Shown: positions 1 through 64,000 of the stretch, piece after piece
Numbering within the stretch: the stretch's first letter is position 1
Layout of the letters: each line of letters opens with the position of its first letter
Assembly (NCBI GenBank): GCA_003150515.1
Contig: QALW01000021.1
Coordinates: 163,644 to 227,643 of the forward strand
Length of the DNA stretch: 64,000 nucleotides
Direction: 5' to 3'
Origin: Selenomonadales bacterium
GTDB taxonomy: Bacteria > Bacillota > Clostridia > Christensenellales > QALW01
Notes under the pieces: generated by a model
Databases searched by the model: none
Told to the model about the DNA's origin: nothing
Seen by the model: only the letters and a program-made list of their open reading frames with translations
Made by a program: the position numbers and the translations under genes

Positions 1-836
1 GCATGCCGTCTCGCCCGGCTTAAGCTCTTTAAAATCCTTTTCCCGTTTATGTATTTTATAATACTCTCTAACCGCCTCATCCGTCGCCCAAATAGAGCTG
101 AGACAAGTGGTTTCAGTAGTCATAACGTCTATTCCGCAGCGGTAATCCACGCTCAGATTTTTTATGCCGTCCCCTATAAATTCCAGCACCTTATTCTTAA
201 CCCGGCCGCCGGAAAACACCTCTTTAATAAGCGCTATGGCTACGTCGTGCGGCCCTACGCCCGGCCTGGGAGCCCCCTTAAGCATTACTGCTATTATTTC
301 AGGATAATTTATATCGTAGGTTTTATTTAAGAGCTGCTTAACCAGTTCTGGCCCGCCTTCTCCTACTGCCATGCAGCCTAATGCGCCGTAACGGGTATGA
401 CTGTCGGAGCCCAGCACCATCCTGCCGCATCCGGCCAGTTCTTCCCGGGCATAGGAATGAATAACCGCTATATGGGGAGGAACGAAAATGCCCCCGTATT
501 TGCGCGCGGCGGTATATCCGAAAACGTGGTCGTCTTCATTCAGAGTCCCGCCCACGGCGCAAAGGCTGTTATGACAGTTAGTAAGCGCATAAGGAACGGG
601 GAATTCCTTTAATCCGCTGGCCCGCGCCGTCTGAATTATGCCTACATAAGTTATATCATGGGAAGTAAGCGCGTCGAATTTCAGTTTCAGGCGGCTCATA
701 TCCCCCGACGTATTATGGGCAGAGAGAATGCCGTAGGCCATAGTATTCTTAAACGCGCTGTTGTCCGCGTCCGCATAGCCCTTTAATATTTCGTTCTGAT
801 TTTTTATAAACGTCTTTTCCCAGTTGCAGCTAATCA
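1..836 (-). CDS. Aconitate hydratase (aconitase-family Fe-S dehydratase), N-terminal ~278 aa; gene continues past the left edge
   Basis: Own minus-strand translation from ATG (836-834) gives [21 protein letters not shown]...[14 protein letters not shown]...[31 protein letters not shown]. The frame stays open to base 1. GSDSHT and NCHNS are aconitase-family signatures. The gene is absent from the ORF track because no stop lies inside the window. Track ORFs 49-330 and 397-612 (+) are antisense noise. Confidence 0.75.
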
Positions 837-853
837 TTTTTAAACTCCTTTAA

Positions 854-2362
854 TTACAGAATAACCAGATTCTTGCCGTAGGCCTTTTTAAATATATTTC
901 CGCTGGTCAGAGCGTCCTTGATTTCCAGAGAAGCGTCTGCCGTGGCCGCAGTCTTAACTATAACTGAATCTCCAAGGATATCGCAGCTCACTCCCGTAAT
1001 CACGCCCGACATGCATCTGTCAAAGCTCTCGGCAATTCTTATAAGCACTCCCAATTTATTAATTATATCTATATCGGCGCCGTTTATTATATCGCCGTAT
1101 TTTATATAATCCTTTTTCATCTCCTCTTTGCGGTGGAAAGCCGCTATAAAGGAGGCCATAAGCCTGTCCCTATGATTAAGGCCGTAAAGATTGCCGTTTA
1201 TCATCATATAAAACGTATGCTTATGATGATCGTAATATTTTATGCGCTGGCCTATATCGTGCAGCATGCCCGCCGTCCTTATAAGGCGCAGATAAGAATT
1301 GGGCAGCTTATGCAATTGGCGGAGCTGTTCAAACATGGAAACGGCAAGCTGGGTTACGCGTTCAGCATGCTCTACGTTTTCATTATACTGCCCCGAAAGA
1401 TTTCTGAGGCTGAAATCCAGGACGTTGGGAGTGGGCTTAACTGCAAGCTGAGGATCAATATGCTCAAAGATTATTCCCTCCCGCATGCCCGTGCAGCTCA
1501 CATATACGTCGCTGCTGTTTATGCGCTTTATAAGAGAAGTCATAGCCGCCAGCGCAGCCAGGAATATATCCGCGCGCTCATTGGACAGGCCTTTAATTTT
1601 CATTCTTCCGTCCAAATCCAGCTTTTTAACCCCTTCGTATACTAAATTGACCTCTTTTTCTGTCATAAAATAATTATGGGCTATATCCAGGCTGTACTTT
1701 TTCTTCTTGCGCAGCACTTTGCCCACGTTCCGGAAAGAGCCTCCCACGCCTATAAGAGGCAGATTGGAAATATTCTGAAGCCAGGGCAGCTCGTCAAACT
1801 GAGCGGCGATAAATTCCTCAATAGCGTCCATCTGCTCAGGCTGCACCTTATCATGCAGGCCGAACTGCTCGGTAAGGGTTACAGTCCCAAAAGGCAGGCA
1901 GGCAAGATTTTTAACCTGGCGCTTCTCAAAATGCACCAATTCCACCGTGCCTCCGCCTATATCCATAATCACGCCCGCGTCTATATCCATGGTGTTTATA
2001 ACGCCCTGATAAACATATATGGCTTCCTGTTCCCCAGTAAGCAAAGTAAGATTAATGCCCGTCGCGGCATAAACTTCGTCCAGAAGGCTGCGCTGATTGG
2101 CGGCGCGGCGCACCGCCGCGGTCAGCACGGGAATAATATCCGTTATTTCGTTAGCCGTGCAAAGACGCTTAAACATCTGAAGAGTTTTAATAAGCTGCTG
2201 GATTCGCCTGGGCCTGATTATATTATCCTGCGTCATATCTGAAATCAGCCGGACAGGTTCTTTAAGCTCGTCCACAATTCTATATGAGCCGTTATCATAA
2301 AGATTGACCACCACCATTCTAGTCGTATTTGAGCCAACGTCAATTACCGCAAGCTTTTTCAT
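854..2362 (-). CDS. ppx: Ppx/GppA-family exopolyphosphatase / pppGpp phosphohydrolase with C-terminal HD domain
   Basis: 502-aa ORF. N-terminal sugar-kinase-fold signatures MKKLAVIDVGSNTTRMVVV and DIGGGTVEL. C-terminal HD motif MLHDIGQRIKYYDHHKH. Confidence 0.85.
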   Translation of the reverse strand: MKKLAVIDVGSNTTRMVVVNLYDNGSYRIVDELKEPVRLISDMTQDNIIRPRRIQQLIKTLQMFKRLCTANEITDIIPVLTAAVRRAANQRSLLDEVYAATGINLTLLTGEQEAIYVYQGVINTMDIDAGVIMDIGGGTVELVHFEKRQVKNLACLPFGTVTLTEQFGLHDKVQPEQMDAIEEFIAAQFDELPWLQNISNLPLIGVGGSFRNVGKVLRKKKKYSLDIAHNYFMTEKEVNLVYEGVKKLDLDGRMKIKGLSNERADIFLAALAAMTSLIKRINSSDVYVSCTGMREGIIFEHIDPQLAVKPTPNVLDFSLRNLSGQYNENVEHAERVTQLAVSMFEQLRQLHKLPNSYLRLIRTAGMLHDIGQRIKYYDHHKHTFYMMINGNLYGLNHRDRLMASFIAAFHRKEEMKKDYIKYGDIINGADIDIINKLGVLIRIAESFDRCMSGVITGVSCDILGDSVIVKTAATADASLEIKDALTSGNIFKKAYGKNLVIL

Positions 2363-2417
2363 TTGTCATCTCTCCTTTATCTATACGGCTCGAGCCGGTT
2401 GTATAGCAAAATTATAT

Positions 2418-3200
2418 TCAGCCTAGCCTCAGGCTCTTTTGCGGACAGCGCTCAACGCATTTTCCGCAGCCTATGCATTTTTCATTGTCTATCACAGGCA
2501 AATGATCTATCAAAGTTATCGCATGCTGCTCGCATACTTTCGCGCACAGCCCGCAGGAAACGCAGCCCACTGAACAGACGTCTTTAACCTTTCTGCCCAT
2601 CTCCTTGGCATGGCAGGCTACATATACGCGCGTATTCAAAGGCTTTATGCTTATAAGGCCATGGGGACATTCCTTAACGCACAGCCCGCAGGAAACGCAT
2701 TTAGATTTATCAATCTCAGGAACGCCGTGCTCGTTAAGGCTGATAGCGCCCATGGGACATACCCTCTGACAGCTTAAAAGGCCGACGCATCCGTAAGGAC
2801 AGCCTTTTTTGCCCTCGGCCGCGGCCGCCCGGCAATCAATAAGACCGGTATAATCCGCCCTGTCCACGCATCGCCTGCCGCCCTGACAGCCCACAAAAGC
2901 CGCCGTAGGAGACAGCGCCTCCGCTTCAACTCCTAAGAGCTCGGCAATTTTGTTTCTGTTATCCTGACTGGCCACAGGGCATTGGGATATGCTGGCCTTG
3001 CCCTCCGCCAGCGCCTTAGCCATGGCTCCGCATCCTGCAAAGCCGCAGCTTCCGCAATTAGCGCCTGAAAGCAGAGAAAGGATTTTCTCCTGTTTTTCAT
3101 CCATCGGGACGGCTATATATTTATCCGCCAGCGCAAGAGCCAGCCCCAGAATGAGTCCCAGCCCGGCGACAATGCAGACGCTTGCAATAAAAACTGTCAT
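2418..3200 (-). CDS. rnfB: Rnf electron-transport complex subunit B (polyferredoxin)
   Basis: 260 aa with an N-terminal TM helix, the CGSCGFAGC motif and several CxxCxxCxxxCP 4Fe-4S motifs. It is the last gene of an rnfCDGEAB array. Confidence 0.9.
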   Translation of the reverse strand: MTVFIASVCIVAGLGLILGLALALADKYIAVPMDEKQEKILSLLSGANCGSCGFAGCGAMAKALAEGKASISQCPVASQDNRNKIAELLGVEAEALSPTAAFVGCQGGRRCVDRADYTGLIDCRAAAAEGKKGCPYGCVGLLSCQRVCPMGAISLNEHGVPEIDKSKCVSCGLCVKECPHGLISIKPLNTRVYVACHAKEMGRKVKDVCSVGCVSCGLCAKVCEQHAITLIDHLPVIDNEKCIGCGKCVERCPQKSLRLG

Positions 3201-3213
3201 TTTAAAGCCCTCC

Positions 3214-3801
3214 CTATTTCATCATTCCCGAAAAGCCCAGAAACGCAAGGGACATAAGCCCCGCCGTAATAAGCGCTATGGGCTTTCCCTGCATGGCCCT
3301 GGGGATGCTGAGCGTCTCCTGGCGTTCGCGGATCGCCGCCATAAGCACCAGCGCCAGAGTAAAACCAAGCGCGGCGCCTATGCCTAAGGCTAGAGATTCT
3401 ATTATATCATAACCGTTGTCAATATTCAAGATAGCAGCGCCCAAAACCGCACAATTTGTTGTAATTAACGGAAGATATACGCCCAGGGCCTCATATAGAG
3501 TAACGCTTACTCTTTTTATAATTATCTCCACAAGCTGCACCAAAGACGCAATTACTAATATAAAAACCAGCGTCCTCAGATAGGTAACGTCAAAACGAAG
3601 CAGCACATGATTATAAAGCACATTGGTAATAACGGAGGACAAAGCCATGACAAAAGTAACAGCCGCACCCATGCCCACCGCCGTTTTAACCTTATTGGAA
3701 ACCCCCATAAAAGGACAGATTCCCATAACCCGTGAAAAAACAAAATTATCTACAATTATGGCGCTGACTATTATGCCCAGAATATTAATTACACCGTCCA
3801 T
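3214..3801 (-). CDS. rnfA: Rnf complex subunit A
   Basis: 195-aa polytopic membrane protein (VDNFVFSRVMGICPFMGVS...). Typical RnfA/NqrE family sequence and operon position. Confidence 0.9.
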   Translation of the reverse strand: MDGVINILGIIVSAIIVDNFVFSRVMGICPFMGVSNKVKTAVGMGAAVTFVMALSSVITNVLYNHVLLRFDVTYLRTLVFILVIASLVQLVEIIIKRVSVTLYEALGVYLPLITTNCAVLGAAILNIDNGYDIIESLALGIGAALGFTLALVLMAAIRERQETLSIPRAMQGKPIALITAGLMSLAFLGFSGMMK

Positions 3802-4421
3802 TACGCTTTATTCCCCCTTTTATTGCGCACAGCGGCCAAAACGGCCAGCACAACGCCCAGCGTGATGAATCCGCCTGCGGTCATAGTAAAGCCGCTTATA
3901 GCGGGCACCCCTTCGGGCAGCAGACGCAGCCCGAATATGCTGCCCGAGCCCAAAAGCTCGCGTATGCAGCCCAGAATGGTAAGCGCTATTGTAAAGCCGC
4001 TGCCCGTTCCAAGAGCGTCTGCCGCCGAAGCCAGCAGCCCGTTTTTAGAAGCAAAGCTTTCAGCGCGTTCCAGAATTATGCAGTTAACCACAATAAGAGG
4101 TATAAATATTCCCAGAGAAGCGTTAAGAGAAGGCAGAAAGGCCTCCAGAAGCATCTGCACTATAGTGGAAAAGGAAGCGATGACTACTATAAAACAGGGA
4201 ATGCGCACCTGCTCGGGAATAAATTTTCTCAGCATGGAAACCAGCAGGCTGGAGCAGAGCAGCACGAATATAACGGATACTCCCATGCCCAAGCCGTTAA
4301 AAGCCGAAGTGGTTACAGCTAAAGTAGGGCACATGCCCAGCACCATAACAAACGTAGGATTATTGGTTATGGCTCCCTCTTTGAATATGGTTATTAAGGA
4401 TTTCCCTTTAGGCTTCTCCAT
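3801..4421 (-). CDS. rnfE: Rnf complex subunit E
   Basis: 206-aa membrane protein (NNPTFVMVLGMCPTLAVTTS...). RnfE/NqrD family. Its stop overlaps the rnfA start. Confidence 0.9.
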   Translation of the reverse strand: MEKPKGKSLITIFKEGAITNNPTFVMVLGMCPTLAVTTSAFNGLGMGVSVIFVLLCSSLLVSMLRKFIPEQVRIPCFIVVIASFSTIVQMLLEAFLPSLNASLGIFIPLIVVNCIILERAESFASKNGLLASAADALGTGSGFTIALTILGCIRELLGSGSIFGLRLLPEGVPAISGFTMTAGGFITLGVVLAVLAAVRNKRGNKA

Positions 4422-4980
4422 ACGCCGGCCCCTCCTTAAGAAATATTTCCAGATATGCGTCCATATAAGCGCGCGCCGTATTAACCGCCTCAGTCACTCC
4501 GGCGGAAGAAATGGTAGCGCCCGATATGGGAGTTATATTCTCTCTTAATACGGCCTGTTCTTTAAGCCCGTTAAATTGGCCCCGAAATTCCTCCTCGGTA
4601 ATTTTAGCGCCCAGATTGGGAGTTTCGCTATGCGAACCCACTATTATTCCCGCAATCCCGCCGTTTGCGTCAAAGCCCACTCTCAGGGCAATATCCCCGC
4701 CGTATCCCTTAGCGCGTATTATTACGGCGCAGCCCGCGTATTCCCCGCCTTTATATGCAATATAGGCCTCGTCTATCCGGGAAAATTCTTCTCCCGCGTT
4801 TTGAGCCGTCATAGGCATGTATGTAGCGTCAGGAATAAGCTGGCTGAGCGCCCGCTGTATTTCTTCTCTTTCATTTTCGGCTATTTTATCAGCCGTTACC
4901 GCGTTTACCCCGGCCAGAGCGGCCACGCATATCAGGCAGACGAAGAACAGCCTGAAGGCAATGCTTAATATCTTTTTCAT
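4408..4980 (-). CDS. rnfG: Rnf complex subunit G (FMN-binding)
   Basis: 190 aa with an N-terminal anchor helix and an FMN_bind-type C-terminus (ISGATISSAGVTEAVN). Overlaps rnfD and rnfE. Confidence 0.88.
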   Translation of the reverse strand: MKKILSIAFRLFFVCLICVAALAGVNAVTADKIAENEREEIQRALSQLIPDATYMPMTAQNAGEEFSRIDEAYIAYKGGEYAGCAVIIRAKGYGGDIALRVGFDANGGIAGIIVGSHSETPNLGAKITEEEFRGQFNGLKEQAVLRENITPISGATISSAGVTEAVNTARAYMDAYLEIFLKEGPAYGEA

Positions 4981-5906
4981 TTACTCTTCACCTCACCAAA
5001 AACGCGGGGCTTTATGTACTTGTCAATCAGAGGAGTGACAAGATTCATAAGCAGTATTGCAAACATGGTGCCTTCCGGCCAGGCGGCAAACTGCCTTATA
5101 AGGATGGTCAGCACGCCGCACCCGGCAGCATAAATTATTTGCCCCAGCGGGGTTATGGGAGACGTGGCGTAATCGGTGGCCATAAAAACCGCGCCGAAGA
5201 GAAGGCCGCCTGAAAGCAAATCGGCAGCCACGCCGCATTCCCTGCCTAATATAAGGGAAGTCAGAGCCGCGGCGGCCAGCATGACGGCCGGGATGCGCCA
5301 GGATATCACCCTGCGGAGTAATAAATAAAGCAGGCCCAAAAGAATGGCCCATTTGCAGGTTTCTCCCAGCGCGCCGCCGTAATTGCCCAGGATAAGCTCC
5401 CAAAGGCTCATCTCGCCCGGCTGATAGCCTATATCTAGAGGCGTCGCGCCCGTTACTGCGTCCGCCAGCGGCTGATTATATTGAATACTGCTGAAAACGC
5501 CCGCAAAGGACAGGAACATAAACGCACGGCCGGCCAGCGCGGGATTTAAAATATTCGCTCCCAGCCCGCCGAAGCATTGCTTGGCTATTATAATTGCAAA
5601 CGCGCTGCCCAGAATTACAACGTATACCGGCGCGCCCACAGGCAGCACCAGCGCATAAAGCAGGCCGGTTACCACGGCGCTCAAATCATTGACGGTATTT
5701 CTGCGTTTCATGACTTTTAAGCAAAGCGCTTCGCAGGCAACCGCCGTAAGCACGGAAAGCCCCATCACCAGCAGGCTCCTGGAGCCGAAAATGAATATTG
5801 AGCAAATTGCGGCGGGCGCCAAGGCGATTATAACGTCCAGCATTATGCGGCGGGTGGAATTGCCGTGCCTTATATGAGGAGAGGAAGAAATATTCAGTTG
5901 GCTCAT
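4977..5906 (-). CDS. rnfD: Rnf complex subunit D
   Basis: Polytopic membrane protein. The likely start is MSQLNISSSPHIRHG at 5906, which forms an ATGA overlap with the rnfC stop at 5903-5905. The track's longer start at 6014 would lie inside rnfC. Confidence 0.88.
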   Translation of the reverse strand: MSQLNISSSPHIRHGNSTRRIMLDVIIALAPAAICSIFIFGSRSLLVMGLSVLTAVACEALCLKVMKRRNTVNDLSAVVTGLLYALVLPVGAPVYVVILGSAFAIIIAKQCFGGLGANILNPALAGRAFMFLSFAGVFSSIQYNQPLADAVTGATPLDIGYQPGEMSLWELILGNYGGALGETCKWAILLGLLYLLLRRVISWRIPAVMLAAAALTSLILGRECGVAADLLSGGLLFGAVFMATDYATSPITPLGQIIYAAGCGVLTILIRQFAAWPEGTMFAILLMNLVTPLIDKYIKPRVFGEVKSK

Positions 5907-7216
5907 TTTGCTTCCCTCTCTTTCCTTATAACAGCCGCTTTGCCCAGCCTGAGCGACTGCATTAAATAGCGTTTGGCCGGACATACGAACGTGCAGCTTC
6001 CGCATTCTATGCAATCCTTAATATGCCAGGCGGCGCATTCCTCCAATTTGCCGGCGCGCTGAAATGCGTCCAGCGCAGCGGGCACCAGCCCGACAGGACA
6101 TGCCTGAACGCATTTCCCGCAGCGTATGCAGGCAGATTCCTCGGGCAGCTCGGCGTCCTTTTTATTAAGCAGAAGCAAGCCCGACGTGCCTTTTATTACC
6201 GGTGAATTTATATCTGCGGCAGCCGTCCCCATCATGGGCCCGCCTGAAATAATTTTTGCAACTTTATAACTGTCTATATCAAGAAAATTCAGCACATCGC
6301 AGATACGCGTGCCTAAAGGAATATAAAGATTATAGCCGTCCCCTATAGCGCTTCCGGCAACGGTAGTTATTCTGCCCGTAACGGGCTCCCCTTTTACGGC
6401 AGCCGCATACAGAGCCGCGGCAGTAGCCACATTCTGCACTACGCAGCCTATTTTTGACGGAAGCGCGCCCGAAGGCACCTGCCGGCGGGTAAGCTGATAT
6501 ATAAGCTGCTTTTCCGCTCCCATGGGATAGCGTTTGGGCAGCACATGAACTGCAATTTCATCAAACCGCTCAGCCTGCTCCTTCATAATTTTAATAGCCT
6601 CGGGCTTATTGGCCTCTATTCCAATTAAAATTCTCGGCGCCCCTACAGCCATGGCCGAAAGACGCGCGCCCAGCAGTATATCCAGAGAATGCTCTATCAT
6701 CAGCCTGTTATCCGCCGTTAAATAGGGCTCGCACTCGGCGCCGTTTATAATGAGAAAATCTATTTTATCTTGGGTAGCCAGCTTAACATGAGTGGGAAAA
6801 GCCGCTCCTCCCATGCCTGCAAGGCCCATCTGCTCAGCCGCGGCGATAATCTCTTCCCGGCTGGGCGACGGATTCTGACTAAACTCCGCCCGTTCATATA
6901 CGTTATCGTTATCTATGACAATAGTGGGCACGGGCTTCCCGGCGGCGTTATTATAATTTGCAATTTCCACTACTTTGCCCGACACGCTGGAATGTATATT
7001 TGCGCTTATCTGGCCGTGCCTGGCAGCTATGAGCTCGCCCAAACGGACATACTGGCCTTTAGCCACCAAGGGCTCAGCGGGGCTGCCCAGATGCTGAACC
7101 AAAGGAATATACACTCTTTCGGGCGCGGGCATGATTTGTATGGGCTTATCGGCCCAGATTACAGCCTCTTCCTGCTTGCGGCTAAGCGGATGAATACCCC
7201 CTCTTTTTTTAAACAC
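5903..7216 (-). CDS. rnfC: Rnf complex subunit C (NADH-binding, 2x4Fe-4S)
   Basis: RnfC-type sequence (FKKRGGIHP..., two CxxCxxCxxxCP motifs near the C-terminus). I place the start at GTG 7216-7214, seven nt downstream of AGGAGG (complement of 7224-7229). The track start at 7279 lies upstream of the predicted promoter. Confidence 0.88.
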   Translation of the reverse strand: MFKKRGGIHPLSRKQEEAVIWADKPIQIMPAPERVYIPLVQHLGSPAEPLVAKGQYVRLGELIAARHGQISANIHSSVSGKVVEIANYNNAAGKPVPTIVIDNDNVYERAEFSQNPSPSREEIIAAAEQMGLAGMGGAAFPTHVKLATQDKIDFLIINGAECEPYLTADNRLMIEHSLDILLGARLSAMAVGAPRILIGIEANKPEAIKIMKEQAERFDEIAVHVLPKRYPMGAEKQLIYQLTRRQVPSGALPSKIGCVVQNVATAAALYAAAVKGEPVTGRITTVAGSAIGDGYNLYIPLGTRICDVLNFLDIDSYKVAKIISGGPMMGTAAADINSPVIKGTSGLLLLNKKDAELPEESACIRCGKCVQACPVGLVPAALDAFQRAGKLEECAAWHIKDCIECGSCTFVCPAKRYLMQSLRLGKAAVIRKEREAK

Positions 7217-7244
7217 AAAAATTCCTCCTAATAAAATTCGTTTT

Positions 7245-7273
7245 ATTATAGCATATTTTATCCTCTTTGAAAA
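7245..7273 (-). promoter_or_regulatory. Putative sigma-A promoter of the rnf operon
   Basis: Minus strand reads TTTTCA (7273-7268), a 17-nt spacer, then TGcTATAAT (extended -10; TATAAT = 7250-7245). It sits about 30 nt upstream of the GTG start. Confidence 0.5.
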
Positions 7274-7620
7274 TACCAAAAATTAAGAAATAACGCATGT
7301 TTTCTTAATAAAAATAAGACGCTTGCCCATATGGATAAATTGTTATATACTATTCATAAACTCAGGGGAATAAAAAGCCCGCCCGCGCCATATAGTTCCT
7401 ATGCCAAATAGGCTCTGCGCATATACCGCCGCGGACGCCGCCTTTTTAATAAGGAAACTCCGCGCAGCCGTCCGGCTTGCGGCGCGCTCCGGGCGCCTAA
7501 CTGTTTTTTTGATTTCCCCTGCCGCAGCGCGGACGCGCGTATTTTCCTTTTTAAGCTTTTTCGGGCTTATAAACTTATTAAAAGCTCCGCTCAGAGCAAA
7601 TAACCAGAAAAGAGGTACTT

Positions 7621-8493
7621 ATGGAAAACAAAGATTCTAACGTGCAGACAATTCCCCAGAATAAAATGACTCCGGCGCAATGGCTTCTGCGCCTTTTGCA
7701 GGGCGCCATTATAGGCGCGGGCGCCGTGCTGCCGGGAATAAGCGGCGGCGTGCTCTGCGTAGTTTTCGGCATCTATCAGCCCATGATGGAGCTGCTCGCT
7801 CATCCCTTTAAAATGTTTAAAAAATACTATATGATGTTTATACCCATTCTGCTGGGAGTTGCGGCCGGCTTTTTCCTGCTGGCTAAGCTGCTCAGCCTGC
7901 TCTTCAATGCAAACGAAACCATCATGGTATGCATTTTTATAGGGCTTATTATCGGCACTCTTCCCTCTTTGTACCGTGAATCCAGCCAGAAAGGCCATCC
8001 TAAATCCGCATGGATTGCTTTTATTCTGGCCTTTATCGCGCTCTATGCCCTGCTTATGTTCCTTAAGCTGGGCGGAAAGCTGGATATAACTCCTAATATG
8101 TGGTGGTTTTTATTCTGCGGAATAATTTTCGGAATAAGCATAATTGTCCCCGGAATGTCCTTTTCCTCCCCTCTAATGGCTTTAAGCCTCTACGAGCCCA
8201 TGATAGATTCGATAACCGCCTTTTCTCTTGAAGCCATTATTCCCATAGGCATAGGGACAATCTTGGTTATAGCCTCCCTTTCCCGCGCGGTTAATTATCT
8301 ATTTGACAGACATTACGCCGTTGCCAGCCATATAATTCTGGCCGCCGTCCTGGCCACCACTTTCTCTATAATTCCCTATCAGTTTGACAGCACGGGACAT
8401 TTCTTTATCTGCCTGCTCTGCGCCGTCGCCGGATTCTTCGCGGCATGGGGCTTAGATAAAATCAGCAATAAATATCTCATGCAAAATAAATAA
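7621..8493 (+). CDS. DUF368 family polytopic membrane protein (family recently linked to undecaprenyl-phosphate translocation)
   Basis: 290 aa with the two DUF368-type repeats, LPGISGGVLCVVFGIY and VPGMSFSSPLMAL. RBS AAAGAGG lies upstream of the ATG. Confidence 0.75.
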   Translation: MENKDSNVQTIPQNKMTPAQWLLRLLQGAIIGAGAVLPGISGGVLCVVFGIYQPMMELLAHPFKMFKKYYMMFIPILLGVAAGFFLLAKLLSLLFNANETIMVCIFIGLIIGTLPSLYRESSQKGHPKSAWIAFILAFIALYALLMFLKLGGKLDITPNMWWFLFCGIIFGISIIVPGMSFSSPLMALSLYEPMIDSITAFSLEAIIPIGIGTILVIASLSRAVNYLFDRHYAVASHIILAAVLATTFSIIPYQFDSTGHFFICLLCAVAGFFAAWGLDKISNKYLMQNK

Positions 8494-8502
8494 TGCTTTT
8501 GA

Positions 8503-8549
8503 GCGCAATTCGGCCCAAAACCCAGCGGAATCCGAATTGCGCTTTTTTT
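8503..8549 (+). terminator. Rho-independent terminator after the DUF368 gene
   Basis: Stem gcgcaattcgg (8503-8513) pairs with ccgaattgcgc (8532-8542), followed by a T7 run (8543-8549). Confidence 0.8.
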
Positions 8550-8702
8550 ATGCTCATGTTATTATTTTTTGTCGCTCGGAAGGGTTAGCGCTGTTTTTAT
8601 TAAAACTGCGCGCGATAAAAAGCTGCCGCGCGTTATTTTAATGCCGGCATTTTTCCTTTAAGACTTTTCCGCGGCAGTTCCGAACTAAAAGGAGGCTTTA
8701 AT

Positions 8703-10112
8703 TTGGCGCCTGTTAAAAAGGCTAAAAGAAAATATGAGATAGACATGTGCAGCGGCCCTATATTTAAAAAGGTCGTGCTTTTTGCTTTTCCTCTAATGAT
8801 TTCAGGCATACTGCAGCTTTTATATAACGCGGCCGATATAATAGTCGTAGGGCAGTTTGCCGGCAGCGACGCAATGGCGGCCGTGGGCTCCACTTCCTCT
8901 CTGATTAATCTGCTTACCAACGTTTTTATCGGACTTTCCATGGGAGTAAGCGTGCTGATTTCCAAATTCTACGGAGCCGGGCAGCAAAAGGATATTTTTG
9001 AAACGGTGCATACGGCGATTGGGCTCAGTCTTATATGCGGAGTGCTCATAGGCGCGCTGGGATTTATTTTCGCCGGAGACATGCTGGAGCTTATGGATTC
9101 GCCTGATAACGTGCTGGATAAAGCCACTCTCTATATGCAGATATATTTTCTGGGCATGCCCGCCTTTATGCTTTATAATTTTGGCAGCGCCGCCCTGAGA
9201 GCCGTGGGAGACACCCGCAGGCCCCTGTATTATCTCACCATTGCCGGAATTGTTAACATTCTCCTGAATCTGCTGTTTGTAATAGTATTCAATATGAGCG
9301 TAATGGGAGTGGCCATCGCGACGGTCGTCTCCCAGATTATTTCCGCGTTTCTTATAATCTGGTGCCTGATTAAAACGGACGGAGTGTGCCGGCTCAGCCT
9401 CAAGGAAATCAAAATATATCCCCGAAAATTGGGCTCCATTCTGAGAATAGGCCTGCCCGCAGGTATTCAGGGCTCTCTTTTTTCCATATCCAACGTGCTG
9501 ATTCAATCTTCTGTCAATTCGTTTAATTCCATAGCTATGGCGGGCAATACCGCCGCGGCCAGTCTGGAAGGCTTCGTTTACACCTCCATGAACGCTATGT
9601 CCCAGGCTTCCCTTTCTTTTACCAGCCAAAATTTCGGAGCCGGACAGATGAAGCGAATTAAGAGAATTGCCGGAATATGTCTGCTCTCGGTTACCGTCCT
9701 GGGGCTGTCCCTGGGCATGCTTATAACTCTGCTTGGGCATCCCTTAAGCAGAATATATTCGCCCGACCCGGCCGTTATAGAGGTTAGCATATCCCGTCTG
9801 AGCATTATATGCACCACCTATTTCCTCTGCGGAATTATGGAAGTATTCGTCGGGCTGCTGCGCGGCATGGGGCAATCCCTGCTGCCCACGTCCGTCTCTC
9901 TGCTGGGCGCCTGCGTGTTCCGCATAATATGGATATACACCGTTTTTGCCGCGCATCACACTCTGACGGTGTTATACATTTCCTATCCCGTCTCCTGGCT
10001 GCTGACCTCGTTAATTCATTTTATATGCTTCCTCTTCGTTTATAACTACAACAAGCGAAAGCTTAATAGAATAAAAGAGGAAACCGCGCCCGCCTTGGAC
10101 GCGCCGGCATAG
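8703..10112 (+). CDS. MATE family efflux transporter
   Basis: 469 aa with 12 predicted TM segments and a MATE N-terminus (FKKVVLFAFPLMISGILQLLYNAADIIVVGQF). TTG start lies 8 nt after AGGAGG. Confidence 0.88.
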   Translation: MAPVKKAKRKYEIDMCSGPIFKKVVLFAFPLMISGILQLLYNAADIIVVGQFAGSDAMAAVGSTSSLINLLTNVFIGLSMGVSVLISKFYGAGQQKDIFETVHTAIGLSLICGVLIGALGFIFAGDMLELMDSPDNVLDKATLYMQIYFLGMPAFMLYNFGSAALRAVGDTRRPLYYLTIAGIVNILLNLLFVIVFNMSVMGVAIATVVSQIISAFLIIWCLIKTDGVCRLSLKEIKIYPRKLGSILRIGLPAGIQGSLFSISNVLIQSSVNSFNSIAMAGNTAAASLEGFVYTSMNAMSQASLSFTSQNFGAGQMKRIKRIAGICLLSVTVLGLSLGMLITLLGHPLSRIYSPDPAVIEVSISRLSIICTTYFLCGIMEVFVGLLRGMGQSLLPTSVSLLGACVFRIIWIYTVFAAHHTLTVLYISYPVSWLLTSLIHFICFLFVYNYNKRKLNRIKEETAPALDAPA

Positions 10113-10198
10113 CTTCGCGCGCGCATAATTTCCAAGAGGAACCAATTTAAAACAAAAAGAGAGCGTCTCGGGCTCTCCGTTCAAACAAATTTCAATTT

Positions 10199-10227
10199 GC
10201 CGCCTGCAAAAGCAGGCGGCTTTATTT
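10199..10227. terminator. Bidirectional hairpin terminator between convergent MATE and hemW genes
   Basis: gccgcctgc (10199-10207), loop aaaa, gcaggcggc (10212-10220), then tttattt. Confidence 0.7.
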
Positions 10228-10228
10228 A

Positions 10229-11335
10229 TTAATCCATAAATTTTAATATGACCGAATCAGCCACATCCAAGCCCCGTTCGGTTAATTTCAGGCTGACGGG
10301 CGTCAGCTCTAAAAAGCCGCCCTCAATTAATTGATTTATCACGGCCGTATAGAGCTCATATATATCCGCGCCGAATCGGCTTTTAAAGCGCTTTCTCTCA
10401 ATTCCGGATATAAGGCGCAGCTCCAGCATAATGCATTCAAAACGCCTGTCCTCCAAGCTGAGGCTCTGAACCTCCTGCTTAATTTGAGGCGCTTTAATAT
10501 AATCCTTTAAATTTTCGCTGTTATGATACCTTTGGCCCCTCATAAACGAATGAGCGGCGCACCCCAAACCTATATAATCCCCGCCCAGCCAGTAATTTAG
10601 ATTATGCCGGCATTCTCTGCCCGCAAGCGCATAATTGGAAATTTCATAGCGCGCATATCCCTCGTTCTTAAGATATTTCTCCGTTTGATGATATATAGCG
10701 CGGTCCTCCTCCTCCGAAACGGGCTCCAATTCGCCCCGCCTTATCCTTTGGCCAAGCGGAGTATTATCATTTATAATGAGGGAATAAACTGAAATATGTT
10801 CCGGACGCAGGCCGGCCGCCCGCTCCAGAGTATACATAAAATCCCCGCAGCTCTGGCCGGGCAGCGAGGATATGAGGTCTATATTGATATTATCAAACTT
10901 TTCCCGCGCCTCATTATATACGCGTTCAAAGCAGTTAAAATCATGCAGCCGGCCCAGCATTTTAAGCTCCCGTTCCATTGCGGACTGCAGCCCAATAGAA
11001 AGCCTGTTTATGCCGGCGGCTTTATAGGCTTCCAGCTTTTCCGCGCTGAGGCTGGAGGGATTGGCCTCTATAGTTATTTCAGCATCCTTTTGAATATAAA
11101 AACGCTCGTTTGCCGCATCCAGCAGACGAATAATTCCGCCAGAAGAAATATAGCTGGGCGTGCCGCCGCCTATAAAAACCGTTTCAATATTCTGCGGCCG
11201 TTCTACATTCATTTCTTTAATAACAGCGTTTATATATTCTTCCTCTTCTTCGCCCCCCGCAAAGGAAATAAAATCGCAGTAGGCGCATTTCTTAGCGCAG
11301 AAAGGGATATGTATATACAGCCCCGCCATAATCAA
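10229..11335 (-). CDS. hemW: Radical SAM heme chaperone HemW (oxygen-independent coproporphyrinogen-III oxidase-like)
   Basis: 368 aa with the radical-SAM motif [16 protein letters not shown] and a HemN_C-like tail. Shows the classic lepA-hemW linkage. The start is either TTG at 11335 (TTGA overlap with the lepA stop) or ATG at 11329. Confidence 0.88.
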
Positions 11336-13134
11336 TTAATTTTAAGCACAGCCATAAAGGCCTCGGAAGGCACTTCCACCGTCCCTATCTGGCGCATGCG
11401 CTTTTTGCCTTCCTTCTGCTTTTCCAGCAGCTTTTTCTTGCGGGTTATATCTCCGCCGTAACATTTGGCCAATACATCCTTGCGCAGGGCTTTAACCGTT
11501 TCCCTAGCTATTACCTTGCCTCCTATGGCGGCCTGAATGGGAATCTCAAACATCTGGCGGGGAATTACTTCCCTTAAACGCTCCGCTATGGCTCTGCCCC
11601 GCGCGTACGCCTTATCCTTATGCACTATGGTGCTCATAGCGTCGCAGACGTCCCCATTGAGCAGTATATCCAATTTTACAAGCTGGCTTTCCTGATAGCC
11701 GATTATATCATAATCAAAGGAAGCATAGCCTCGCGTGCGCGATTTCAAGGAATCAAAAAAATCATAGATTATTTCGTTTAAAGGAAGATGATATTCCAGC
11801 ACGGCGCGGTTATCTTCTATATATTTCATGTTGATATACACTCCGCGCTTCTCCTGGCAAAGCTCCATAATTGTGCCTATATAATCGGGCGGCGTCATAA
11901 TATCCGCCTTGACTACAGGCTCTTCCATGCTCTGAATTTCCTCAGGCCGGGGCATATCGGCAGGATTATCCAATATAAGTTCGGAGCCGTCAGCGCGCTT
12001 AATCTTATAAATAACGCTGGGAGCGGTGGTAACCAAATCAAAATCAAATTCCCTCTCCAGGCGCTCCTGTATAATTTCCATATGCAGCATGCCCAGAAAA
12101 CCGCATCTAAATCCGAAGCCCAGCGCGGCCGAAGTTTCGGGCTCAAACACTAAGGAAGCGTCGTTTAGGCGAAGCTTTTCCAAAGCCTCCTTTAAATCCT
12201 CATATTCCGAGCCGTCCGCCGGATATATCCCGCAGAACACCATGGGCTGCACCTCTTTATAGCCCGGAAGCGCTTCCTTAGCCGGCCTGTCCGCTTGAGT
12301 TATGGTATCCCCCACTCTTGTCTGGGAGACGTTTTTAATGCTGGCCGCTATATATCCCACATCCCCGGCGCTTAGGCTCTCGCAGGGAGTATAGCCGGGA
12401 GTAAACACGCCCGTTTCAGTCACTTCAAACTGGGCGCCTGTGCTCATCATCAGTATTTTGTCTCCCACCCGGACCGTACCGTTTTTAATGCGCACAAAGC
12501 TCAGCGCGCCTTTAAAATTATCATAGCAGGAATCGAATATTAAAGCCTGAAGAGGCGCGTCCGCGTCTCCCTGGGGAGGCGGCACGTTTTTAACTATGGT
12601 ATGCAGCACGTCCTCGATATTAAGCCCCTCTTTAGCCGAAATACGCGGGGCGTCCCCGGCAGGCAGGCCGATAACGTCTTCTATTTCCTTAACCGTATTC
12701 TCAACGTCCGCGCTGGGCAAATCTATTTTATTTATAACCGGAAGAATCTCCAAATTCTGTTCCAGCGCCAAATAGACGTTGGCCAAAGTCTGCGCCTCTA
12801 TGCCCTGAGTGGCATCCACCACCAGCAGCGCGCCCTCGCAGGCGTTGAGGCTGCGCGATACCTCGTATGTAAAATCCACATGACCGGGCGTATCTATAAG
12901 ATTGAGGATATATTCTTCCCCTTCAAACTCATAGAACATACGCACGGCCTTGGATTTTATAGTAATTCCCCGCTCGCGTTCCAACTCCATATCGTCCAGG
13001 ACCTGCTGCTGCATATCCCTCGCGGAGATTGTGCCGGTAGAATCCAAAAGCCTGTCCGCCAGCGTAGATTTGCCGTGATCAATATGCGCAATTATGCAAA
13101 AATTGCGTATTTTTTCCATTCTGTTATTAATCAT
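11332..13134 (-). CDS. lepA: Translation elongation factor 4 (LepA)
   Basis: GTPase motifs AHIDHGKST and DTPGHVDF plus the LepA C-terminal domain. The likely start is [12 protein letters not shown] (13134) or MEK (13119). The track start at 13194 would overlap the upstream gene. Confidence 0.95.
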
Positions 13135-13138
13135 AAAA

Positions 13139-13639
13139 CTATTTTCCGCAGCAGAACTTATATTTTTTGCCGCTGCCGCAAGGGCAGGGATCATTTCTGC
13201 CTACCTTAACGCTCTTAGCTATATTTTCGTCCTTCCATTTTTCCAGTATTTCATGCCGTTTTTCCTTGGAAAGCACATCCTCCCATTCGGGAAGATTGTA
13301 AAGCCATTTAGCTCGCGCATTAAGCATATTGTAATAAAGCTTTTCAGGCTCGAATTCCATATTTAATTCCGTGACATCCTCCAGGCTCTCTAAATCCACC
13401 TGTTCTTTAAGGCTGGTATTGGCTCCGTCGATAAAGCCCGCAAACATAGCCGGCTCCATATTGAACTGACCTGCTAATTCCGCTTCCGTGCCCTTTAAAA
13501 CGAAATTTTTCTCTCCCAGTATTTTTTTATAATTCTGAGTTTCCTGAGCATAATAATCTCCCCAGAATAAGGCCTCTTCCCTTTCGCCGCCGAGCATTTC
13601 CAGCGTCTTTTTCCATGCCTCATAAACCTTCATATTCAT
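13139..13639 (-). CDS. SEC-C metal-binding motif protein, function unknown
   Basis: 166 aa. The C-terminus [19 protein letters not shown] is a canonical SEC-C zinc motif. The rest of the protein is acidic and unrecognised. Confidence 0.7.
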
Positions 13640-13657
13640 TTAACCTCTCATAAATAA

Positions 13658-14863
13658 TTATAAAATAGCCTCCAGCGTATTTCTTATAGCCGCAATAAAT
13701 TCCGAAGAAGTAACGCTTTTTTTATTCTCCAATTCGCTCATGGCATAAAGATCTCCCGTCATTATACCCGATTCTACAGTCGCTATAACCGCCCGTTCCA
13801 GCTTTTTGGCAAATTCGCATAATTGCGGCGTGCCGTCCAGCTCGCCCCGCTTATTAAGAGCGCCCGTCCAGGCAAAAATGGTAGCTATGGGATTGGTGCT
13901 CGTGCGTTCTCCCTTGAGATAGCGATAATAGTGGCGGGTAACCGTGCCGTGAGCCGCTTCATATTCATAATTGCCCTCAGGCGAAACCAGCACGCTGGTC
14001 ATCATGGAAAGAGAGCCGAAAGCCGTGGCCACCATATCGCTCATAACATCTCCGTCATAATTCTTGCACGCCCATATAAAGCCGCCCTCCGAGCGGATTA
14101 CCCTTGCCACGGCGTCGTCAATAAGCGTATAGAAATATTCTATGCCCGCCTTTTCAAAACGCTCCTTATATTCCTTAAAAATCTCCGCGAATATATCTTT
14201 AAAGCGATGGTCATAGGTTTTGGAGATAGTGTCCTTAGTTGAGAACCACAAATCCTGCTTCTGATCCAGAGCGTAATTAAAGCAGGCATGAGCAAAGCTG
14301 GATATGGAAGCGTCGGTATTATGCATGCCCATGACTATGCCCGGAGCGTCAAAGGAATGGATTTCGGCGCGCTTTTCCTCCCCGTCGGGCAGAGTGAGCA
14401 CCAATTCGGCCTTAGCTCCCGCAGGGGCTTTAAGCTCAGTATTTTTATAAACATCGCCGTAAGCATGACGCGCGATTATTATGGGCTTTTTCCAGCTCCG
14501 CACGCTTGGACTTACTCCCTTTACTATAATAGGAGCGCGGAAAACCGTTCCGTCCAATATGGCTCTTATGGTGCCGTTGGGGCTTTTCCACATTTTTTTA
14601 AGCTTATATTCCTCTACGCGCTGGGCGTTGGGAGTTATTGTCGCGCATTTTACGCCTACTCCGTATTTTTTTATTGCCTCGGCAGCCTGAACTGTTACCT
14701 GATCGTCCGTCTCATCCCTTTTAGGCAGCCCTAAATCATAATAAGCGGTATTAAGCTCTATATAGGGCGAAAGCAGCTCGTCCTTAATCTCCTGCCATAA
14801 TATTCTGGTCATCTCGTCCCCATCCATCTCAACCAGCGGGGTGTTCATCCTTATTCTTTCCAA
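13658..14863 (-). CDS. icd: NADP-dependent isocitrate dehydrogenase (eukaryotic-type, ~400 aa)
   Basis: N-terminus (M)[22 protein letters not shown] and overall IDH1-like sequence. TTG start at 14863 lies 7 nt after GGAGG (complement of 14871-14875). Confidence 0.93.
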
Positions 14864-14900
14864 GGCGCATCCTCCTTCTATATACTTGCTGTTCTAAAGA

Positions 14901-14929
14901 ATTTTACTATAATTCCGGCGAAAAATCAA
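14901..14929 (-). promoter_or_regulatory. Putative sigma-A promoter of icd
   Basis: Minus strand reads TTGATT (14929-14924), a 17-nt spacer, then TAAAAT (14906-14901). Confidence 0.5.
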
Positions 14930-14958
14930 ATGCTTTTAAGCGAAGAGGGCAATGATTG

Positions 14959-15115
14959 AAAACATCCAGGGCGCATATAAAGGGGCGGGGCGGCTCGCGG
15001 CCCGGCCTGCGGCCGGGACAGGGGCGTTTTTGCAAAGCAAAAACCGCCCCTGCTTTGGCGCTAGGCACCAAAGCCGCGAGCCGCCCCGCCCCTTTATATG
15101 CACCCTGGATGTTTT
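14959..15115. repeat. GC-rich four-way-junction palindrome (hairpin cluster H1)
   Basis: A 43-bp outer stem (14959-15001 with 15073-15115, one mismatch) encloses three hairpins at 15002-15016, 15019-15052 and 15053-15073. Confidence 0.9.
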
Positions 15116-15141
15116 AGCGCTCTCAAACAAACAAAAACCGC

Positions 15142-15170
15142 TTGCATAAATATTCATTTTAATGTATAAT
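15142..15170 (+). promoter_or_regulatory. Putative sigma-A promoter of the arg operon with an overlapping ARG-box-like operator
   Basis: TTGCAT (15142-15147), a 17-nt spacer, then TATAAT (15165-15170). TGCATAAATATTCA (15143-15156) matches the TGAATwwwwATTCA ArgR/AhrC half-palindrome with one mismatch. Confidence 0.55.
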
Positions 15171-15205
15171 CCCATTAAATATTAAAGGACAGGATATGAT
15201 TAATT

Positions 15206-16246
15206 ATGATTAAAGCAAGCGTCATAGGCGCCACGGGATACGCCGGAGCAGAGTTGACCAGGCTTTTAACATCTCATCCAGACGTGGAAATAACCCATCT
15301 GGTCTCGCACAGCTATGCCGGCCAGGATATAAATCAAATATACAAGAGCTTTGACGGAAAATTTTCCAAAACTCTGGACGAATTGGATATAGACATGCTC
15401 ATCAGGGACAGCGACTGCATTTTCACCAGCCTGCCCCACGCTGCGGGCGGGGAGGTTATTCCTCAGCTTTACGCGGGCGGAAAAACCGTTATAGATTTAA
15501 GCGGGGACTACCGATATAACGATGTATCAATATACGAAAAATGGTACGGCGCCAGCCATCCTCATCCCGAACTGCTTAAAAAAAGCGTTTACGGCCTGCC
15601 CGAGCTGCACAGGGAGGAAATAAAAAAAGCCAGGCTTATAGGCAATCCCGGCTGCTATACAACCTGCTCCATACTGGCCCTGGCTCCTTTAGCCAAGGCG
15701 GGAATTATAGATAACTCCAGCATAGTAATAGACGCCAAATCAGGTTCCACGGGAGCGGGCCGTTCCGTCTCCCAAGCTATGCATTTCTGTGAGGTAAATG
15801 AAAGCGCAAAGGCATATAAAGTGGCCTCCCACCGTCATACCTCTGAAATTGAACAGGAATTATCCCTGCTTGCAGGAGAAGAGATTATGCTCTCCTTCAC
15901 CCCCCATTTGCTTCCCATAAACAGAGGCATACTGGCCACCAGCTATGCAAAGCTTACGGCGGACGTAGATTTTGATTACGTCTATAACCTCTATATGCAG
16001 GCGTATGCGCCCCATCCCTTTGTCGTTGTCTTAAATAACGGAGAGCTGCCCGAAATTAAGCATGTCGTCGGCTCCAACTATATCCATATAGGCTTTGTAA
16101 TAGATAAACGGCTTAAACGGATAATAGTAGTTTCGGTTATAGACAACCTGATAAAGGGCGCGGCAGGCCAGGCAATGCAAAATATGAATCTCTGCTTCGG
16201 CCTGGATGAAACCGCCGCTCTGAAAATGCCCGCGTGGTATCTCTAA
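15206..16246 (+). CDS. argC: N-acetyl-gamma-glutamyl-phosphate reductase
   Basis: 346 aa. Contains VIGATGYAG Rossmann motif and the active-site context GNPGCYTT. Confidence 0.95.
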   Translation: MIKASVIGATGYAGAELTRLLTSHPDVEITHLVSHSYAGQDINQIYKSFDGKFSKTLDELDIDMLIRDSDCIFTSLPHAAGGEVIPQLYAGGKTVIDLSGDYRYNDVSIYEKWYGASHPHPELLKKSVYGLPELHREEIKKARLIGNPGCYTTCSILALAPLAKAGIIDNSSIVIDAKSGSTGAGRSVSQAMHFCEVNESAKAYKVASHRHTSEIEQELSLLAGEEIMLSFTPHLLPINRGILATSYAKLTADVDFDYVYNLYMQAYAPHPFVVVLNNGELPEIKHVVGSNYIHIGFVIDKRLKRIIVVSVIDNLIKGAAGQAMQNMNLCFGLDETAALKMPAWYL

Positions 16247-16261
16247 AAGGAGGAATAAAAT

Positions 16262-17140
16262 ATGAACGACATATATAACGAATATATAGCCAAGGCAAAT
16301 ATTCTTATGGAGGCCCTGCCCTATATTCAAAAGCTTTCGGGCAAAACGGTTGTTATTAAATACGGCGGCAACGCTATGACAAACCAGGACATAACCAAAA
16401 CCATTCTGCAGGATATTACCCTGCTTAAATATGTAGGAGTAAACCCGGTAGTGGTGCACGGAGGCGGGCCCGAAATAAATAAAATGCTGGCCAAACTGGA
16501 GATTCAATCCTCTTTTCATAACGGACTGCGCATAACGGATGCCGCTACAATGGAAGTTGTGCAGATGGTGCTGACGGGCAAAATCAATAAGGACATCGTT
16601 TCCAGCATTAACGCCCTCGGGGGCAAAGCAATAGGTTTAAGCGGCAAGGATGCCTCTCTTATAACGGTAGAAAAAAAGCCTCCGACTTCAGACGGCGTAG
16701 ATTTAGGCTTTGTAGGAAAAGTAACGGGAATAAACACCAAACTGCTTGAAAAGCTTGTGCAGGACGAATATATTCCCGTAATAGCGCCCGTAGGAGCGGA
16801 CGAACAAGGCAACAGCTATAATATCAACGCCGATACCGTAGCGGGAGAAATCGCCGCCCGGCTCCAGGCGGAAAAACTTATATTCCTGACCGACACAGAC
16901 GGCATATATGAAGATTACCAGGACAAAAATTCCCTGATGAGCGTTATATCCATCGAAAAAATAAACGATATGATAGCTTCAGGCGCCATTGAGGGAGGCA
17001 TGATCCCAAAGGTGCAGGGCTGCATAAAAGGTATAGAATCAGGCGTGCACCGCACCCATATTCTTAACGGTACCATTCCTCACCCTCTTATACTTGAAAT
17101 ATTCACCGACAAAGGTATCGGCACAATGGTGCATAAATAG
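16262..17140 (+). CDS. argB: Acetylglutamate kinase
   Basis: 292 aa. Contains VIKYGGNAM and HGGGPEI motifs. RBS AGGAGG lies upstream. Confidence 0.95.
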
Positions 17141-17153
17141 GGAGGCGCGCAAA

Positions 17154-18347
17154 ATGAAGCTGGATAAAATAATGGAATTGGATAAGCAATATTATATGAA
17201 TACGTTCGGCAGCCGCACGCCTATATGCTTTGAATACGGCAAGGGCAGCACGCTTTATGATACGTCGGGCAGGGCCTATACCGATTTTCTCGGCGGAATA
17301 GCCGTAAACTGCCTGGGATACGGAGACCAGGGCTTAATTGACGCCATAAGCGGGCAGGCGGCGAAAATAATTCATTGCTCCAATCTTTTCTATATAGAAA
17401 ATCAGGCCGAGCTGGCTCGAGAATTAAATGGGTTATCGGGCGGCTATAAATGCTTTTTCTGCAACAGCGGCGCCGAAGCCAACGAGGGCGCTTTTAAGCT
17501 GGCCCGCAAATATTTTTACGCACGCGGCCAGGACAGATATGAAATTATCTCCGCCAAGAATTCCTTCCACGGCCGCACTATGGCCGCCCTTGCGGCTACA
17601 GGCCAGGAAAAATATCAATTGCCCTATTCCCCGCTGCCCGCAGGCTTTATAAACGTCCAATACAATTCCATAGAGGCCATCAAAGAAGCGCTTACTCCCC
17701 ATACGGCCGCCGTAATGCTTGAAACAATTCAGGGAGAGAGCGGAGTTATAGAGGGAACTCCCCAATATCTTGAGGCGGTAAGCGATTTATGCAAAAAAGA
17801 AGGGCTCCTGCTTATAATAGACGAAGTGCAGACGGGCATGGGGCGCACAGGCGTTATGTTCTCCTTCCAGCGCTATAATTTAAAGCCGGATATTTTCACT
17901 CTGGCCAAAGGCCTGGGGGGCGGCGTGCCCATAGGGGCCGTGCTCGCCCTTCCCGGCGTATCCGACGCTTTCGCCCCGGGAGATCACGGCACCACTTTCG
18001 GCGGCAACCCCTTAGCCTGTGCCGCGGCGCTTTATATAACCGGGCGCCTGGATGAAAATATGATGAAACAGGTAACGCAAAAAGGCGAATATTTGAAAAG
18101 CCGCCTGGCCGGATTGGCTCAGAAATTTTCCTTTATAAAAGAAATCCGCGGCAAAGGGCTGTTAACGGGCATGGAACTGGATAACGGCGTGCCCGGCAGG
18201 GAAATTGTCTCCAAAGCATTGGAAAAGGGTTTTATTCTCAACTGCGCCGGACATAACACCCTGCGCTTCGCCCCGCCCTTTATAATAACTGCCGAAGAAA
18301 TAGACGCGCTTATAACTGCGCTCAACGAGATTTTTATTACTATTTAA
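17154..18347 (+). CDS. argD: Acetylornithine aminotransferase (class III PLP)
   Basis: The start MKLDKIMELDKQYYMNTFG follows GGAGG. The track start at 17094 would overlap argB. Class-III aminotransferase motifs are present (DEVQTGMGRTG, LAKGLGGG). Confidence 0.93.
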   Translation: MKLDKIMELDKQYYMNTFGSRTPICFEYGKGSTLYDTSGRAYTDFLGGIAVNCLGYGDQGLIDAISGQAAKIIHCSNLFYIENQAELARELNGLSGGYKCFFCNSGAEANEGAFKLARKYFYARGQDRYEIISAKNSFHGRTMAALAATGQEKYQLPYSPLPAGFINVQYNSIEAIKEALTPHTAAVMLETIQGESGVIEGTPQYLEAVSDLCKKEGLLLIIDEVQTGMGRTGVMFSFQRYNLKPDIFTLAKGLGGGVPIGAVLALPGVSDAFAPGDHGTTFGGNPLACAAALYITGRLDENMMKQVTQKGEYLKSRLAGLAQKFSFIKEIRGKGLLTGMELDNGVPGREIVSKALEKGFILNCAGHNTLRFAPPFIITAEEIDALITALNEIFITI

Positions 18348-18362
18348 AAGGAGTTGTCAAAG

Positions 18363-19331
18363 ATGAATCTGGAAAACTACGCTCCCCAAAAGCCATTTAG
18401 CCAAAAACATCTGCTGCGCCTGCAGGATTATACTAAAGACGAAATATTGCAGGTGCTCTCTCTTGCCCTGGATTTAAAGGCCAGGCAGAAGGCCCATATC
18501 CCCCATAAATTGCTTGAGGGCAAAACGCTGGCTATGATATTTACTAAATCCTCCACCCGCACGCGCGTTTCCTTTGAAACGGGAATGCAGCAGCTTGGCG
18601 GGCACGCCATGTTTTTAAGCGGCAATGATATACAGCTTGGCCGCGGCGAGCCTATATCGGATACGGCCAGAGTTATGTCCCGCATGGTGGACGGCATAAT
18701 GATCCGCACCTTTAAGCAGTCGGACGTGGAGGAACTGGCCAAATACGGCTCGGTGCCGGTCATCAACGGCTTGACCGACCTGCTGCACCCATGCCAGGTT
18801 CTGGCCGATCTGCTGACAATATACGAACACAAAAAAGCTCTGAAAGGGCTTAAATTGGCTTATCTCGGAGACGGCAACAATATGGCGCATTCTCTGCTTA
18901 TAGGATGCTCCAAGGTTGGAATGGACGTAGCCGTCGGCTGCCCCGAAGGATATATGCCCGAGGAAGAAATCGTCCGCCAGGCGCAGGCAAACGCTCAGGC
19001 GGAAGGCTCCAAGGTATTAATTACATCCAGCCCCCAGGAAGCAGTGGAACAGGCCGACGTAGTTTACGCCGACGTATGGGCCAGCATGGGCCAGGAAGCC
19101 GAGCAGAAAAAGCGTGAAAAAATATTCCCGCCCTACCAGGTAAATAAAGCGCTTTTTTCTCTGGCTAAGCCCGGCGCAATATTTTTGCATTGCCTGCCCG
19201 CTCACCGCGGCGAAGAGGTGACTTCTGACGTAATAGATTCAGACGCAAGCGTAATCTTCGACGAAGCGGAAAACCGCCTGCACGCGCAAAAAGCCGTAAT
19301 GGCCCTGCTTATGGGGGAGGCCTCCAAATAA
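18363..19331 (+). CDS. argF: Ornithine carbamoyltransferase
   Basis: Contains STRTRVSFE, HPCQ and HCLP motifs. ATG at 18363 lies 9 nt after AAAGGAG. The track's TTG at 18354 overlaps the RBS. Confidence 0.93.
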   Translation: MNLENYAPQKPFSQKHLLRLQDYTKDEILQVLSLALDLKARQKAHIPHKLLEGKTLAMIFTKSSTRTRVSFETGMQQLGGHAMFLSGNDIQLGRGEPISDTARVMSRMVDGIMIRTFKQSDVEELAKYGSVPVINGLTDLLHPCQVLADLLTIYEHKKALKGLKLAYLGDGNNMAHSLLIGCSKVGMDVAVGCPEGYMPEEEIVRQAQANAQAEGSKVLITSSPQEAVEQADVVYADVWASMGQEAEQKKREKIFPPYQVNKALFSLAKPGAIFLHCLPAHRGEEVTSDVIDSDASVIFDEAENRLHAQKAVMALLMGEASK

Positions 19332-19843
19332 TGACGCAGATACGCTCGGCAAACGAAAGTGATGTTAAGGATATCCTGTATATAACAAAAGAGGCCTTTA
19401 AAAAATACGCCTCGGATCTGGGCCAGCCTGAAAAGGTAATGGCCCTTAAGGAAAATGAGGCGACCATTCTGGACGAATTAAAGAGAAAGACTATTCTGCT
19501 CGGCTTTTACGACGGACGGGCCGTAGGAACAGTACGATTTGAAAAAATCCCGGGAAATCTTGCATATATAACCCGTTTCGGAGTGCTGCCCGAAGCGCAG
19601 AAATGCGGCATGGGACGCCTGCTTATTTCAGAAGTATGCGCCCGCTGCGCGCAGGAAGGCATAACGGCCGTGGCCCTTCATACCTGCACTAAAATGTTCC
19701 CCCTTGTTCGCTTTTATTACGGACAGGGCTTCTATATTCATTCCACCACCCAAGACCGCGGCTATGTGCGCGGACTGTTTCTGAAGGAATTAACGGGGCA
19801 AACCCATGAAACCATGGATTTAAATTTTGTAAGCAAACTCTAA
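19331..19843 (+). CDS. GNAT family N-acetyltransferase, last gene of the arg cluster (candidate short N-acetylglutamate synthase)
   Basis: 170 aa, single GNAT domain (acetyl-CoA loop QKCGMGRLL). TAATG overlap with the argF stop implies co-translation with the arg genes. Confidence 0.7.
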   Translation: MTQIRSANESDVKDILYITKEAFKKYASDLGQPEKVMALKENEATILDELKRKTILLGFYDGRAVGTVRFEKIPGNLAYITRFGVLPEAQKCGMGRLLISEVCARCAQEGITAVALHTCTKMFPLVRFYYGQGFYIHSTTQDRGYVRGLFLKELTGQTHETMDLNFVSKL

Positions 19844-19920
19844 AAGCTCCTTTTTGGGCGTTTTAAAAGTCTTGCGCGAACAATAAGATTATGCTATCAT
19901 AAATTGCCGGATGATATGCA

Positions 19921-20006
19921 GGGGTATTTCAAGACAACGCAACAAAGCGGACGCGCGGGCATTCTTCGCAAAAACGCATTGTACTTTAATTGTATTCTCT
20001 AAAGCT
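19921..20006. repeat. MITE-like repeat family, copy A (single conserved arm; possible degenerate partner at 19876-19920)
   Basis: The reverse complement, TTAGAGAATACAATTAAAGTACAATGCGTTTTTGCGAAGAATGCCCGCGCGTCCGCTTTGTTGCGTTGTCTTGAAATACCCC, aligns position by position with 27787-27871, with most positions matching. Confidence 0.7.
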
Positions 20007-20101
20007 TATACGCGGCGGCCGCTTAATATTAAAACTTTTAAGCCCACGCCTTGGCCCCGGCGAAATATTCTTTCAGATTAATTAAAAAGGAAGTGTAGAA
20101 T

Positions 20102-20305
20102 ATGAAGCAGATTAATAAGGATATGACCATCAGAGAGGTATTAAGCATTTGCCCTGATTCGGCGGCTATTTTCGCCGGTTACGGAATGTTTTGCATAGGC
20201 TGCCCCAGCGCCCAGGCAGAAACAGTAGAAGAAGCCTGCCAGGCTCACGGCATAGACTGCGAGGCTCTTATAACGGATATTAACGCCCAGGCGGAAAAAG
20301 CTTAA
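20102..20305 (+). CDS. DUF1858 / hybrid-cluster-protein-associated redox disulfide domain protein
   Basis: 67 aa: MTIREVLSICPDSAAIFAGYGMFCIGCPSAQAETVEEAC. This is a typical DUF1858 CxxC small protein. Confidence 0.75.
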   Translation: MKQINKDMTIREVLSICPDSAAIFAGYGMFCIGCPSAQAETVEEACQAHGIDCEALITDINAQAEKA

Positions 20306-20312
20306 AAATATC

Positions 20313-20340
20313 TTGACAAATAATTTAATAAATATAAAAT
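20313..20340 (+). promoter_or_regulatory. Putative sigma-A promoter of the marR-ABC operon
   Basis: TTGACA (20313-20318), a 16-nt spacer, then TAAAAT (20335-20340). Confidence 0.45.
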
Positions 20341-20375
20341 ATACTTAACCGGTTAATTATTAATTGGTTAAGTAT
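20341..20375. promoter_or_regulatory. Inverted-repeat operator candidate (MarR-type)
   Basis: ATACTTAACC (20341-20350) and GGTTAAGTAT (20366-20375) form a perfect 10-bp inverted repeat. Inside it are the palindrome TTAACCGGTTAA and the near-copy TTAATTGGTTAA. It lies immediately downstream of the -10 element and upstream of marR. Confidence 0.5.
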
Positions 20376-20419
20376 TTTTTGTTTAAGGGGCTGATATTAT
20401 TATAGAGCATCGCAAAGTT

Positions 20420-20899
20420 ATGAGACAGCTTAATAAGCTGCATCTGCTTCACCGCATTTATCTTCAGAGAGCCGCGGTTAATAACGGCCTTTACAACGGG
20501 CAGCCGCCTCTGCTTGAATATGTGGAAAAACATCCGGGCTGCACCCAGGCGGAGCTGGCGGATTTTTTAAAGGTATCTCCCCCCTGCATAGCCACATCCG
20601 TCAAACGCCTGCAAAAAGCCGGAATTATTACTAAAACCGAGGACGCCAGCGATATGCGCCGCTCCCACCTCTATCTTACTCCGCTCGGCCAAACAAAAAG
20701 CGAGCAATGCAGGCAGGCCGCCGACCAAATAGACAAGCAGATATTCAACGGCTTTACTTCGGAGGAAACAGAATGCTTTTACAGTATGCTGGACAGAATG
20801 CTTGCCAATCTATCTATTGACGAATTTGCCGGAAAAAGCTTTGGCGCGCTGATGCAGACCGCCAAGGAGCTGGAAAAAAAAGAACCTGAACAAAATTGA
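20420..20899 (+). CDS. MarR family transcriptional regulator
   Basis: 159 aa with a winged-HTH region (GCTQAELADFLKVSPPCIATSVKRLQKAGIITK...DMRRSHLYLTPLG). Confidence 0.85.
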   Translation: MRQLNKLHLLHRIYLQRAAVNNGLYNGQPPLLEYVEKHPGCTQAELADFLKVSPPCIATSVKRLQKAGIITKTEDASDMRRSHLYLTPLGQTKSEQCRQAADQIDKQIFNGFTSEETECFYSMLDRMLANLSIDEFAGKSFGALMQTAKELEKKEPEQN

Positions 20900-20929
20900 T
20901 TATCATGCTAGGAGGTATAAGACTGAATT

Positions 20930-22655
20930 ATGTTCAAAGCGCTGCTGCCATATATGAAAAAAATACAAATATTCAACCATATTCGCGCCGTTATCCATTA
21001 TCGCGGAAGTGCTTCTGGAAATATCCATACCCGTGCTTATGAGCCGGATAGTGGATATAGGCATTCCCCGGCAGGACTTGGCCTACATAGTAAAGATAGG
21101 GCTGCTCATGGTGTTGATGGCTATATTAGGCATGTTCGCAGGCGCGCTTTCTTCCCGGCTGGCCGCTAAAGCCAGCATGGGCTTTGCAAGCGAATTGCGC
21201 AACGGACTATTTAAAAGCGTGCAAAGCTTCAGCTTTTCCAATATAGACCGTTTCAGCTCAGCTTCCCTCGTTACCCGGCTCACTACTGACGTAACCAACG
21301 CTCAGAACGCGTTTCAGATGTGCATACGAATGCTGGTGCGCTCCCCCGTCATGCTGATAGGAGCCACAATAATGGCTTTCAGCATTAACAGCAGTCTTGT
21401 AGCCGTCTTTCTTATAACCATACCCATTCTTGCCGTTACTCTGTTTTTAATAACCAAAACCGCACATCCGCGTTTTATCGCAATGCTGAAAAAATACGAC
21501 GGCCTTAATTCAGCCGTACAGGAAAATTTGATTTCCATAAGAGTAGTTAAATCTTTCGTCCGCTCGGACTACGAAAAAGCCAAATTTAAAAACGCCAACG
21601 ACGGCCTTATGGACGCTTCCCTGCGTGCTGAAAAAGTAGTAATTTTCAATATGCCCATTATGCAGCTTTCGGTATACGCCTGCATAATAGCCATATTATG
21701 GTTCGGTGGCGGGCTCATTGCTAACGGCAGCATGGAAACGGGCGAGCTGATCAGCTTCATCAGTTATGTTACCCAGATACTTATGAGCCTTATGATGATA
21801 TGCATGGCTTTTACAAATCTTGTTATATCCCGAGCCTCTTTAACACGCATAACCGAAGTGCTCAACGAGCAGCCCGTCATTAAGGACAGCGCGCAGGAGG
21901 ATCTGGAGGTGGCAGACGGCTCCATAGAATTCCGAAACGTCACCTTCGCATATTATTCCACGGCTGAAGAAGTCAATATTAAGAATGTAAATTTAAAAAT
22001 ACATTCGGGAGAAACCATAGGCATTATAGGAGGCACGGGTTCAGCCAAATCCACTCTCGTTCAGCTTATTCCGCGGCTGTATGACGTTAACCAGGGCGAA
22101 GTTCTCGTCGGAGGCCGAAATGTTAAAGATTACAAGCTCAAAACCCTGCGCAGCTCTGTGGCCATGGTGCTTCAGAAAAACGTGCTTTTCAGCGGCACTA
22201 TAAAGGATAATCTGCGCTGGGGCAACGCTCAGGCGACCGACCAGGAAATAGAGGAGTCCTGCCGCGCCGCCTGCGCTCATGATTTTATAACCGGCTTCCC
22301 CAACGGCTATGAAACCGAGCTGGGACAGGGAGGCGTTAACGTATCAGGCGGACAGAAGCAGCGCCTTTGCATAGCGCGGGCGCTTCTGTGCAAACCTAAA
22401 ATATTAATCCTGGACGACAGCACCAGCGCCGTGGACACGGCCACAGACGCAAGCATAAGAGACGCGCTCAAAACCGCCCTTAAAGGAAGCACCAAAATTA
22501 TTATTGCGCAGAGAATAACCAGCGTTTGCGAAGCGGACAGAATAATTGTAATGGACGACGGCAGCATAAGCGATATAGGCACGCATAAAGAGCTGCTTGA
22601 AAGAAATGAAATTTACAGGGAAGTTTATAACTCCCAGCAGAAAGGAGTGGAATAA
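20930..22655 (+). CDS. ABC exporter half-transporter (TMD-NBD), interrupted by an apparent frameshift in an A7 run
   Basis: ATG at 20930 encodes MFKALLPYMKK. After the A7 run (20957-20963) the family-typical continuation YKYSTIFAPLSIIAEVLLEISIPVLMSRIVDIGI is in the +1 frame, which is the frame of track ORF 21009-22655. Walker A GGTGSAKST, signature VSGGQKQR and Walker B ILILDD are present. Confidence 0.8.
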
Positions 22656-22657
22656 AT

Positions 22658-24556
22658 ATGCCCCCTATCGCGCACGCGCACGGCGGAAGAAAGCCTCAAA
22701 ATGCCGCGGCGGCTTTAAAACGGCTATTGAAATATATGCTTAAAAGCAAATGGATGCTCTTTGCCGTATTTATCTTTGTTATTTTTACTTCCCTTGCGGG
22801 CGTTATCGGCACATCCATGCTGGAGCCCATTATTAACGATACTATTCTTCCTCTTGTGGGCATTTCTCCTGTATTTGAGGATTTTCTGCCCCTGCTGAAA
22901 ATGTTGACTCTGCTGGCGCTCGTATATATCATAGGCGCGCTAAGCTCGTATTTCCAGCAGTTTTTTATGATACGCATATCCAACCGCGCCTTGAATAATA
23001 TCAGGCATGATTTATTCAACCGCCTGGAGGATTTGCCTATAAAATATTTTGACACTCATACCCACGGCGAGATAATGAGCCGCTTTACCAACGACGTGGA
23101 TACCGTCCGCGAAGCCATGAGCCAGGGGATAACCCAGCTTATGTCCAGCGCGATAACCATAACCGCGACCTTTATCGCCATGCTTATAAAAAGCCCGCTG
23201 CTTACATTAATTATAGTTTTAATGCTGGTTATAATGCTTTTCATAACAAAATACATAGGCACGCGCTCCTCTAAAAATTTCCGGCTTCAGCAAAAGGCTC
23301 TGGGACGCGCCAACGGCTATATAGAGGAAATAATTGAGGGACAAAAGGTTGTTAAGGTATTCTGTCACGAAAACGCCGTAGAAAGCGAATTTGCCGGGCT
23401 TAACGAAGATTTGCGCCAGGCAGCCACAAGCGCCAACACCTACGCCAGCATTATAATGCCTATTATGGGCAATCTATCCTATGTAAATTACGCGCTTATA
23501 GCGGCTCTGGGAGCATGGATGACCATTTCGGGCATAGGAGGCATGGATATAGGCAAGCTTGCTTCCTTTCTGCAATATTCCCGTTCCTTCTCTCAGCCTA
23601 TCACCCAAATCAGCATGCTCTTTAATTCCATCCTGGCTTCTCTGGCGGGAGCAGAACGAATTTTTGAAGTTATTGACGCTCAGCCCGAGCAGGACAATGG
23701 GACTGTTACGCTGGTAAATTTAAAGCGTTCTCCTGACGGGAATTTAAGCGAATGCTCCCAGCGCACGGGCCTCTGGGCCTGGAAACGCCCGCACGAAGAC
23801 GGAAGCGCGACTTATTCTCAGCTTAAGGGAGACGTACGCCTTGAAAACGTCGTTTTTGCATACCAGCCTGAAAAAACCATACTGCATAATATAAGCCTGT
23901 ACGCCAAACCCGGCCAAAAAATAGCTTTCGTAGGCTCGACAGGCGCGGGCAAAACCACTATAACCAATTTAATCAACCGCTTTTATGAAATAAACGCGGG
24001 CAGTATACAATATGACGGCATAAACATTTCTGAAATAAAAAAGGATTCACTTCGCCGGAGCCTGGCGCTCGTCTTGCAGGATACGCATCTTTTTACCGGG
24101 ACAGTGCGCGAAAACATACGTTACGGACGTCTGGACGCAACGGACAAGGAAGTAGAAGAAGCCGCCAGGCTGGCTAATGCCGACGCTTTTATAAAGCATC
24201 TGCCTGACGGATACGATACTGTGCTAACCTCGGACGGTTCCAATCTCAGCCAGGGACAGCGCCAGCTTATAGCTATAGCGCGCGCGGCTGTAGCCGACCC
24301 GCCTGTGCTCATTCTGGACGAGGCCACCAGCAGCATTGACACCCGAACCGAGCATTTAATAGAACTGGGAATGGATAAGCTGATGCACGGACGGACGGTA
24401 TTTGTTATAGCGCATCGTCTTTCTACCGTCCGCAATGCCGACGCTATTATGGTGCTGGAAAACGGAGAAATAATAGAACGGGGCAGCCATGACGAATTGC
24501 TCGCCCAAAAGGGCAAATACTATCAGCTTTATACGGGCCAGTTCGAATTATCCTGA
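22658..24556 (+). CDS. ABC exporter half-transporter (TMD-NBD), partner of the upstream gene
   Basis: 632 aa. Walker A GSTGAGKTT, signature LSQGQRQL and Walker B LILDEATS. Has a roughly 45-aa insertion between the TMD and the NBD. The start lies 3 nt after the upstream stop. Confidence 0.9.
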   Translation: MPPIAHAHGGRKPQNAAAALKRLLKYMLKSKWMLFAVFIFVIFTSLAGVIGTSMLEPIINDTILPLVGISPVFEDFLPLLKMLTLLALVYIIGALSSYFQQFFMIRISNRALNNIRHDLFNRLEDLPIKYFDTHTHGEIMSRFTNDVDTVREAMSQGITQLMSSAITITATFIAMLIKSPLLTLIIVLMLVIMLFITKYIGTRSSKNFRLQQKALGRANGYIEEIIEGQKVVKVFCHENAVESEFAGLNEDLRQAATSANTYASIIMPIMGNLSYVNYALIAALGAWMTISGIGGMDIGKLASFLQYSRSFSQPITQISMLFNSILASLAGAERIFEVIDAQPEQDNGTVTLVNLKRSPDGNLSECSQRTGLWAWKRPHEDGSATYSQLKGDVRLENVVFAYQPEKTILHNISLYAKPGQKIAFVGSTGAGKTTITNLINRFYEINAGSIQYDGINISEIKKDSLRRSLALVLQDTHLFTGTVRENIRYGRLDATDKEVEEAARLANADAFIKHLPDGYDTVLTSDGSNLSQGQRQLIAIARAAVADPPVLILDEATSSIDTRTEHLIELGMDKLMHGRTVFVIAHRLSTVRNADAIMVLENGEIIERGSHDELLAQKGKYYQLYTGQFELS

Positions 24557-24583
24557 TATATTTCTAAAACCCTCGGCATAATA

Positions 24584-24743
24584 AAAAGGCCGTGATAAGG
24601 GGGGCGTTAAGCCCAATAGGGGGGCGGCGTTTGGCAGGCTGAACCGCCTGCCCGGCCGGAGCCTTCGGCTTCGGCCGGCGGCCCTTCGGGCCGCAAACGC
24701 CGCCCCCCTATTGGGCTTAACGCCCCCTTATCACGGCCTTTTA
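24584..24743. repeat. GC-rich four-way-junction palindrome (hairpin cluster H2), also a probable bidirectional terminator
   Basis: A ~50-bp outer stem (24584-24633 with 24694-24743, one G bulge) is flanked by an A-run and a T-run. It encloses three hairpins at 24634-24651, 24652-24678 (cUUCGg loop) and 24679-24693 (cUUCGg loop). Confidence 0.9.
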
Positions 24744-24779
24744 TTCCAGCATGAATTTTATCGGTATTTTGCAAAAGTA

Positions 24780-24808
24780 TTGACTGACGTAAAAAAAGCC
24801 TTTAAAAT
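24780..24808 (+). promoter_or_regulatory. Putative sigma-A promoter of the FAD-oxidoreductase gene
   Basis: TTGACT (24780-24785), a 17-nt spacer, then TAAAAT (24803-24808). Confidence 0.5.
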
Positions 24809-24868
24809 ATATAAAAAAATAATCAAGCGGCCTTTATTATTACAGCAGGACGTTAAAAGGTGAACAAT

Positions 24869-26167
24869 ATGATTTATAAAAAAGAATTAAAGCAGAAATA
24901 TGATGTAGACGTATTCATAGCCGGAGGAGGTCCTTCCGGCTTTGCCGCCGCAACAGCCTGCGCTCGTCAGGGAAAAAGCGTTTTCCTGGCCGAAAGCCGC
25001 GGCTCATTCGGCGGCGCGGGAACGGTAGGCATGGTGCCTGCGTTCATGTGCTTCGGAGACGGCGTCAACTTTCTTGCGGGCGGAATAGGCCGGGAAATCA
25101 GGGACGCGCTTTATTCCGACAGAAGCAATAACGCTTACGGCTATGCAATACACGCGGAAACCCTTAAACGCCTATATGACAATATGGCCGTAGAAGCCGG
25201 GTTCCATTTCTCCTTTTTCACAACCCTTTCGGATGTAATAGTCTCAAACGGCCGAATAGAATACGCCGTAATCTCCTCCAAAAGCGGCATGTATCTTATT
25301 AAGGCCAAGGTTTTTATAGACGCCACCGGAGACGGCGACCTCTGCGTATGGGCAGGCGCGCAATATGAATTAGGAGACCAAAACCAAAACACCATGCCCG
25401 CAACTTTATGCAGCCTTTGGGCTAATATAGATTTTTCGCGGAGAGACGCCCGGGATGACAGCAGGCTGGAGGAAGCTATAAACGATCATATTTTTACTCT
25501 GGAGGACAGACATCTGCCCGGCATTGCCGACGCAGACCCTCCGCGCGGAGTGGGCGGCGGCAATATAGGCCATTGTTTTAACGTCAATCCTATTGATGAA
25601 GCCTCCCTGACAAAAGCTATGCTTTGGGGACGCAAAACCCTGCCCGAATACGAGCGCTATTACAACAATTACCTCAAGGGCTTCGAACACGCGGGCATCT
25701 GTTCTACGGCAGACCTTTTAGGAGTAAGGGAATCCCGCCGCATAAAAGGCGATTATGAGCTTTGCGCTCAGGATTTTCTTGATAGAGCGGTATTTGAAGA
25801 TGAAATAGGGCGGTATTGTTATCCTGTGGACATACACATCATGGCTCCCGATAAAGAATCATATGAAGCGTTTAAGGCAGAATACGCGCGTTTCAGCTAT
25901 GCCCCGGGCGAATCCTACGGCATCCCCTACCGTTCTCTGCTTCCTGCCGGCCTTTCAAACGTGCTGGTAACAGGCAAATGCATAAGCACGGACCGCCAGA
26001 TGCAAGCCTCCATAAGAGTTATGCCCGGCTGCTACATAACCGGGCAGGCAGCCGGAATAGCGGCGGCGCTGGCCTGTTCCCGCGGCAGCGAAACCCGCGG
26101 CATAGATATAAAAGAGCTGCAGCGCCGCATAAAAAATATGGGCGGTTTTCTCCCCAACGTCCGATAA
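24869..26167 (+). CDS. FAD-dependent oxidoreductase (FAD_oxidored / GlcNAc-type flavoprotein family)
   Basis: Dinucleotide fold DVFIAGGGPSGFAAA. About 432 aa. ATG at 24869 lies 8 nt after AAAAGG. The alternative start is GTG at 24860 (track). Confidence 0.75.
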   Translation: MIYKKELKQKYDVDVFIAGGGPSGFAAATACARQGKSVFLAESRGSFGGAGTVGMVPAFMCFGDGVNFLAGGIGREIRDALYSDRSNNAYGYAIHAETLKRLYDNMAVEAGFHFSFFTTLSDVIVSNGRIEYAVISSKSGMYLIKAKVFIDATGDGDLCVWAGAQYELGDQNQNTMPATLCSLWANIDFSRRDARDDSRLEEAINDHIFTLEDRHLPGIADADPPRGVGGGNIGHCFNVNPIDEASLTKAMLWGRKTLPEYERYYNNYLKGFEHAGICSTADLLGVRESRRIKGDYELCAQDFLDRAVFEDEIGRYCYPVDIHIMAPDKESYEAFKAEYARFSYAPGESYGIPYRSLLPAGLSNVLVTGKCISTDRQMQASIRVMPGCYITGQAAGIAAALACSRGSETRGIDIKELQRRIKNMGGFLPNVR

Positions 26168-26324
26168 GACAACTCAATCAGAATACAATGCTATGCAAAG
26201 GAAGAAATGATCCGTTTTACTGCGCCCTCCTCTTTCAAATATCTTAAATATTTTTAAGAGCTTGCATTAAAACGGACGCGTCTCTTCCGCAAAAAACATT
26301 GTATTCTGATTGATTTATCTAAGC
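26165..26324. repeat. MITE-like repeat family, copy B (complete, compact)
   Basis: The terminal inverted repeat caatcagaatacaatg (26178-26193) is the exact complement of cattgtattctgattg (26297-26312). The arms align with the two arms of copy C in the opposite orientation. The first bases, TAAGAC, include the stop codon of the upstream CDS. Confidence 0.8.
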
Positions 26325-26333
26325 ATTCAAAGC

Positions 26334-27104
26334 TCAGCTCATATAAAGCTCCGCAGAAATGCGCAGCCTGCCCTTTTTGCTCTGGCCCTGAACACCGTTA
26401 TATATGAATCTGCCTCTTCCCCTTACGGAGATTAAATCCCCCGCCTTAATAAGAACAGCCGCGTCATAGCTCGTTCTATGATTAATCTGCACCAAACCGG
26501 CTTTTATTAATTGAGCGGTATTGCCGCGCGAAAGATTATATACGGCCGAAACAACGCCGTCCAAACGCTCCGAAGCAGCCGTGCAGACCATTCTTTCGGT
26601 TTTAGGCCTAAGCCCGTCTAACGCCTCAGCGACAGAACAATCCAGCAATTCGCATTTCACAGGAGTATTTTTGACTTTGTTAAGATTATCCGCCGCAAAG
26701 GCTGCTATACTCTCCTTTAAAAACATATAAGCGGAATTGCCGTTAACAAAAATATCTCCTACTACCTGCCTTTTAACCCCTAAATTCATAACCGCGCCTA
26801 AAAAATCCCTATGTCCGAGCTCCTGAGCAAATTTCTCCGCCGCCGGACGCACTCGCATCAGCGTTATAGGAAATTCAGGCTGGTATCCCATTATTTCAGG
26901 AGTACCGAAGCATATAAGCTTCCTTTCGCAATATTCCAGGCCGCCCCAAAGCATATGGGGCGTTTTTCTTATAACGGGCAGATCTAAAGCTGCACGCGCC
27001 TGCTCGGGCGAAAGAAAATCCGAAAAGACATATATTCCCCGCCCCTCCCATTTCTCCGCCAAATCTTCCAGCCGGGAAAACAATATTTCTTCTTTATCGT
27101 CCAT
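26334..27104 (-). CDS. ylmH: YlmH-like RNA-binding S4-domain protein
   Basis: About 256 aa. The C-terminal S4-like segment (RLDGVVSAVYNLSRGNTAQLIKAGLVQINH) and the overall length match the YlmH/Sll1252 family. ATG at 27104 overlaps the tmk 3' end. The track start is 27119. Confidence 0.65.
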   Translation of the reverse strand: MDDKEEILFSRLEDLAEKWEGRGIYVFSDFLSPEQARAALDLPVIRKTPHMLWGGLEYCERKLICFGTPEIMGYQPEFPITLMRVRPAAEKFAQELGHRDFLGAVMNLGVKRQVVGDIFVNGNSAYMFLKESIAAFAADNLNKVKNTPVKCELLDCSVAEALDGLRPKTERMVCTAASERLDGVVSAVYNLSRGNTAQLIKAGLVQINHRTSYDAAVLIKAGDLISVRGRGRFIYNGVQGQSKKGRLRISAELYMS

Positions 27105-27735
27105 GGCCCCGCCCTTCACGCAATTTCTCCTTCACTATCTGATACACCGTTTCGGAAGTCTGCTGCTTTGTACAGCCCGCGACGTCCAGCATAACAAAAT
27201 TATCGTTCTGCCCAGCCATTTCTTCAAAGCCGCGGTATACTTCCTGATGAAAGGCCATGCCCTGCATTTCCATGCGGTCCTCCTCGTCCATGCCTCCCTT
27301 GCGTTCAAAGGAAAGGCCCGGTTCAATATGCAGAAAGATGGTCAAATCCGGATGACAGCCCTGAACCGCTATTTCATTAAGGCTCTGAACAAGCCCTATA
27401 TTCAGCCCGCGCGCATAGCCCTGATAAGCTATGGTAGAATGGGTAAAGCGGTCGCATATAACTATTTTCCCCTTTTTCAGGGCAGGGGAAATAATTTCAT
27501 TCACATGCTGAGCGCGGGCTCCCTCAAAGAGCATAAGCTCCGCCAAAGGAGAAATCTCGCTTCTGCCCTCCAGAAGCAATTTGCGCACCTTCTCGGCCAG
27601 CTCGCAGCCGCCCGGCTCTCTTGTGAGCAATACGTCCAGGCCGTCCTGCCGCAGACGCTCGCAGAGCATTTTTATCTGCGTGCTCTTGCCGCTGCCCTCC
27701 GTTCCCTCAAAAGTTATAAAAAAGCCTCTGTTCAT
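27094..27735 (-). CDS. tmk: Thymidylate (dTMP) kinase
   Basis: P-loop FITFEGTEGSGKST and the TREPGG motif. ATG at 27735. The track's GTG is at 27744. Confidence 0.93.
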   Translation of the reverse strand: MNRGFFITFEGTEGSGKSTQIKMLCERLRQDGLDVLLTREPGGCELAEKVRKLLLEGRSEISPLAELMLFEGARAQHVNEIISPALKKGKIVICDRFTHSTIAYQGYARGLNIGLVQSLNEIAVQGCHPDLTIFLHIEPGLSFERKGGMDEEDRMEMQGMAFHQEVYRGFEEMAGQNDNFVMLDVAGCTKQQTSETVYQIVKEKLREGRGHGR

Positions 27736-27786
27736 CCCATACACACCCTTAATTTTATCATTAGCTAAAATAATTATATTACTTGA

Positions 27787-28068
27787 TTAGACAATATAAT
27801 CAGAGTAAAATGCGTTTTTGCTCAGAGCGCCCGCTGCGTCCTCTTTGCTGCGCGGTCTTAAAATACTCCGGTATGTCTTCGACCGCGCGCCCCGCGGCCT
27901 TTCATTGGGCGCTTTGAGCAAAAATCTTTGACCGCAGAGAAAAGGAGATTTTTTGTTTTGCAAGGCGGCAGGACGCAGAAATATTGGAATATTTCAAGGA
28001 CGACAACGCGGCAAAACGGAAAATCTCCTCCTATGCGGCGCATTGTACTTTGATTGTATTGTCTAAGC
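27787..28068. repeat. MITE-like repeat family, copy C (long form) between the decarboxylase gene and tmk
   Basis: The 28-nt terminal inverted repeats ttagacaatataatcagagtaaaatgcg (27787-27814) and cgcattgtactttgattgtattgtctaa (28039-28066) differ at 3 of 28 positions. A further partial direct copy of the left end lies at 28069-28094. Confidence 0.8.
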
Positions 28069-28093
28069 AATATAATCAGAGCAAAACATCCGC

Positions 28094-29440
28094 CTATTCT
28101 TCCGAACATACCAGCACACGCCCTTTGCGCACGCCAAAAAGCTCCCGTCCGCTTTTTGCGGCGCTTAATATATAGTCTATCATATCTCCGTCTATGCGCT
28201 CGCCTCTATCGGCTAACGGCACTCCCGGAGGATATGTCCCAAAAGCCTGCGCGCAGATTTTTCCCGGCGATTCTTCAAGCGGAACATATATATGCCGCCT
28301 ATTAAAAGCCGCCTGCCGCGGAGATATAACTCTCTCGGGCAGTTTATCGGGCATATCCGGAAAAGGAACAAACGGCTCGGGCTTTAAGGCCAAAAGCGCG
28401 TTATATAAGCGTTCCAGCTTTTCAGGCGTATCTTTATGGGTTAATATAAAAATTACCTGATATTCGTCCGCGCATTCGGGATAAATTCCCATATTTTCAA
28501 GCTGCTTGGCCCCGTTAAGCCCGCTGAGAGCAGGGGCGGTTATTACGCACAGCCGGGTTATATCCTGCCTATCCCCCTCATTCAGGCGAAACCCGGCTTC
28601 CTTAAGCCCAAAACGCAGGCTTTGAATACGGCTTAGCACAGCCTCCCTATCGCATCCTTCCAATTCCGCGCGCGCTAAATCCATGCTGGCCATTATCAGA
28701 TAGCTTGGGCTGGAAGTGCCCAGCGCGGGCAAAAACGCCCAAAGCTCGTTTTCAAAGCGATTGTCCTTTATATTAAGCAGAGCCGCCTGAGTCAGCGCGC
28801 CCATGGTCTTATGCATGGACTGCACCCACATATCCGCTTCCGCTTGGGCCGCGCCTTCAAAGCCGTAATAGGGAAAATGCGCTCCGTGCGCTTCGTCCAC
28901 AAGCAAAAGCATGCCCTTTTCCCTCGCCAGCGCGCCGATTTCTTTCAGCGGCGCGCTATTGCCGCAATAATCGGGAGAAGTTATAAAAATTCCTTTAGCC
29001 TCCGGATGCTCCAAAACGCATTGCCTAACCTCTTCAAAAACAGGTTGAGCCAGCCGCCCCTCTTTTATGCGGGGAGAAATATATATAGGCTCCGCGCCCG
29101 AAAGAACCAGGCCGTCTCCGGCGCTTCTATGGGAATTCCGGCTTAAAATGAGCTTTTCGCCCTCTCTCAGCGCCGCGCACAGCATAGCCTTGACTCCCTC
29201 GCTGGAGCCGCCTGTAAGCATAAAGCTTTTATAGGCCCCCGCAGCCTGCGCGATAAGCTCCTGAGCCTGCTTAATCGCTCCCTGAGGCGCATAAAGATTA
29301 TCGCTGAAAGAAAGCTCGGTTATATCGTACTGCTCGCAGCCCAAACCGCCCATGCCTTTATGGCCGGGCATATGAAAGCGCGCGCAGTCCGCTCCGGCAT
29401 ATTTTTTCAGCATTTCATATAAAGGAGCATTCGTTTTCAT
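28094..29440 (-). CDS. Orn/Lys/Arg decarboxylase-family PLP enzyme (YaaO-like)
   Basis: 448 aa. Contains FHMPGHKG and the PLP-lysine context SMHKTMGALTQ. It shows the same decarboxylase-then-tmk linkage as the Bacillus yaaO-tmk locus. Confidence 0.85.
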   Translation of the reverse strand: MKTNAPLYEMLKKYAGADCARFHMPGHKGMGGLGCEQYDITELSFSDNLYAPQGAIKQAQELIAQAAGAYKSFMLTGGSSEGVKAMLCAALREGEKLILSRNSHRSAGDGLVLSGAEPIYISPRIKEGRLAQPVFEEVRQCVLEHPEAKGIFITSPDYCGNSAPLKEIGALAREKGMLLLVDEAHGAHFPYYGFEGAAQAEADMWVQSMHKTMGALTQAALLNIKDNRFENELWAFLPALGTSSPSYLIMASMDLARAELEGCDREAVLSRIQSLRFGLKEAGFRLNEGDRQDITRLCVITAPALSGLNGAKQLENMGIYPECADEYQVIFILTHKDTPEKLERLYNALLALKPEPFVPFPDMPDKLPERVISPRQAAFNRRHIYVPLEESPGKICAQAFGTYPPGVPLADRGERIDGDMIDYILSAAKSGRELFGVRKGRVLVCSEE

Positions 29441-29720
29441 TATAAACCCCCGTATAACGTCATTTTATTGTAAATAATATTTTAAAATTTATCAAGCTGT
29501 TTTTTCAAAAGCATATTTTGCAGGAATTATTTCATCCAACTTGCATTTTAAAAATTATTAACTCTTTGTTCATTTTAAATCTCTTCAATATTGCTTGACA
29601 AAAATACTTGATTTATAGTATGCTTTAAAAAAATGGGGAAAGATGGCCAGCAAAAAGACGGCCGATATCCTATTCTCTAAAAAAAACAAACAAAATGAAT
29701 TATGAAAGGGGATTTCTTGC

Positions 29721-31295
29721 ATGAACACCTACGGACTTGAAAAGCTCGGAATCATCGCTCCCAAAGCGGTCTACCGCAATTTATCCATTCCGGCTCTGGT
29801 AGAAAAAGCGCTCCAGGCCAACGAGGGGAGCTTAAGCGAAACAGGCGCGCTTGTAGTTAATACCGGCAAATATACGGGCCGCTCTCCTGACGATAAATTT
29901 GTAGTGGATTATCCCTCCATACACGATGAAATAGCCTGGGGCAAAGTAAACGTGCCTATGGACGTTGAAACTTTCGACAAAATATACAACAAAATGACCG
30001 CCTATCTCCAAGGCCGGGACATCTATATCTTTGATGGATTTGCAGGCGCCGATCCCAAATATACTCAGCGCTTCCGCATTATAAACGAATTTGCCTCCCA
30101 GAATTTATTCATCCATCAGCTTTTAATACGTCCCGAAAAGGAGCAGCTTGAAAATTTTGAGCCTGATTTCACAATTATCGCCGCGCCCGGCTTCAAATGC
30201 ATTCCCGAAATAGACGGCACGAACAGCGAAGCCGCCATAATCGTTTCTTTTGAAAGAAAAATGGTTATAATCGCGGGTTCCCAGTATGCGGGCGAAATTA
30301 AGAAGAGCGTGTTCTCCGTTATGAACTACTTGCTGCCCAAAAACGGAGTATTCCCCATGCACTGCTCGGCCAATATAGGCGCCGAGGGAGATACTGCCCT
30401 TTTCTTCGGGCTTTCAGGCACCGGCAAAACCACTCTCAGCGCCGATCCGGAGCGCATGCTTATAGGGGACGACGAGCACGGCTGGTCGGATAACGGCGTA
30501 TTTAACTTTGAGGGCGGCTGCTATGCAAAATGCATTAACCTTTCCAAGGAAAACGAGCCGCAGATATGGAACGCTATCAAATTCGGCGCCCTTGTGGAAA
30601 ACGTTGTTATGGATCCTGAAACAAGAGAATTTGATTTCAACGACGGCAGCCTGACCGAAAACACCCGCGTAGGCTATCCCGTTGAATTTATCCCCAACGC
30701 CGCCATTCCCGGCGTGGGCGGACAGCCTAAAACCGTAGTATTCCTCACGGCCGACGCTTTCGGCGTGCTCCCCCCCATCGCCAAGCTGGATAAGGATATG
30801 GCCATGTTCCATTTTGTTTCGGGCTACACCTCCAAGCTTGCGGGCACCGAGCGCGGAATAACCGAGCCCCAGGCCACGTTCTCCACCTGCTTCGGCGCTC
30901 CCTTCCTGCCCCTGGATCCCAGCGTATACGCTCAAATGCTGGGCGAAAAAGTTGCGGGCAGCGACGCTAAGGTATATTTGATTAATACCGGATGGTCGGG
31001 CGGAAGCTACGGCGTTGGCAAGCGCATGAGCCTTAAATATACCCGCGCCATGGTAACGGCCGCGCTCACCGGCGCTTTGGACAACGTTAAATTTGAGCTG
31101 GATCCCATCTTTAACGTATATGTTCCCACAGAATGCCCCAACGTACCGGCTGAGATCCTCAATCCCAAGAATACCTGGACTGATAAGGCTGAATACGACA
31201 AAACCGCCAGAATGCTGGCCGCGCGCTTTACTGAGAACTTTAAAAAATATACTCACATGCCTGAGAATATTGTTAAGGCCGGCCCTAAAGCTTAA
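29721..31295 (+). CDS. pckA: Phosphoenolpyruvate carboxykinase (ATP)
   Basis: 524 aa. Kinase-1a motif GLSGTGKTT and the GDDEHGW motif. Full-length PckA-type sequence. Confidence 0.95.
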
Positions 31296-31342
31296 TTTTG
31301 AATAGTTTTTGCCTCGCCTTAGCTATTGCCTTATATTAATTA

Positions 31343-31390
31343 AAAGAACGTTCCTGAGCTCCTCGCGGTGCTTCGGAACGTTCTTTATTT
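31343..31390 (+). terminator. Rho-independent terminator after pckA
   Basis: aaagaacgttcc (31343-31354) pairs with ggaacgttcttt (31375-31386), with a T-rich tail. Confidence 0.7.
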
Positions 31391-31526
31391 ATATCTAGAT
31401 TTCAGCATTCTGCCATAAGAGCGGGTACATAAAAAAATAATATACCCTTATGGATAACGCATATGGCTGCGCATGCCGGAGATTTGTTATAATGCTGAAA
31501 ATATATTTAAGAAAGGAATGTAATTA

Positions 31527-33011
31527 ATGAAAGCATTAAAATTTTGCGCCGCGGCGCTGACGGCTATATGCGTTCTGGCGCTGGCAAGCTGCGGCAAGGA
31601 CGCAAATCCCAGCACGCAGGCAACGCCCTCCCCCACTTCTCCGCAAAATACAGCCGCGCAGGAATCTTCCTATCTCCGCCCGCGCGGAGATTTAAAGAAC
31701 AGTCTGAAACAGGGCGAGAAATACAATTATCTGCTTTGGGCCGTAAACGACGTCTCCAATCCCTTTGAGCATGAGACTGAAATAAACAAAGTGGGCTGGA
31801 CTCAGCGCAAGGCCGACCTGGAGAGCAAATACGGAATTACCATTCAATACGTTATGCCCACTCCTAATTGGTGGCAGGACGCATGCGCCAGCGCGTTTTC
31901 AGGCAATCCCTCGGTTGATTTCATGCATTGCGGCGGACCGTTTACAGTTTTGCCCATGTACGCCTATAACGGTACGGCCGCAAGCGTGGTTCTGCCTTTA
32001 AGCGATTATTCGCAGAGCGCGGATTTCAGCGATAATAATTGGTGGAATCAGGCTCTTCAGACGGCGAATACCACTTTTAACGGCAAGCTTTATTTTGCCG
32101 TGCCCCAAAGCACGGGCATAGGCAGCATTGCTTTTAACCAGGTAGTGCTTTTTAATAAGGAAATATTGGAGCGCAACGGTTATTCGGCCGAAACCCTATA
32201 TTCGGCAAATCAAAACGGAGAATGGACGTGGGAAAAATTCAGAGAAGCGGCCATTGCCTGCACGGATCCGGATAACTCCATATACGGAATAGCGCCCGCT
32301 TATCAAAACGCGCTGATTTGGTCTCTGGCCGCCTCAAACGGAGCCTCGTTTGTCAGCCAGATGAATAATAACGGAACTACATATTTTGAATTTACAGGCA
32401 ATTCGGACAAAATGCTGGACGCCTGGAATTTCCTCGTTCAATTAGGCAGAGACGGAGTGCTTTACCGCGACCAAGGCTTTACGGCCGATCATGAAACTTT
32501 CCTGGCAGGCAAAACGGCCATGATGCCCACTTATGTAAACCGGACCTCCCAGCTTGTCAACGCGGGCACCTACCCAGAATACGGCGTGCTTATGCCTCCC
32601 AAGGCTCCCGGCGCTGAAGATTATGTTTCAGACGTTAACTGGTTTGATCCCTATTGCGCTTTTAAGGGCACGGCCAATCCTGAAGGAACGGTTCAGCTTC
32701 TGAGCGATTATTGCTGTCCCCTTTATTCTCTGGACGACGAGCGCAATGAGGCTTCCTTTGACGCGGAGCTTCTCAGCCTTACCACCGACCAGGGCTCGCA
32801 ATGGACACTGCGCAATATCTCGGAAAAGAGCGCTCCTCAAAGCTATTTTATGTTTTCCAATCTTACTTTCCCGGATGGAGCCAATTTTATGAATAAAATT
32901 ACCGAGCAATGGCCCGCCTTTGTGGACGGACAGCAGACTCCGGGCACCTATTTTGATTCCATAGCCGAAAGCGTAAACCAACTGCTCAAGGATGCGCAGG
33001 GGCTTAAATAA
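31527..33011 (+). CDS. Extracellular solute-binding lipoprotein (ABC-type, family 1), orphan
   Basis: 494 aa. Lipobox LALASCGKD, a low-complexity linker, then a large SBP_bac_1-like body. No permease or ATPase gene is adjacent. Confidence 0.7.
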   Translation: MKALKFCAAALTAICVLALASCGKDANPSTQATPSPTSPQNTAAQESSYLRPRGDLKNSLKQGEKYNYLLWAVNDVSNPFEHETEINKVGWTQRKADLESKYGITIQYVMPTPNWWQDACASAFSGNPSVDFMHCGGPFTVLPMYAYNGTAASVVLPLSDYSQSADFSDNNWWNQALQTANTTFNGKLYFAVPQSTGIGSIAFNQVVLFNKEILERNGYSAETLYSANQNGEWTWEKFREAAIACTDPDNSIYGIAPAYQNALIWSLAASNGASFVSQMNNNGTTYFEFTGNSDKMLDAWNFLVQLGRDGVLYRDQGFTADHETFLAGKTAMMPTYVNRTSQLVNAGTYPEYGVLMPPKAPGAEDYVSDVNWFDPYCAFKGTANPEGTVQLLSDYCCPLYSLDDERNEASFDAELLSLTTDQGSQWTLRNISEKSAPQSYFMFSNLTFPDGANFMNKITEQWPAFVDGQQTPGTYFDSIAESVNQLLKDAQGLK

Positions 33012-33085
33012 TTTAATTTTATACACCCAAATCATTTTAACACGCTCATACTCAAAGCGCACAGGCTTTAAATTAATAAAGCTGC

Positions 33086-33125
33086 GAAGCCCTGAGAAAG
33101 CTTTTGCTTTCCCAGGGCTTCTTTT
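33086..33125. terminator. Hairpin terminator between convergent genes
   Basis: gaagccctgagaaagc, loop tttt, gctttcccagggcttc (one mismatch), followed by TTTT. Confidence 0.7.
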
Positions 33126-33137
33126 AAAACAAACCTC

Positions 33138-34664
33138 TTACGCCTTAATCTGCCTATAAACTATAAGCCTTGTTCCCGCGGGCGGATTATCCGATATTTC
33201 CGGATTTACTTCTTTTAAATCTTCAATGCCTACTCCCAGCTCCCGGCCTACGCTCCAAAGCGTATCTCCCGGCTGCATTATATAAATACATATCCCATAG
33301 CCGTCCGGTCTGGTTTCGCCCGAATCCTCAACTGACAGCAGGACGTTGGCCGTTTTGCTCTCATATCCCATTAAATCTACGGTTATTCCAAACCGTATTT
33401 CACATTCGCTGGAGCCAAGCAGGGCGGATACCATCTGCTCTACCGCAGTATTCACAAATATTTCCATGCCAGAGCGTATATCAGGGTTATCGAAAATAAG
33501 TTCAAAATTAATAATCTGGTCAAAAGAACTTATTTCGCCCGTTCCCGAAGCAATATAAATTACATATACCCTGGCCGCCATATTAAGCAGCGCGCGGCCG
33601 TCCATAGCCGTAACGCTTTCAGCATAGGGCTGAGCAAGCACGGCGGAAATACGCGCCATGGGCGGCATGCCCTTGGGCAGAGAAGCGGCCACCCGCGCCG
33701 CAAGATTAGCCTGCGCCTGCACGGCGCATTTCTTATATTCAATCTCCTTTTGCACAAGAGCCAGCTCGTTCTGCGTTGAATATGCGTCCATGATAAGATT
33801 GACGCTCTTCTGGCTGCAAGCGCTTGCGCAGGCGTTAATAAGGCATTCGCAGGTCAATATGCGGTATTCGCCCTGCTGGTTGGTTTCAATCTGTATATTG
33901 CATTCCTCAACCATGGCGCATACGTCCGCTTCCATGCCCGCCCGCACAGGCGCCTCTATAACCCTGCTGAAAGGTATTTTATCCGCCACCTGCGCTATCG
34001 GCTCATACTCGTCCTCGCAGTCGTATGTAATCCTGAGCACGATATCTCCCTCAAAGAGAATTTCATTATCCTCGCAGCGGGCTTCGCTTATAACGGCGCT
34101 GGCCTGAGTGCAGAGCACTCGTTTAACCTCAGGCATGCGGACCGAAAGCTCTATATCCTCCTTAACGCTGAAACGGGAATAAAACACGCCCTCGTTGACC
34201 GTGCTTTCCACCTCGGCGGAGAGCACATGCACATTTTCATCCTGTATTTCGGATACCGCGCTGATATCCTCCGCAGTTATGCTCATAATCCGCAGCAGCA
34301 ATTCTACGTCAAAGACTACGCTGCCTCCCTGAATAGCAGCCGTATAATCCTTAACGACAGGGCAAACCTTGATTGTGGCCTTGGGGCTCAGCCCAGGAAG
34401 CTTCGCAGCATAATCAAAGGCCTGGCTTCCGTTCACCCTCATAAGCGCATCCCCCTGAGAAACAACCGCGCAGCCCCGCACCGTTCCTTCCAGGATACAC
34501 TCCGAGGCAAGAGCCTCGCATCTTCCCATGCTTACTTCAACATCCGCTCCGAGCAAAACGGCTTGAGCGTCCGTGCTCGGCAACTGAGCAATTATCCGCA
34601 CGCTGCGAGTAAACTCCGCTGCGGCGACCTCATCATAACGTAACTGTTCCATGGTTATATCCAT
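33138..34664 (-). CDS. sipL: DUF3794 (SPOCS) repeat protein with C-terminal LysM domain; SipL-like spore morphogenetic protein
   Basis: 508 aa. The C-terminal LysM is YIMQPGDTLWSVGRELGVGIEDLKEVNPEI...GTRLIVY. The size and architecture match clostridial SipL (DUF3794 + LysM). Confidence 0.6.
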   Translation of the reverse strand: MDITMEQLRYDEVAAAEFTRSVRIIAQLPSTDAQAVLLGADVEVSMGRCEALASECILEGTVRGCAVVSQGDALMRVNGSQAFDYAAKLPGLSPKATIKVCPVVKDYTAAIQGGSVVFDVELLLRIMSITAEDISAVSEIQDENVHVLSAEVESTVNEGVFYSRFSVKEDIELSVRMPEVKRVLCTQASAVISEARCEDNEILFEGDIVLRITYDCEDEYEPIAQVADKIPFSRVIEAPVRAGMEADVCAMVEECNIQIETNQQGEYRILTCECLINACASACSQKSVNLIMDAYSTQNELALVQKEIEYKKCAVQAQANLAARVAASLPKGMPPMARISAVLAQPYAESVTAMDGRALLNMAARVYVIYIASGTGEISSFDQIINFELIFDNPDIRSGMEIFVNTAVEQMVSALLGSSECEIRFGITVDLMGYESKTANVLLSVEDSGETRPDGYGICIYIMQPGDTLWSVGRELGVGIEDLKEVNPEISDNPPAGTRLIVYRQIKA

Positions 34665-34961
34665 ATTCGCTCCTCCCTCGGCACAATCAAAATTTGTCCC
34701 ATTAATTGTTATTACATTCTATAAACCCTTTAACTCAAATATGACTGTTCATTTCAGGTTTTTTAAAATTTTATGCAGCCGTTTGCCCCCTTTGGGCCCG
34801 TGCTTAGAATTTATATGCAGCTTTTGTTAAATAATTTCAAAAAAACTATTCACAAAACTCGCCGGCATATGCTATAATATAATCAATAAATTGTTGATAA
34901 CTGTTTTTAAGGCAGTATTATTCAAATTACTTGTCCGCCGAGCGAAGAAACGGAGTAAATT

Positions 34962-35504
34962 ATGGCCAATTACAGATTGAGTATAAGGAAAATCGAGCGC
35001 AGCGATATGCCGGCTATTATTGCCTGGGCAAGAAATCAAAATCTTATGAAATATCTTCATATATCTCTGCCTCAAACCGAACAGAACGGCAATCAATGGT
35101 TCCAGCGTTCTCTTATAGACCGCACGCGCGACGATTTTGTTATTCACGCCGTAAACGAGGAAGGAGAACGCACTCCTATTGGTCTGCTGGGACTCTTTAA
35201 TATAGACGAGGCCAATAAAAAAGCTGAATACTATATTCTAATAGGCAACAGTGATTTTGCACGAAGAGGCATAGCTTCCAGAGCCACTGCTGAAATGCTG
35301 GGCAACTGCTTCAAGCTGCTTAATTATAATAAAATTACAGTCATGGTGGATAAAGAGCATTATGACGCGCAGAAGCTTGCCGAAAAGCTCGGCTTTAAAA
35401 AAGAAGGGCTTCTTATTCAGGATATACTGCCGGAGGGCGGCGAATATATAGACCGCTTTATTTACAGCATAACCAAAGCGCAATATGAAGAATGGTCAAA
35501 ATAA
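34962..35504 (+). CDS. GNAT family N-acetyltransferase (RimJ/RimL-like)
   Basis: 180 aa. Acetyltransf_3-like pattern (IGLLGLFNIDEANKKAEYYILIG...RRGIASRA). Confidence 0.75.
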   Translation: MANYRLSIRKIERSDMPAIIAWARNQNLMKYLHISLPQTEQNGNQWFQRSLIDRTRDDFVIHAVNEEGERTPIGLLGLFNIDEANKKAEYYILIGNSDFARRGIASRATAEMLGNCFKLLNYNKITVMVDKEHYDAQKLAEKLGFKKEGLLIQDILPEGGEYIDRFIYSITKAQYEEWSK

Positions 35505-35520
35505 TACGCTGATTGTTCAG

Positions 35521-35543
35521 CCCGCTTAAGCGGGCTTTTTTTA
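35521..35543 (+). terminator. Rho-independent terminator
   Basis: gcccgc, loop ttaa, gcgggc, followed by T7. Confidence 0.8.
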
Positions 35544-35801
35544 TTTCTCCATTTATACAATGCAAGCAGAGCGCAGAATCTTTGCCAAAAGGCTGCGCCC
35601 TTTTTGCCCCGCGGGCATGAAAATTTCCAGCTCCGCTTTTATTTTCGCGGCTTTAAGCTGCCCTTAAACTCCTCCGTGCAAAAAGCCGCATAAAAGAATT
35701 CCATCTCCTTTTTATTAAAAAATCACTTCTACAACATCCTGCGGGAGCATATTGTATTTCAGGAGGACAAACCCTCCCCATTAATAACGAGGACTGATAT
35801 C

Positions 35802-36737
35802 ATGAAAGAAATACTGGACATTCTTCCCGAGCGGATATCGGGCATGCTCTCAGCCGTATCCCCCGCCAAGCAGGCAGGAATCCGGGAAATACGCCTCAGA
35901 AGGGAAAAACCCATTCTGCTTAAGACGCCCGACGGCGAATACGGATTAAATAAAACCGGGCTGAGCAGATATGACGGCGAAAAATTCACCAGGGACGACT
36001 GCGAACGCTTCTGGCGCCGGCTTACAGCCCATTCCCCCTATGCACTGGCGGTATGCGGACGTCAGGGATATATCACAATTCCGGGAGGGCATAGAATAGG
36101 CCTATGCGGAGAAGCTGTAATTAAAGAAAACGATATACACCTTTTTAAAAACGTATCTTCCTTCCTGATAAGGATAGCTCATCAGGTGCGCGGATGCGCT
36201 CTGCCCCTTATAGACCGCATTACATATAATTCCAAGCCTTTGAGCTCGTTAATCATATCCCCGCCCGGCTGCGGCAAAACCACCATGCTGCGCGATTTGG
36301 CACGGATTTTTTCCGAAATGGGCTTTAATGTCTGCATAGCGGACGAGCGGGGAGAAATTTCATCGGGAAGGGACGGAATTGCCTGCCTGGATATCGGCCC
36401 CAGGACGGATTTTATATGCGGCGCGGACAAGGCGGACGGGATGAACATACTTTTGCGCAGCATGAGCCCAGATCTTATAATTACGGACGAATTAGGCAGC
36501 GCCGGAGAAGCAAGGGCCGTATTGGACGCCGCCGCCGCGGGAGTAAGCGTAATAGCCAGCGCGCACGGCGGCAGCCTTGACGGCATTCTGGCCCGCCCCA
36601 GTCTCTCAGGGCTTTTTGAAGCAGGCGTTTTCAGCAGATACATAATACTCTCGGATATACCCGGCCGTATTAAAGAAATTTACGACGCCGAAGGCCGCCC
36701 GCTTGAAACGCCCGGCGCCGGAAGAATGGTTATATAA
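35802..36737 (+). CDS. spoIIIAA: Stage III sporulation protein AA (ATPase)
   Basis: 311 aa. Walker A SPPGCGKTT. First gene of an eight-gene spoIIIA array. Confidence 0.9.
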   Translation: MKEILDILPERISGMLSAVSPAKQAGIREIRLRREKPILLKTPDGEYGLNKTGLSRYDGEKFTRDDCERFWRRLTAHSPYALAVCGRQGYITIPGGHRIGLCGEAVIKENDIHLFKNVSSFLIRIAHQVRGCALPLIDRITYNSKPLSSLIISPPGCGKTTMLRDLARIFSEMGFNVCIADERGEISSGRDGIACLDIGPRTDFICGADKADGMNILLRSMSPDLIITDELGSAGEARAVLDAAAAGVSVIASAHGGSLDGILARPSLSGLFEAGVFSRYIILSDIPGRIKEIYDAEGRPLETPGAGRMVI

Positions 36738-36847
36738 GAAATATTGCCGCGATAAAAAACTGCGCGCCGGAATTTTTCAGAACACGCGCCGCTATGAATT
36801 AAGCGTCCGTCTCCATAAAAGCCTATGATAAAAAAGGAGAGTAAAAT

Positions 36848-37363
36848 ATGCTTTTAATTAAATTGGCCTGCTGCGCGCTGTTAATCTGGCTGTGCGCTTC
36901 AGTTGGACAAAAGCGAGCGCTTTCCGCGCGTTCAAAGGCGCAAAGCCAGCTTGAGCTTGCAGGCGCAATTCTCAAAATTAAAAGCCTTATCATTTACGAT
37001 AACGCAACTGTGAAGGAAATATTATCCTCCCCTTTATCTGAAAACAGTCAGGTCCGTCTTTATTTTGAATCAATCCGCCGGCAGCTATCGGATAATCCAG
37101 AGCTTTCTCTGGGCCAGGCAGCCCGCGGCGCGGCCATGAATAATGAATTAGAGCCCGTCAAAGAAGCTTTTTTAACAGCCGCGGACGGCTTAAAGGAAAT
37201 TGAATGCGCAGACACGGAGCACAGCGCCGCCCGGCTGACTCTTGCATATGAAAGCATCAAAAACAGCGGAGACGCGGCCATGGAAATATATAAGCAAAAA
37301 TCCTCTCTCTATCGCAGCATAGGCATACTTTCAGGCCTGTTAGCATCTATATTAATAATTTAA
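36848..37363 (+). CDS. spoIIIAB: Stage III sporulation protein AB
   Basis: 171 aa with N- and C-terminal TM helices. Position and size are typical. RBS AAGGAGAG. Confidence 0.85.
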   Translation: MLLIKLACCALLIWLCASVGQKRALSARSKAQSQLELAGAILKIKSLIIYDNATVKEILSSPLSENSQVRLYFESIRRQLSDNPELSLGQAARGAAMNNELEPVKEAFLTAADGLKEIECADTEHSAARLTLAYESIKNSGDAAMEIYKQKSSLYRSIGILSGLLASILII

Positions 37364-37383
37364 GAATACTTAGGAGGCCGGTT

Positions 37384-37581
37384 ATGGACATAGATATAAT
37401 TTTTAAAATAGCTGCGGTAGGCATTTTAGTGGCCATACTTAATCAGCTTCTTAACAAAGCGGGCAAGGAAGAAATCGCCATGATGACTACAATCGCCGGC
37501 CTTATAATTGTGCTTCTGATGGTAATTGATATGATAAGCGGACTGTTTGAAACCATCAGACAGATTTTCGGGCTTTTCTGA
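37384..37581 (+). CDS. spoIIIAC: Stage III sporulation protein AC
   Basis: 65-aa two-TM protein (MDIDIIFKIAAVGILVAILNQLL...). Confidence 0.88.
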   Translation: MDIDIIFKIAAVGILVAILNQLLNKAGKEEIAMMTTIAGLIIVLLMVIDMISGLFETIRQIFGLF

Positions 37582-37583
37582 CC

Positions 37584-37982
37584 ATGGGCGGAATATTTAC
37601 CCTTCTGGGAATAGCCGTAACGGCCGTTATTGCTTCTGTTTTATTAAAGCGGGAAGGGGCGCATTGGGGATTAATTATTTCCGCGGCGGCAGGCGTGATA
37701 CTTTTTATTACCGTACTGCCCGAGCTTAGAGATATAATATCCGCTTTATCCGGGCTTGCCGACGTTTCCCAAATTGGCTCGGCATGGCTCTCCCCCCTGT
37801 TAAAAATAGTAGGAGTGGCTTTTTTAGGAGAATGGGGCGTGCAGTTATGCAAAGACGCCGGCGAAAACGCCATAGCGGTTAAACTGGAAATGGGTGTAAA
37901 AATCGTGCTGCTTGTGCTTTGCATACCAGTTATATCCCAGCTTTTAAATCTAATTACCTCTCTTTTAAACGGAGGAATATAA
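37584..37982 (+). CDS. spoIIIAD: Stage III sporulation protein AD
   Basis: 132-aa polytopic membrane protein following spoIIIAC. Confidence 0.88.
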   Translation: MGGIFTLLGIAVTAVIASVLLKREGAHWGLIISAAAGVILFITVLPELRDIISALSGLADVSQIGSAWLSPLLKIVGVAFLGEWGVQLCKDAGENAIAVKLEMGVKIVLLVLCIPVISQLLNLITSLLNGGI

Positions 37983-39137
37983 ATGTGCAAAAGATTATGG
38001 ATTATAATTCTTTTAGCTTTAACTCTTACAGCAATGGTTTTTCCCTCTCTTGGATCGCAGGCGAAGGATATTATCGACGAAAGCATAAAAGGCCTGGATT
38101 TAACCGAATGGGAGCAATTTCTTAATACCCTGAGCGAGGACGAGCGCGCCCTGCTGCCCGAAGGCGGCGCTCAGAGCCTTATTGAGGATATTGTACAGGG
38201 AAAACTGGAATTAAGCTATGACAGCGTTTTGGAAGGACTGCTTTCCCTGCTTCTGCATCAGTTTTATAAATTGCTTCCGTTTATGCTGGAAATAACCGTG
38301 CTGGCCATTCTTGCTTCTGTTATTTCCAATCTTCAGAATAACGGGCAGGGAGTAAACGAGATTATACGCTTCGTGCTTTATGCCCTTATTGCGCTTATAT
38401 TATGCCAAAGCCTGTTTTCACTAGTAAGCTATGCAAAAAATACCGTAGAAAAAATAGGCTCTCTTATACAATTAGCTACTCCCATATTGCTGGCTTTGCT
38501 TATATCCATCGGGGCTTCCTCCTCTGCCGGAGTGCTCCAGCCCGATTCAGCTATATTGGTCTCAGGAGTAGGAAGCATTCTCGCCTCCTTTGTCATCCCC
38601 ATAATTCTTGTAATGACCGTACTAGTTTTTTTATCCAATCTTTCCCCCAGAATAAAGCTGGGAGGGATAGCCGCCCTTATGCGCAGCGTTGCAAGCTGGA
38701 CGATGGGCATTGTTTTTACAATCTTTGCGGGAGTGATTTCTATTCACGGGCTGGCGGCGGCCAGCTATGACGGCGTATCCCTGCGAGCCGTAAAATATGC
38801 CATAAATACCGGTATCCCCATAATCGGAGGCATGGTGGGAGAAAGTATGAATATGGTGCTTTCCTGCACCCTTCTGATTAAAAACGCCGTAGGAATAGTT
38901 TCCCTGCTCTGCATGGCCGGGATAATGCTTGCTCCTTGCATAAATATAATAGCGTATATCTTTATGCTGAAATTCGGAGCGGCCGTTCTCTCCCCTATTT
39001 CAGAGGGCAATATATCGAATTTTTTCAATCAGCTTGCCGATTCGCTGAAATTACTGCTTACAGCCGTCTGCGGAATGAGCGTTATAGCCATTATCCTGAT
39101 TGGAATTATAATAGGCGCCGGCAATGCGGCGGTATAA
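37983..39137 (+). CDS. spoIIIAE: Stage III sporulation protein AE
   Basis: 384 aa with a signal/anchor segment plus multiple TM segments. Abuts the spoIIIAD stop. Confidence 0.9.
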   Translation: MCKRLWIIILLALTLTAMVFPSLGSQAKDIIDESIKGLDLTEWEQFLNTLSEDERALLPEGGAQSLIEDIVQGKLELSYDSVLEGLLSLLLHQFYKLLPFMLEITVLAILASVISNLQNNGQGVNEIIRFVLYALIALILCQSLFSLVSYAKNTVEKIGSLIQLATPILLALLISIGASSSAGVLQPDSAILVSGVGSILASFVIPIILVMTVLVFLSNLSPRIKLGGIAALMRSVASWTMGIVFTIFAGVISIHGLAAASYDGVSLRAVKYAINTGIPIIGGMVGESMNMVLSCTLLIKNAVGIVSLLCMAGIMLAPCINIIAYIFMLKFGAAVLSPISEGNISNFFNQLADSLKLLLTAVCGMSVIAIILIGIIIGAGNAAV

Positions 39138-39151
39138 GAGGGAGCGTTAAT

Positions 39152-39601
39152 ATGGAATGGCTTACAGGATATGTAGTTAAAATATGCGCCGCCGCGCTTA
39201 TTTCCTTTGTAGTAGATATGCTGCTGCCCGAAGGAAATATAAAAAGAACCGCACGCTTCTGCGCGTCTTTAGTAATAACCATAATAATATGCGCGCCGCT
39301 GATAAATCTTTTTACGCAGCAACAGACTGTTATAACTCCCCCTGATAAAAATCACAGCGTTCCTGATGAATATCAGATAAAACAAAGCGTGGAAAAGGCG
39401 ATAACCCAGCTTATAAAAACAGTAGACGGATTTAATGAAGCACAGGTAACAGTGACCCTCTCAGACGGAAATCCGTATTCAGTAGAAATATATAAAAATC
39501 AAAACGGCGCGCCCATAAACAAATTAAACGAACAAAAAATTATTGAGCTAATCTCTGTTCTATATAAAATTGATGAGAATAAGATTTATATAAGAGAATA
39601 A
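39152..39601 (+). CDS. spoIIIAF: Stage III sporulation protein AF
   Basis: The start MEWLTGYVVKICAAALISFVVDMLLPEG at 39152 follows GAGGGAG. The track ORF start at 38936 lies inside spoIIIAE. Confidence 0.85.
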   Translation: MEWLTGYVVKICAAALISFVVDMLLPEGNIKRTARFCASLVITIIICAPLINLFTQQQTVITPPDKNHSVPDEYQIKQSVEKAITQLIKTVDGFNEAQVTVTLSDGNPYSVEIYKNQNGAPINKLNEQKIIELISVLYKIDENKIYIRE

Positions 39602-39616
39602 AACCATATATAAAGG

Positions 39617-40186
39617 ATGGATAAACCAATGAAAGGATTTAAGGAACTGGTAAACAAACTGAAAGGAATAAAGAACATTGAAATTATTCTGGCGGTGGCA
39701 ATAGGAATCATAATACTCGTAATATATTTTTTCCCATCAGAAAATAAAAATAAGAATCAACAGACCGAATCGGGCATAACAATTAATACGAGCAGCGAAC
39801 TTACAGACGAACAAAAGCTTAAAAACGTGCTATCGGAAATCAAAGGCGCAGGGAGGATAGAGGTGATGATTACATATGAATCCAGTCCGGAGCTGGTGCC
39901 TGCATTCAGCACCGACACTCAGGAGACCACCAATGTGCAGTCGGGACAGAACAGCACAACCGAGTCACAGACTGTTTCCCAGAATCAGAATCCCATCACC
40001 ATCAGCAAAGACGGAGAAAGCCAAGCGCTTATATTGGTGGAAAAAAAGCCGAAGATAAGGGGGGTGATTGTGGTTGCCGAGGGTGCTGCGGACTTAGGAG
40101 TAAAATTAAACCTGTATAGCGCCGTACAGACGGCATTGCAGGTGGACGCCAACAAAGTAGATGTTTTTGAAATGAATAAAAATTAA
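39617..40186 (+). CDS. spoIIIAG: Stage III sporulation protein AG
   Basis: 189 aa with an N-terminal TM helix, a polar linker, and a ring-building-motif-like C-terminus (IRGVIVVAEGA). The alternative start is 39629. Confidence 0.85.
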   Translation: MDKPMKGFKELVNKLKGIKNIEIILAVAIGIIILVIYFFPSENKNKNQQTESGITINTSSELTDEQKLKNVLSEIKGAGRIEVMITYESSPELVPAFSTDTQETTNVQSGQNSTTESQTVSQNQNPITISKDGESQALILVEKKPKIRGVIVVAEGAADLGVKLNLYSAVQTALQVDANKVDVFEMNKN

Positions 40187-40207
40187 TTATAAGGGAGTGT
40201 ATGTAAA

Positions 40208-40711
40208 ATGTTCAAAATTAACCGTAAAACCATTGTGATTGCTTCCATGGTGCTGCTGCTACTTGTTACCGGCTTTTTAAATTGGAGATATACCCAAGCC
40301 AAAGCTGACGAGGATTTAAATAACAATAATAATATAACCAATCCGGACGACGGAGTAACCACCTCCAGCACCTTTTCAGATTACCGGCTGGAACGCGAGC
40401 GCACCCGCACCCAGGAAATAACCTATATAGACAGCATTATCAGCAACACGAACACTGACCAGGAAACGCTGGCGGAAGCACAGCTTATGAAGCTTGAGCT
40501 AACCGACACTATGGAAAAGGAAATGCTGCTCGAAGGACTTTTAAAGGCTAAAGGCTTTGAGGACGTATTTGTAACACTGGGTGATGAATCTATTAACGTA
40601 GTAGTTAAAGATGCGGAACTGAATCAATCAGAAGTAGCGCAGATACTTGAATTAGTCCAGCGTGAAACCTCCGCTTCAGCCCAGAATGTTAAAATCATTC
40701 CCACTACATGA
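40208..40711 (+). CDS. spoIIIAH: Stage III sporulation protein AH
   Basis: 167 aa with an N-terminal TM helix, an acidic linker and a C-terminal YscJ/FliF-like region. Last gene of the operon. Confidence 0.85.
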   Translation: MFKINRKTIVIASMVLLLLVTGFLNWRYTQAKADEDLNNNNNITNPDDGVTTSSTFSDYRLERERTRTQEITYIDSIISNTNTDQETLAEAQLMKLELTDTMEKEMLLEGLLKAKGFEDVFVTLGDESINVVVKDAELNQSEVAQILELVQRETSASAQNVKIIPTT

Positions 40712-40724
40712 ATATATGTTATTT

Positions 40725-40756
40725 AGCAGGGTTAAAAATTAGCCCTGCTTTTTTAT
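40725..40756 (+). terminator. Rho-independent terminator of the spoIIIA operon
   Basis: agcaggg (40725-40731) pairs with ccctgct (40743-40749), followed by a T-run to 40756. Confidence 0.7.
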
Positions 40757-40785
40757 TTAAATAATTATGCCCCGGATATAGGCGG

Positions 40786-41061
40786 GGATGGCGAAATGGC
40801 GCCCAGACCGGCATAAATGCCGGCCTGGGCGCCGGGGGCGCGCCGTTGGGCAAGCCTTAAGGCTTGCCCTTGGCCGAGCATAGCTCGGCCCGAGCGGCCT
40901 ACGGCCGCTCAACGGCGCGCCCCCGGCGGCCCCCATTCAAGCGCCCTATAGGGCGCTTGAATGGGGGCCGCAAAAGAGCGTGCAAAGAAAGCAAGCTTTC
41001 TTTGCACGCTCTTTTGCGGGCAAGGCCTGCTTTGCAGGCCTTGCCCGCCATTTCGCCATCC
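40786..41061. repeat. GC-rich nested hairpin array (cluster H3a), 276 nt
   Basis: A closing stem (40786-40799 with 41048-41061) encloses these hairpins:
- 40800-40831
- a four-way junction at 40832-40927, with arms at 40848-40869, 40872-40890 and 40892-40910
- 40927-40970
- 40971-41016
- 41017-41047
The hairpins are tiled with essentially no unpaired spacer. Confidence 0.9.
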
Positions 41062-41079
41062 TAGCCCCTTGCTCTAAAT

Positions 41080-41190
41080 TTCAAAGCCGGCGCAGCATGC
41101 GGCGTTTGGCAGGCTAATAGCCTGCCCGGCCGAACTTTGTTCGGCCCGCGGCCGCAGGCCGCAAACGCCGCATGCTGCGCCGGCTTTGAA
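41080..41190. repeat. GC-rich four-way-junction palindrome (cluster H3b), same core as H2
   Basis: A 29-bp outer stem (41080-41108 with 41162-41190) closes three hairpins at 41109-41125, 41128-41146 and 41148-41162. It shares GCGGCGTTTGGCAGGCT, GCCTGCCCGGCCG and GGCCGCAAACGCCGC with 24625-24705. Confidence 0.9.
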
Positions 41191-41234
41191 TCAAACCTTC
41201 ATGCAGCAAACCCAAAAATCTGCTAAACTCACTT

Positions 41235-42659
41235 CTATTTAATTACGCTTATCGCATCCGTTATAGTCTTTTCATAGGCTTCCATGCCATACTTATCGAC
41301 TTCCGCCTTATTCTTCTCCCCATGCGTTAAGCAGCCCGCGCCTCCTATGCATCCTCCCACGCAAGCCATTCCCTCAATAAAATTGCCTACCGGCAGTTTT
41401 TTAGAAGCCTTAAGCAGCGCGACTCTGCATTCCTCTATGCCATCGCAGGCCACCGGCTTAAATTCAAAATCAGTAAGCCCCTGCTCTTTAAGCGCCTGGC
41501 GCACCGCGTCAGTAAGCCCCCCGCTGCGCGCAAAAATCCGGCCAAAATATGAAGCGTTATCCAAAACGTCCTCAGACAATGCTGTAATATCAATATCCCG
41601 GCTGTCAAAAAGCGCCTGAAGCTCTTCAAAAGTAATAACGCAATCTATATACGGTCTAACCGACTCCTTCTGGAACTCCATCTTTTTAGCCGTACAAGGC
41701 CCTATAAAAATCACCTTAGCCTCAGGAGTGGTATCCTTTATGTATTTAGCAATAGTAGCCATGGGCGACAGATTATGCGATATATTAGCTTCAAGCTCCG
41801 GAAACTGCTTTTTAATATAATCCACAAACGCCGGGCAGCAGGAACTGGTTAAAAAGCCCTTTTCCGCTAATTCCGCGGCCTCAGCATATGAAACCATATC
41901 CGCTCCCAGCGCCGCCTCCACTACATGGAAAAAGCCTAATTGCTTAATCCCGCTTATCACCTGCCCCAGTTTTGCATATGTAAACTGGCTTGATATGGAC
42001 GGCGCCACCACGGCATAAAGCTTATAATTCTTATTCTCTTCGCTCTCCTTTATAAGCTTTACTACGTCCAGAATAAAAGATTTATCCATAATGGCTCCAA
42101 ACGGGCACTGATATACGCACGCTCCGCAGGCTATGCATTTGCTGTTGTCTATGCAGGCCGCCTTGGATTCGTTCATAGATATCGCCTTAACCTTGCACGC
42201 GTTCTGACAGGGGCGCTTATCGTTCACTATTGCGCTGTACGGGCACACTTTAGCGCACTTTCCGCATTCAATGCATTTGGATTTATCAATTATAGCCTTT
42301 TGGTTATTGTCAAAGGATATGGCGCCGCGGGGGCAGGCTCCTTCGCAGCGATGAGCTATGCAGCCGCGGCAGGCGTTTGTAACTTCATAGCCGCCTACAG
42401 GGCATTCATCACAGGCAATTTCTATTACTTCAATTACATTTTCGTTGTTTTTATCCCCGCCCATCGCCAGCTTAACACGCTCTGAAAGAATAGCTCTTTC
42501 TTTATATACGCAGCAGCGCATAGTAGGCTTATTGCCCGGAACAATTATTTTAGGAATATCCAGCAGATTTTCCTGCAAGGTTCCGTTAAAGGCCTGCCGC
42601 GCAACCTCTTTAAGCACATTGTATTTTAAATCCTGAACTTTGGTGTCAAACTTTCTCAT
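41235..42659 (-). CDS. hfsD: [FeFe]-hydrogenase-like protein with N-terminal ferredoxin-type clusters (HfsD-like)
   Basis: H-cluster motifs TSSCCPAF, GPCTAKKMEF and EGMACVGGCIGG, plus several CxxCxxCxxxCP motifs. The likely start MRKFDTK at 42659 follows AAAGGA. The track's TTG at 42674 abuts the upstream stop. Confidence 0.85.
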   Translation of the reverse strand: MRKFDTKVQDLKYNVLKEVARQAFNGTLQENLLDIPKIIVPGNKPTMRCCVYKERAILSERVKLAMGGDKNNENVIEVIEIACDECPVGGYEVTNACRGCIAHRCEGACPRGAISFDNNQKAIIDKSKCIECGKCAKVCPYSAIVNDKRPCQNACKVKAISMNESKAACIDNSKCIACGACVYQCPFGAIMDKSFILDVVKLIKESEENKNYKLYAVVAPSISSQFTYAKLGQVISGIKQLGFFHVVEAALGADMVSYAEAAELAEKGFLTSSCCPAFVDYIKKQFPELEANISHNLSPMATIAKYIKDTTPEAKVIFIGPCTAKKMEFQKESVRPYIDCVITFEELQALFDSRDIDITALSEDVLDNASYFGRIFARSGGLTDAVRQALKEQGLTDFEFKPVACDGIEECRVALLKASKKLPVGNFIEGMACVGGCIGGAGCLTHGEKNKAEVDKYGMEAYEKTITDAISVIK

Positions 42660-42674
42660 AATTATCCTTTCCAA

Positions 42675-43844
42675 TTAAAAATAGCTTACCTTTATTCGCT
42701 TGCCCATTTTTTTAAGGCAATCGGCTAATTCGTCAACCAATCTCATCTTAATATTGAAATTTATAGGCAAATCCGGATTCTGATGAGCTGGATTGACCGC
42801 CCGCCCTACGTAAAAATTTATATCCGTAGCGTCCTCAAAGAGCATGCGCGCGATACAGGAAGCTCCGTCCTTTTTATAGCTCCATTGAGTGTAGGATTGA
42901 TTTTCGCGCAAATAATCCTGCGCATAGCTCAATACTTTATTTATGGTGATTACCCCTTCGGTTACAAGATCTACTCCCTCAATTTCTGCCGTAGGAGGTA
43001 TATCCGGATCGAAAAAATCTAATTTAGGCTTTAATTCCTTATGCAGATACGCCGCGGCAATGGTGGAGGTGGTGCCTCCGCATACGATATGCTTGCCCTC
43101 TTTAGAGAAAAATAAAGACATCATCTTATCGTTATCCTCCCTATTGGAAGGCGGCCCTATAACAAGATTGACAGGCTCCCGCCTACGTATGCGTATTGTG
43201 CAGACAGTAGTGTCGTCCCCCGGCTCATAGCCGTATAGCTTGTCGCATTCGTCCAGAAGAATGGTAGTAAGAGTTTTGGCAGTAAAGCCAACGTCATAGA
43301 AAGTCTCCATGAATTCTATAATATTCTTTCTTTCCCAGCCAAAATTCAGCGTCATGCCCACCCCGGCATGTATGCATCCATCGCTCATAGCTATAAATAT
43401 ATCGTTTTCTTTCAGCGCAATCTTAGATTGATAGATGGTCTTTCCGTCTATGCTCAGAATGGAGGAAGGAATTTCATAATTAGCTCCGTCCCGCAAAAGG
43501 ATGACATGGGGATTGTCATACTGAATAATCTCCGCCTCCTCATTATTCACTATGCGAATAATGGTAAACGTAGAATAAGCCACGCCCCGTTCAGAGCATA
43601 CCGGAAGAGTCGCGGCTATGGTATGCACGCATTCCTGTATATCCATGCCGTCCGCCATCATAGTAGAAATAATCTTAGAGGTCAGAGTAGACAATATGCT
43701 TGCTTTAACGCCGCTGCCCATGCCGTCCGCCAGTACGATAATTTCCGAATTATCCTGCCGCACAACATCGACATGGTCGCCGCATAGCTGCTCTCCCATT
43801 TTATTCAGGCTCCTCCAGCCTATATCAGCGCAAAGATCATTCAT
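42675..43844 (-). CDS. hfsC: PP2C/SpoIIE-family serine phosphatase (HfsC-like)
   Basis: 389 aa. The N-terminal half has SpoIIE/PP2C-like metal-binding segments (GEQLCGDH, VLADGMGSG). Overlaps the upstream gene by 8 nt. Confidence 0.8.
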   Translation of the reverse strand: MNDLCADIGWRSLNKMGEQLCGDHVDVVRQDNSEIIVLADGMGSGVKASILSTLTSKIISTMMADGMDIQECVHTIAATLPVCSERGVAYSTFTIIRIVNNEEAEIIQYDNPHVILLRDGANYEIPSSILSIDGKTIYQSKIALKENDIFIAMSDGCIHAGVGMTLNFGWERKNIIEFMETFYDVGFTAKTLTTILLDECDKLYGYEPGDDTTVCTIRIRRREPVNLVIGPPSNREDNDKMMSLFFSKEGKHIVCGGTTSTIAAAYLHKELKPKLDFFDPDIPPTAEIEGVDLVTEGVITINKVLSYAQDYLRENQSYTQWSYKKDGASCIARMLFEDATDINFYVGRAVNPAHQNPDLPINFNIKMRLVDELADCLKKMGKRIKVSYF

Positions 43845-45510
43845 CTGAAATGCTCTCCTTAAGCTTGGCCAGAGCTATTTTAGTTTCGGCCGCGGTTTCT
43901 CCCAACAGGGACGCAATTTCCTGCACTACGCGCATCTGCTTATCCACGACTTTATCGGCCGTCTCAATAGTGGCGCGGCTAATAGCTTCCTTTTTCTCCT
44001 TTTCATTCTCTATATCGGTTATATCCCTCATGATGCAGATAATAATCTTATATTCCTTATCATACAGGATTGTCTCTTCTACATATTTTCTATATTCGGC
44101 TAAATATACTCTGCGGTCCCGTATGCTCGTCCCGCTCTGCTTTACTTCCAGAAAATCCTTCGGATCCAAAATACGCACAACCTGCTCGCCCAGCACGTCG
44201 CCGGCGCTCCTGATATTCATTATATCCCGCGCCGCCGCGTTAATTTGCTGCACTTCAAAATCCTCGTTCAGCACAATAATGCCGTTGGGCGTATTGCTTA
44301 TAATATTATCAGAAAAGCTTTCCGCCTTATCCTTCAAATAAGGCAGGCACATATTTAAATCCGCCTTTCCCTGATAAACTGCAATCGCTTTTTCCCGGCA
44401 GGTATTATATCCGCAGCTTCCGCAGTTTAATTCGTCCTCAGGCTTAAGCTTGCCTATTTTTTTGAGAATCGCTTCTATTTCGGACTGCGTGGGCATAGCT
44501 CTGGACGTCCCAATAAAATCATGTTCGCGATATATTTCCTCCGGAGAAACAGGCGCCACGTCGAAATCCTCGCTTTTAGCATATGAGGCCACCTGATTAT
44601 AATTGCTCACCGGACTGCAATGATATTTTTCCATAACCGGACCGCCTACGCAGCTTCCCCGGCAGGCGGACATCTCTATAAAGCAATTTCTTAAATTGCC
44701 TTTTTCAATTTCCCTGAGCGCCGCTATACAGTCCTCCGTGCCGTCCAGCGCCAAATAGCTGTAATCCTTTCGGGGCAAAAACATAGATTTCAGAATGCCG
44801 CCCGTTGTAGGAAACAACCGCGCTCTTCCCTTGGAATTATCCTCCCTTGTGCGCTCCAGGCTAACTCCGCGCTTGCGCATAAGACTGGAAAGCTCCTCAA
44901 AGGTCAGCACGCAGTCCACGGGCCCGGGGTATCTATCCGCCTCGTCCTTTTTAGAAACGCACGGACCGATAAAAATGGTCTTCGCGTCAGGATAGCGCTT
45001 TTTTATATCCATACAATGAGCCTGCATGGGCGAAACCACTTTGGCAAGATATCTAAGAGCGGAAGGAAAATATTTTTCTATGAGCAGGTTAATAGAATGA
45101 CAGCAGGAAGATATAATTACATCCTGTTCTCCCTCTTGTAAAAGCCTGTCGTATTCTTTCTTAACTATAGTCGCGCCGATAGCCGTTTCCTCGGCGGCAT
45201 AAAAGCCAAGCTGCTTAAGCGCCTTTTCCATAGCCTCTATGCCCGCTCCGTCATAATTAGCCGTAAAGGAAGGCGCCAGGCTGGCTATTACCTTGCCACT
45301 GTTAAGCAGCACTTCCGCCTTTTCAGTATTGTCCGCAATCTCTTTGGCGCCCTGCGGACATACTACAAAGCATTGTCCGCATAAAATGCATTCTTCCGGC
45401 ACAATATGCGCCTGATTAGCCGAAATCCTTATGGATTTTACCGGACAATGACGTATGCATTTATAACAGTTTTTGCAATTAGATTTTTTCAGCCTTAAAA
45501 ATTCAGCCAT
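43837..45510 (-). CDS. hydS: Sensory [FeFe]-hydrogenase (group C, HydS/HfsB-like) with C-terminal PAS domain
   Basis: 557 aa with the following parts in order:
- two N-terminal 4Fe-4S motifs
- H-domain motifs SSCCHS, GPCVSKKDE and EMSACRGSCVGG
- an extra Cx2Cx4Cx16C motif (CGSCGYNTC...C)
- a PAS-like segment (NGIIVLNEDFEVQQINAAARDIM)
- a coiled-coil tail. Confidence 0.85.
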   Translation of the reverse strand: MAEFLRLKKSNCKNCYKCIRHCPVKSIRISANQAHIVPEECILCGQCFVVCPQGAKEIADNTEKAEVLLNSGKVIASLAPSFTANYDGAGIEAMEKALKQLGFYAAEETAIGATIVKKEYDRLLQEGEQDVIISSCCHSINLLIEKYFPSALRYLAKVVSPMQAHCMDIKKRYPDAKTIFIGPCVSKKDEADRYPGPVDCVLTFEELSSLMRKRGVSLERTREDNSKGRARLFPTTGGILKSMFLPRKDYSYLALDGTEDCIAALREIEKGNLRNCFIEMSACRGSCVGGPVMEKYHCSPVSNYNQVASYAKSEDFDVAPVSPEEIYREHDFIGTSRAMPTQSEIEAILKKIGKLKPEDELNCGSCGYNTCREKAIAVYQGKADLNMCLPYLKDKAESFSDNIISNTPNGIIVLNEDFEVQQINAAARDIMNIRSAGDVLGEQVVRILDPKDFLEVKQSGTSIRDRRVYLAEYRKYVEETILYDKEYKIIICIMRDITDIENEKEKKEAISRATIETADKVVDKQMRVVQEIASLLGETAAETKIALAKLKESISDE

Positions 45511-45556
45511 TTTAGTCCTCCCTGCCCTTTTTTAAGAGTGCTGGTTAATTGATAGC

Positions 45557-45796
45557 TTATATCCTGCTCAGTATTTCACGGTTAAAGAACTGCTCTGTGC
45601 TCTCGGGCGAAAGAGAATATAATTCCCCGTCCAGCGTCACGCACACGCCTTTCTGGCAGTTGCCCATGCAAAAGGTGCCGCTTAATTCCACCCTGTCTCC
45701 AAGAGCGTTCTTCTCAATAAGCTGCTGCAAGCCCTGCACCACCTGTCTGGAACCCTTAAGATGGCACGAGCTGCCAATACATACCGTAATTTTCAT
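45557..45796 (-). CDS. hfsA: Thioredoxin-like [2Fe-2S] ferredoxin-domain protein (HfsA-like)
   Basis: 79 aa: MKITVCIGSSCHLKGS...GTFCMGNCQKGVCV. The four Cys are in the NuoE/HndA-like pattern. Confidence 0.8.
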   Translation of the reverse strand: MKITVCIGSSCHLKGSRQVVQGLQQLIEKNALGDRVELSGTFCMGNCQKGVCVTLDGELYSLSPESTEQFFNREILSRI

Positions 45797-45921
45797 GCTT
45801 GCGTCTCCTTTCCTGATGCTCTTTTCCTAGCCCGTCCGCCGTTATCAGCAGCGGATAATATATTTTTATTCTAAACGCATCCCGAATCCATTTTTCAAAT
45901 CTCCGGCGCGTTTTTTACAAT

Positions 45922-47685
45922 TCAGCCTACAGCTTCGCTGACGGCGTAAGTCACGGGGAAATCGCCTCTGGAGGTTGAATAGGTGGTGCGAACCAACAGC
46001 TCTCCCTCTCTGCCCGCGTCCAGAATGCCGTTTACGCAGTCAAACAGCTTGGACAGGCTGCCCGAAGCTATATCGTAGCAATATATTTCATGCATAAATA
46101 CGTCTTCCTCCGTATCGGATACGACATACACTTTATCGTTATTAACCGAGAAGAAATAATCGCTTATTATCCGCTCCCCTATAAGCTCCTTGCTCTCGCC
46201 CGTCTGGTTATCATATAAACTAAGCTTTGTATAGCCGTCCGACATATCCGCTTCATTGCTCTGCAAAAGAATATATCTGCCGTCCGAGCTCATAGAAAAC
46301 ATGCCCACCTCGGCTATTTCGTTCTGTTCGCCGCTCTCAAGCTCCAGGCTTACAAGAGTTTCCGCCTCATCCACGACATCAATATAATATAATTTTCCGT
46401 CAAAGGCATAAAGGGAGGTATCTATTCCCGCTCCCTCTGAAACAGGGGAAGTCTCTCCCGAGGCAATATCGTATTTCTTAAGATTGAGCATTATATCCAC
46501 AGCGGACATCATATATATGCTCTGGCTGTCGGAAGCCCAGGCAATGCCGGAAATATATGTTCCCACCTCTTCCTCGGGAAGATTGGTCCGGGTGTGAGTA
46601 TTAAAATCATAGATAGAGCAATACTGAATTTCATCAACCTGCTCTATTATAAGCAGCTTGGAGCCGTCGGGCGAATAAGCTCCGAACACAATCTGGGCGT
46701 ATTCGTCGTTAAGCAATTGGGTTTTAACCCCCTGGCTATCCACCGTAAAGAGATATTCCAGGGCCATCTCGTCGTAAGACGTGCCCTCGCTTCTCTTAGA
46801 AAATACCGCCGTGCTCTTATCGGGCGACCAGCATATAAATACTCCGTCGGGGAAGAGCGCCTGAGCGGTTTCCTCCTGCCCGTCCCGACGTATTACCTTT
46901 TTTAAATTAATGGCGTCCAAATCCTCCTGGGCATAATATTCAGGAAGCTTGCCCGCTTCAAGCTGAATGACTCTTAATTCCTTGCCGGCCAGCGCCTCGG
47001 AAAAATCAGTTTTGATTTTATTCATAAGAGCCTCGGCTTCGCTTTGCTCCCCAAAGGCGCGGCTAATCATTACAACGTTGGTAAGATCCGTCGCAAGCGT
47101 GGGCGTGAGCTCCGCTTCCTCGGGCAGGCTGCCCTCTGAATATTCGTAATAGAGATTGCCCACGACATAATAAGCCTGAGAAGCCTGGAAATCCTTTTTA
47201 GCCAAATCTACAACAAGCCGGCCGTCCTCTTCAGAAACCGTCATATTGGTCATAGAGGATAAATTAAAATATAAATCAGTCGCGCCCGAACGGCTTTCAG
47301 AAGGCAGCACCTTTACAACTCCTCCTTGGATAAGGCCGGTTTCGTCGCTGATAATGCTGTTGTTGACATAATCCCAATGGGCAAGCGCCGCAATGCTTAA
47401 TTTAAGTCTGTACGGAGTATCCGTTAAGGAAAGCGTATAGGGCGGCAGGCCCTTCATGGCCTGTTCCTGCGCCGTGACTCCCTCGCTTCCGCATACAAAG
47501 GAAAACACCAGCCTTACTCCCTGTTCGGTTTTTTCCACAAGAATATCCTTTAAATTTGCGCTTTCCTGCTCGGAGCCTCCAGAGACAACGTTCAAAGCGT
47601 CCGAAGGATTGTTTGTCTCTTTTCCGCACGAGCTGAGACATAAGAGCATAATGCCCGCAAGCATAAAAGCTATTAATTTTTTCAT
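45922..47685 (-). CDS. Lipoprotein with C-terminal beta-propeller (PD40/TolB-like) repeats, function unknown
   Basis: 587 aa. Lipobox LCLSSCGKE. The C-terminal half has repeated YSPDGSKLL / SSDGRYILL type blades. RBS AAAGGAA. Confidence 0.55.
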   Translation of the reverse strand: MKKLIAFMLAGIMLLCLSSCGKETNNPSDALNVVSGGSEQESANLKDILVEKTEQGVRLVFSFVCGSEGVTAQEQAMKGLPPYTLSLTDTPYRLKLSIAALAHWDYVNNSIISDETGLIQGGVVKVLPSESRSGATDLYFNLSSMTNMTVSEEDGRLVVDLAKKDFQASQAYYVVGNLYYEYSEGSLPEEAELTPTLATDLTNVVMISRAFGEQSEAEALMNKIKTDFSEALAGKELRVIQLEAGKLPEYYAQEDLDAINLKKVIRRDGQEETAQALFPDGVFICWSPDKSTAVFSKRSEGTSYDEMALEYLFTVDSQGVKTQLLNDEYAQIVFGAYSPDGSKLLIIEQVDEIQYCSIYDFNTHTRTNLPEEEVGTYISGIAWASDSQSIYMMSAVDIMLNLKKYDIASGETSPVSEGAGIDTSLYAFDGKLYYIDVVDEAETLVSLELESGEQNEIAEVGMFSMSSDGRYILLQSNEADMSDGYTKLSLYDNQTGESKELIGERIISDYFFSVNNDKVYVVSDTEEDVFMHEIYCYDIASGSLSKLFDCVNGILDAGREGELLVRTTYSTSRGDFPVTYAVSEAVG

Positions 47686-47788
47686 ACTGCTATTCCTTTC
47701 ATGATTATTTCCGTCTTGCAGACGGGATAAAGTTATATTCCCCGTAAAAATACACGTCCCCGTCCCTAAAAGGGCATTATAAATAATT

Positions 47789-49060
47789 TCAGAACAAAGC
47801 TGCGCAAAGCTCCTTCAGCCGCGCGGCCGCGCGTTCCTTATCCACAGTAAGGCATTCCCCTTCTTTAACCAGCACGCGCCCGTTTACAATATTATAGCGA
47901 ACATCGCAGCTTTCAGCGCTGTATGCAATAATTCCATAGACGTCGTGCACAGGCTCTAAAAACAGAGAGGGATACAATACGAGCACATCGGCCGCGAAGC
48001 CCTCTTTAATCCTGCCTCCCTTATAGCCCAAAGCGGCCGCGCCGTTGACCGTGGCCATTTCAACAGCCGAATAAGCGTCAAGCGCCTGAGCGTCAAGCGT
48101 ATAGCCCTTTTGGAGCACAGAAGCCGTAAAGAGCTCCCTAAACATATCCAAATTATTATTGCTGCCGTTTCCGTCCGTCCCTAAGGCCGGCTTTATACCC
48201 GTTTCCAGCATAAGCTTGACAGGCGCTATGCCGCTGGCCAGCTTTAGATTGCTGACGGGATTATGCACGGGAATAATGTTATGCTCCAGCATTAACGACA
48301 TATCCTCCCTGCTCACCACCGTACAATGAGCGGCTATGGTGCTTTCAGGCAGGCCCAGGCTCGCAAGCCATTTAATGGGCGAGACGCCGTGCCGCTCCAT
48401 GCAGCCCTGAACTTCCGCGACAGTTTCGCTTGCATGTATATAAAACGGACTTCCCCAGCTTTTCGCCCGGCTTATAACTTCCCTGAGCGCGTTTTCCGAA
48501 CATGTGTATTCGGCGTGAGCCGAGGCCAGCACGTTAATCCTGCCCTCCCGGCCGTTATAGAGCTTATACATTTCTTCCAGTTCAGCCAGCCGGCGCTTTA
48601 AGCCGGCCTCGCCGTCTGCGTCCACAACATTTCTGCTTATAAACGCCCTTACGCCGCTCTCCAGGCAGGCCCGGGCTGTCCCCGTAACGTCCAGATACAT
48701 ATCGTTTACGCAGGCGCTGCCTCTCTCCAGGGCTTCGGCGCAGGCTATAAGAGCAAAATGATAAATCAGTTGATCGTCCAGCTTATCTTCAATCTTAAAA
48801 ATCCTCTCCAGCCATTTATTCAAGGGCAAATCTGAGGCAAAGCTTCGGAAGCAGCTCATGCCCAAATGCGTATGGGCGTTTACCAGGCCGGGCATAACTA
48901 TGCCTCCGCGCGCGTCAATAACTTCGGCGTTATCAGCATTAACCAGAGCCTCCCCCACATATTTTATTTCTGTGCCGCTGATTAAAACGCATCCGTTTCT
49001 ATATACAGCGCCGTCATCCATTGTAACTATATGCGCATTTTTGATTAAAATGTCTTTCAT
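47789..49060 (-). CDS. mtaD: Amidohydrolase, 5'-methylthioadenosine/S-adenosylhomocysteine deaminase type
   Basis: 423 aa. Contains the metal-binding motif NAHTHLGMS and the motif HASET. Has a 4-nt overlap with ahcY. Confidence 0.8.
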   Translation of the reverse strand: MKDILIKNAHIVTMDDGAVYRNGCVLISGTEIKYVGEALVNADNAEVIDARGGIVMPGLVNAHTHLGMSCFRSFASDLPLNKWLERIFKIEDKLDDQLIYHFALIACAEALERGSACVNDMYLDVTGTARACLESGVRAFISRNVVDADGEAGLKRRLAELEEMYKLYNGREGRINVLASAHAEYTCSENALREVISRAKSWGSPFYIHASETVAEVQGCMERHGVSPIKWLASLGLPESTIAAHCTVVSREDMSLMLEHNIIPVHNPVSNLKLASGIAPVKLMLETGIKPALGTDGNGSNNNLDMFRELFTASVLQKGYTLDAQALDAYSAVEMATVNGAAALGYKGGRIKEGFAADVLVLYPSLFLEPVHDVYGIIAYSAESCDVRYNIVNGRVLVKEGECLTVDKERAAARLKELCAALF

Positions 49061-50310
49061 AGCCCCTCCCTCTCGGCGTCGCCGTATAAATACTCTCTCT
49101 GCGCCGGGGAAAGCTCGTCAATAGCCGCTCCCATGCTTCTGAGCTTAAGCCGGGCTACCCGCTTATCCAATTCCTCCGGAACATCATACACCTTATTCTT
49201 CAGAATTGAATAATTTTGAGCTATATAGCGTGCGGTAAGAAGCTGCAAAGCAAAAGAAGTATCCATTATTTCGGCCGGATGTCCGTCTCCGGCGGCTAAA
49301 TTAACCAATCTGCCCTCAGCCAGCAGATATAATTTCCTTCCGTCCCGCATATAATAGCAATCAATATTTTTGCGGACGCATTCTTTTTTAACGGCCGCGC
49401 TTTCCAGAAACGCTTTATCCACTTCAACGTCAAAATGGCCTGCATTGCACATAATCGCCCCATCCCGCATTTGCTTCATATGGGCTTCAGTAATCACTTG
49501 CTTGCAGCCGGTAGCCGTTATAAAGAGCTCGCCCAGTTTGCACGCTTCCAGCATAGGCATAACTTCATAGCCGTCCATGACCGCCTCTATTGCTTTAAAT
49601 GGGTTTATTTCGCAGACAGTTACCCTTGCTCCCAGAGCCTTAGCGCGCATAGCTATGCCTCTTCCGCACCAGCCATAACCAGCTATAACCACTCTGCGCC
49701 CCGCCACCAGCAGATTAGTCGTGCGCATTATGCCGTCCCATACAGACTGGCCCGTGCCGTATCTATTATCAAAAAGATATTTGCTCATAGCGTCGTTTAC
49801 AGCAATCATGGGAAAAAGGAGCTCGCCTCTGTTTTGACGCGCGCGCAGCCGCAGCACTCCGGTCGTCGTTTCTTCAGCGCCGCCCCTGATATTCTCCGCA
49901 GCGTTTTTCAATTTTCCATGCAGCAGCGAAACCAGATCGCCGCCGTCGTCTATTATCTGATGGGGCTTATTCTCAAGCGTGCAGCACAAATGCCGTTCAT
50001 ATTCCTCCTCGTTCGCTCCATGAACTGCAAAAACTTCAACCTCCTGAGCAAGAGCGGCCGCAACATCGTCCTGAGTGGAAAGTGGATTGCAGCCCGTAGC
50101 ATAAACCTGAGCTCCTCCCGCTTTAAGGACTAAAGCCATATACGCCGTTTTAGCTTCCATATGGATGGACAAAGCTATTCTTATTCCCTCCAAAGGCCGC
50201 TCGCGCGCAAACTCTTCTTCTATAATATTTAATACAGGCATATGGGCGCGCACCCACTGTATTTTACGCCAGCCTTCTTCGGCCAGACTCATATCCTTAA
50301 TAAGGCTCAT
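49057..50310 (-). CDS. ahcY: Adenosylhomocysteinase
   Basis: 417 aa. NAD-binding motif GYGWCGRG. Full-length AhcY-type sequence. Confidence 0.93.
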   Translation of the reverse strand: MSLIKDMSLAEEGWRKIQWVRAHMPVLNIIEEEFARERPLEGIRIALSIHMEAKTAYMALVLKAGGAQVYATGCNPLSTQDDVAAALAQEVEVFAVHGANEEEYERHLCCTLENKPHQIIDDGGDLVSLLHGKLKNAAENIRGGAEETTTGVLRLRARQNRGELLFPMIAVNDAMSKYLFDNRYGTGQSVWDGIMRTTNLLVAGRRVVIAGYGWCGRGIAMRAKALGARVTVCEINPFKAIEAVMDGYEVMPMLEACKLGELFITATGCKQVITEAHMKQMRDGAIMCNAGHFDVEVDKAFLESAAVKKECVRKNIDCYYMRDGRKLYLLAEGRLVNLAAGDGHPAEIMDTSFALQLLTARYIAQNYSILKNKVYDVPEELDKRVARLKLRSMGAAIDELSPAQREYLYGDAEREGL

Positions 50311-50473
50311 GAAAGTTCTCCTTTTATAGATTAACGCTAAGATAATTATACAATAAAAAACGAAAAAACGCTATAAAAATCTAAAAATATATTCAGGGAA
50401 TCACTTGATATATTGTAAATAATTATATGTGTTATTTTGCCTGTTTTTTGCAATATTTTAATTGCAAAAATTA

Positions 50474-50658
50474 CTGAGGCCCGCAAATAAATAAGGCGCT
50501 CAAGCGCCTTATTTATTTGCGGGCCTCAGCCTCCTGGCAGGGGTATGCCAATAGTCTTAAAGCGCGGGCGGCTCGCGCTTTAAGACTATTGGCATACCCC
50601 TGCCAGGAGGAACAAATGACGGCCTATGTCCGGCAACGCCGGACATAGGCCGTCATTT
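50474..50658. repeat. Three tandem perfect long hairpins (cluster H4)
   Basis: Three hairpins: 26-bp stem at 50474-50529 (loop tcaa), 37-bp stem at 50530-50610 (loop ggcggct) and 21-bp stem at 50614-50658 (loop aac). All stems are perfect. Confidence 0.9.
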
Positions 50659-50687
50659 ACAAAAACTAATCTCTCATAAACAGAAAC

Positions 50688-51935
50688 TCACACATAAAAA
50701 GCATGATTTCCTAATATGCAATAGAGACTTCTATTTCTCGCCGCCCACGAATTAGTAACAGATTTATTATTAAAATATAAACTGTTGCCCACGGGCTTCG
50801 CTCCAAAATATGCCTCAATAGCCGCGTTTAAACTGGACTGCGAAGGAGTATTGGAAAAATAGCCTTTCTTGGCTGTGCTGAATTGATTCTTAGCAAATAT
50901 AACGCCCTCAATGGTGCCGTTAGTCTGCTTAACGCGATTCATTACAACACTTCCAACGGCCACCTGTCCTGTATAGCTCTCATGTCCTGATTCCGCATAA
51001 ATCAACTGCGCCAAGAGATAAATATCTTCTTTTTTGCTGCTGGAAAGCGAATCATATTTATCCTGAAGGGAACTTGAATCACTAGCAGTAAAATTAACTT
51101 CCTTGGAGCCGGAACTTTCTCCTTTGAGGGCGCTCTCTAATTTAGCAAACGTCTTAGTACCCGCAATTCCATCTACAACCAGACCGTTATCTCTCTGAAA
51201 ATCCTTAACTGCATCACGCGTTATTTCCAGAAACAGACCGGTAGAAGTAGCGTCAAAATAGCCGAGCTTTTTAAGCTGATTCTGCAATTCCTGCACTTTG
51301 CTGCCCTTGTCTCCGTAACGCAGAGTGCCCGCCTTGGCTATATATGTGCTGGTAGTGGTGGTAGTAGATTTAACGGATGTACCCGTCTCGCCTGAAGCGG
51401 AAACGCATTTGCCGGTTAATTTAGCAATGGTATCCTCTCCGACTATACCGTCCGCTTTCAAATTATTATTTTTCTGGAACTGCTTAACGGCGTTGTAAGT
51501 AAGCGAACCGAAATATCCAGTATCATATCTTGAGCCCAGATAACCCTTAATTATGAGCAATCTTTGTATTGCCCGTACATCCTCGCTTCTCTGCCCCATC
51601 TTATATACATCGCTGGTATCAAAAGAAGTGCTGTCAAATAAGGACATCAAAGTTTTGGGACCAACTACGCCTATAGCGTCTATGCCGTTGTCTTCCTGAT
51701 ATTCAATAACCGCAGCCTCAGTAATGGTACCAAAATATCCCGTAGTATGCTTCTGCTGCATGTATCCTAAATCAACCAGTCTCTGCTGTATAAGCTTAAC
51801 ATCATCTCCGCGGCAAGTAATCTCAAACTGTCCAACCGGCCGTTCCGAGGCCGCAGCCGCCGGAAACGCCATAATCATTACGGTTAAAACAAGCAATACT
51901 GCAACAATTAATTTACTCTTTAAAAATCGTTTCAT
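50688..51935 (-). CDS. sleB: SleB/CwlJ-family cell-wall (spore cortex) hydrolase with three PG_binding_1 repeats
   Basis: 415 aa with a signal peptide, three peptidoglycan-binding repeats (GYFG...AV..FQ..N.L..DGI.G..T) and a C-terminal Hydrolase_2 domain (LLAQLIYAESGHESYTGQVAVGSVVMNRV). Confidence 0.8.
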   Translation of the reverse strand: MKRFLKSKLIVAVLLVLTVMIMAFPAAAASERPVGQFEITCRGDDVKLIQQRLVDLGYMQQKHTTGYFGTITEAAVIEYQEDNGIDAIGVVGPKTLMSLFDSTSFDTSDVYKMGQRSEDVRAIQRLLIIKGYLGSRYDTGYFGSLTYNAVKQFQKNNNLKADGIVGEDTIAKLTGKCVSASGETGTSVKSTTTTTSTYIAKAGTLRYGDKGSKVQELQNQLKKLGYFDATSTGLFLEITRDAVKDFQRDNGLVVDGIAGTKTFAKLESALKGESSGSKEVNFTASDSSSLQDKYDSLSSSKKEDIYLLAQLIYAESGHESYTGQVAVGSVVMNRVKQTNGTIEGVIFAKNQFSTAKKGYFSNTPSQSSLNAAIEAYFGAKPVGNSLYFNNKSVTNSWAARNRSLYCILGNHAFYV

Positions 51936-52136
51936 CAGGTTTGCCTCCTTAATGCGCCTTAACAGGGTATGGGCGCTTCAAATTGCTACCCTATGGCAAT
52001 AATTATGCCTCTTGTTTTTAATTTATGCACGCATTATAACACGAGTGAAATGAAAATGCAATAGTTTTGTAATATTTAATTGTGAATTTTTTATGTGCGC
52101 CTTTTTACGAGGAAATATTTTAAAATTTTTCAGGCT

Positions 52137-52309
52137 GGCCCTGGGCGCGTAAACGCGCCCAGGGCCAAAGTCTCAATATAGCCCGGAAAGCTTTGCTTTC
52201 CGGGCTATATTGAGACTTTGCGCCCGGCCTAAAGGCCGGGCGCAGCCCTTTAAATAAACGGCCGATGGGCTCAAGATATCAAAAATGATATCTTGAGCCC
52301 ATCGGCCGT
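52137..52309. repeat. Four tandem perfect hairpins (cluster H5)
   Basis: Four perfect hairpins at 52137-52166 (13 bp, taaa), 52167-52219 (25 bp, ttt), 52220-52243 (10 bp, taaa) and 52258-52309 (24 bp, aaaa). Confidence 0.9.
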
Positions 52310-52347
52310 AATTTAAAAATAACTCAATTAAATCAGTTAAAAATAAA

Positions 52348-52629
52348 TTAAGATTCAGCTATTTCACTATTCTCAGGACTGGCATTATCCTCCGAAGCAT
52401 CCGAAGTCGCTCCCGAAGTAGCTCCAAAAGTTCCGTTTGACATTGAATTATACGGCGGCGTATAGTAATGCGTTGCCGTTTGAGTATTATCGGGCTTTTG
52501 CGTTTCTTCCGGCTTAACTGTCTGAGTATTTCTCTCTGGCGAAGCCGAAGGCAGCATATCATCCGCCGCACATGAACCCAAAATCAAACAAGCCGCGGCA
52601 ATTACACCCGCAACTAATGCTTTTTTCAT
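52348..52629 (-). CDS. Small secreted lipoprotein, unknown function
   Basis: 93 aa. Lipobox LILGSCAADD followed by a low-complexity Thr/Pro/Ser-rich tail. Confidence 0.5.
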   Translation of the reverse strand: MKKALVAGVIAAACLILGSCAADDMLPSASPERNTQTVKPEETQKPDNTQTATHYYTPPYNSMSNGTFGATSGATSDASEDNASPENSEIAES

Positions 52630-52878
52630 CTGTTCTCTCCTTCATAATATATTAATTTAAGCGCAATACCCCTTGCATATAAGCACACAGTTTTATTACG
52701 CTATAAAGAATATTGCGATATAGCAATTTCGGCATTAAAACTATAATGCGATGCTTATATATCAATAAGTAAATAATGCGTTAATATTATTATGCCGAAA
52801 AAAACAGAAAAAATTATATTATTTATTGGTATATGTCATTGCTTAACAACACATAAAAGTATTTTTTCACAATATCAG

Positions 52879-52905
52879 TTGCTAAAATGTTAAAGTTGGT
52901 ATAAT
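52879..52905 (+). promoter_or_regulatory. Putative extended -10 promoter of tyrS
   Basis: TTGCTA (52879-52884), a 15-nt spacer, then TGgTATAAT (TATAAT = 52900-52905). Confidence 0.4.
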
Positions 52906-52974
52906 ATAAATAATTAACAAAGCTTTGATTATTCTGTTCTGCCCAAAGAATAACAAAATTAAGGAGTGAAAAAA

Positions 52975-54198
52975 ATGGCAAACGTTTTGGATACTCTCAG
53001 AAGCCGCGGATTTGTCAAACAAGTGGTATTTGAGGAGGAGCTATATAAATTACTGGACAGCCAAAGCGTAACCTTTTATTCGGGATTTGATCCCACTGCC
53101 GACAGCCTGCATGTAGGACATTTCGTTCTGCTTATGGCCTTGGCTCATATGCAGAGGGCCGGTCATAAACCCATTGTGCTGGTAGGCGGTGGTACGGTTA
53201 TCATCGGTGATCCATCGGGACGCACGGACATGCGTCAAATGCTGGACGGCAATTCAATAAATAATAACGTAGAGCGATTTAAACAGCAGATTTCCCGGTT
53301 TATTGATTTTTCAGACGATAAAGCCCTGATGGTTAATAACGCCGAATGGCTGATGAATATTAATTACCTCGAATTTATGAGAGATATCGGCGTGCATTTT
53401 TCCGTAAACAAAATGCTTACAGCCGAATGCTTTAAATCCCGGATGGAACGGGGCTTGACTTTTTTTGAATTCAATTACATGCTGCTTCAGGCATACGACT
53501 TTCTGCGGCTGAACAGAACTGAGGGCGCAGTATTGCAAATGGGCGGCGACGACCAATGGTCCAACATGCTGGCCGGAGCCGATTTAATACGCCGCAAAGA
53601 GCGCAAGGATGCCTTTGTTTTAACCATTCCTCTGCTTACTACGGCTGACGGGCGTAAAATGGGCAAAACCCAGGCGGGAGCCGTATGGCTGGATCCTGAA
53701 AAAACTTCCCCCTATGATTTTTATCAGTATTGGCGCAATACTGACGACAGAGACGTGGAAAAATGCCTTAAGCTGCTTACTTTTCTGCCCCTCGACGAAA
53801 TCAGCGAGCTTTGCGCTTATAAGGATGAGCGCATTAATATGGCTAAACGCAGGCTGGCGTTTGAAGTATGCTCCATAGTACACGGCCGGGATGAGGCCGT
53901 AAAGGCTCAAAACGCCGCGGAAGCCGTTTTCGGAGTTGGAAATTTGGATAATATGCCCTCTTTGGAACTCCTCCGCAGCCAAACGGGCGAAAGCTTAAAA
54001 GTAGTAGACGCGCTGAGCCTGGCTCAAATGGTTAAAAGCAAGAGCGAAGCGCGGCGGCTTATTGAAGGAGGAGGCGTCTCGGTCAACGATATTAAAATTC
54101 AGAGCGTAGACGACTTTATTCCCGCCGAGGCCATGCAGGAGGGGCAATTCATTCTGCATAAGGGCAAAAAAGCGCATCTGCGCATTATATTAAAATAA
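52975..54198 (+). CDS. tyrS: Tyrosine--tRNA ligase
   Basis: HIGH-type motif HVGH, KMSKS-type motif KMGKT, and a C-terminal S4 domain. ATG at 52975 lies 8 nt after AAGGAG. The track's GTG at 52966 overlaps the RBS. Confidence 0.93.
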   Translation: MANVLDTLRSRGFVKQVVFEEELYKLLDSQSVTFYSGFDPTADSLHVGHFVLLMALAHMQRAGHKPIVLVGGGTVIIGDPSGRTDMRQMLDGNSINNNVERFKQQISRFIDFSDDKALMVNNAEWLMNINYLEFMRDIGVHFSVNKMLTAECFKSRMERGLTFFEFNYMLLQAYDFLRLNRTEGAVLQMGGDDQWSNMLAGADLIRRKERKDAFVLTIPLLTTADGRKMGKTQAGAVWLDPEKTSPYDFYQYWRNTDDRDVEKCLKLLTFLPLDEISELCAYKDERINMAKRRLAFEVCSIVHGRDEAVKAQNAAEAVFGVGNLDNMPSLELLRSQTGESLKVVDALSLAQMVKSKSEARRLIEGGGVSVNDIKIQSVDDFIPAEAMQEGQFILHKGKKAHLRIILK

Positions 54199-54845
54199 TG
54201 GAGACCTACCGTACCCTCCTTAATGACGGGAAAAGCGAATACATTATAAATAAATCCCGCTTTATCGCCCGCGCGCAGCATATTAACTGCCAGGAAGAAG
54301 CAGATAAAGCGCTTAGTGAAGAAAAAAAGGCGTATCCTGACGCTACCCATCATTGCAGCGCATATATTTTGGACCCTAAAGGGAATGTTGCCCGCTTTAA
54401 CGACGACGGAGAACCGCAGGGCACGGCGGGCAAACCCATTCTGGAGGTTATGCGCCGCCAGGAGCTTGCGCAGGCCATTGTAATTGTAACCCGCTATTTC
54501 GGCGGTATTCTTCTGGGCGCCGCCGGCCTTATCCGGGCATACGCGCATTCGGCCGCTTTGGCCGTTGAGCAAGCAGGGATATGCCAGATGTATAAAAGCG
54601 TGTTTTTTGAGCTTAAAACAGATTATAAGGAATTGGACAGGCTTAAATATCTGCTCTCTCTGCCCGAAAACAGCTTTATACGTCAGCTTGAAACCATATA
54701 CGCCGAACGCCCCGTCCTCAAAATGCTGATTAAAAAGGCGGACGCGGAAAACGCGCGGGAGAAACTAAATAAATATCTGTCCGGACGCTTAATACTGAAC
54801 ATATCCGAGGCTGGCTATATGCCTTGGCAAACGGATATTAAATAA
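54198..54845 (+). CDS. yigZ: YigZ / IMPACT-family protein (UPF0029)
   Basis: 215 aa: KSRFIARAQHI...HHCSAYIL...DDGEPQGTAGKPIL...VTRYFGGILLG. Typical YigZ sequence. Confidence 0.85.
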   Translation: METYRTLLNDGKSEYIINKSRFIARAQHINCQEEADKALSEEKKAYPDATHHCSAYILDPKGNVARFNDDGEPQGTAGKPILEVMRRQELAQAIVIVTRYFGGILLGAAGLIRAYAHSAALAVEQAGICQMYKSVFFELKTDYKELDRLKYLLSLPENSFIRQLETIYAERPVLKMLIKKADAENAREKLNKYLSGRLILNISEAGYMPWQTDIK

Positions 54846-54864
54846 TTTATTGAGGTGATATAAA

Positions 54865-55923
54865 ATGAGAATTCAAAAAGCTACGGTGCTTAAGGAAAAG
54901 CCCCAGGACGAAAATAAGCTTGGTTTCGGCCAGGTCTATACCGACCATATGCTTATGATGGACTATTCCCCCCAGGAGGGCTGGCATGATATGCGCGTCG
55001 TTCCTTATCAATCCCTGCCCCTGGATCCCGCCTGCATGGCTCTGCATTACGGGCAGGCTATTTTTGAGGGACTTAAGGCTTATAAGGGAAAGGACGGCCA
55101 GATACGCTTATTCCGTCCCAGCAGCAATTTCGAGCGCATGAACCGTTCGGGAGAAAGGCTTTGCATTCCGCCCATCAATGTTGATGAAGCGGTTAAAGGC
55201 CTGGAAGAGCTTATAAGAATAGAGCAGGATTGGATTCCTACCGCCCCCAACACCTCTCTTTATATTCGTCCTACCATAATAGCTACCGACGCTCATCTTG
55301 GAGTGCGCGCGTCCAATACATATCTGTTTTATATTATTCTCTCCCCCGTCGGCCCCTATTATAAGGAGGGACTTAACCCTGTCAAAATATTCGTGGAGGA
55401 CGAATATGTCCGCGCCGTGCGCGGAGGCACAGGCTTTACCAAATGCGCGGGCAATTATGCAGCCAGCCTTATAGGAAGCGAGCACGCCAAAGAGGTGGGC
55501 TATTCCCAGGTGCTCTGGCTGGACGGCGTAGAGCGCAAATATGTTGAAGAAGTGGGCTCCATGAACATATTCTTCGTTATAGACAACACTCTTATCACTC
55601 CTCCCCTGGAAGGAAGCATCCTGGGAGGCATAACCAGGGATTCAGTAATTAAATACGCCAAATATAAAGGCCTGAAAGTGGAAGAGCGCAGGCTGCCCAT
55701 TAAGGAAGTATTTGACGCCGCCGCTCAGGGCAGGCTGAACGAATGCTTCGGCACGGGAACCGCCGCCGTAATTTCTCCTGTAGGAATGCTGCGCATGGAG
55801 GATCAGGAAATAGTCATAAACAATAATCAGATAGGCCCCATGGCGCAGATGATGTATGATGAAATAACCGGCATACAATACGGACGTCTGGAAGATCCCT
55901 TCGGCTGGGTTATAAAGCTATAA
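54865..55923 (+). CDS. ilvE: Branched-chain amino acid aminotransferase
   Basis: 352 aa, class IV aminotransferase (HYGQAIFEGLKAY, GTGFTKCAGNYAAS). Confidence 0.92.
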   Translation: MRIQKATVLKEKPQDENKLGFGQVYTDHMLMMDYSPQEGWHDMRVVPYQSLPLDPACMALHYGQAIFEGLKAYKGKDGQIRLFRPSSNFERMNRSGERLCIPPINVDEAVKGLEELIRIEQDWIPTAPNTSLYIRPTIIATDAHLGVRASNTYLFYIILSPVGPYYKEGLNPVKIFVEDEYVRAVRGGTGFTKCAGNYAASLIGSEHAKEVGYSQVLWLDGVERKYVEEVGSMNIFFVIDNTLITPPLEGSILGGITRDSVIKYAKYKGLKVEERRLPIKEVFDAAAQGRLNECFGTGTAAVISPVGMLRMEDQEIVINNNQIGPMAQMMYDEITGIQYGRLEDPFGWVIKL

Positions 55924-55950
55924 AATATATTTTATAGCTGCCGCTTTAAA

Positions 55951-55980
55951 GGCCGCGGAATAATAATTCCGCGGCCTTTT
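55951..55980. terminator. Hairpin terminator after ilvE (convergent with the feo operon)
   Basis: ggccgcggaat pairs with attccgcggcc, followed by TTTT. Preceded by AAA. Confidence 0.75.
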
Positions 55981-56022
55981 CGCATTTAATTATAAAACGC
56001 TCCGCCTGCGCCGGCGGATAAA

Positions 56023-56184
56023 GCTAATTTTCCATATCTCCGTCCTGTTTGGAAGAACGCCCGGAACACTGCGCGCAGCCTGAGCAGCCCCAGCAGCGGC
56101 TTTTATTCTTTTTTCTGCGCAAATAAATCCTGCGCGCAGCCCAGGCTGCATAAAGCAGCAGAAGAATTATTATCACAGCCGCCA
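56023..56184 (-). CDS. FeoB-associated Cys-rich small membrane protein (53 aa), not in the ORF track
   Basis: Own translation gives MAAVIIILLLLYAAWAARRIYLRRKKNKSRCWGCSGCAQCSGRSSKQDGDMEN. It has one TM helix, a basic stretch and a CxxCxxCxxC cluster. It lies downstream of feoB on the same strand. Confidence 0.75.
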
Positions 56185-56205
56185 TTGAAAATTAAAAATC
56201 CTTTC

Positions 56206-56305
56206 GTTAGGCGATGCAAACAGGATACAATGCGTTTTGCAGGAAAAGCCCGCCGAGGGGAAAATCCTTCCACGCCCGGCGCATTATATCCTGATCCTAC
56301 CGCCT
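56206..56305. repeat. MITE-like repeat family, copy D (short form) between feoB and the Cys-rich ORF
   Basis: The left end ttaggcgatgcaaacaggatacaatgcgttttgc resembles the family end. The right end gcgcattatatcctgatcctaccgcct is its imperfect complement. It is followed by gacaatataagcaaag, a partial direct copy of the family terminus. Confidence 0.6.
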
Positions 56306-56346
56306 GGACAATATAAGCAAAGAGGCGTTAAATATCCGCTCCTGAT

Positions 56347-58389
56347 CTATACAAATAACAGAGCTATATGATAAACGCAGAATGTAATCAGCCACGCTAC
56401 TGCGAGCTGGAAAAAGGCCGTAAAGCCCATCCAGCCCCAGCTATTGGATTCCTTGCGGATAGCCGCCAGCGCCGCGGCGCAGGGAATATAAAGCAGGCAA
56501 AATACCATAAGGCAAAAGGCGTTGAGCGCGCCGAAGCCTATGCCCTGCAATGCGGCCGAAAACGCCGCCATGCCTTCGGGCGAGCTGGCGTTGACTATTC
56601 CAAAAAGTATCGCGCAGCTAGATACCACCACTTCTTTGGCGGATATTCCAGCTATAAGCGCCACGGCTATCTGCCAGAAGCCAAGCCCTATAGGCGCAAA
56701 AAATGGAGTAAGCCATCTGCCTATAATCGCCCCGAAGCTGCCCGTCATATCCTCGGCAAAGCCGTGCGGCCCAAAATTAAGCAGCGCCCAAATTATAATG
56801 GTAGCAAGGAAAATGGTCGTGCCCGCTTTTCCCAAATAATCCTTTACCTTTTCCCAGACGTAAATAGCCACCGTCCTGGCGTCGGGCAGCTTATATTCGG
56901 GCAGTTCTATCATCAGATAATTCAAGCTCTTCTTTCTATCCAGCAAATGCAGAACAGCCGAAACCAGAATGGCTACCAGAATGCCTATTAAATACATCGA
57001 ATACGCCGCCAGCATGGCGTTCTCATGGAAAAACATCTCCGCGAAGAGAATATATATAGTCAGCCGGGCATTGCAGCTCATAAACGGAGTAACCAGCATA
57101 ACCTTATATCTATCCCGCTTATTTTCCAGCGCACGGGAAGCCATAATGGCGGGAACAGTGCATCCGAAGCCCAGCAGCATAGGTATAAACGCCTTGCCCG
57201 AAAGCCCCAGCTTACTCATAATGCCCTCCATTACATAGGCGACGCGGGCCATATAGCCGCTGTCCTCCAAAAGCGCAAGACATAGAAAAAGTATAAGAAT
57301 ATTAGGCAGAAAAGTAATAATTGTGCCCACGCCCGCAATAATTCCGTCCACTACCAGCGAGGTTATAATTTCTCCTGCGTTGATTGCCCCAAGGCCCGTT
57401 TCAACCACGCCCGAAAGCCAGCCTATGCCTAATTCAAAAAAGCCCTTAAGCCAGTCCCCTACTGTAAAAGTAAGAAAAAAGGTAACAGCCATAATAAGCA
57501 GAAAAATAGGAATGCTCCAGATTCTGCTGGTTAAAAGCTTGTCCACGCGCTCGGTAAACATATCCTGCTTCTGTTTATGAAGCACAACCTCGTCTATTAT
57601 TTCGCTTATAAAATCATATTTCTGATTGATAATATCCGATTCATAGCTGCGGTCCAGCACCTCGGGCAGATTAACGGGATATTTCTGAGCAATCTCTTTA
57701 TCTCCCTCCAGCAGTTTCAATGCATGCCAGCGAAGATTATTTAAATCAGGATATAATTTTTGCAGTTCCGGAATTATTTTATCAATTTTATCCTCAAGCT
57801 CATCCGAATAGACCATGGCATATTCCGAATGATGATCGTGCGCGTGCTGGGAAATATCCTTATGATTATGCAGCAGGAAATCATTATTAGAGCCGTCCTT
57901 ATGATGAGCCGCGGCATGAAGCAGGGCGTCCAGCCCCCTGCGCTTGCGCGCCGAAACGGGAATAACAGGAATGCCCAGCATTTCGGGCAGACGGTGCATA
58001 TCTATTTCCATACCCCGTTTTTCCACAATATCCATCATATTGAGAGCCAGCACAACCGGCTTGCCTAATTCCAGAAGCTGCAAAGTTAAATATAAGCTCC
58101 GTTCCAAAGCGGACGCGTCCGCAACGTTGATAATAACATCCACTTCCGAGCTCAGGATAAACTGCCGGGAAACCGTCTCCTCCATAGTATAGGAGGTAAG
58201 GCTGTAAGTGCCCGGCAAATCCACCAGGCGTATATTAAGGTCATGATCCTTAATGGCCCCCTCCACCTTCTCAACGGTAACGCCAGGCCAATTGGCAACT
58301 TTCAGATTTGCTCCGGTATAAGCGTTAAAAAGGGTGGTCTTGCCGCAGTTGGGATTGCCTATAAAGCCTATAGTCATGCTACCGCTCAT
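56347..58389 (-). CDS. feoB: Ferrous iron transporter FeoB
   Basis: 680 aa. N-terminal G-domain GNPNCGKTT followed by a polytopic membrane domain. Confidence 0.95.
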   Translation of the reverse strand: MSGSMTIGFIGNPNCGKTTLFNAYTGANLKVANWPGVTVEKVEGAIKDHDLNIRLVDLPGTYSLTSYTMEETVSRQFILSSEVDVIINVADASALERSLYLTLQLLELGKPVVLALNMMDIVEKRGMEIDMHRLPEMLGIPVIPVSARKRRGLDALLHAAAHHKDGSNNDFLLHNHKDISQHAHDHHSEYAMVYSDELEDKIDKIIPELQKLYPDLNNLRWHALKLLEGDKEIAQKYPVNLPEVLDRSYESDIINQKYDFISEIIDEVVLHKQKQDMFTERVDKLLTSRIWSIPIFLLIMAVTFFLTFTVGDWLKGFFELGIGWLSGVVETGLGAINAGEIITSLVVDGIIAGVGTIITFLPNILILFLCLALLEDSGYMARVAYVMEGIMSKLGLSGKAFIPMLLGFGCTVPAIMASRALENKRDRYKVMLVTPFMSCNARLTIYILFAEMFFHENAMLAAYSMYLIGILVAILVSAVLHLLDRKKSLNYLMIELPEYKLPDARTVAIYVWEKVKDYLGKAGTTIFLATIIIWALLNFGPHGFAEDMTGSFGAIIGRWLTPFFAPIGLGFWQIAVALIAGISAKEVVVSSCAILFGIVNASSPEGMAAFSAALQGIGFGALNAFCLMVFCLLYIPCAAALAAIRKESNSWGWMGFTAFFQLAVAWLITFCVYHIALLFV

Positions 58390-58615
58390 TTTCCCCGTCT
58401 TCCTTTACCTCAATATTTTTAGTAATATTATACCCAAGCGCAAAACGGGTGCCTCTCAATTTTATAATAAGGATTCCCTTTCCCTTGCGGTTGAGAACAG
58501 AAACCGGAGTTTGGCGAGTCATGCCCAGAGCCTCCAGCCTGCGTTCCATTTCAAAAGGCAGCTTGATATTTTCCACTATATACGCGCGCCCTATTTGTGC
58601 GTCCTTTAAAAGCAT
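58379..58615 (-). CDS. feoA: FeoA family protein
   Basis: 78 aa, SH3-like FeoA sequence (LGMTRQTPVSVLNRKGKGILIIKLRGTRFALG). Overlaps the feoB start. Confidence 0.9.
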   Translation of the reverse strand: MLLKDAQIGRAYIVENIKLPFEMERRLEALGMTRQTPVSVLNRKGKGILIIKLRGTRFALGYNITKNIEVKEDGENER

Positions 58616-58687
58616 TTATACCCCTCCAAGGCCTGTTAAAATCTATTGGCTTTCATCCGAATAAGGCCGCCGCAGGCACAGCACCAT

Positions 58688-58719
58688 AAAAAAGCCCGCC
58701 GCAGCAATACGCGGCAGGC
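58688..58719 (-). terminator. Terminator after the ABC-2 operon
   Basis: Minus strand reads gcctgccgc, loop gtattgct, gcggcgggc (one mismatch), followed by T6 (the plus-strand A-run at 58688-58693). Confidence 0.6.
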
Positions 58720-58734
58720 TAATACGCAGGCGTA

Positions 58735-59559
58735 TTATTCAAGATTCAGCCTTTTAGTCATTATGCTCTTGCATATTCCGAAAGCAGCTCCGAAAATACA
58801 GATATAAAGCGCGGAATTGACAGCGGTAACAATATGATATGCTCCGCCCGCTTCCAAAGCAGGCATTCCGTTAAAGGATATGCCGGCGACTATTATATTC
58901 ACCAGGCCGGTAACCCAGGAAAGGCCCATAGTTATCGCAAAATACAGCAATATGGCTATCAGCACCTTATGCTTAGCCGCAACAGCGCTGCCTAAAGTTA
59001 TACAAAGATAAATAATCATCATATTGGAAAACACGCTGATTAACAGGCTGACCAGCAATTCGGCAACAAATAAGCCCGGCTGAATTCCTGTGACCGAAAG
59101 GATATATTCAATAGACGTCGTTATATAGGCAAAAATATTTTCTCCCGTATAATTCCCCGCCGCCTGAATTATTCCTCCGAACAGAAGTCCAAAAGAGACT
59201 ATAACGCCCGCTCCTGAAATAACCGTCCAAAAAGCTCCGGAAATCAGCTTGGCCCAAAGCTGCTGAGAAGGAGTAACGGGCAGGGTAAAGGAAAGATAGC
59301 CCTCGTCCTTATAAAGGTTGGTATAAAATCTCTGAATAATAAATACCAGCGTTAAAATGCCCACAGCCGCCAAAGCAAGAACTGTAAAAATCATGCCGCT
59401 GCTCCAAAAAAGCTGAAGCATTATATTATTGCCGCCCGAAGTCACGGCAAGCTGAAATAAAAGCAGAGTTAAAAGAGAAATGAGCATCCCGCCCAAAACA
59501 CAAAGCAGAATTTTTTTATACAGCGCTTTAAATTCATATTTAATGAGCTTGCCTAACAT
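58735..59559 (-). CDS. ABC-2-type transporter permease
   Basis: About 274 aa with six predicted TM segments. The likely start MLGKLIKYEFK (59559) overlaps the ATPase stop. The track start is 59610. Confidence 0.7.
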   Translation of the reverse strand: MLGKLIKYEFKALYKKILLCVLGGMLISLLTLLLFQLAVTSGGNNIMLQLFWSSGMIFTVLALAAVGILTLVFIIQRFYTNLYKDEGYLSFTLPVTPSQQLWAKLISGAFWTVISGAGVIVSFGLLFGGIIQAAGNYTGENIFAYITTSIEYILSVTGIQPGLFVAELLVSLLISVFSNMMIIYLCITLGSAVAAKHKVLIAILLYFAITMGLSWVTGLVNIIVAGISFNGMPALEAGGAYHIVTAVNSALYICIFGAAFGICKSIMTKRLNLE

Positions 59560-60260
59560 CTGAAAACCTCCCTGAATAATTCGTCCAGGCTCTTGCCCTG
59601 CTCGGAACATACCTGCGAAACGTTGCCCTGCATCACAAGCTGGCCGTATTTTAAAAATACAAAATCGTTCAGCACCCGTTCGATATCAGAGATTAAATGA
59701 GTGGAAATCAAAACGGTGGCTCCCTCTGAATAATTGGAGATAATTGTATCCAGAATATATTCGCGCGCCGCCGGATCCACGCCTCCAATGGGCTCGTCCA
59801 AAAGATATAATTTCGCTCTGCGCGCCATAACCATAACCAGCTGCACTTTTTCCTTAGTGCCCTTAGAGAGGGTTTTGAATTTAGCCGTTGGATTGACATT
59901 CAGCCGCTTGAGCATATCCTCCGCCTTGGCCCGGTCGAAATCCTCGTAAAAATCGCAGAAATAATTCAATATCTCCGCCACTTTCATTCCGTTATTGAAA
60001 TAAGTGCGCTCAGGCAGATAACTGACTATTTTTTTAGTCTCCACTCCCGGCTCCATGCCGTCTATAAGCAAAGAACCGCCGGCAGGCGCCAGCAGCCCCG
60101 CCGCCATTTTAATAAGAGTGGTCTTGCCGCTGCCGTTAGGCCCTAAAAGCCCTATAATCCGGCCGCTCTCCAGCGAAAGATTAAGATTGCTTACCGCCAT
60201 CAGACCGTTGAAATTCTTAGACAGATTAACGCATTCCAGAATTAACGACAATCTCTTCAA
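59553..60260 (-). CDS. ABC transporter ATP-binding protein
   Basis: 235 aa. Walker A GPNGSGKTT, signature LSKGTKEK and Walker B LYLLDEP. Confidence 0.9.
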   Translation of the reverse strand: MKRLSLILECVNLSKNFNGLMAVSNLNLSLESGRIIGLLGPNGSGKTTLIKMAAGLLAPAGGSLLIDGMEPGVETKKIVSYLPERTYFNNGMKVAEILNYFCDFYEDFDRAKAEDMLKRLNVNPTAKFKTLSKGTKEKVQLVMVMARRAKLYLLDEPIGGVDPAAREYILDTIISNYSEGATVLISTHLISDIERVLNDFVFLKYGQLVMQGNVSQVCSEQGKSLDELFREVFRC

Positions 60261-60577
60261 CTCCTTTTTTATATAATCAGCAGTTTATCTTATATTACAC
60301 TATTTTATACGCTTGTCAACTCTCAAGGCGCATTTTTTTATTTTCATCGCCGCAGGCGACATATAAAACCAGCGCTCAGAGTAAAATTAATTTATAAATA
60401 ACGCTTGCTCTTCCTCTTAATTGATGTTATTATATTTATATAAATTTACGCTTTATTCGCGCTTTTTTCTCTTGCAAAATATTCAAAAAAGGCGCGGGAC
60501 AGGCAAAAAGCATGCTTAACAGCTATTATATTAGCGTATAATAATATTGACCTCGCCCGAGGCGTTATTGTCCAATT

Positions 60578-61786
60578 TTGTTGGGGGGAATTAATTTGAC
60601 TTTGGAGCAGGCGCTGAAAACTCAAAATTTGCTTTTTGACGGCGCAATGGATTCCTATCTGCAAAAAAGCGGAATTGCTCCCGGCCTTAATACGGCCGCC
60701 TGCAATTTATCCCATCCCGAAATTATAAGAGGCGTGCACGCCGCATATATCCTCGCCGGAGCAGACATAATCACAGCCGCAAGCGAAGGAGCCGACGGCA
60801 TAACCCTTAAAGCAGAGGGCGCCGAACGTTCCAGTTATGATATATGCTGCGCAGCCGCGCAAAACGCCAAAGCCGGAGGCGGAAACGCCTTTACCCTCAT
60901 GGCCCTCGGCCCTATTGACTGCCCGGACGCTGATTTAGACGAGCTATACAACGCGTATGAGCCTCAAATAAAGGCTGCCGCAGACTGCAAGCTGGACGGC
61001 ATAATTTTGCAGGGAATGAACAATTTATTTCAAGCCCGGGCGGCCTATTTAGCGGCGCGGGATAATTGCTCTCTCCCTGTTATAGCATGCTTTGAAATGG
61101 AAAACGGCCGTCTTTTGGACGGCACCCCCGCGGCGGTGGCCGCAAGCATTTTTCAGGCGATGGGAGCGGACGCCCTGGGGCTCAACTGCTCAGAATCTCC
61201 TCTCTCCCTCTTAAGCGCTCTGCGCGATTTTAAGGACAGCTCCTCTCTGCCCATATTAATCAGGCCCAACGCTATAAAAGACGGAGCTAAAATGGAGCCC
61301 GAAGAATTCAGGGAAAGCCTCAAAGCCCTGGTAGACGCCGGAGCAGTTCATATAGGCGGCCGACGCGGCTCAACCCCCGAGCATATCCGCTCTCTTGCCT
61401 CTATAACGCCTCCCGGCAATATAAAAAACGAATTAGACCGTCCGTATATGCTGGCGGACAGCCGGAAGCTTTATCAAATCAACTATCAGCTCAATAAGCC
61501 TTTTGCTCCTTCAGCCTCTCAATCGGCCGGCCTCATATGCTCGCAGGCAATCCAAACGGCGGACAGCGGCGATTTTTATATTGATATTTCCCTGCTTGAC
61601 GAAAAAACAATTTCTCAATTAATGCCCTTATTGGAAAAACGCCTGCATAGGCCGCTGATTATAAAAGCCGCGTCTCCCGAGCAATATAAGCTCGCTCTAA
61701 AATATTACTGCGGCATAGCCGGAGTCACCGGCTGCGATTTTGAGACTTTCCACGCCCTTTCCCATTACGGCCCTGTTCTGATTTAA
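60578..61786 (+). CDS. Homocysteine S-methyltransferase-domain protein, degenerate (Cys-Cys zinc ligands replaced)
   Basis: 402 aa. It has the Hcy-binding-domain pattern LLFDGAMDSYL...GADALGLNCSESP. The usual GGCCGTTPEHI reads GGRRGSTPEHI here. The start codon is uncertain because several TTG codons are candidates. Confidence 0.6.
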   Translation: MLGGINLTLEQALKTQNLLFDGAMDSYLQKSGIAPGLNTAACNLSHPEIIRGVHAAYILAGADIITAASEGADGITLKAEGAERSSYDICCAAAQNAKAGGGNAFTLMALGPIDCPDADLDELYNAYEPQIKAAADCKLDGIILQGMNNLFQARAAYLAARDNCSLPVIACFEMENGRLLDGTPAAVAASIFQAMGADALGLNCSESPLSLLSALRDFKDSSSLPILIRPNAIKDGAKMEPEEFRESLKALVDAGAVHIGGRRGSTPEHIRSLASITPPGNIKNELDRPYMLADSRKLYQINYQLNKPFAPSASQSAGLICSQAIQTADSGDFYIDISLLDEKTISQLMPLLEKRLHRPLIIKAASPEQYKLALKYYCGIAGVTGCDFETFHALSHYGPVLI

Positions 61787-63578
61787 TCTGTCTGGGCTTT
61801 ATAAGGCATTGAGGCGCAAAACCTATTAAATCCTGACGGCCCGCAGCAATGAGGGCCTTTTTTACAAGCTCATAATTTTCAGGCTTTTTATACTGCATCA
61901 GGGCTCGCTGCATCGCTTTTTCAAGAGGCGATTTCGGGACGTATATGCTTTTCATGGTGCGCGGATCCAGCCCGGTATAGAACATGCAGGTGCTCATAGT
62001 GCCCGGCGTGGGATAAAAATCCTGCACCTGCTCGGGCATATGATTGATATCCCTCAGATATTCGGCCAGCTGGATTGCGTCTTTAAGCGTGCATCCCGGA
62101 TGAGAGGACATCAAATAAGGCACTAAATATTGCTCCTTGCCCAATTTCTCATTAATTTCATAGAATTTTTCGCGGAATTTTTCATATATTTTATGCTCCG
62201 GCTTGCCCATAGCTTCAAGCGCTCCCGGCGCCACATGCTCGGGAGCCACTTTAAGCTGCCCGCTTACATGATATTTGCATAATTCGTTCATAAAACGCGT
62301 TCCGTCCTTTTTATCCGCCAAAACATAATCAAATCTTATCCCCGAACGCACAAACACCTTTTTCACACCCGGCAGGTTTCTTAATTTACTCAATAATTCA
62401 ATATAATCAGAATGCTCCGCCTTTAGATTTTTACAGGGCGCAGGGAAAAGGCACTGCTTATGAGGACAGGGCGCGTCCTTTTCCTGCCTTGAACAGGAGG
62501 GAGAACGAAAATTCGCCGTAGGTCCGCCCACGTCGTGTATATATCCCTTAAAATCCTTATCTCCTATTATCAGCCTGGCCTCCTCAAGAATAGAAGCATG
62601 GCTGCGCGAAACCACCTTCCTGCCCTGATGAAAGGTAAGAGCGCAGAAATTGCAGCCTCCGAAACAGCCGCGGCTGCTGGTTATGCTATATTTAACCTCT
62701 TCAATAGCAGGCACTCCTCCGTCCCGCTCATACATAGGATGATACGTCCGTTCAAAGGGAAGCGCATAGGTTGAATCCATTTCTTCCCGTGAAAGCGCCT
62801 CCTGAGGCGGATTGCATACCACCCATTCTCCTCCGTGCTTTTGCACCAATCTTTTCCCCTGCGGATTCTGCTGGACATACTGCTTCATAAAAGCCGAGGC
62901 ATACGCTCTTTTATTCTCCCGCACCTCCTCAAAGCTCTCTATAATCTCATAATCATAAACATTTTCCAAACTGTCCGCAATATAAGCCGAACCGTTAATA
63001 TACGTTATATCCCTAATAGGAATGCCCGCATCCAGCGCGTCCGCCAATTCTATGATGCTTCTCTCTCCCATGCCGAAAAGCAGCAAATCCGCGCCGCTGT
63101 CCGCAAGTATGGAAGCGCGCACCTTATCCGACCAATAGTCGTAATGAGCCAGACGGCGCAGGCTCGCCTCCACTCCGCCTAAAATCACGGGGATATTTTT
63201 ATAAGCCTGCCTTATGCAGTTGGTGTAAACTATATCCGCCCTATTGGGCCTGAGCCCCGTTTTCCCTCCGGGAGAATATACGTCCCGGCTCCTGGGGCGC
63301 CTGGCGGCGGTATAAGCGTTCACCATGGAATCAATATTTCCTGACGATACCAAAAAGCCCAGCCGGGGCCTGCCGAATTCCTTAAAAGCCTTTATATTCT
63401 TCCAATCAGGCTGAGCCAGCATCCCGACCTTATATCCCCTGCTCTCCAGCATTCTGGTTATAATGGCATGGCCGAAGCTGGGATGATCCACATATGCGTC
63501 TCCGGATACGTATACAAAATCCGGCCTGTCCCAGCCTCTTAGCAGCATTTCGGATTTATTAACGGGCAAAAAGGGCAT
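61725..63578 (-). CDS. ygiQ: YgiQ family radical SAM protein (UPF0313)
   Basis: N-terminus MPFLPVNKSEMLLRGWDRPDFVYVSGDAYVDHPSFG, radical SAM cluster motif CFGGCNFC, and a Lys/Arg-rich tail. ATG at 63578 lies 9 nt after AAAGGA. The track's TTG is at 63596. Confidence 0.88.
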   Translation of the reverse strand: MPFLPVNKSEMLLRGWDRPDFVYVSGDAYVDHPSFGHAIITRMLESRGYKVGMLAQPDWKNIKAFKEFGRPRLGFLVSSGNIDSMVNAYTAARRPRSRDVYSPGGKTGLRPNRADIVYTNCIRQAYKNIPVILGGVEASLRRLAHYDYWSDKVRASILADSGADLLLFGMGERSIIELADALDAGIPIRDITYINGSAYIADSLENVYDYEIIESFEEVRENKRAYASAFMKQYVQQNPQGKRLVQKHGGEWVVCNPPQEALSREEMDSTYALPFERTYHPMYERDGGVPAIEEVKYSITSSRGCFGGCNFCALTFHQGRKVVSRSHASILEEARLIIGDKDFKGYIHDVGGPTANFRSPSCSRQEKDAPCPHKQCLFPAPCKNLKAEHSDYIELLSKLRNLPGVKKVFVRSGIRFDYVLADKKDGTRFMNELCKYHVSGQLKVAPEHVAPGALEAMGKPEHKIYEKFREKFYEINEKLGKEQYLVPYLMSSHPGCTLKDAIQLAEYLRDINHMPEQVQDFYPTPGTMSTCMFYTGLDPRTMKSIYVPKSPLEKAMQRALMQYKKPENYELVKKALIAAGRQDLIGFAPQCLIKPRQIKSEQGRNGKGRGKSQNRSR

Positions 63579-63773
63579 AAGCATACTTCCTTTCAAATCA
63601 GACGGAATTAGTATACCATTCCTGCGCCCATTAACGCAACCCTATATTCTTCCGCTTCCGCCGCCTGCCTGAAAATCCGGCGAACTTACGGCAAAAAATC
63701 TTTCAGCGCATATTAACGCGCCCGCATAAAGCAAACGGTTAGAATTTACAGCCATTTTTACTCCAGACGAAAC

Positions 63774-63806
63774 GGAAAAAGAAAGACGCGGCAAAAACGC
63801 CGCGTC
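63774..63806 (-). terminator. Terminator after the right-edge partial gene
   Basis: gacgcggc (63785-63792) pairs with gccgcgtc (63799-63806). On the minus strand this is followed by TTTCTTTTTCC. Confidence 0.6.
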
Positions 63807-63873
63807 AAAAGTTCAATTGCGAAAAGAGCCTTAAAACCGCCGTGAGCGCCCGCGCGGATATGCTCCGGGAAAA

Positions 63874-64000
63874 TTATATAACAATTTTTATATAATGAGC
63901 GGCTTTATCATCCTTAAGAACAATCTCTCCGCAGGGCTTCCCGTCCATGAGCAGGCTGTGCACTCCCGTGCTCCTGCCTTCAGGATTAAATAATTCAATC
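63874..64000 (-). CDS. C-terminal 41 codons of an unidentified protein; gene continues past the right edge
   Basis: Own minus-strand translation gives ...IELFNPEGRSTGVHSLLMDGKPCGEIVLKDDKAAHYIKIVI, with stop TAA at 63876-63874. I cannot assign a family from this fragment. Confidence 0.4.
   Translation of the reverse strand, partial: IELFNPEGRSTGVHSLLMDGKPCGEIVLKDDKAAHYIKIVI

Follow-up and report, generated by a model that had tools for sequence, protein, structure and literature searches.

A segment of 276 nt beyond spoIIIAH, in the 64-kb stretch of DNA that was analysed as a whole (the window), folds into an array of nested hairpins in which nearly every base is paired, and raises the question of whether this is the fold of an RNA or a property of the DNA itself. 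The preliminary description of the locus implied a discrete, locus-specific structured RNA. The features of the spacer are as follows.

40725..40756, plus strand: conventional intrinsic terminator of spoIIIAH, an 11-bp stem (hairpin 40725-40749) followed by a T run
40786..41061, no strand assigned: nested palindrome array, a 15-bp closing stem (40786-40800 with 41047-41061) with five abutting perfect palindromes inside
40801..40830, no strand assigned: first hairpin of the array, 12 pairs and one A-C mismatch, loop TAAA
40831..40927, no strand assigned: inner cloverleaf (four-way junction) of sub-family 1b, 17-bp closing stem GCCGGGGGCGCGCCGTT, arms at 40848-40869, 40872-40890 and 40892-40910
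40928..40969, no strand assigned: hairpin, 19-bp perfect palindrome, loop TATA
40970..41017, no strand assigned: hairpin, 22-bp perfect palindrome
41018..41046, no strand assigned: hairpin, 13-bp perfect palindrome, loop TTT

The array is real and lies far beyond chance, as first described: 40786-41061 forms 123 pairs, none of them G-U, leaving 30 of 276 bases unpaired, and with RNA parameters its plus strand folds at -257.2 kcal/mol against -129.4 +/- 5.0 in dinucleotide shuffles (z = -25.4), none of 200 shuffles being as good. The architecture first proposed was right in outline and needed correction in its lengths. A closing stem is present but measures 15 bp, not 14; the hairpin placed at 40800-40831 with 15 bp has the loop TAAA and the A-C mismatch assigned to it, but 12 pairs and the limits 40801-40830; and of the three further hairpins the one of 22 bp stands, the others having 19 and 13 bp instead of 20 and 14. 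The inner four-way junction with its three arms was found as proposed, and the array is indeed additional to the conventional terminator, which sits upstream of it and is no part of it. The earlier view that no ORF accounts for the region also holds: the ORFs over the array are mirror images on opposite strands, sharing peptides such as PPFKRPIGRLNGG and KRACKES.LSLHALLR, and are therefore by-products of the palindromes. The minus strand of the array folds equally well with RNA parameters (-262.6 kcal/mol, z = -23.7), which identifies the array as DNA palindromy; with DNA parameters, 40770-41200 folds at -231.7 kcal/mol (z = -24.5).

The covariance model that had been suggested for the inner junction did recover relatives. 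This model, R1, matches the inner cloverleaf at 40842-40916 (58 bits, E = 2.7e-9) and detects 3 copies within the window, with 75 in related sequences totalling 441 kb; a paralogue of the inner cloverleaf with 81% identity and a different outer stem is present in UMGS1037 (L057:2298-2425). The preliminary description had passed over a second element 18 nt downstream of the array and four more such loci in the window.

41080..41190, no strand assigned: element B, family-1 cloverleaf repeat, -97.7 kcal/mol, z = -12.6, R1 84 bits
24590..24736, no strand assigned: element A, family-1 cloverleaf in a 42-bp outer stem, R1 68 bits
14959..15113, no strand assigned: family-2-like cloverleaf, closing stem of ~41 bp, three hairpins of other sequence
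50474..50658, no strand assigned: three abutting perfect palindromes, stems of 26, 37-39 and 21 bp
52136..52309, no strand assigned: four perfect palindromes, stems of 14, 24, 11 and 24 bp

Element B has a locus-specific closing stem of 27-29 bp around a core that reads GGCGTTT, a GGCAGGC hairpin, a GGCCGAAC hairpin, a GCGGCC hairpin and AAACGCC, and it lies 44 nt beyond the stop codon of a convergent hydrogenase-like gene. Element A is downstream of an ABC-transporter gene. The cloverleaf at 14959..15113 occupies a divergent intergenic region (-144.5 kcal/mol, z = -13.5).

The basic unit of the family is ~70 nt long: three short hairpins are enclosed by a closing stem of 7 bp, the stems are all Watson-Crick paired and 0-3 bases between the arms are unpaired; all 57 of the 57 family cores fold as four-way junctions. 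The arms of the cloverleaf have 6-11 bp and loops of 3-4 nt, with few or no linker bases. There are at least two or three sequence families, assembled from a few recurrent apex modules (GGCAGGC, GCCGGGC/CCCGGCC, GCGGCC, GGAAAGC and TTTGGCGCC), the fourth of which resembles the apex AGAAAGC/GCTTTCT of the hairpin at 40970..41017. Structures with three branches outnumber those with two by 191 to 26. Each copy has a perfect, locus-specific outer stem with a median length of ~20 bp, reaching about 41-45 bp. Two loci (L067 and L073) combine near-identical cores with unrelated outer stems, and the similarity of cores shows no correlation with that of their arms (r = -0.2), so that the outer stems cannot be said to travel with the cores and a simple model in which one long palindrome was dispersed and then drifted is not supported. 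The copies do not differ in their core stems, even between species at ~81% identity, whereas their outer stems and loops are free to vary; such sameness points to constraint or homogenisation, which a purely neutral model leaves unexplained.

The copies are intergenic, at a median of 83 nt from a gene 3′ end. Their gene contexts are tandem in 37 cases, convergent in 28 and divergent in 8, against expectations of 45.6, 14.5 and 12.9 (p = 3e-4, an optimistic value because the counts include orthologous copies from related strains), and their orientation relative to the gene is the same in 19 cases and opposite in 18. When the genomes of 185,579 species were scanned for the exact pattern, 72 loci emerged, of which ~66 belong to the related gut MAGs Ca. 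Neochristensenella gallicola, UMGS1037, UMGS474 and Ca. Pelethousia, the remaining matches being scattered and apparently unrelated. The hosts of the family form a small group of Christensenellaceae-like bacteria of the gut. It comprises ~100 copies, and a genome would hold about a hundred by extrapolation from 3 copies in 64 kb. Samples of 20 kb each, small ones, from Gehongia tenuis and the P0036 species contained no arrays. All of the comparison data are short-read metagenome assemblies, often broken inside arrays. No description of these elements was found in the full-text literature.

In a sister species (L092-L095), the terminator of spoIIIAH is kept and the array is absent: the same gene pair is separated by an ordinary spacer of 324 nt, and the position of element B is taken by a terminator-like hairpin of the hydrogenase-like gene. 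The comparison asked whether one arm of each hairpin in the window is ancestral spacer, and found that the sister spacer has the terminator alone in common with the window, the spacers being unalignable at ~85% nucleotide identity.

Strains and related species differ at these loci in ways that preserve the symmetry. The A-C mismatch in the hairpin at 40801..40830 is a polymorphism within the species, the stem being perfect in other strains, and the loop of the hairpin at 40928..40969 is TATA, GATA or TATC depending on the strain; other loops flip between strains (ATA/TAT, TAAAA/TTTTA, AAC/GTT). Each of two SNPs within the species at 52136..52309 is altered on both arms. In element A of strain L102, a substitution and a 1-bp indel in the outer stem are both compensated. 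The core of this element has the reverse orientation in L102, in strain L107 and in N. gallicola (L075); the core is likewise flipped between another pair of orthologs (L067 and L080). Elements A and B both occur at orthologous sites in N. gallicola with compensated divergence (~81% identity), the differences in the ortholog of element B (L082:1-95) being compensated arm changes. Alleles with one or three hairpins exist for element B and for the array at 50.5 kb. In two strains (L002 and L005) element B has a single arm instead of three, a difference of 36 nt, and the middle palindrome of 50474..50658 has three structural alleles within the species, one longer by 40 nt that forms a 57-bp hairpin and one longer by 120 nt that forms a four-way junction. 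The 80-nt insert of this locus has no second occurrence among the loci compared or the JGI metagenome contigs, weak evidence that it may be of local origin.

Over the family, the pairing is nearly without exception. In 57 copies, 21 1x1 mismatches stand beside 2,748 pairs (0.76% of positions), with 10 of G.T type and 6 of A.C type, and a second set of outer stems gave 11 and 12, respectively. In alignment A2, 99.2% of the cells are paired and both sides change in 19 of 27 pairs, with 106 double-changed cells against ~18 changed on one side. Among ~390 stem pairs within one species, doubly compensated polymorphic pairs (5) are about as numerous as one-sided ones (~5).

The best explanation of the array, to which a probability of roughly 0.6 is assigned, is that extragenic repeats of GC-rich palindromic DNA, specific to the lineage, similar to REP/BIME sequences and selfish or neutral, have accreted at this locus, and that the array is no RNA gene. 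The patterns above suggest that hairpin-templated copying keeps the arms perfectly complementary, possibly by intra-strand template switching or fold-back synthesis at replication, possibly by mismatch repair within extruded hairpins. Template switching produces perfect hairpins in a single event and converts quasi-palindromes into perfect ones (10.1101/2023.04.19.537475). Hairpin-templated copying would also account for the inversion of loops and cores, for the exact loss of two arms leaving a perfect hairpin, and for palindromes that abut one another until the free spacer is full; strong selection for pairing could contribute to the perfection of the arms. The conserved cores appear to have been spread or homogenised independently of the outer stems, probably by some trans-acting enzyme or by ectopic conversion, and an influence on transcription or on the 3′ ends of mRNAs, if any, would be a side effect. 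Neither a clean pair of filled and empty sites nor a target-site duplication was found among the loci compared, so mobility is judged from copy number alone. The preference for three arms is not accounted for by this explanation and is counted against it.

A more specific version, offered tentatively, is that the elements belong to an undescribed class of self-maintaining nested palindromes, in which a conserved, perfect four-way-junction core might be propagated or homogenised by a structure-specific enzyme, the arms kept perfect by hairpin-templated synthesis that copies both substitutions and indels from one arm to the other, and the palindromes left to lengthen and pile up as far as the spacer allows. 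If true, these loci would constitute a natural system of intra-strand gene conversion that is visible in populations, and would be an unnoticed source of broken contigs in gut MAGs.

The accretion of selfish or neutral repeats has to be weighed against the possibility that the hairpins were selected as transcription barriers that work in either orientation or as protectors of mRNA 3′ ends, super-stable structures that would stop transcription or exonucleases and shield convergent genes from each other. Stabilisation of the mRNA upstream is a known effect of REP elements, and the enrichment of the present elements near gene 3′ ends and in convergent spacers, their depletion in divergent ones and their persistence at orthologous sites across species are what such a role would lead one to expect. 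Two of the elements in the window fit it individually: the outer stem of element A lies between an A run and a T run, in the manner of a bidirectional terminator, and element B stands where the sister species has its terminator-like hairpin for the hydrogenase-like gene. However, the array is preceded by a canonical terminator that already serves spoIIIAH, a plain spacer suffices in the sister species, stems of 20-45 bp and five-branch arrays go well beyond what termination needs, and neither the conserved core sequence nor the three-arm rule is explained. A T run follows only 9 of 180 outer-stem ends, no more than the 5% background. Selection of this kind is accordingly considered unlikely as the main cause.

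Alternatively, the cores may be sites bound or cleaved by a protein of the host or of the element itself that recognises four-way junctions or hairpins, with the arrays as by-products of its activity; candidates would be an HUH or tyrosine enzyme, or a nucleoid or repair protein that binds junctions. Such a protein would make sense of the contrast between invariant core stems, common to copies and species, and freely diverging outer stems and loops, of the strong preference for perfect four-way junctions even in elements unrelated in sequence, and of the limited set of apex modules that recurs. No transposase or other dedicated enzyme was found in ~1.1 Mb of sampled DNA, which is an incomplete sample; this result is also counted against the accretion of DNA repeats. 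In the same ~1.1 Mb, tblastn with provisional query sequences of IS608 TnpA and E. coli YafM gave no RAYT-type match; its one weak match (in L057) has the sequence motif of an RsmE-like methyltransferase. All-against-all clustering of ORFs revealed no multi-copy protein close to the elements, and Pfam scans of nine genes between pairs of copies either pointed to housekeeping roles or matched nothing; a tenth gene so placed, in L039, reads as RecF. No candidate gene lies next to or between the copies in this DNA, the genes that they flank being housekeeping ones (RecF, MnmA-like, a PLP enzyme and others), and the elements lack a conserved single-stranded motif like the GTAG of REPs. This proposal, judged improbable as a separate account, partly overlaps with the accretion of DNA repeats and does not exclude it.

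The reading implied at the outset was that of a functional structured RNA, which might be a stable non-coding transcript or an element that acts in cis within a 3′ UTR, its multi-branched fold being selected at the RNA level. The extreme folding energy, the strong covariation within the junction family and the location of the array downstream of a gene speak in its favour, but other observations speak against it. The reverse strand folds at least as well; G-U pairs are almost entirely lacking, with no excess of G.T-type over A.C-type mismatches; the repeat is dispersed in an orientation that is random with respect to genes; and the core is inverted at the same locus between strains and between species. 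The array follows a terminator and is lacking in the sister species, and elements of its kind differ in structure among strains of one species, in which whole arms come and go. Rfam 15 gave no gathering-level match in the whole window, and a permissive scan gave only sub-threshold matches to generic hairpin models, chiefly of miRNA type and mostly on both strands. A selected RNA fold is therefore regarded as very improbable. The fallback first offered, a neutral and recent accident, fares no better in view of a family of ~100 copies and of an element B common to species at ~81% nucleotide identity. An artefact of assembly or sequencing such as a palindromic fold-back contig can be dismissed: of the ten contigs read at the locus, six break off within the array, and copies of the repeat form the ends of many MAG contigs, but the array was recovered with distinct genes on each side from independent samples and by different assemblers (SPAdes NODE contigs, MEGAHIT k141 contigs and scaffolds), and a fold-back would duplicate whole flanks and terminate contigs.

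Perfect compensatory covariation usually counts as proof of a functional RNA, and these loci indicate that it can arise wholesale from DNA palindromes; RNA-discovery pipelines based on covariation and folding energy would mis-call them. Because strains of one gut species differ by changes on two arms, flips, an inversion and the loss of arms, hairpin-templated mutation should be directly measurable in public metagenomes. The arrays break short-read assemblies of Christensenellaceae-like MAGs, and hence these elements and their neighbours are under-represented in genome catalogues. A family with a three-arm junction and locus-specific outer stems widens the repertoire of REP-like repeats to the Clostridia, and raises the questions of which enzyme, if any, recognises the core and why there are three arms.

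ARAGORN found no tRNA or tmRNA genes in the window, and a tRNA-like cloverleaf would have arms of 7, 4, 5 and 5 bp and loops of 7-8 nt, unlike the arms of 6-11 bp and loops of 3-4 nt found here. Integron attC sites have 5′-RYYYAAC ... GTTRRRY-3′ boundaries, an imperfect central palindrome and extrahelical bases, and were rejected since the present elements have the opposite order, 5′-..CGTT[arms]AACG..-3′, on both strands and perfect stems. A phage origin was rejected because the core pattern has no match in 2.9 million viral contigs. The family does not consist of intrinsic terminators, at least 5 T in 8 nt occurring at the background frequency already given for stem ends; element A is an exception to this lack of terminator-like T runs. 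Bacterial MITEs (Correia/NEMIS, ERIC, RUP, BOX) are likewise small, non-coding, dispersed, hairpin-forming and intergenic, but they have element-specific terminal inverted repeats and target-site duplications, whereas the outer inverted repeats of this family differ at every locus and are not flanked by direct repeats.

The terminal repeats of parvoviruses and AAV resemble the present elements in having a long stem around small palindromes. They are genome termini that prime rolling-hairpin replication, with two internal arms in 'flip' and 'flop' configurations reminiscent of the core inversion of element A. In contrast, the elements described here have three arms and about a hundred copies, and they were distinguished from hairpin telomeres and parvovirus-type repeats by their location in internal spacers between chromosomal housekeeping genes and by the lack of any in viral contigs. 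Template-switch mutation shares with the family the production of perfect hairpins in one step and, by extension, probably the changes on two arms and the inversions of loops; it is a mutational mechanism, not a family of elements, and leaves conserved, dispersed cores unexplained. The GC clusters of yeast mitochondria, the double-hairpin elements of Allomyces and the palindromes of Volvox and Polytomella are palindromic fillers of organelle spacers. These and the palindromic elements of Rickettsia are, like the present repeats, GC-rich selfish palindromes that accumulate in AT-richer spacers, nested or adjacent, and fill whole intergenic regions. Their hosts and sequences are different, and we know of none with a conserved three-arm junction and locus-specific closing stems.

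The closest likeness is to the REP/BIME and REPIN-RAYT sequences of Proteobacteria. REPs are single hairpins of 20-50 nt after a conserved tetranucleotide, usually GTAG (PMC8266576). Membership of the REP class itself was rejected: GTAG or GTGG occurs within 8 nt at none of 186 flank ends, no other 4-mer is conserved there, and the unit is a four-way junction with three arms and a perfect, locus-specific outer stem. The stems here are perfect where those of REPs are bulged, and the host is a lineage of Clostridia; in the incomplete sample of its DNA, the searches with provisional queries found no RAYT gene. The two share several features: both are short GC-rich extragenic palindromes in high copy number (here 75 R1 matches in 441 kb), both are found mostly in convergent spacers or a short way past the 3′ end of a gene and may point either way, both are often clustered as mosaics of a few module types, and both are inherited vertically and retained at orthologous sites over the long term.

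Reading window positions 40500-41400 and folding 40786-41061 reproduced, almost base for base, the nested hairpin array that a preliminary description had placed downstream of spoIIIAH; its outer closing stem is present, with 15 bp in the helix table rather than the 14 bp given there. The 276 bases form 123 pairs, none of them G-U, and leave 30 bases unpaired, in the following parts:

40786-40800 with 41047-41061: closing stem, 15 bp
40801-40830: hairpin, 12 pairs and one A-C mismatch
40831-40927: inner four-way junction, closing stem of 17 bp, arms of 9, 8 and 8 bp
elsewhere within the array: three more perfect hairpins, 19, 22 and 13 bp

In the comparison with dinucleotide-shuffled controls that the description had proposed, the array folds at -257.2 kcal/mol and the shuffles at -129.4 ± 5.0 (z = -25.4). 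The reverse complement reaches -262.6 kcal/mol (z = -23.7), and DNA parameters applied to 40770-41200 leave the picture unchanged (-231.7 kcal/mol, z = -24.5). Since both strands fold equally well, the sequence is a set of nested perfect DNA palindromes. The G+C content of the region is 59-73%, versus 47.7% across the window. The conventional spoIIIAH terminator that had been claimed is real (40725-40749, followed by a T run), and the open reading frames of the array are mirror images between strands with peptides in common, so they are by-products of the palindromes, as had been proposed. Adjoining the array is a gene cluster at 41235-45510, which we take to resemble a sensory hydrogenase regulatory module (the last gene according to the gene table of the related contig L001):

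minus strand: ferredoxin/[FeFe]-hydrogenase-like protein, 479 aa
minus strand: SpoIIE/PP2C phosphatase, 389 aa
minus strand: PAS-containing hydrogenase-like protein, 557 aa
minus strand: small 2Fe-2S thioredoxin-like protein

The array is accompanied, 18 bases downstream, by a second structure (element B; -97.7 kcal/mol, z = -12.6), and a scan of the window for perfect hairpins and strongly folding stretches identified four further loci of the same kind:

41080-41190: element B, 27-29-bp stem around three short hairpins
24590-24736: element A, 42-bp stem and three hairpins
14959-15113: palindromic element, stem of about 41 bp and three hairpins
50474-50658: the 50.5-kb array, three abutting palindromes with stems of 26, 37-39 and 21 bp
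52136-52309: the 52-kb array, four palindromes

Perfect hairpins with a stem of 9 bp or more number 19 in the window, versus 0-4 in block shuffles, and all five palindrome loci are intergenic with housekeeping genes on either side. Two adjacent perfect palindromes at 55916-55979, at and just past the 3′ end of a gene ending at 55923, may be ordinary bidirectional terminators and not family members: an AT-rich one whose stem has 12 bp, and one of sequence AAAGGCCGCGGAAT-AATA-ATTCCGCGGCCTTT (14 bp).

The junctions at 24626 and 41101 share a core that reads GGCGTTT, GGCAGGC-loop-GCCTGCC, GGCCG..-loop, GCGGCC-loop-GGCCGC, AAACGCC, and the junction at 40842-40916 within the array is a diverged copy of this core with compensated stems. 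The 276-nt array is a mosaic of one cloverleaf (a closing stem with three hairpins) of sub-family 1b and four simple palindromes within a further closing stem, and a family-1 cloverleaf follows it. An exact scan for the core pattern in 185,579 species, each represented by one genome, found 72 loci. About 45 of them belong to Candidatus Neochristensenella gallicola and about 17 to UMGS1037, an uncultured gut MAG; UMGS474 and Ca. Pelethousia gallinarum have two each, and the remainder, in Acidobacteria and other phyla, look unrelated. None was found in viral contigs. Each of the 57 full cores folds as a four-way junction. The covariance-model search that had been proposed did find relatives: a model built from 36 aligned copies gave scores of 84, 68 and 58 bits to the three copies of the window and detected 75 copies in 441 kb of related DNA at E < 5e-7, and a metagenome scan added 39 distinct copies. 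In a second, model-based alignment of family copies, 99.2% of cells are paired, 19 of 27 pairs have changes on both sides, and 106 cells are double-changed versus about 18 changed on one side.

The core pattern also matched a conserved hairpin, GGCGTTTGGCAGGCGTTTGAGCCTGCC, that appears unrelated to the Clostridia family; it occurs in five Acidobacteriaceae or Ca. Angelobacter MAGs (L014, L019, L029, L049, L068), beside apparent tRNA genes in all except L014. A Terriglobia MAG (L037:~600-800) has a regularly spaced hairpin repeat in tandem units of about 45 nt, each GGCGGTTGGCAGGCGAAAGCGCCTGCC followed by CCACAATTCCGGAAGGCC. Repeated CCCCGCGCGTGCGGGGAACAG units with unique spacers in UMGS474 (L020:2155-5677), the source of a spurious cluster of similar open reading frames, look like a CRISPR array. 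Two near-identical family-1 cores on opposite strands 2.4 kb apart (L065:4309-4386 and 6806-6883), whose main difference is that loops of arms 1 and 2 are flipped and whose outer stems are only weakly similar, look like a recent duplication or conversion event.

Nearly every family copy is enclosed by an inverted repeat of sequence unique to its locus (up to 41 bp, median about 20 bp, with 15 mismatches in approximately 1,100 pairs), and neither GTAG nor another conserved tetranucleotide stands beside the stems. The copies at L067 and L073 have near-identical cores and unrelated outer stems, and core similarity is uncorrelated with arm similarity across copies. When helices of at least 8 bp in strongly folding regions of about 1.1 Mb of related DNA were counted by the branches they enclose, the results were:

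0 branches: 612 helices, 596 without the family-1 motif
1 branch: 110 helices, 67 without the motif
2 branches: 26 helices, 12 without the motif
3 branches: 191 helices, 60 without the motif
4 branches: 7 helices, 4 without the motif
5 branches: 6 helices, 4 without the motif

Therefore, a closing stem with exactly three hairpins is preferred even by elements of other sequence. One such type, family 2, combines the closing stem GGGGCGGCGCGG with an arm CCCGGCC, a long arm whose apex is GGAAAGC and a third arm TTTGGCGCC; similar to it are the element at 14959 and one of the alleles of the 50.5-kb array. Hairpin apexes are drawn from a few modules, while the lower parts of stems are locus-specific.

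Among contigs with an identical SpoIIIAH protein from at least 10 metagenome samples, the array is present as far as each contig reaches, and six of ten end inside it. Short-read metagenome and MAG contigs very often end in or beside elements (L005-L010, L082, L036, L039, L057, L017, L046, L069, L107; L039, a 2.1-kb contig of N. gallicola, has a bounding copy at either end), which seem to be systematic assembly breakpoints. Strain differences at the spoIIIAH locus are mostly in loops, one of which is inverted (ATA to TAT), and two strains lack 36 nt of element B, exactly two of its three arms, leaving a simple perfect hairpin. The middle palindrome of the 50.5-kb array, where loops also flip, occurs as three alleles: one with a 37-bp stem, one 40 nt longer that forms a perfect hairpin of 57 bp, and one 120 nt longer that forms a four-way junction. 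Both stem substitutions in the 52-kb array affect both arms (T-A to G-C in one case, G-C to T-A in the other), and none of eight contigs shows an intermediate. Five of about 10 polymorphic stem pairs, out of approximately 390 pairs, are doubly compensated, which is far above independent mutation at within-species divergence. The core of element A has the opposite orientation in strains L102 and L107; in L102 its spacer is 22 nt shorter than in the window, and its outer stem has one substitution and a 1-bp insertion, each on both arms. In another contig (L103:880-1200) the right half of element A is joined to the left half of a different family-1 copy, either by recombination between two copies in the strain or by chimeric assembly via the shared core; that second copy, with a different H2 arm, lies downstream of a tRNA-synthetase-like gene.

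N. gallicola, syntenic with the window organism at about 81% nucleotide identity, has both element A and element B at the orthologous spacers. Element B has the same core and a homologous outer stem in which every difference is compensated, and one arm has changed from GCGGCC/GGCCGC to GCGGTC/GACCGC. The core of element A is inverted; between N. gallicola and UMGS1037, the orthologs L067 and L080 are likewise mutually flipped. A sister species (SpoIIIAH 97% identical in protein, 85% in DNA) keeps the spoIIIAH/hydrogenase-like gene pair and the same terminator, and its spacer is an ordinary 324 nt without the array or element B that folds at just -67 to -70 kcal/mol. A relative with 88% identical SpoIIIAH has, in a 1.1-kb spacer downstream of spoIIIAH, a four-way junction of unrelated sequence (L096:3385-3560; 39-bp closing stem, three family-2-type hairpins), beyond which synteny differs (FtsK-like gene). 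No such elements were found in 20-kb samples, too small to call absence, of Gehongia tenuis and a species with 57% SpoIIIAH identity.

Relative to genes, 96 distinct elements were analyzed, with orthologous copies of related strains counted separately so that p-values are optimistic. Spacers were tandem in 37 cases, convergent in 28 and divergent in 8, versus 45.6, 14.5 and 12.9 expected at the same loci (chi-square p = 3e-4). In 27 of the 37 tandem spacers the element is nearer the 3′ end of the upstream gene, and elements lie a median of 83 nt from a gene 3′ end. Core orientation matches that of the gene in 19 cases and opposes it in 18. A T run follows 9 of 180 stem ends, the 5% background rate, so the elements as a class are not canonical terminators.

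These results fit palindromic extragenic DNA of a REP/BIME-like family. The preliminary description is partly supported: its observation was right, but the RNA it implied was wrong. The array is very unlikely to be an RNA gene or a riboswitch-like element because both strands fold, pairing is Watson-Crick only with G.T-type and A.C-type mismatches equal (10 versus 6; 11 versus 12), orientation is random and flips, the array follows the spoIIIAH terminator, its structure is polymorphic within one species, and a sister species lacks it.

For palindromic DNA of this kind, arms may be maintained by intra-strand template switching or fold-back synthesis, or by mismatch correction within extruded hairpins. 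Template switching can create perfect hairpins in one event and convert quasi-palindromes to perfect palindromes (10.1101/2023.04.19.537475). Substitutions and an indel on both arms, inversions of loops and cores, and exact loss of two arms would be the expected products of a hairpin-templated process. Such copying, if it spreads outward from stable GC-rich seeds, would account for neighbouring palindromes that abut without a spacer; the conserved cores would have to be copied or homogenized apart from the outer stems. No dedicated enzyme was identified in the sampled related DNA (incomplete genomes), and neither filled-versus-empty sites nor target duplications were found among the loci compared. 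The locus-specific stems could have existed as palindromes before being targeted, could derive from flanks that turned palindromic once an insertion had occurred, or could be sequences drifting freely under arm-to-arm conversion.

A full-text literature search found no description of these elements. Membership among MITEs, intrinsic terminators, attC sites, tRNA-like structures and hairpin telomeres was considered and rejected. The closest known systems are REP, BIME and REPIN sequences. REP sequences are defined by a single hairpin, in contrast to the three-arm junction of the elements, and by a GTAG tetranucleotide (PMC8266576) that the elements lack; a cognate RAYT gene, another REP feature, had no match in the sampled DNA, which represents incomplete genomes. 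What the elements have in common with REP, BIME and REPIN sequences is an extragenic location, a bias toward gene 3′ ends, mosaic clusters and vertical persistence.

Follow-up and report, generated by a model that had tools for sequence, protein, structure and literature searches.

A previously undescribed family of GC-rich intergenic palindromic DNA repeats with a four-way-junction core in Christensenellales

Introduction

Among described systems, the RAYT-mobilised REP, BIME and REPIN elements of Proteobacteria come close to the repeats reported here. Both occur in many copies that are intergenic, palindromic, clade-specific, non-coding and non-autonomous, and both favour gene 3′ ends and are seldom found between divergent genes. 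A REP, however, is an imperfect hairpin of 20–40 nt or a hairpin doublet, whereas the unit described below is a four-way junction of ~80 nt without a conserved GTAG-type 5′ tetranucleotide. In addition, the copies of a REP or REPIN are alike over their whole length, while each copy of the present family has its own unique perfect outer stem of 15–54 bp. Short GC-rich modules in non-coding DNA are also known as the GC clusters, double-hairpin elements and repetitive hairpin-forming elements of yeast, Allomyces and sponge mitochondria, which occur singly, in tandem, doubled or in multiples, have conserved stems and variable loops, and are presumed mobile, although their enzyme and function are not known (PMC4478555, PMC2800124). 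Unlike the present repeats, those elements belong to organelle genomes and have not been described with long copy-specific perfect stems or a fixed three-hairpin junction.

Nested palindromes of similar outline are found in the AAV inverted terminal repeats, in which a long stem encloses small internal palindromes in a T or cloverleaf shape and the interior exists as flip and flop. These repeats are terminal on a linear single-stranded DNA replicon and contain two internal hairpins with Rep-binding and nicking sites, whereas the elements here are internal to the chromosome and contain three hairpins, with no Rep gene seen. Clustered short GC-rich cGNAg hairpins are likewise typical of single-stranded DNA priming signals, such as the three-hairpin phage G4 origin and RSF1010 ssiA with its CCGAAGG (PMC13037366), but those signals are single, strand-specific and carried by phages or plasmids, in contrast to the roughly one hundred randomly oriented chromosomal copies here. 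Finally, template-switch mutations (the Ripley quasipalindrome model), which create and maintain hairpins, can account in single events for mirrored insertions, inverted loops, extended stems, perfect stems and ‘compensatory’ changes of several bases, all of which are seen in the present family. Published examples of such mutations are sporadic and come from rRNA, miRNA and short inverted repeats (PMC8794818, PMC5941160); they do not amount to a genome-wide regime on a dispersed family with 30–50-bp stems and nested junctions, as is proposed here.

The 41.1-kb cloverleaf and its relatives in the window

The window, meaning the whole 64-kb stretch of DNA that was analysed, contains three copies of the family. 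The following features were delineated (a dot marks features without an assigned strand):

41080–41190, strand (.): 41.1-kb element in full, in which a copy-specific outer stem encloses a conserved cloverleaf core; folds as RNA and, on both strands, as DNA
41080–41098, strand (.): 5′ arm, TTCAAAGCCGGCGCAGCAT, of the outer-stem segment unique to this copy; pairs perfectly with 41172–41190
41172–41190, strand (.): 3′ arm of the outer-stem segment unique to this copy, partner of 41080–41098
41096–41174, strand (+): family core of the 41.1-kb element; covariance model R1, 84.6 bits, E = 1e-13; alignment A1
41127–41162, strand (.): two-hairpin module (hairpins 2 and 3) of 36 nt; presence or absence differs between strains
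24584–24742, strand (.): 24.6-kb element, with an outer stem of 34 + 20 bp and a 1-nt bulge between
24621–24706, strand (+): family core of the 24.6-kb element; R1, 73.6 bits, E = 1e-11
40827–40931, strand (.): third family copy, more diverged than the other two and enclosed by an outer stem of its own; fold; R1, 65.7 bits, E = 4e-10
40837–40921, strand (+): core of the third copy
40781–41066, strand (.): enclosing multi-branch palindrome of ~280 nt; −262.1 kcal/mol, z = −22.6; inverted repeats I9, I10, I11 and I16
14959–15115, strand (.): topological look-alike, a 43-bp stem with three hairpins; fold −136.1 kcal/mol, z = −14.8

An earlier note, made from the letters of the window, had described the 41.1-kb element as a perfect 29-bp outer stem closing three hairpins, and this is borne out by folding, which gives a perfect stem of 28–29 bp around hairpins of 8, 8 and 6 bp with 3-nt loops, and by inverted repeat I5, in which 29 nt are 100% complementary. 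The folding energy as RNA is −97.7 kcal/mol (z = −13.2 against 200 dinucleotide shuffles), and as DNA −66.6 kcal/mol for the plus strand and −67.7 kcal/mol for the minus strand. The junction stem of the core is formed by GGCGTTTG and CAAACGCC, and its hairpins are GGCAGGC-TAATA-GCCTGCC, GGCCGAAC-TTT-GTTCGGCC and GCGGCC-GCA-GGCCGC. The TTCAAAGCCGGCGCAGCAT arm is found in no other family copy. Hairpins 2 and 3 are exactly absent in L001 and L005 and are kept in the window and in L002–L004; without this 36-nt module the element is a simple perfect hairpin.

The 24.6-kb element, which is orthologous to a Neochristensenella family copy (L084:2607–2692), had been reported to share three junction blocks with the 41.1-kb site, and GCGGCGTTTGGCAGGCT, GCCTGCCCGGCCG and GGCCGCAAACGCCGC are indeed present at both, with exact matches to GCGGCGTTTGGCAGGCT and GCCTGCCCGGCCG in the window at these two sites only. 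The arms between the blocks differ yet pair, as claimed, with one G·T pair in hairpin 2 of the 24.6-kb element. Perfection of both outer stems holds for the 41.1-kb copy but not for the 24.6-kb copy, whose ~50 bp consist of perfect stretches of 34 and 20 bp offset by the bulge. Similarly, all four instances of one long stem plus three hairpins counted in that note have the topology, but only three are relatives in sequence; 14959–15115 scores 27.6–32.6 bits against R1 on both strands and has topology alone in common with the family. Beside the 41.1-kb element, the palindrome at 40781–41066 has a ~20-bp outer stem around five sub-structures, one of them the third family copy and the other four plain perfect hairpins.

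Copy number, core and taxonomic range

The family core is a four-way junction of ~80 nt with the order GGCGTTTG, GGCAGGC hairpin, GGCCGRGC hairpin, GCGGCC hairpin, CAAACGCC, in which the hairpin loops are 3–4 nt long. A consensus built from 55 copies has ~84 positions and 34 pairs, and compensatory changes are present in 17 of these pairs. Recurrence of the core beyond the two sites, which had been proposed as a check, was evident from pattern searches: the exact core pattern occurs at 72 loci in a genome scan, and more than 118 loci with the core were found in a metagenome scan. Exact-match stretches were fetched from one Ca. Neochristensenella gallicola MAG (41), from UMGS1037 (19) and from UMGS474 and Ca. 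Pelethousia (a further 4), and 1.87 Mb of fetched Christensenellales and metagenome DNA contains 162 full-length copies. Between orthologues the core is 93% identical, and the coding flanks are 80% identical. All of the data are short-read metagenome assemblies, which palindromes break and in which they can cause mis-joins.

Pattern matches outside Christensenellales (Acidobacteriota, Bryobacteraceae and others) are without the cloverleaf and were set aside as unrelated. Several of these non-Christensenellales matches adjoin tRNA-like repeats.

Compensatory change in the core and unique outer stems

Arm changes in the aligned copies are overwhelmingly compensatory. Paired cells make up 97.6%. 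Changes on both sides affect 163 cells, compared with 42.9 in shuffles (0/500 shuffles as high) and at most 54 in slid controls; ~18 cells are changed on one side only. Neither outcome that the earlier note had named as a refutation, a core confined to two sites or arm changes without compensation, was therefore observed. Five copies have a T·G pair at one junction position.

Outer stems are near-perfect, with a median length of 23–26 bp and a maximum of 54 bp (ungapped median 23 in the 65 copies measured), and each is unique to its copy, orthologous loci excepted. The 1407 outer-stem pairs of those 65 copies comprise 1383 Watson-Crick pairs, 9 G·T, 7 A·C and 8 other mismatches; with 9 G·T against 7 A·C, pairs of the G·U type are not in excess. 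Beyond ~10 nt from the core, the GC content of the outer stems is ~46–68%, scattered around the 54% of the local flanks. Some outer stems (L057, L074, E24) end in A-run/T-run pairs that resemble bidirectional terminators.

Mirrored changes, flips and loops

Pairwise comparisons of orthologous copies show differences that are mirrored in the two arms. Between the outer arms of the orthologues L064, L081 and L187 there are 8–10 substitutions and indels; self-complementarity is nonetheless perfect in L064 and L187 and interrupted by one mismatch in L081. Two mirrored substitutions separate L014 from the window, where flanks are ~99% identical, and a mirrored 1-nt indel separates L036 from L149 at the level of strains. 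L076 and L089 have the inner 18–22 bp of the stem in common, whereas their outer 12 bp differ and are palindromic in both. Correction of one arm by the other is not instantaneous, since in the 40.8–41.2 kb cluster, compared among 5–10 strains of the window's species, 3–4 stem changes are unmirrored and none is mirrored, beside ~11 loop or junction polymorphisms. Purifying selection on the stems may also contribute to their complementarity.

Flips are seen both between strains and between species. Whole cores are inverted relative to their flanks in L076 versus L089, in L043 versus L070 (twice) and in E24 of the window versus L084, and the two orientations of the one testable pair are reproduced in independent assemblies (L178 as L076, L170 as L089). 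In L014 the core of the 24.6-kb element is flipped relative to the window, with a 22-nt deletion. Loops are also inverted between strains (ATA/TAT, CGATAG/CTATCG, TGAC/GTCA).

Strand symmetry extends to the family as a whole. In tandem gene contexts the core runs in the direction of the upstream gene 10 times and opposite to it 7 times, and a bias to one replication strand was not found when core strand was compared with local GC skew (57 same, 55 opposite). Loops and their reverse complements have similar counts (TTC 48/GAA 36; AAA 26/TTT 25; TGC 25/GCA 23). Triloops account for 250 of the 385 loops, 64% of them being GNA or TNC and 119 having the C·G closing pair of the d(cGNAg) mini-hairpin, a hyperstable DNA structure (PMC3201870, PMC13037366). 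The d(cGNAg) motif is enriched in loops on either strand, and CCGAAGG is literally the apex of hairpin 3 in many copies.

Gene context and searches for known elements

The copies lie within chromosomal contigs between housekeeping genes, and they favour gene 3′ ends: 17 contexts are convergent, a further 17 are tandem and 2 are divergent. The palindrome cluster of the window lies downstream of an ordinary terminator:

40725–40757, strand (+): ordinary intrinsic terminator of spoIIIAH, found by terminator scan; upstream of and separate from the palindrome cluster

This terminator alone is flagged by the scan. The elements themselves were rejected as rho-independent terminators, a T-rich right tail being present in 1/58 and an A-rich left tail in 2/58, not above controls. 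In the relative L094, whose flanks have ~84% nucleotide identity, the same spacer is without palindromes and keeps the ordinary spoIIIAH terminator. A clean empty site was not found among the element-free relatives L094 and L132, in which the whole spacer has turned over and is unalignable.

Identity as tRNA or tmRNA was rejected, because ARAGORN finds none and the loops are 3–4 nt rather than the 7 nt of anticodon and T loops. Rfam gives no match at gathering score in the whole window, and in E-value mode just generic hairpin (miRNA) models far under threshold. Viral contigs, phage records and plasmid records contain no match, so a phage or plasmid origin was rejected, as was a parvovirus-type inverted terminal repeat or hairpin telomere, which the chromosomal-internal position also contradicts. 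The outer inverted repeats differ in each copy and no direct repeats or target-site duplications are evident at the stem ends, for which reason the elements are not MITEs. A neighbouring enzyme gene was looked for at 41 loci of one Neochristensenella MAG, where clustering of the 651 ORFs in 270 kb returned no recurrent transposase-like or other gene and only ordinary paralogues such as ABC ATPases. A RAYT (Y1/HUH) gene was not seen in the ~8-kb pieces around the matches.

Proposed templated copying and its alternatives

The earlier note had read the conserved core with pairing arms as either a selected structure or the product of a templated mechanism that regenerates palindromes. That reading is supported, and templated copying at the level of DNA is favoured because pairing is nearly exclusively Watson-Crick, indels are mirrored, loops and cores flip, and strand bias is absent. 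We propose that the elements are probably a REP-like family of DNA palindromes, in which templated copying from one arm to the other maintains the arms and lengthens them, and not a strand-specific RNA. The inherited unit would be the four-way junction of ~80 nt, whereas the long, near-perfect inverted repeat around it differs from copy to copy and has the local base composition. The structure would be a property of the DNA. The arms would be complementary as a result of one being repeatedly copied from its partner, the likely route being a template switch within the molecule, or conversion directed by the hairpin, in the course of replication or repair. Such copying would invert loops and whole cores, mirror substitutions and indels into the partner arm, and lengthen stems outward into the flanks. 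Polymerase slippage at the base of stable hairpins could delete whole modules, for example the 36-nt module in L001 and L005, and the very stable cGNAg-type mini-hairpins are probably the seeds that stall synthesis and provoke switches. Single template-switch events are documented that generate perfect stems, invert loops or make compensatory changes at several bases at once (PMC8794818), and the marks of a template-switch palindrome, namely strict Watson-Crick arms, mirrored changes and indels, loop inversions and strand symmetry, are all present here.

Selection of the cloverleaf as RNA, whether as a tRNA-like processing signal, for 3′-end protection or as a terminator, would attribute the covariation to RNA folding. 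The very strong covariation, the conservation of the core above that of the coding flanks and the T·G junction pair in five copies are consistent with such a family, but one-sided changes are rare, G·T mismatches are not commoner than A·C among the outer-stem pairs, and perfect outer stems of 30–50 bp with mirrored indels exceed the expected product of RNA selection. The bias to gene 3′ ends would also suit a transcribed structure; however, the copies have no orientation bias relative to genes or GC skew, cores are inverted at orthologous loci, and a loop and its reverse complement are equally common, with a DNA-specific stable loop motif enriched. No U-run follows the outer stems, a canonical terminator is present separately, and Rfam and tRNA searches give no match, all of which makes an RNA family improbable. 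An assembly or sequencing artefact, in which chimeric or fold-back reads make the palindromes, might be suspected from contigs that often end within elements and from homopolymer and arm irregularities in some low-coverage copies, but is scarcely credible given orthologous copies in different species and sequences that are identical base for base in many independent samples (ENA, JGI, NCBI) assembled with megahit, SPAdes and idba.

It is similarly improbable, in our judgement, that a small mobile element, consisting of the core or of hairpin modules, inserts into the apical loops of existing hairpins such as terminators, the outer stems being older host hairpins. Loop-targeting insertion sequences exist, for example IS1397 in REP elements. 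The many plain long hairpins without a core in these genomes, the coincidence of element and terminator positions, the terminator-like A-run/T-run stem ends and the indel of hairpins 2 and 3 within a simple hairpin all fit this account, but it explains neither the origin of perfect host hairpins of 20–50 bp, nor the mirrored differences of orthologous stems, nor the different yet palindromic outer 12 bp of L076 and L089; moreover, no allele was found in which the same arms form an empty plain hairpin, and no recurrent transposase gene lies near the copies in the 270 kb of one MAG. An analogy with parvovirus-like rolling-hairpin priming or hairpin-telomere chemistry raises the still more doubtful idea of a new mobile element that makes its own inverted repeats, in which the cloverleaf would prime itself or be served by a dedicated enzyme, and flank would be copied backwards at integration or repair to give an inverted target duplication. 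Each copy does combine a conserved centre with unique inverted host-like flanks, the centre flips as in AAV inverted terminal repeats, and the loops are cGNAg mini-hairpins of the type known from single-stranded DNA priming sites; against this, there is no candidate enzyme gene near the copies in that MAG, viral, phage and plasmid collections are without a match, and plain hairpins without a core behave likewise. Nor is recent mobility evident, since species that are ~80% identical carry copies at the same loci.

Template switching leaves unexplained the conservation of the core sequence itself and the spread of copies to about a hundred loci. One speculative extension, to which we give a small chance though a better one than to the alternatives above, is that the cGNAg modules are the seeds of a self-propagating process at the level of DNA and would represent a new class of non-autonomous element: a landed seed would provoke fold-back copying of the host flank and so build, and then continually repair, its own copy-specific inverted repeats, as well as the nested junctions, with dispersal by some enzyme or as folded single-stranded DNA. 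In a variant, the three-hairpin units would be chromosomal single-stranded DNA signals, like those of G4 or ssi, for priming or fork handling. Under templated arm-to-arm copying as proposed, the elements are probably dispensable and, in the manner of REPs and MITEs, either selfish or neutral, because the spacer of L094 has no palindromes yet keeps its terminator, and they would be at most orientation-independent barriers at transcript ends.

Significance

The family provides a Firmicutes (Christensenellales, gut) counterpart to proteobacterial REP/REPIN elements, with an unusual four-way-junction core and copy-specific perfect stems, and a natural high-copy system for how perfect hairpins arise, extend, flip and stay perfect. 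Its replicate loci, put at hundreds per genome, could be used to test the template-switch account of ‘compensatory’ evolution. The family also calls for caution in covariation-based RNA discovery, since the strong covariation here most likely reflects DNA-level copying and not RNA selection. In practical terms, short-read assemblies of a lineage common in human and animal guts are broken and flipped by these elements, which also mark points of rearrangement.

Plain hairpins in the window

Perfect hairpins are frequent throughout the window, which has 14 with a stem of at least 10 bp, 9 of them of at least 15 bp. In 20 dinucleotide shuffles the mean was 0.75 with a stem of at least 10 bp and none reached 15 bp, which excludes a chance origin. 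Two further clusters represent a related phenomenon:

50474–50658, strand (.): three plain perfect hairpins that abut one another (stems 27, 37–40 and 21 bp)
52136–52318, strand (.): four abutting hairpins

The apex of one of the four hairpins at 52136–52318 recurs in other genomes.

A dispersed palindromic repeat with a four-way-junction core

The element at 41080-41190 consists of a perfect stem of 28–29 bp closing three hairpins of 8, 8, and 6 bp with 3-nt loops, as described in an earlier note made from the sequence. Its RNA fold has a free energy of −97.7 kcal/mol against a shuffle mean of −49.0 (z = −13.2), and as single-stranded DNA both strands adopt the same fold (−66.6 and −67.7 kcal/mol). 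The three junction blocks that the note assigned jointly to this element and to the 24.6-kb element (E24, 24584-24742) were all found at both sites, with exact matches to the first two restricted, in the searched window, to these sites, and the intervening arms differ in sequence while retaining their pairing. The note also held that the outer stems were unrelated yet both perfect, which is true at 41.1 kb, whereas the ~50-bp stem at 24.6 kb is composed of perfect 34- and 20-bp segments offset by a 1-nt bulge. Similarly, only one of two further sites proposed to share this topology belongs to the sequence family: 40832-40927 is a diverged relative of the core, but 14959-15115 resembles it in shape only. 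A covariance model identified three members in the window, every one on the + strand:

41096-41174, + strand, family core (covariance model, 84.6 bits)
24621-24706, + strand, family core (covariance model, 73.6 bits)
40837-40921, + strand, family core (covariance model, 65.7 bits)

The left half of the consensus comprises a copy-specific outer stem followed by GGC-GTTTG, GGCAGGC-loop-GCCTGCC, and GGCCGRGC-loop-GCYCGGCC, and the right half GCGGCC-loop-GGCCGC, CAAAC-GCC, and the reverse complement of the outer stem. In further sub-families the junction stem itself covaries (e.g., GGCTCTTTG/TAAGAGCC and GCCGTCCG/TGACGGC). A scan of one genome per species with the exact pattern GGCGTTTGGCAGGC-N3-8-GCCTGCC returned 72 loci, including 41 stretches from a single Ca. 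Neochristensenella gallicola metagenome-assembled genome (MAG), 19 from 'uncultured Clostridiales UMGS1037', and four from UMGS474 and Ca. Pelethousia gallinarum. The few matches in Acidobacteriota and other phyla lacked the cloverleaf and were rejected as unrelated. A metagenome scan with the core pattern gave at least 118 loci, and a profile built from 55 copies recovered 162 full-length members in 1.87 Mb of fetched DNA (L-numbered stretches below). The 64-kb window has three copies and the fragmented Neochristensenella MAG 41 matching stretches, which extrapolates to a copy number on the order of 100 loci per genome.

Across the 55 copies, 97.6% of cells pair, and 163 cells are changed on both sides, compared with 42.9 in shuffles (0 of 500 as high) and at most 54 in slid controls; one-side-only changes of the G-U type are few (~18). 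Outer stems, measured in 65 copies, have a median length of 23 bp without gaps, or 26 nt with bulges (maximum 54), and contain 1383 Watson-Crick pairs, 9 G.T, 7 A.C, and 8 other mismatches. Their sequence is unlike in every copy, and outside the ~10 nt nearest the core the GC content of the stems (~46–68%) varies around the 54% of the local flank.

Paired arms evolve in concert

Species with ~80% identical coding flanks carry elements at matching intergenic positions. Between L076 and L089 the core is 93% identical, compared with 80% for the coding flanks. The outer arms are strongly diverged between species, each still perfectly or nearly perfectly self-complementary. Orthologous arms in L064 (GTCTCACCGGTTGGC--AAAAGG-GCGGGC), L081 (GTCAC-CCAGTCAGCCTAAAAGGTGCGGGC), and L187 (AAGTCTCCCCCTTTAGCCTCGGCGGGC) are 8–10 substitutions plus indels apart, all mirrored in the partner arm. 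L076 and L089 have the inner 18–22 bp in common and unrelated outer 12 bp that are palindromic in each, and E24 and its Neochristensenella orthologue (L084) share a GCCCAAT block alone within otherwise different perfect arms. Mirrored changes also occur at the strain level, as two substitutions between L014 and the window, where flanks are ~99% identical, and as a 1-nt insertion between L149 and L036. Neighboring plain hairpins behave in the same mirrored way.

The earlier note had offered a selected structure or templated copying as explanations for a conserved core with covarying arms; the observation is confirmed, and the second explanation is the better supported. Established population-genetic theory (Stephan 1996, cited in PMC8794818) leads one to expect compensatory evolution by selection alone to run far slower than neutral change, and it would not readily produce mirrored indels. 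Here pairing persists in arms that evolve more rapidly than coding sequence, a pattern indicative of templated copying from arm to arm. Single template-switching events during replication are documented to yield perfect stems, compensatory changes of several bases, and inverted loops (PMC8794818). Such switching would keep the arms matched, one arm being copied from the other, and we infer that it is the mechanism behind arm co-evolution. Neither the conserved core sequence nor the spread of the core to ~100 loci per genome is explained by template switching, and no transposase-like or other recurrent gene was found near the copies in the 270 kb examined from one MAG.

In the 40.8-41.2 kb cluster, strains of the window species show ~11 polymorphisms in loops or junctions and 3–4 in stems, all of the latter unmirrored; therefore arm correction is not instantaneous, and loops are hot spots. 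These polymorphisms are also compatible with selection on the stems.

The structure is a property of DNA

Several observations indicate that the structure is a DNA property rather than a strand-specific RNA. In the outer stems G.T mismatches are no commoner than A.C. Core orientation is random, both relative to the upstream gene (10 same, 7 opposite) and to local GC skew (57 same, 55 opposite, p = 0.92), and loops and their reverse complements occur in near-equal numbers (TTC 48/GAA 36, AAA 26/TTT 25, TGC 25/GCA 23). Strains differ in loop orientation (ATA/TAT at 40880-82, CGATAG/CTATCG at 40945-50, TGAC/GTCA between L036 and L149). At orthologous loci the entire core can be reversed with respect to the flanking sequence (the window and L014 at 24.6 kb, L076 and L089, E24 and L084), twice between L043 and L070. 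In the one testable pair, each orientation was reproduced by an independent assembly (L178 as L076, L170 as L089). No T-runs were found after outer stems among the copies, spoIIIAH ends in an ordinary terminator of its own (40725-40757), and searches for known RNA classes returned zero Rfam families at gathering score and zero tRNAs.

In a census of 129 distinct cores (L020-L215 and the window), 250 of 385 loops are triloops, 64% of these being GNA or TNC, and 119 triloops have a C.G closing pair. A C.G-closed GNA or TNC triloop corresponds, on one of the two strands, to a d(cGNAg) mini-hairpin, a DNA motif of exceptional stability for which the closing pair is required (PMC3201870, PMC13037366).

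Turnover and genomic setting

The 36-nt module at 41127-41162 (hairpins 2 and 3) is exactly missing in strains L001 and L005, leaving a simple perfect 36-bp hairpin; because the module is in the family consensus, precise deletion across the hairpin bases is the simpler reading. Partial hairpin deletions also distinguish near-identical strains (L194 versus L035, L202 versus L037, L170 versus L089). In L094 (flanks ~84% identical) the spoIIIAH-hydrogenase spacer is free of palindromes (326 nt versus 524 nt in the window), and the cluster is therefore dispensable at this locus. No clean empty site was found among relatives; the elements may have arisen either by insertion into a hairpin already present or by growing outward.

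Genes flanking the window elements are chromosomal housekeeping genes of spore-forming Clostridia: the 40.8-41.2 kb cluster is downstream of the spoIIIAA-AH operon and has an [FeFe]-hydrogenase gene converging on it, and the 24.6-kb element is downstream of an ABC exporter gene. Viral contigs, phage records, and plasmid records gave zero matches to the element. SpoIIIAH is identical to 'Christensenellaceae bacterium' proteins of public MAGs and occurs on hundreds of gut-metagenome contigs, many of which terminate within palindromes. Independent public metagenome contigs from the window species repeatedly end inside palindromes, at window positions ~40.85-41.13 kb (L005-L010) and ~24.67-24.71 kb (L016-L019). 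The elements are systematic assembly breakpoints for this gut lineage, and all sequences used here are short-read metagenome assemblies, which palindromes can break or mis-join. At L015:11899-12260, orthologous to window 24556-24860, gene order changes downstream of the core, with a purL-like FGAR amidotransferase in place of an FAD oxidoreductase; this junction, inside hairpin 3 or the closing stem, reflects either a rearrangement of the chromosome by way of a family copy or a chimera that the assembly created at the repeat.

Relationship to known elements

The family resembles REP/BIME/REPIN sequences in ecology, in that its copies are numerous, lie between genes, and favor gene 3' ends, but it lacks their defining sequence features. 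Mitochondrial GC clusters, double-hairpin elements, and repetitive hairpin-forming elements are similar in composition (PMC4478555, PMC2800124). Flip-flop of an internal multi-hairpin within a long stem recalls AAV terminal repeats, and cGNAg loops with a three-hairpin layout recall G4- and ssi-type single-stranded DNA priming signals; the RSF1010 ssiA mini-hairpin, CCGAAGG (PMC13037366), is the hairpin 3 apex in many copies. These are resemblances only. No prior description was found in the searchable literature, and the family belongs to the known kind of interspersed palindromic repeats, unusual in combining a four-way-junction core with copy-specific perfect arms that evolve in concert.

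Other hairpins in the window

The window as a whole is abnormal in perfect-hairpin content, with 14 stems of ≥10 bp, nine of them ≥15 bp, compared with a mean of 0.75 and zero, respectively, in dinucleotide shuffles (n = 20). They cluster at five intergenic spots (14.96, 24.6, 40.8-41.2, 50.5, and 52.2 kb), one of which includes:

40781-41066, five sub-structures enclosed by one stem (−262 kcal/mol, z = −22.6)

The look-alike at 14959-15115 lies between divergent genes, icd-like (− strand) and the argC-argB-argD-argF operon (+ strand), a promoter region of the kind in which the sequence family is rare (2 of 36 classified copies). Downstream of spoIIIAH in a relative (L092:3370-3580; SpoIIIAH 88% identical), a perfect 45-bp stem closes three hairpins unrelated in sequence to the family. 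With neither site homologous in sequence, the stem-plus-three-hairpins shape recurs beyond the sequence family.

Plain perfect hairpins abut one another at 50474-50658 (three) and 52136-52318 (four); their stems reach 37–40 bp, and none has the family core. The apex of 52166-52220 (CCGGAAAGC-TTT-GCTTTCCGG) is found again atop unrelated hairpins of two fetched stretches (L030, L132), and L173 has a match to 52219-52244. The recurring apex suggests that plain hairpins too have shared 'seed' apices and unique outer stems, which fits small stable seeds with outward growth.

Two AT-rich intergenic elements, 26167-26320 and 27783-28070, have related inverted termini (AGACAA..AATCAGARTAMAATG / CATTGTAYTYTGATTG..), the latter with nested inverted repeats inside, and resemble copies of a small MITE-like element that has no relation to the GC-rich family.
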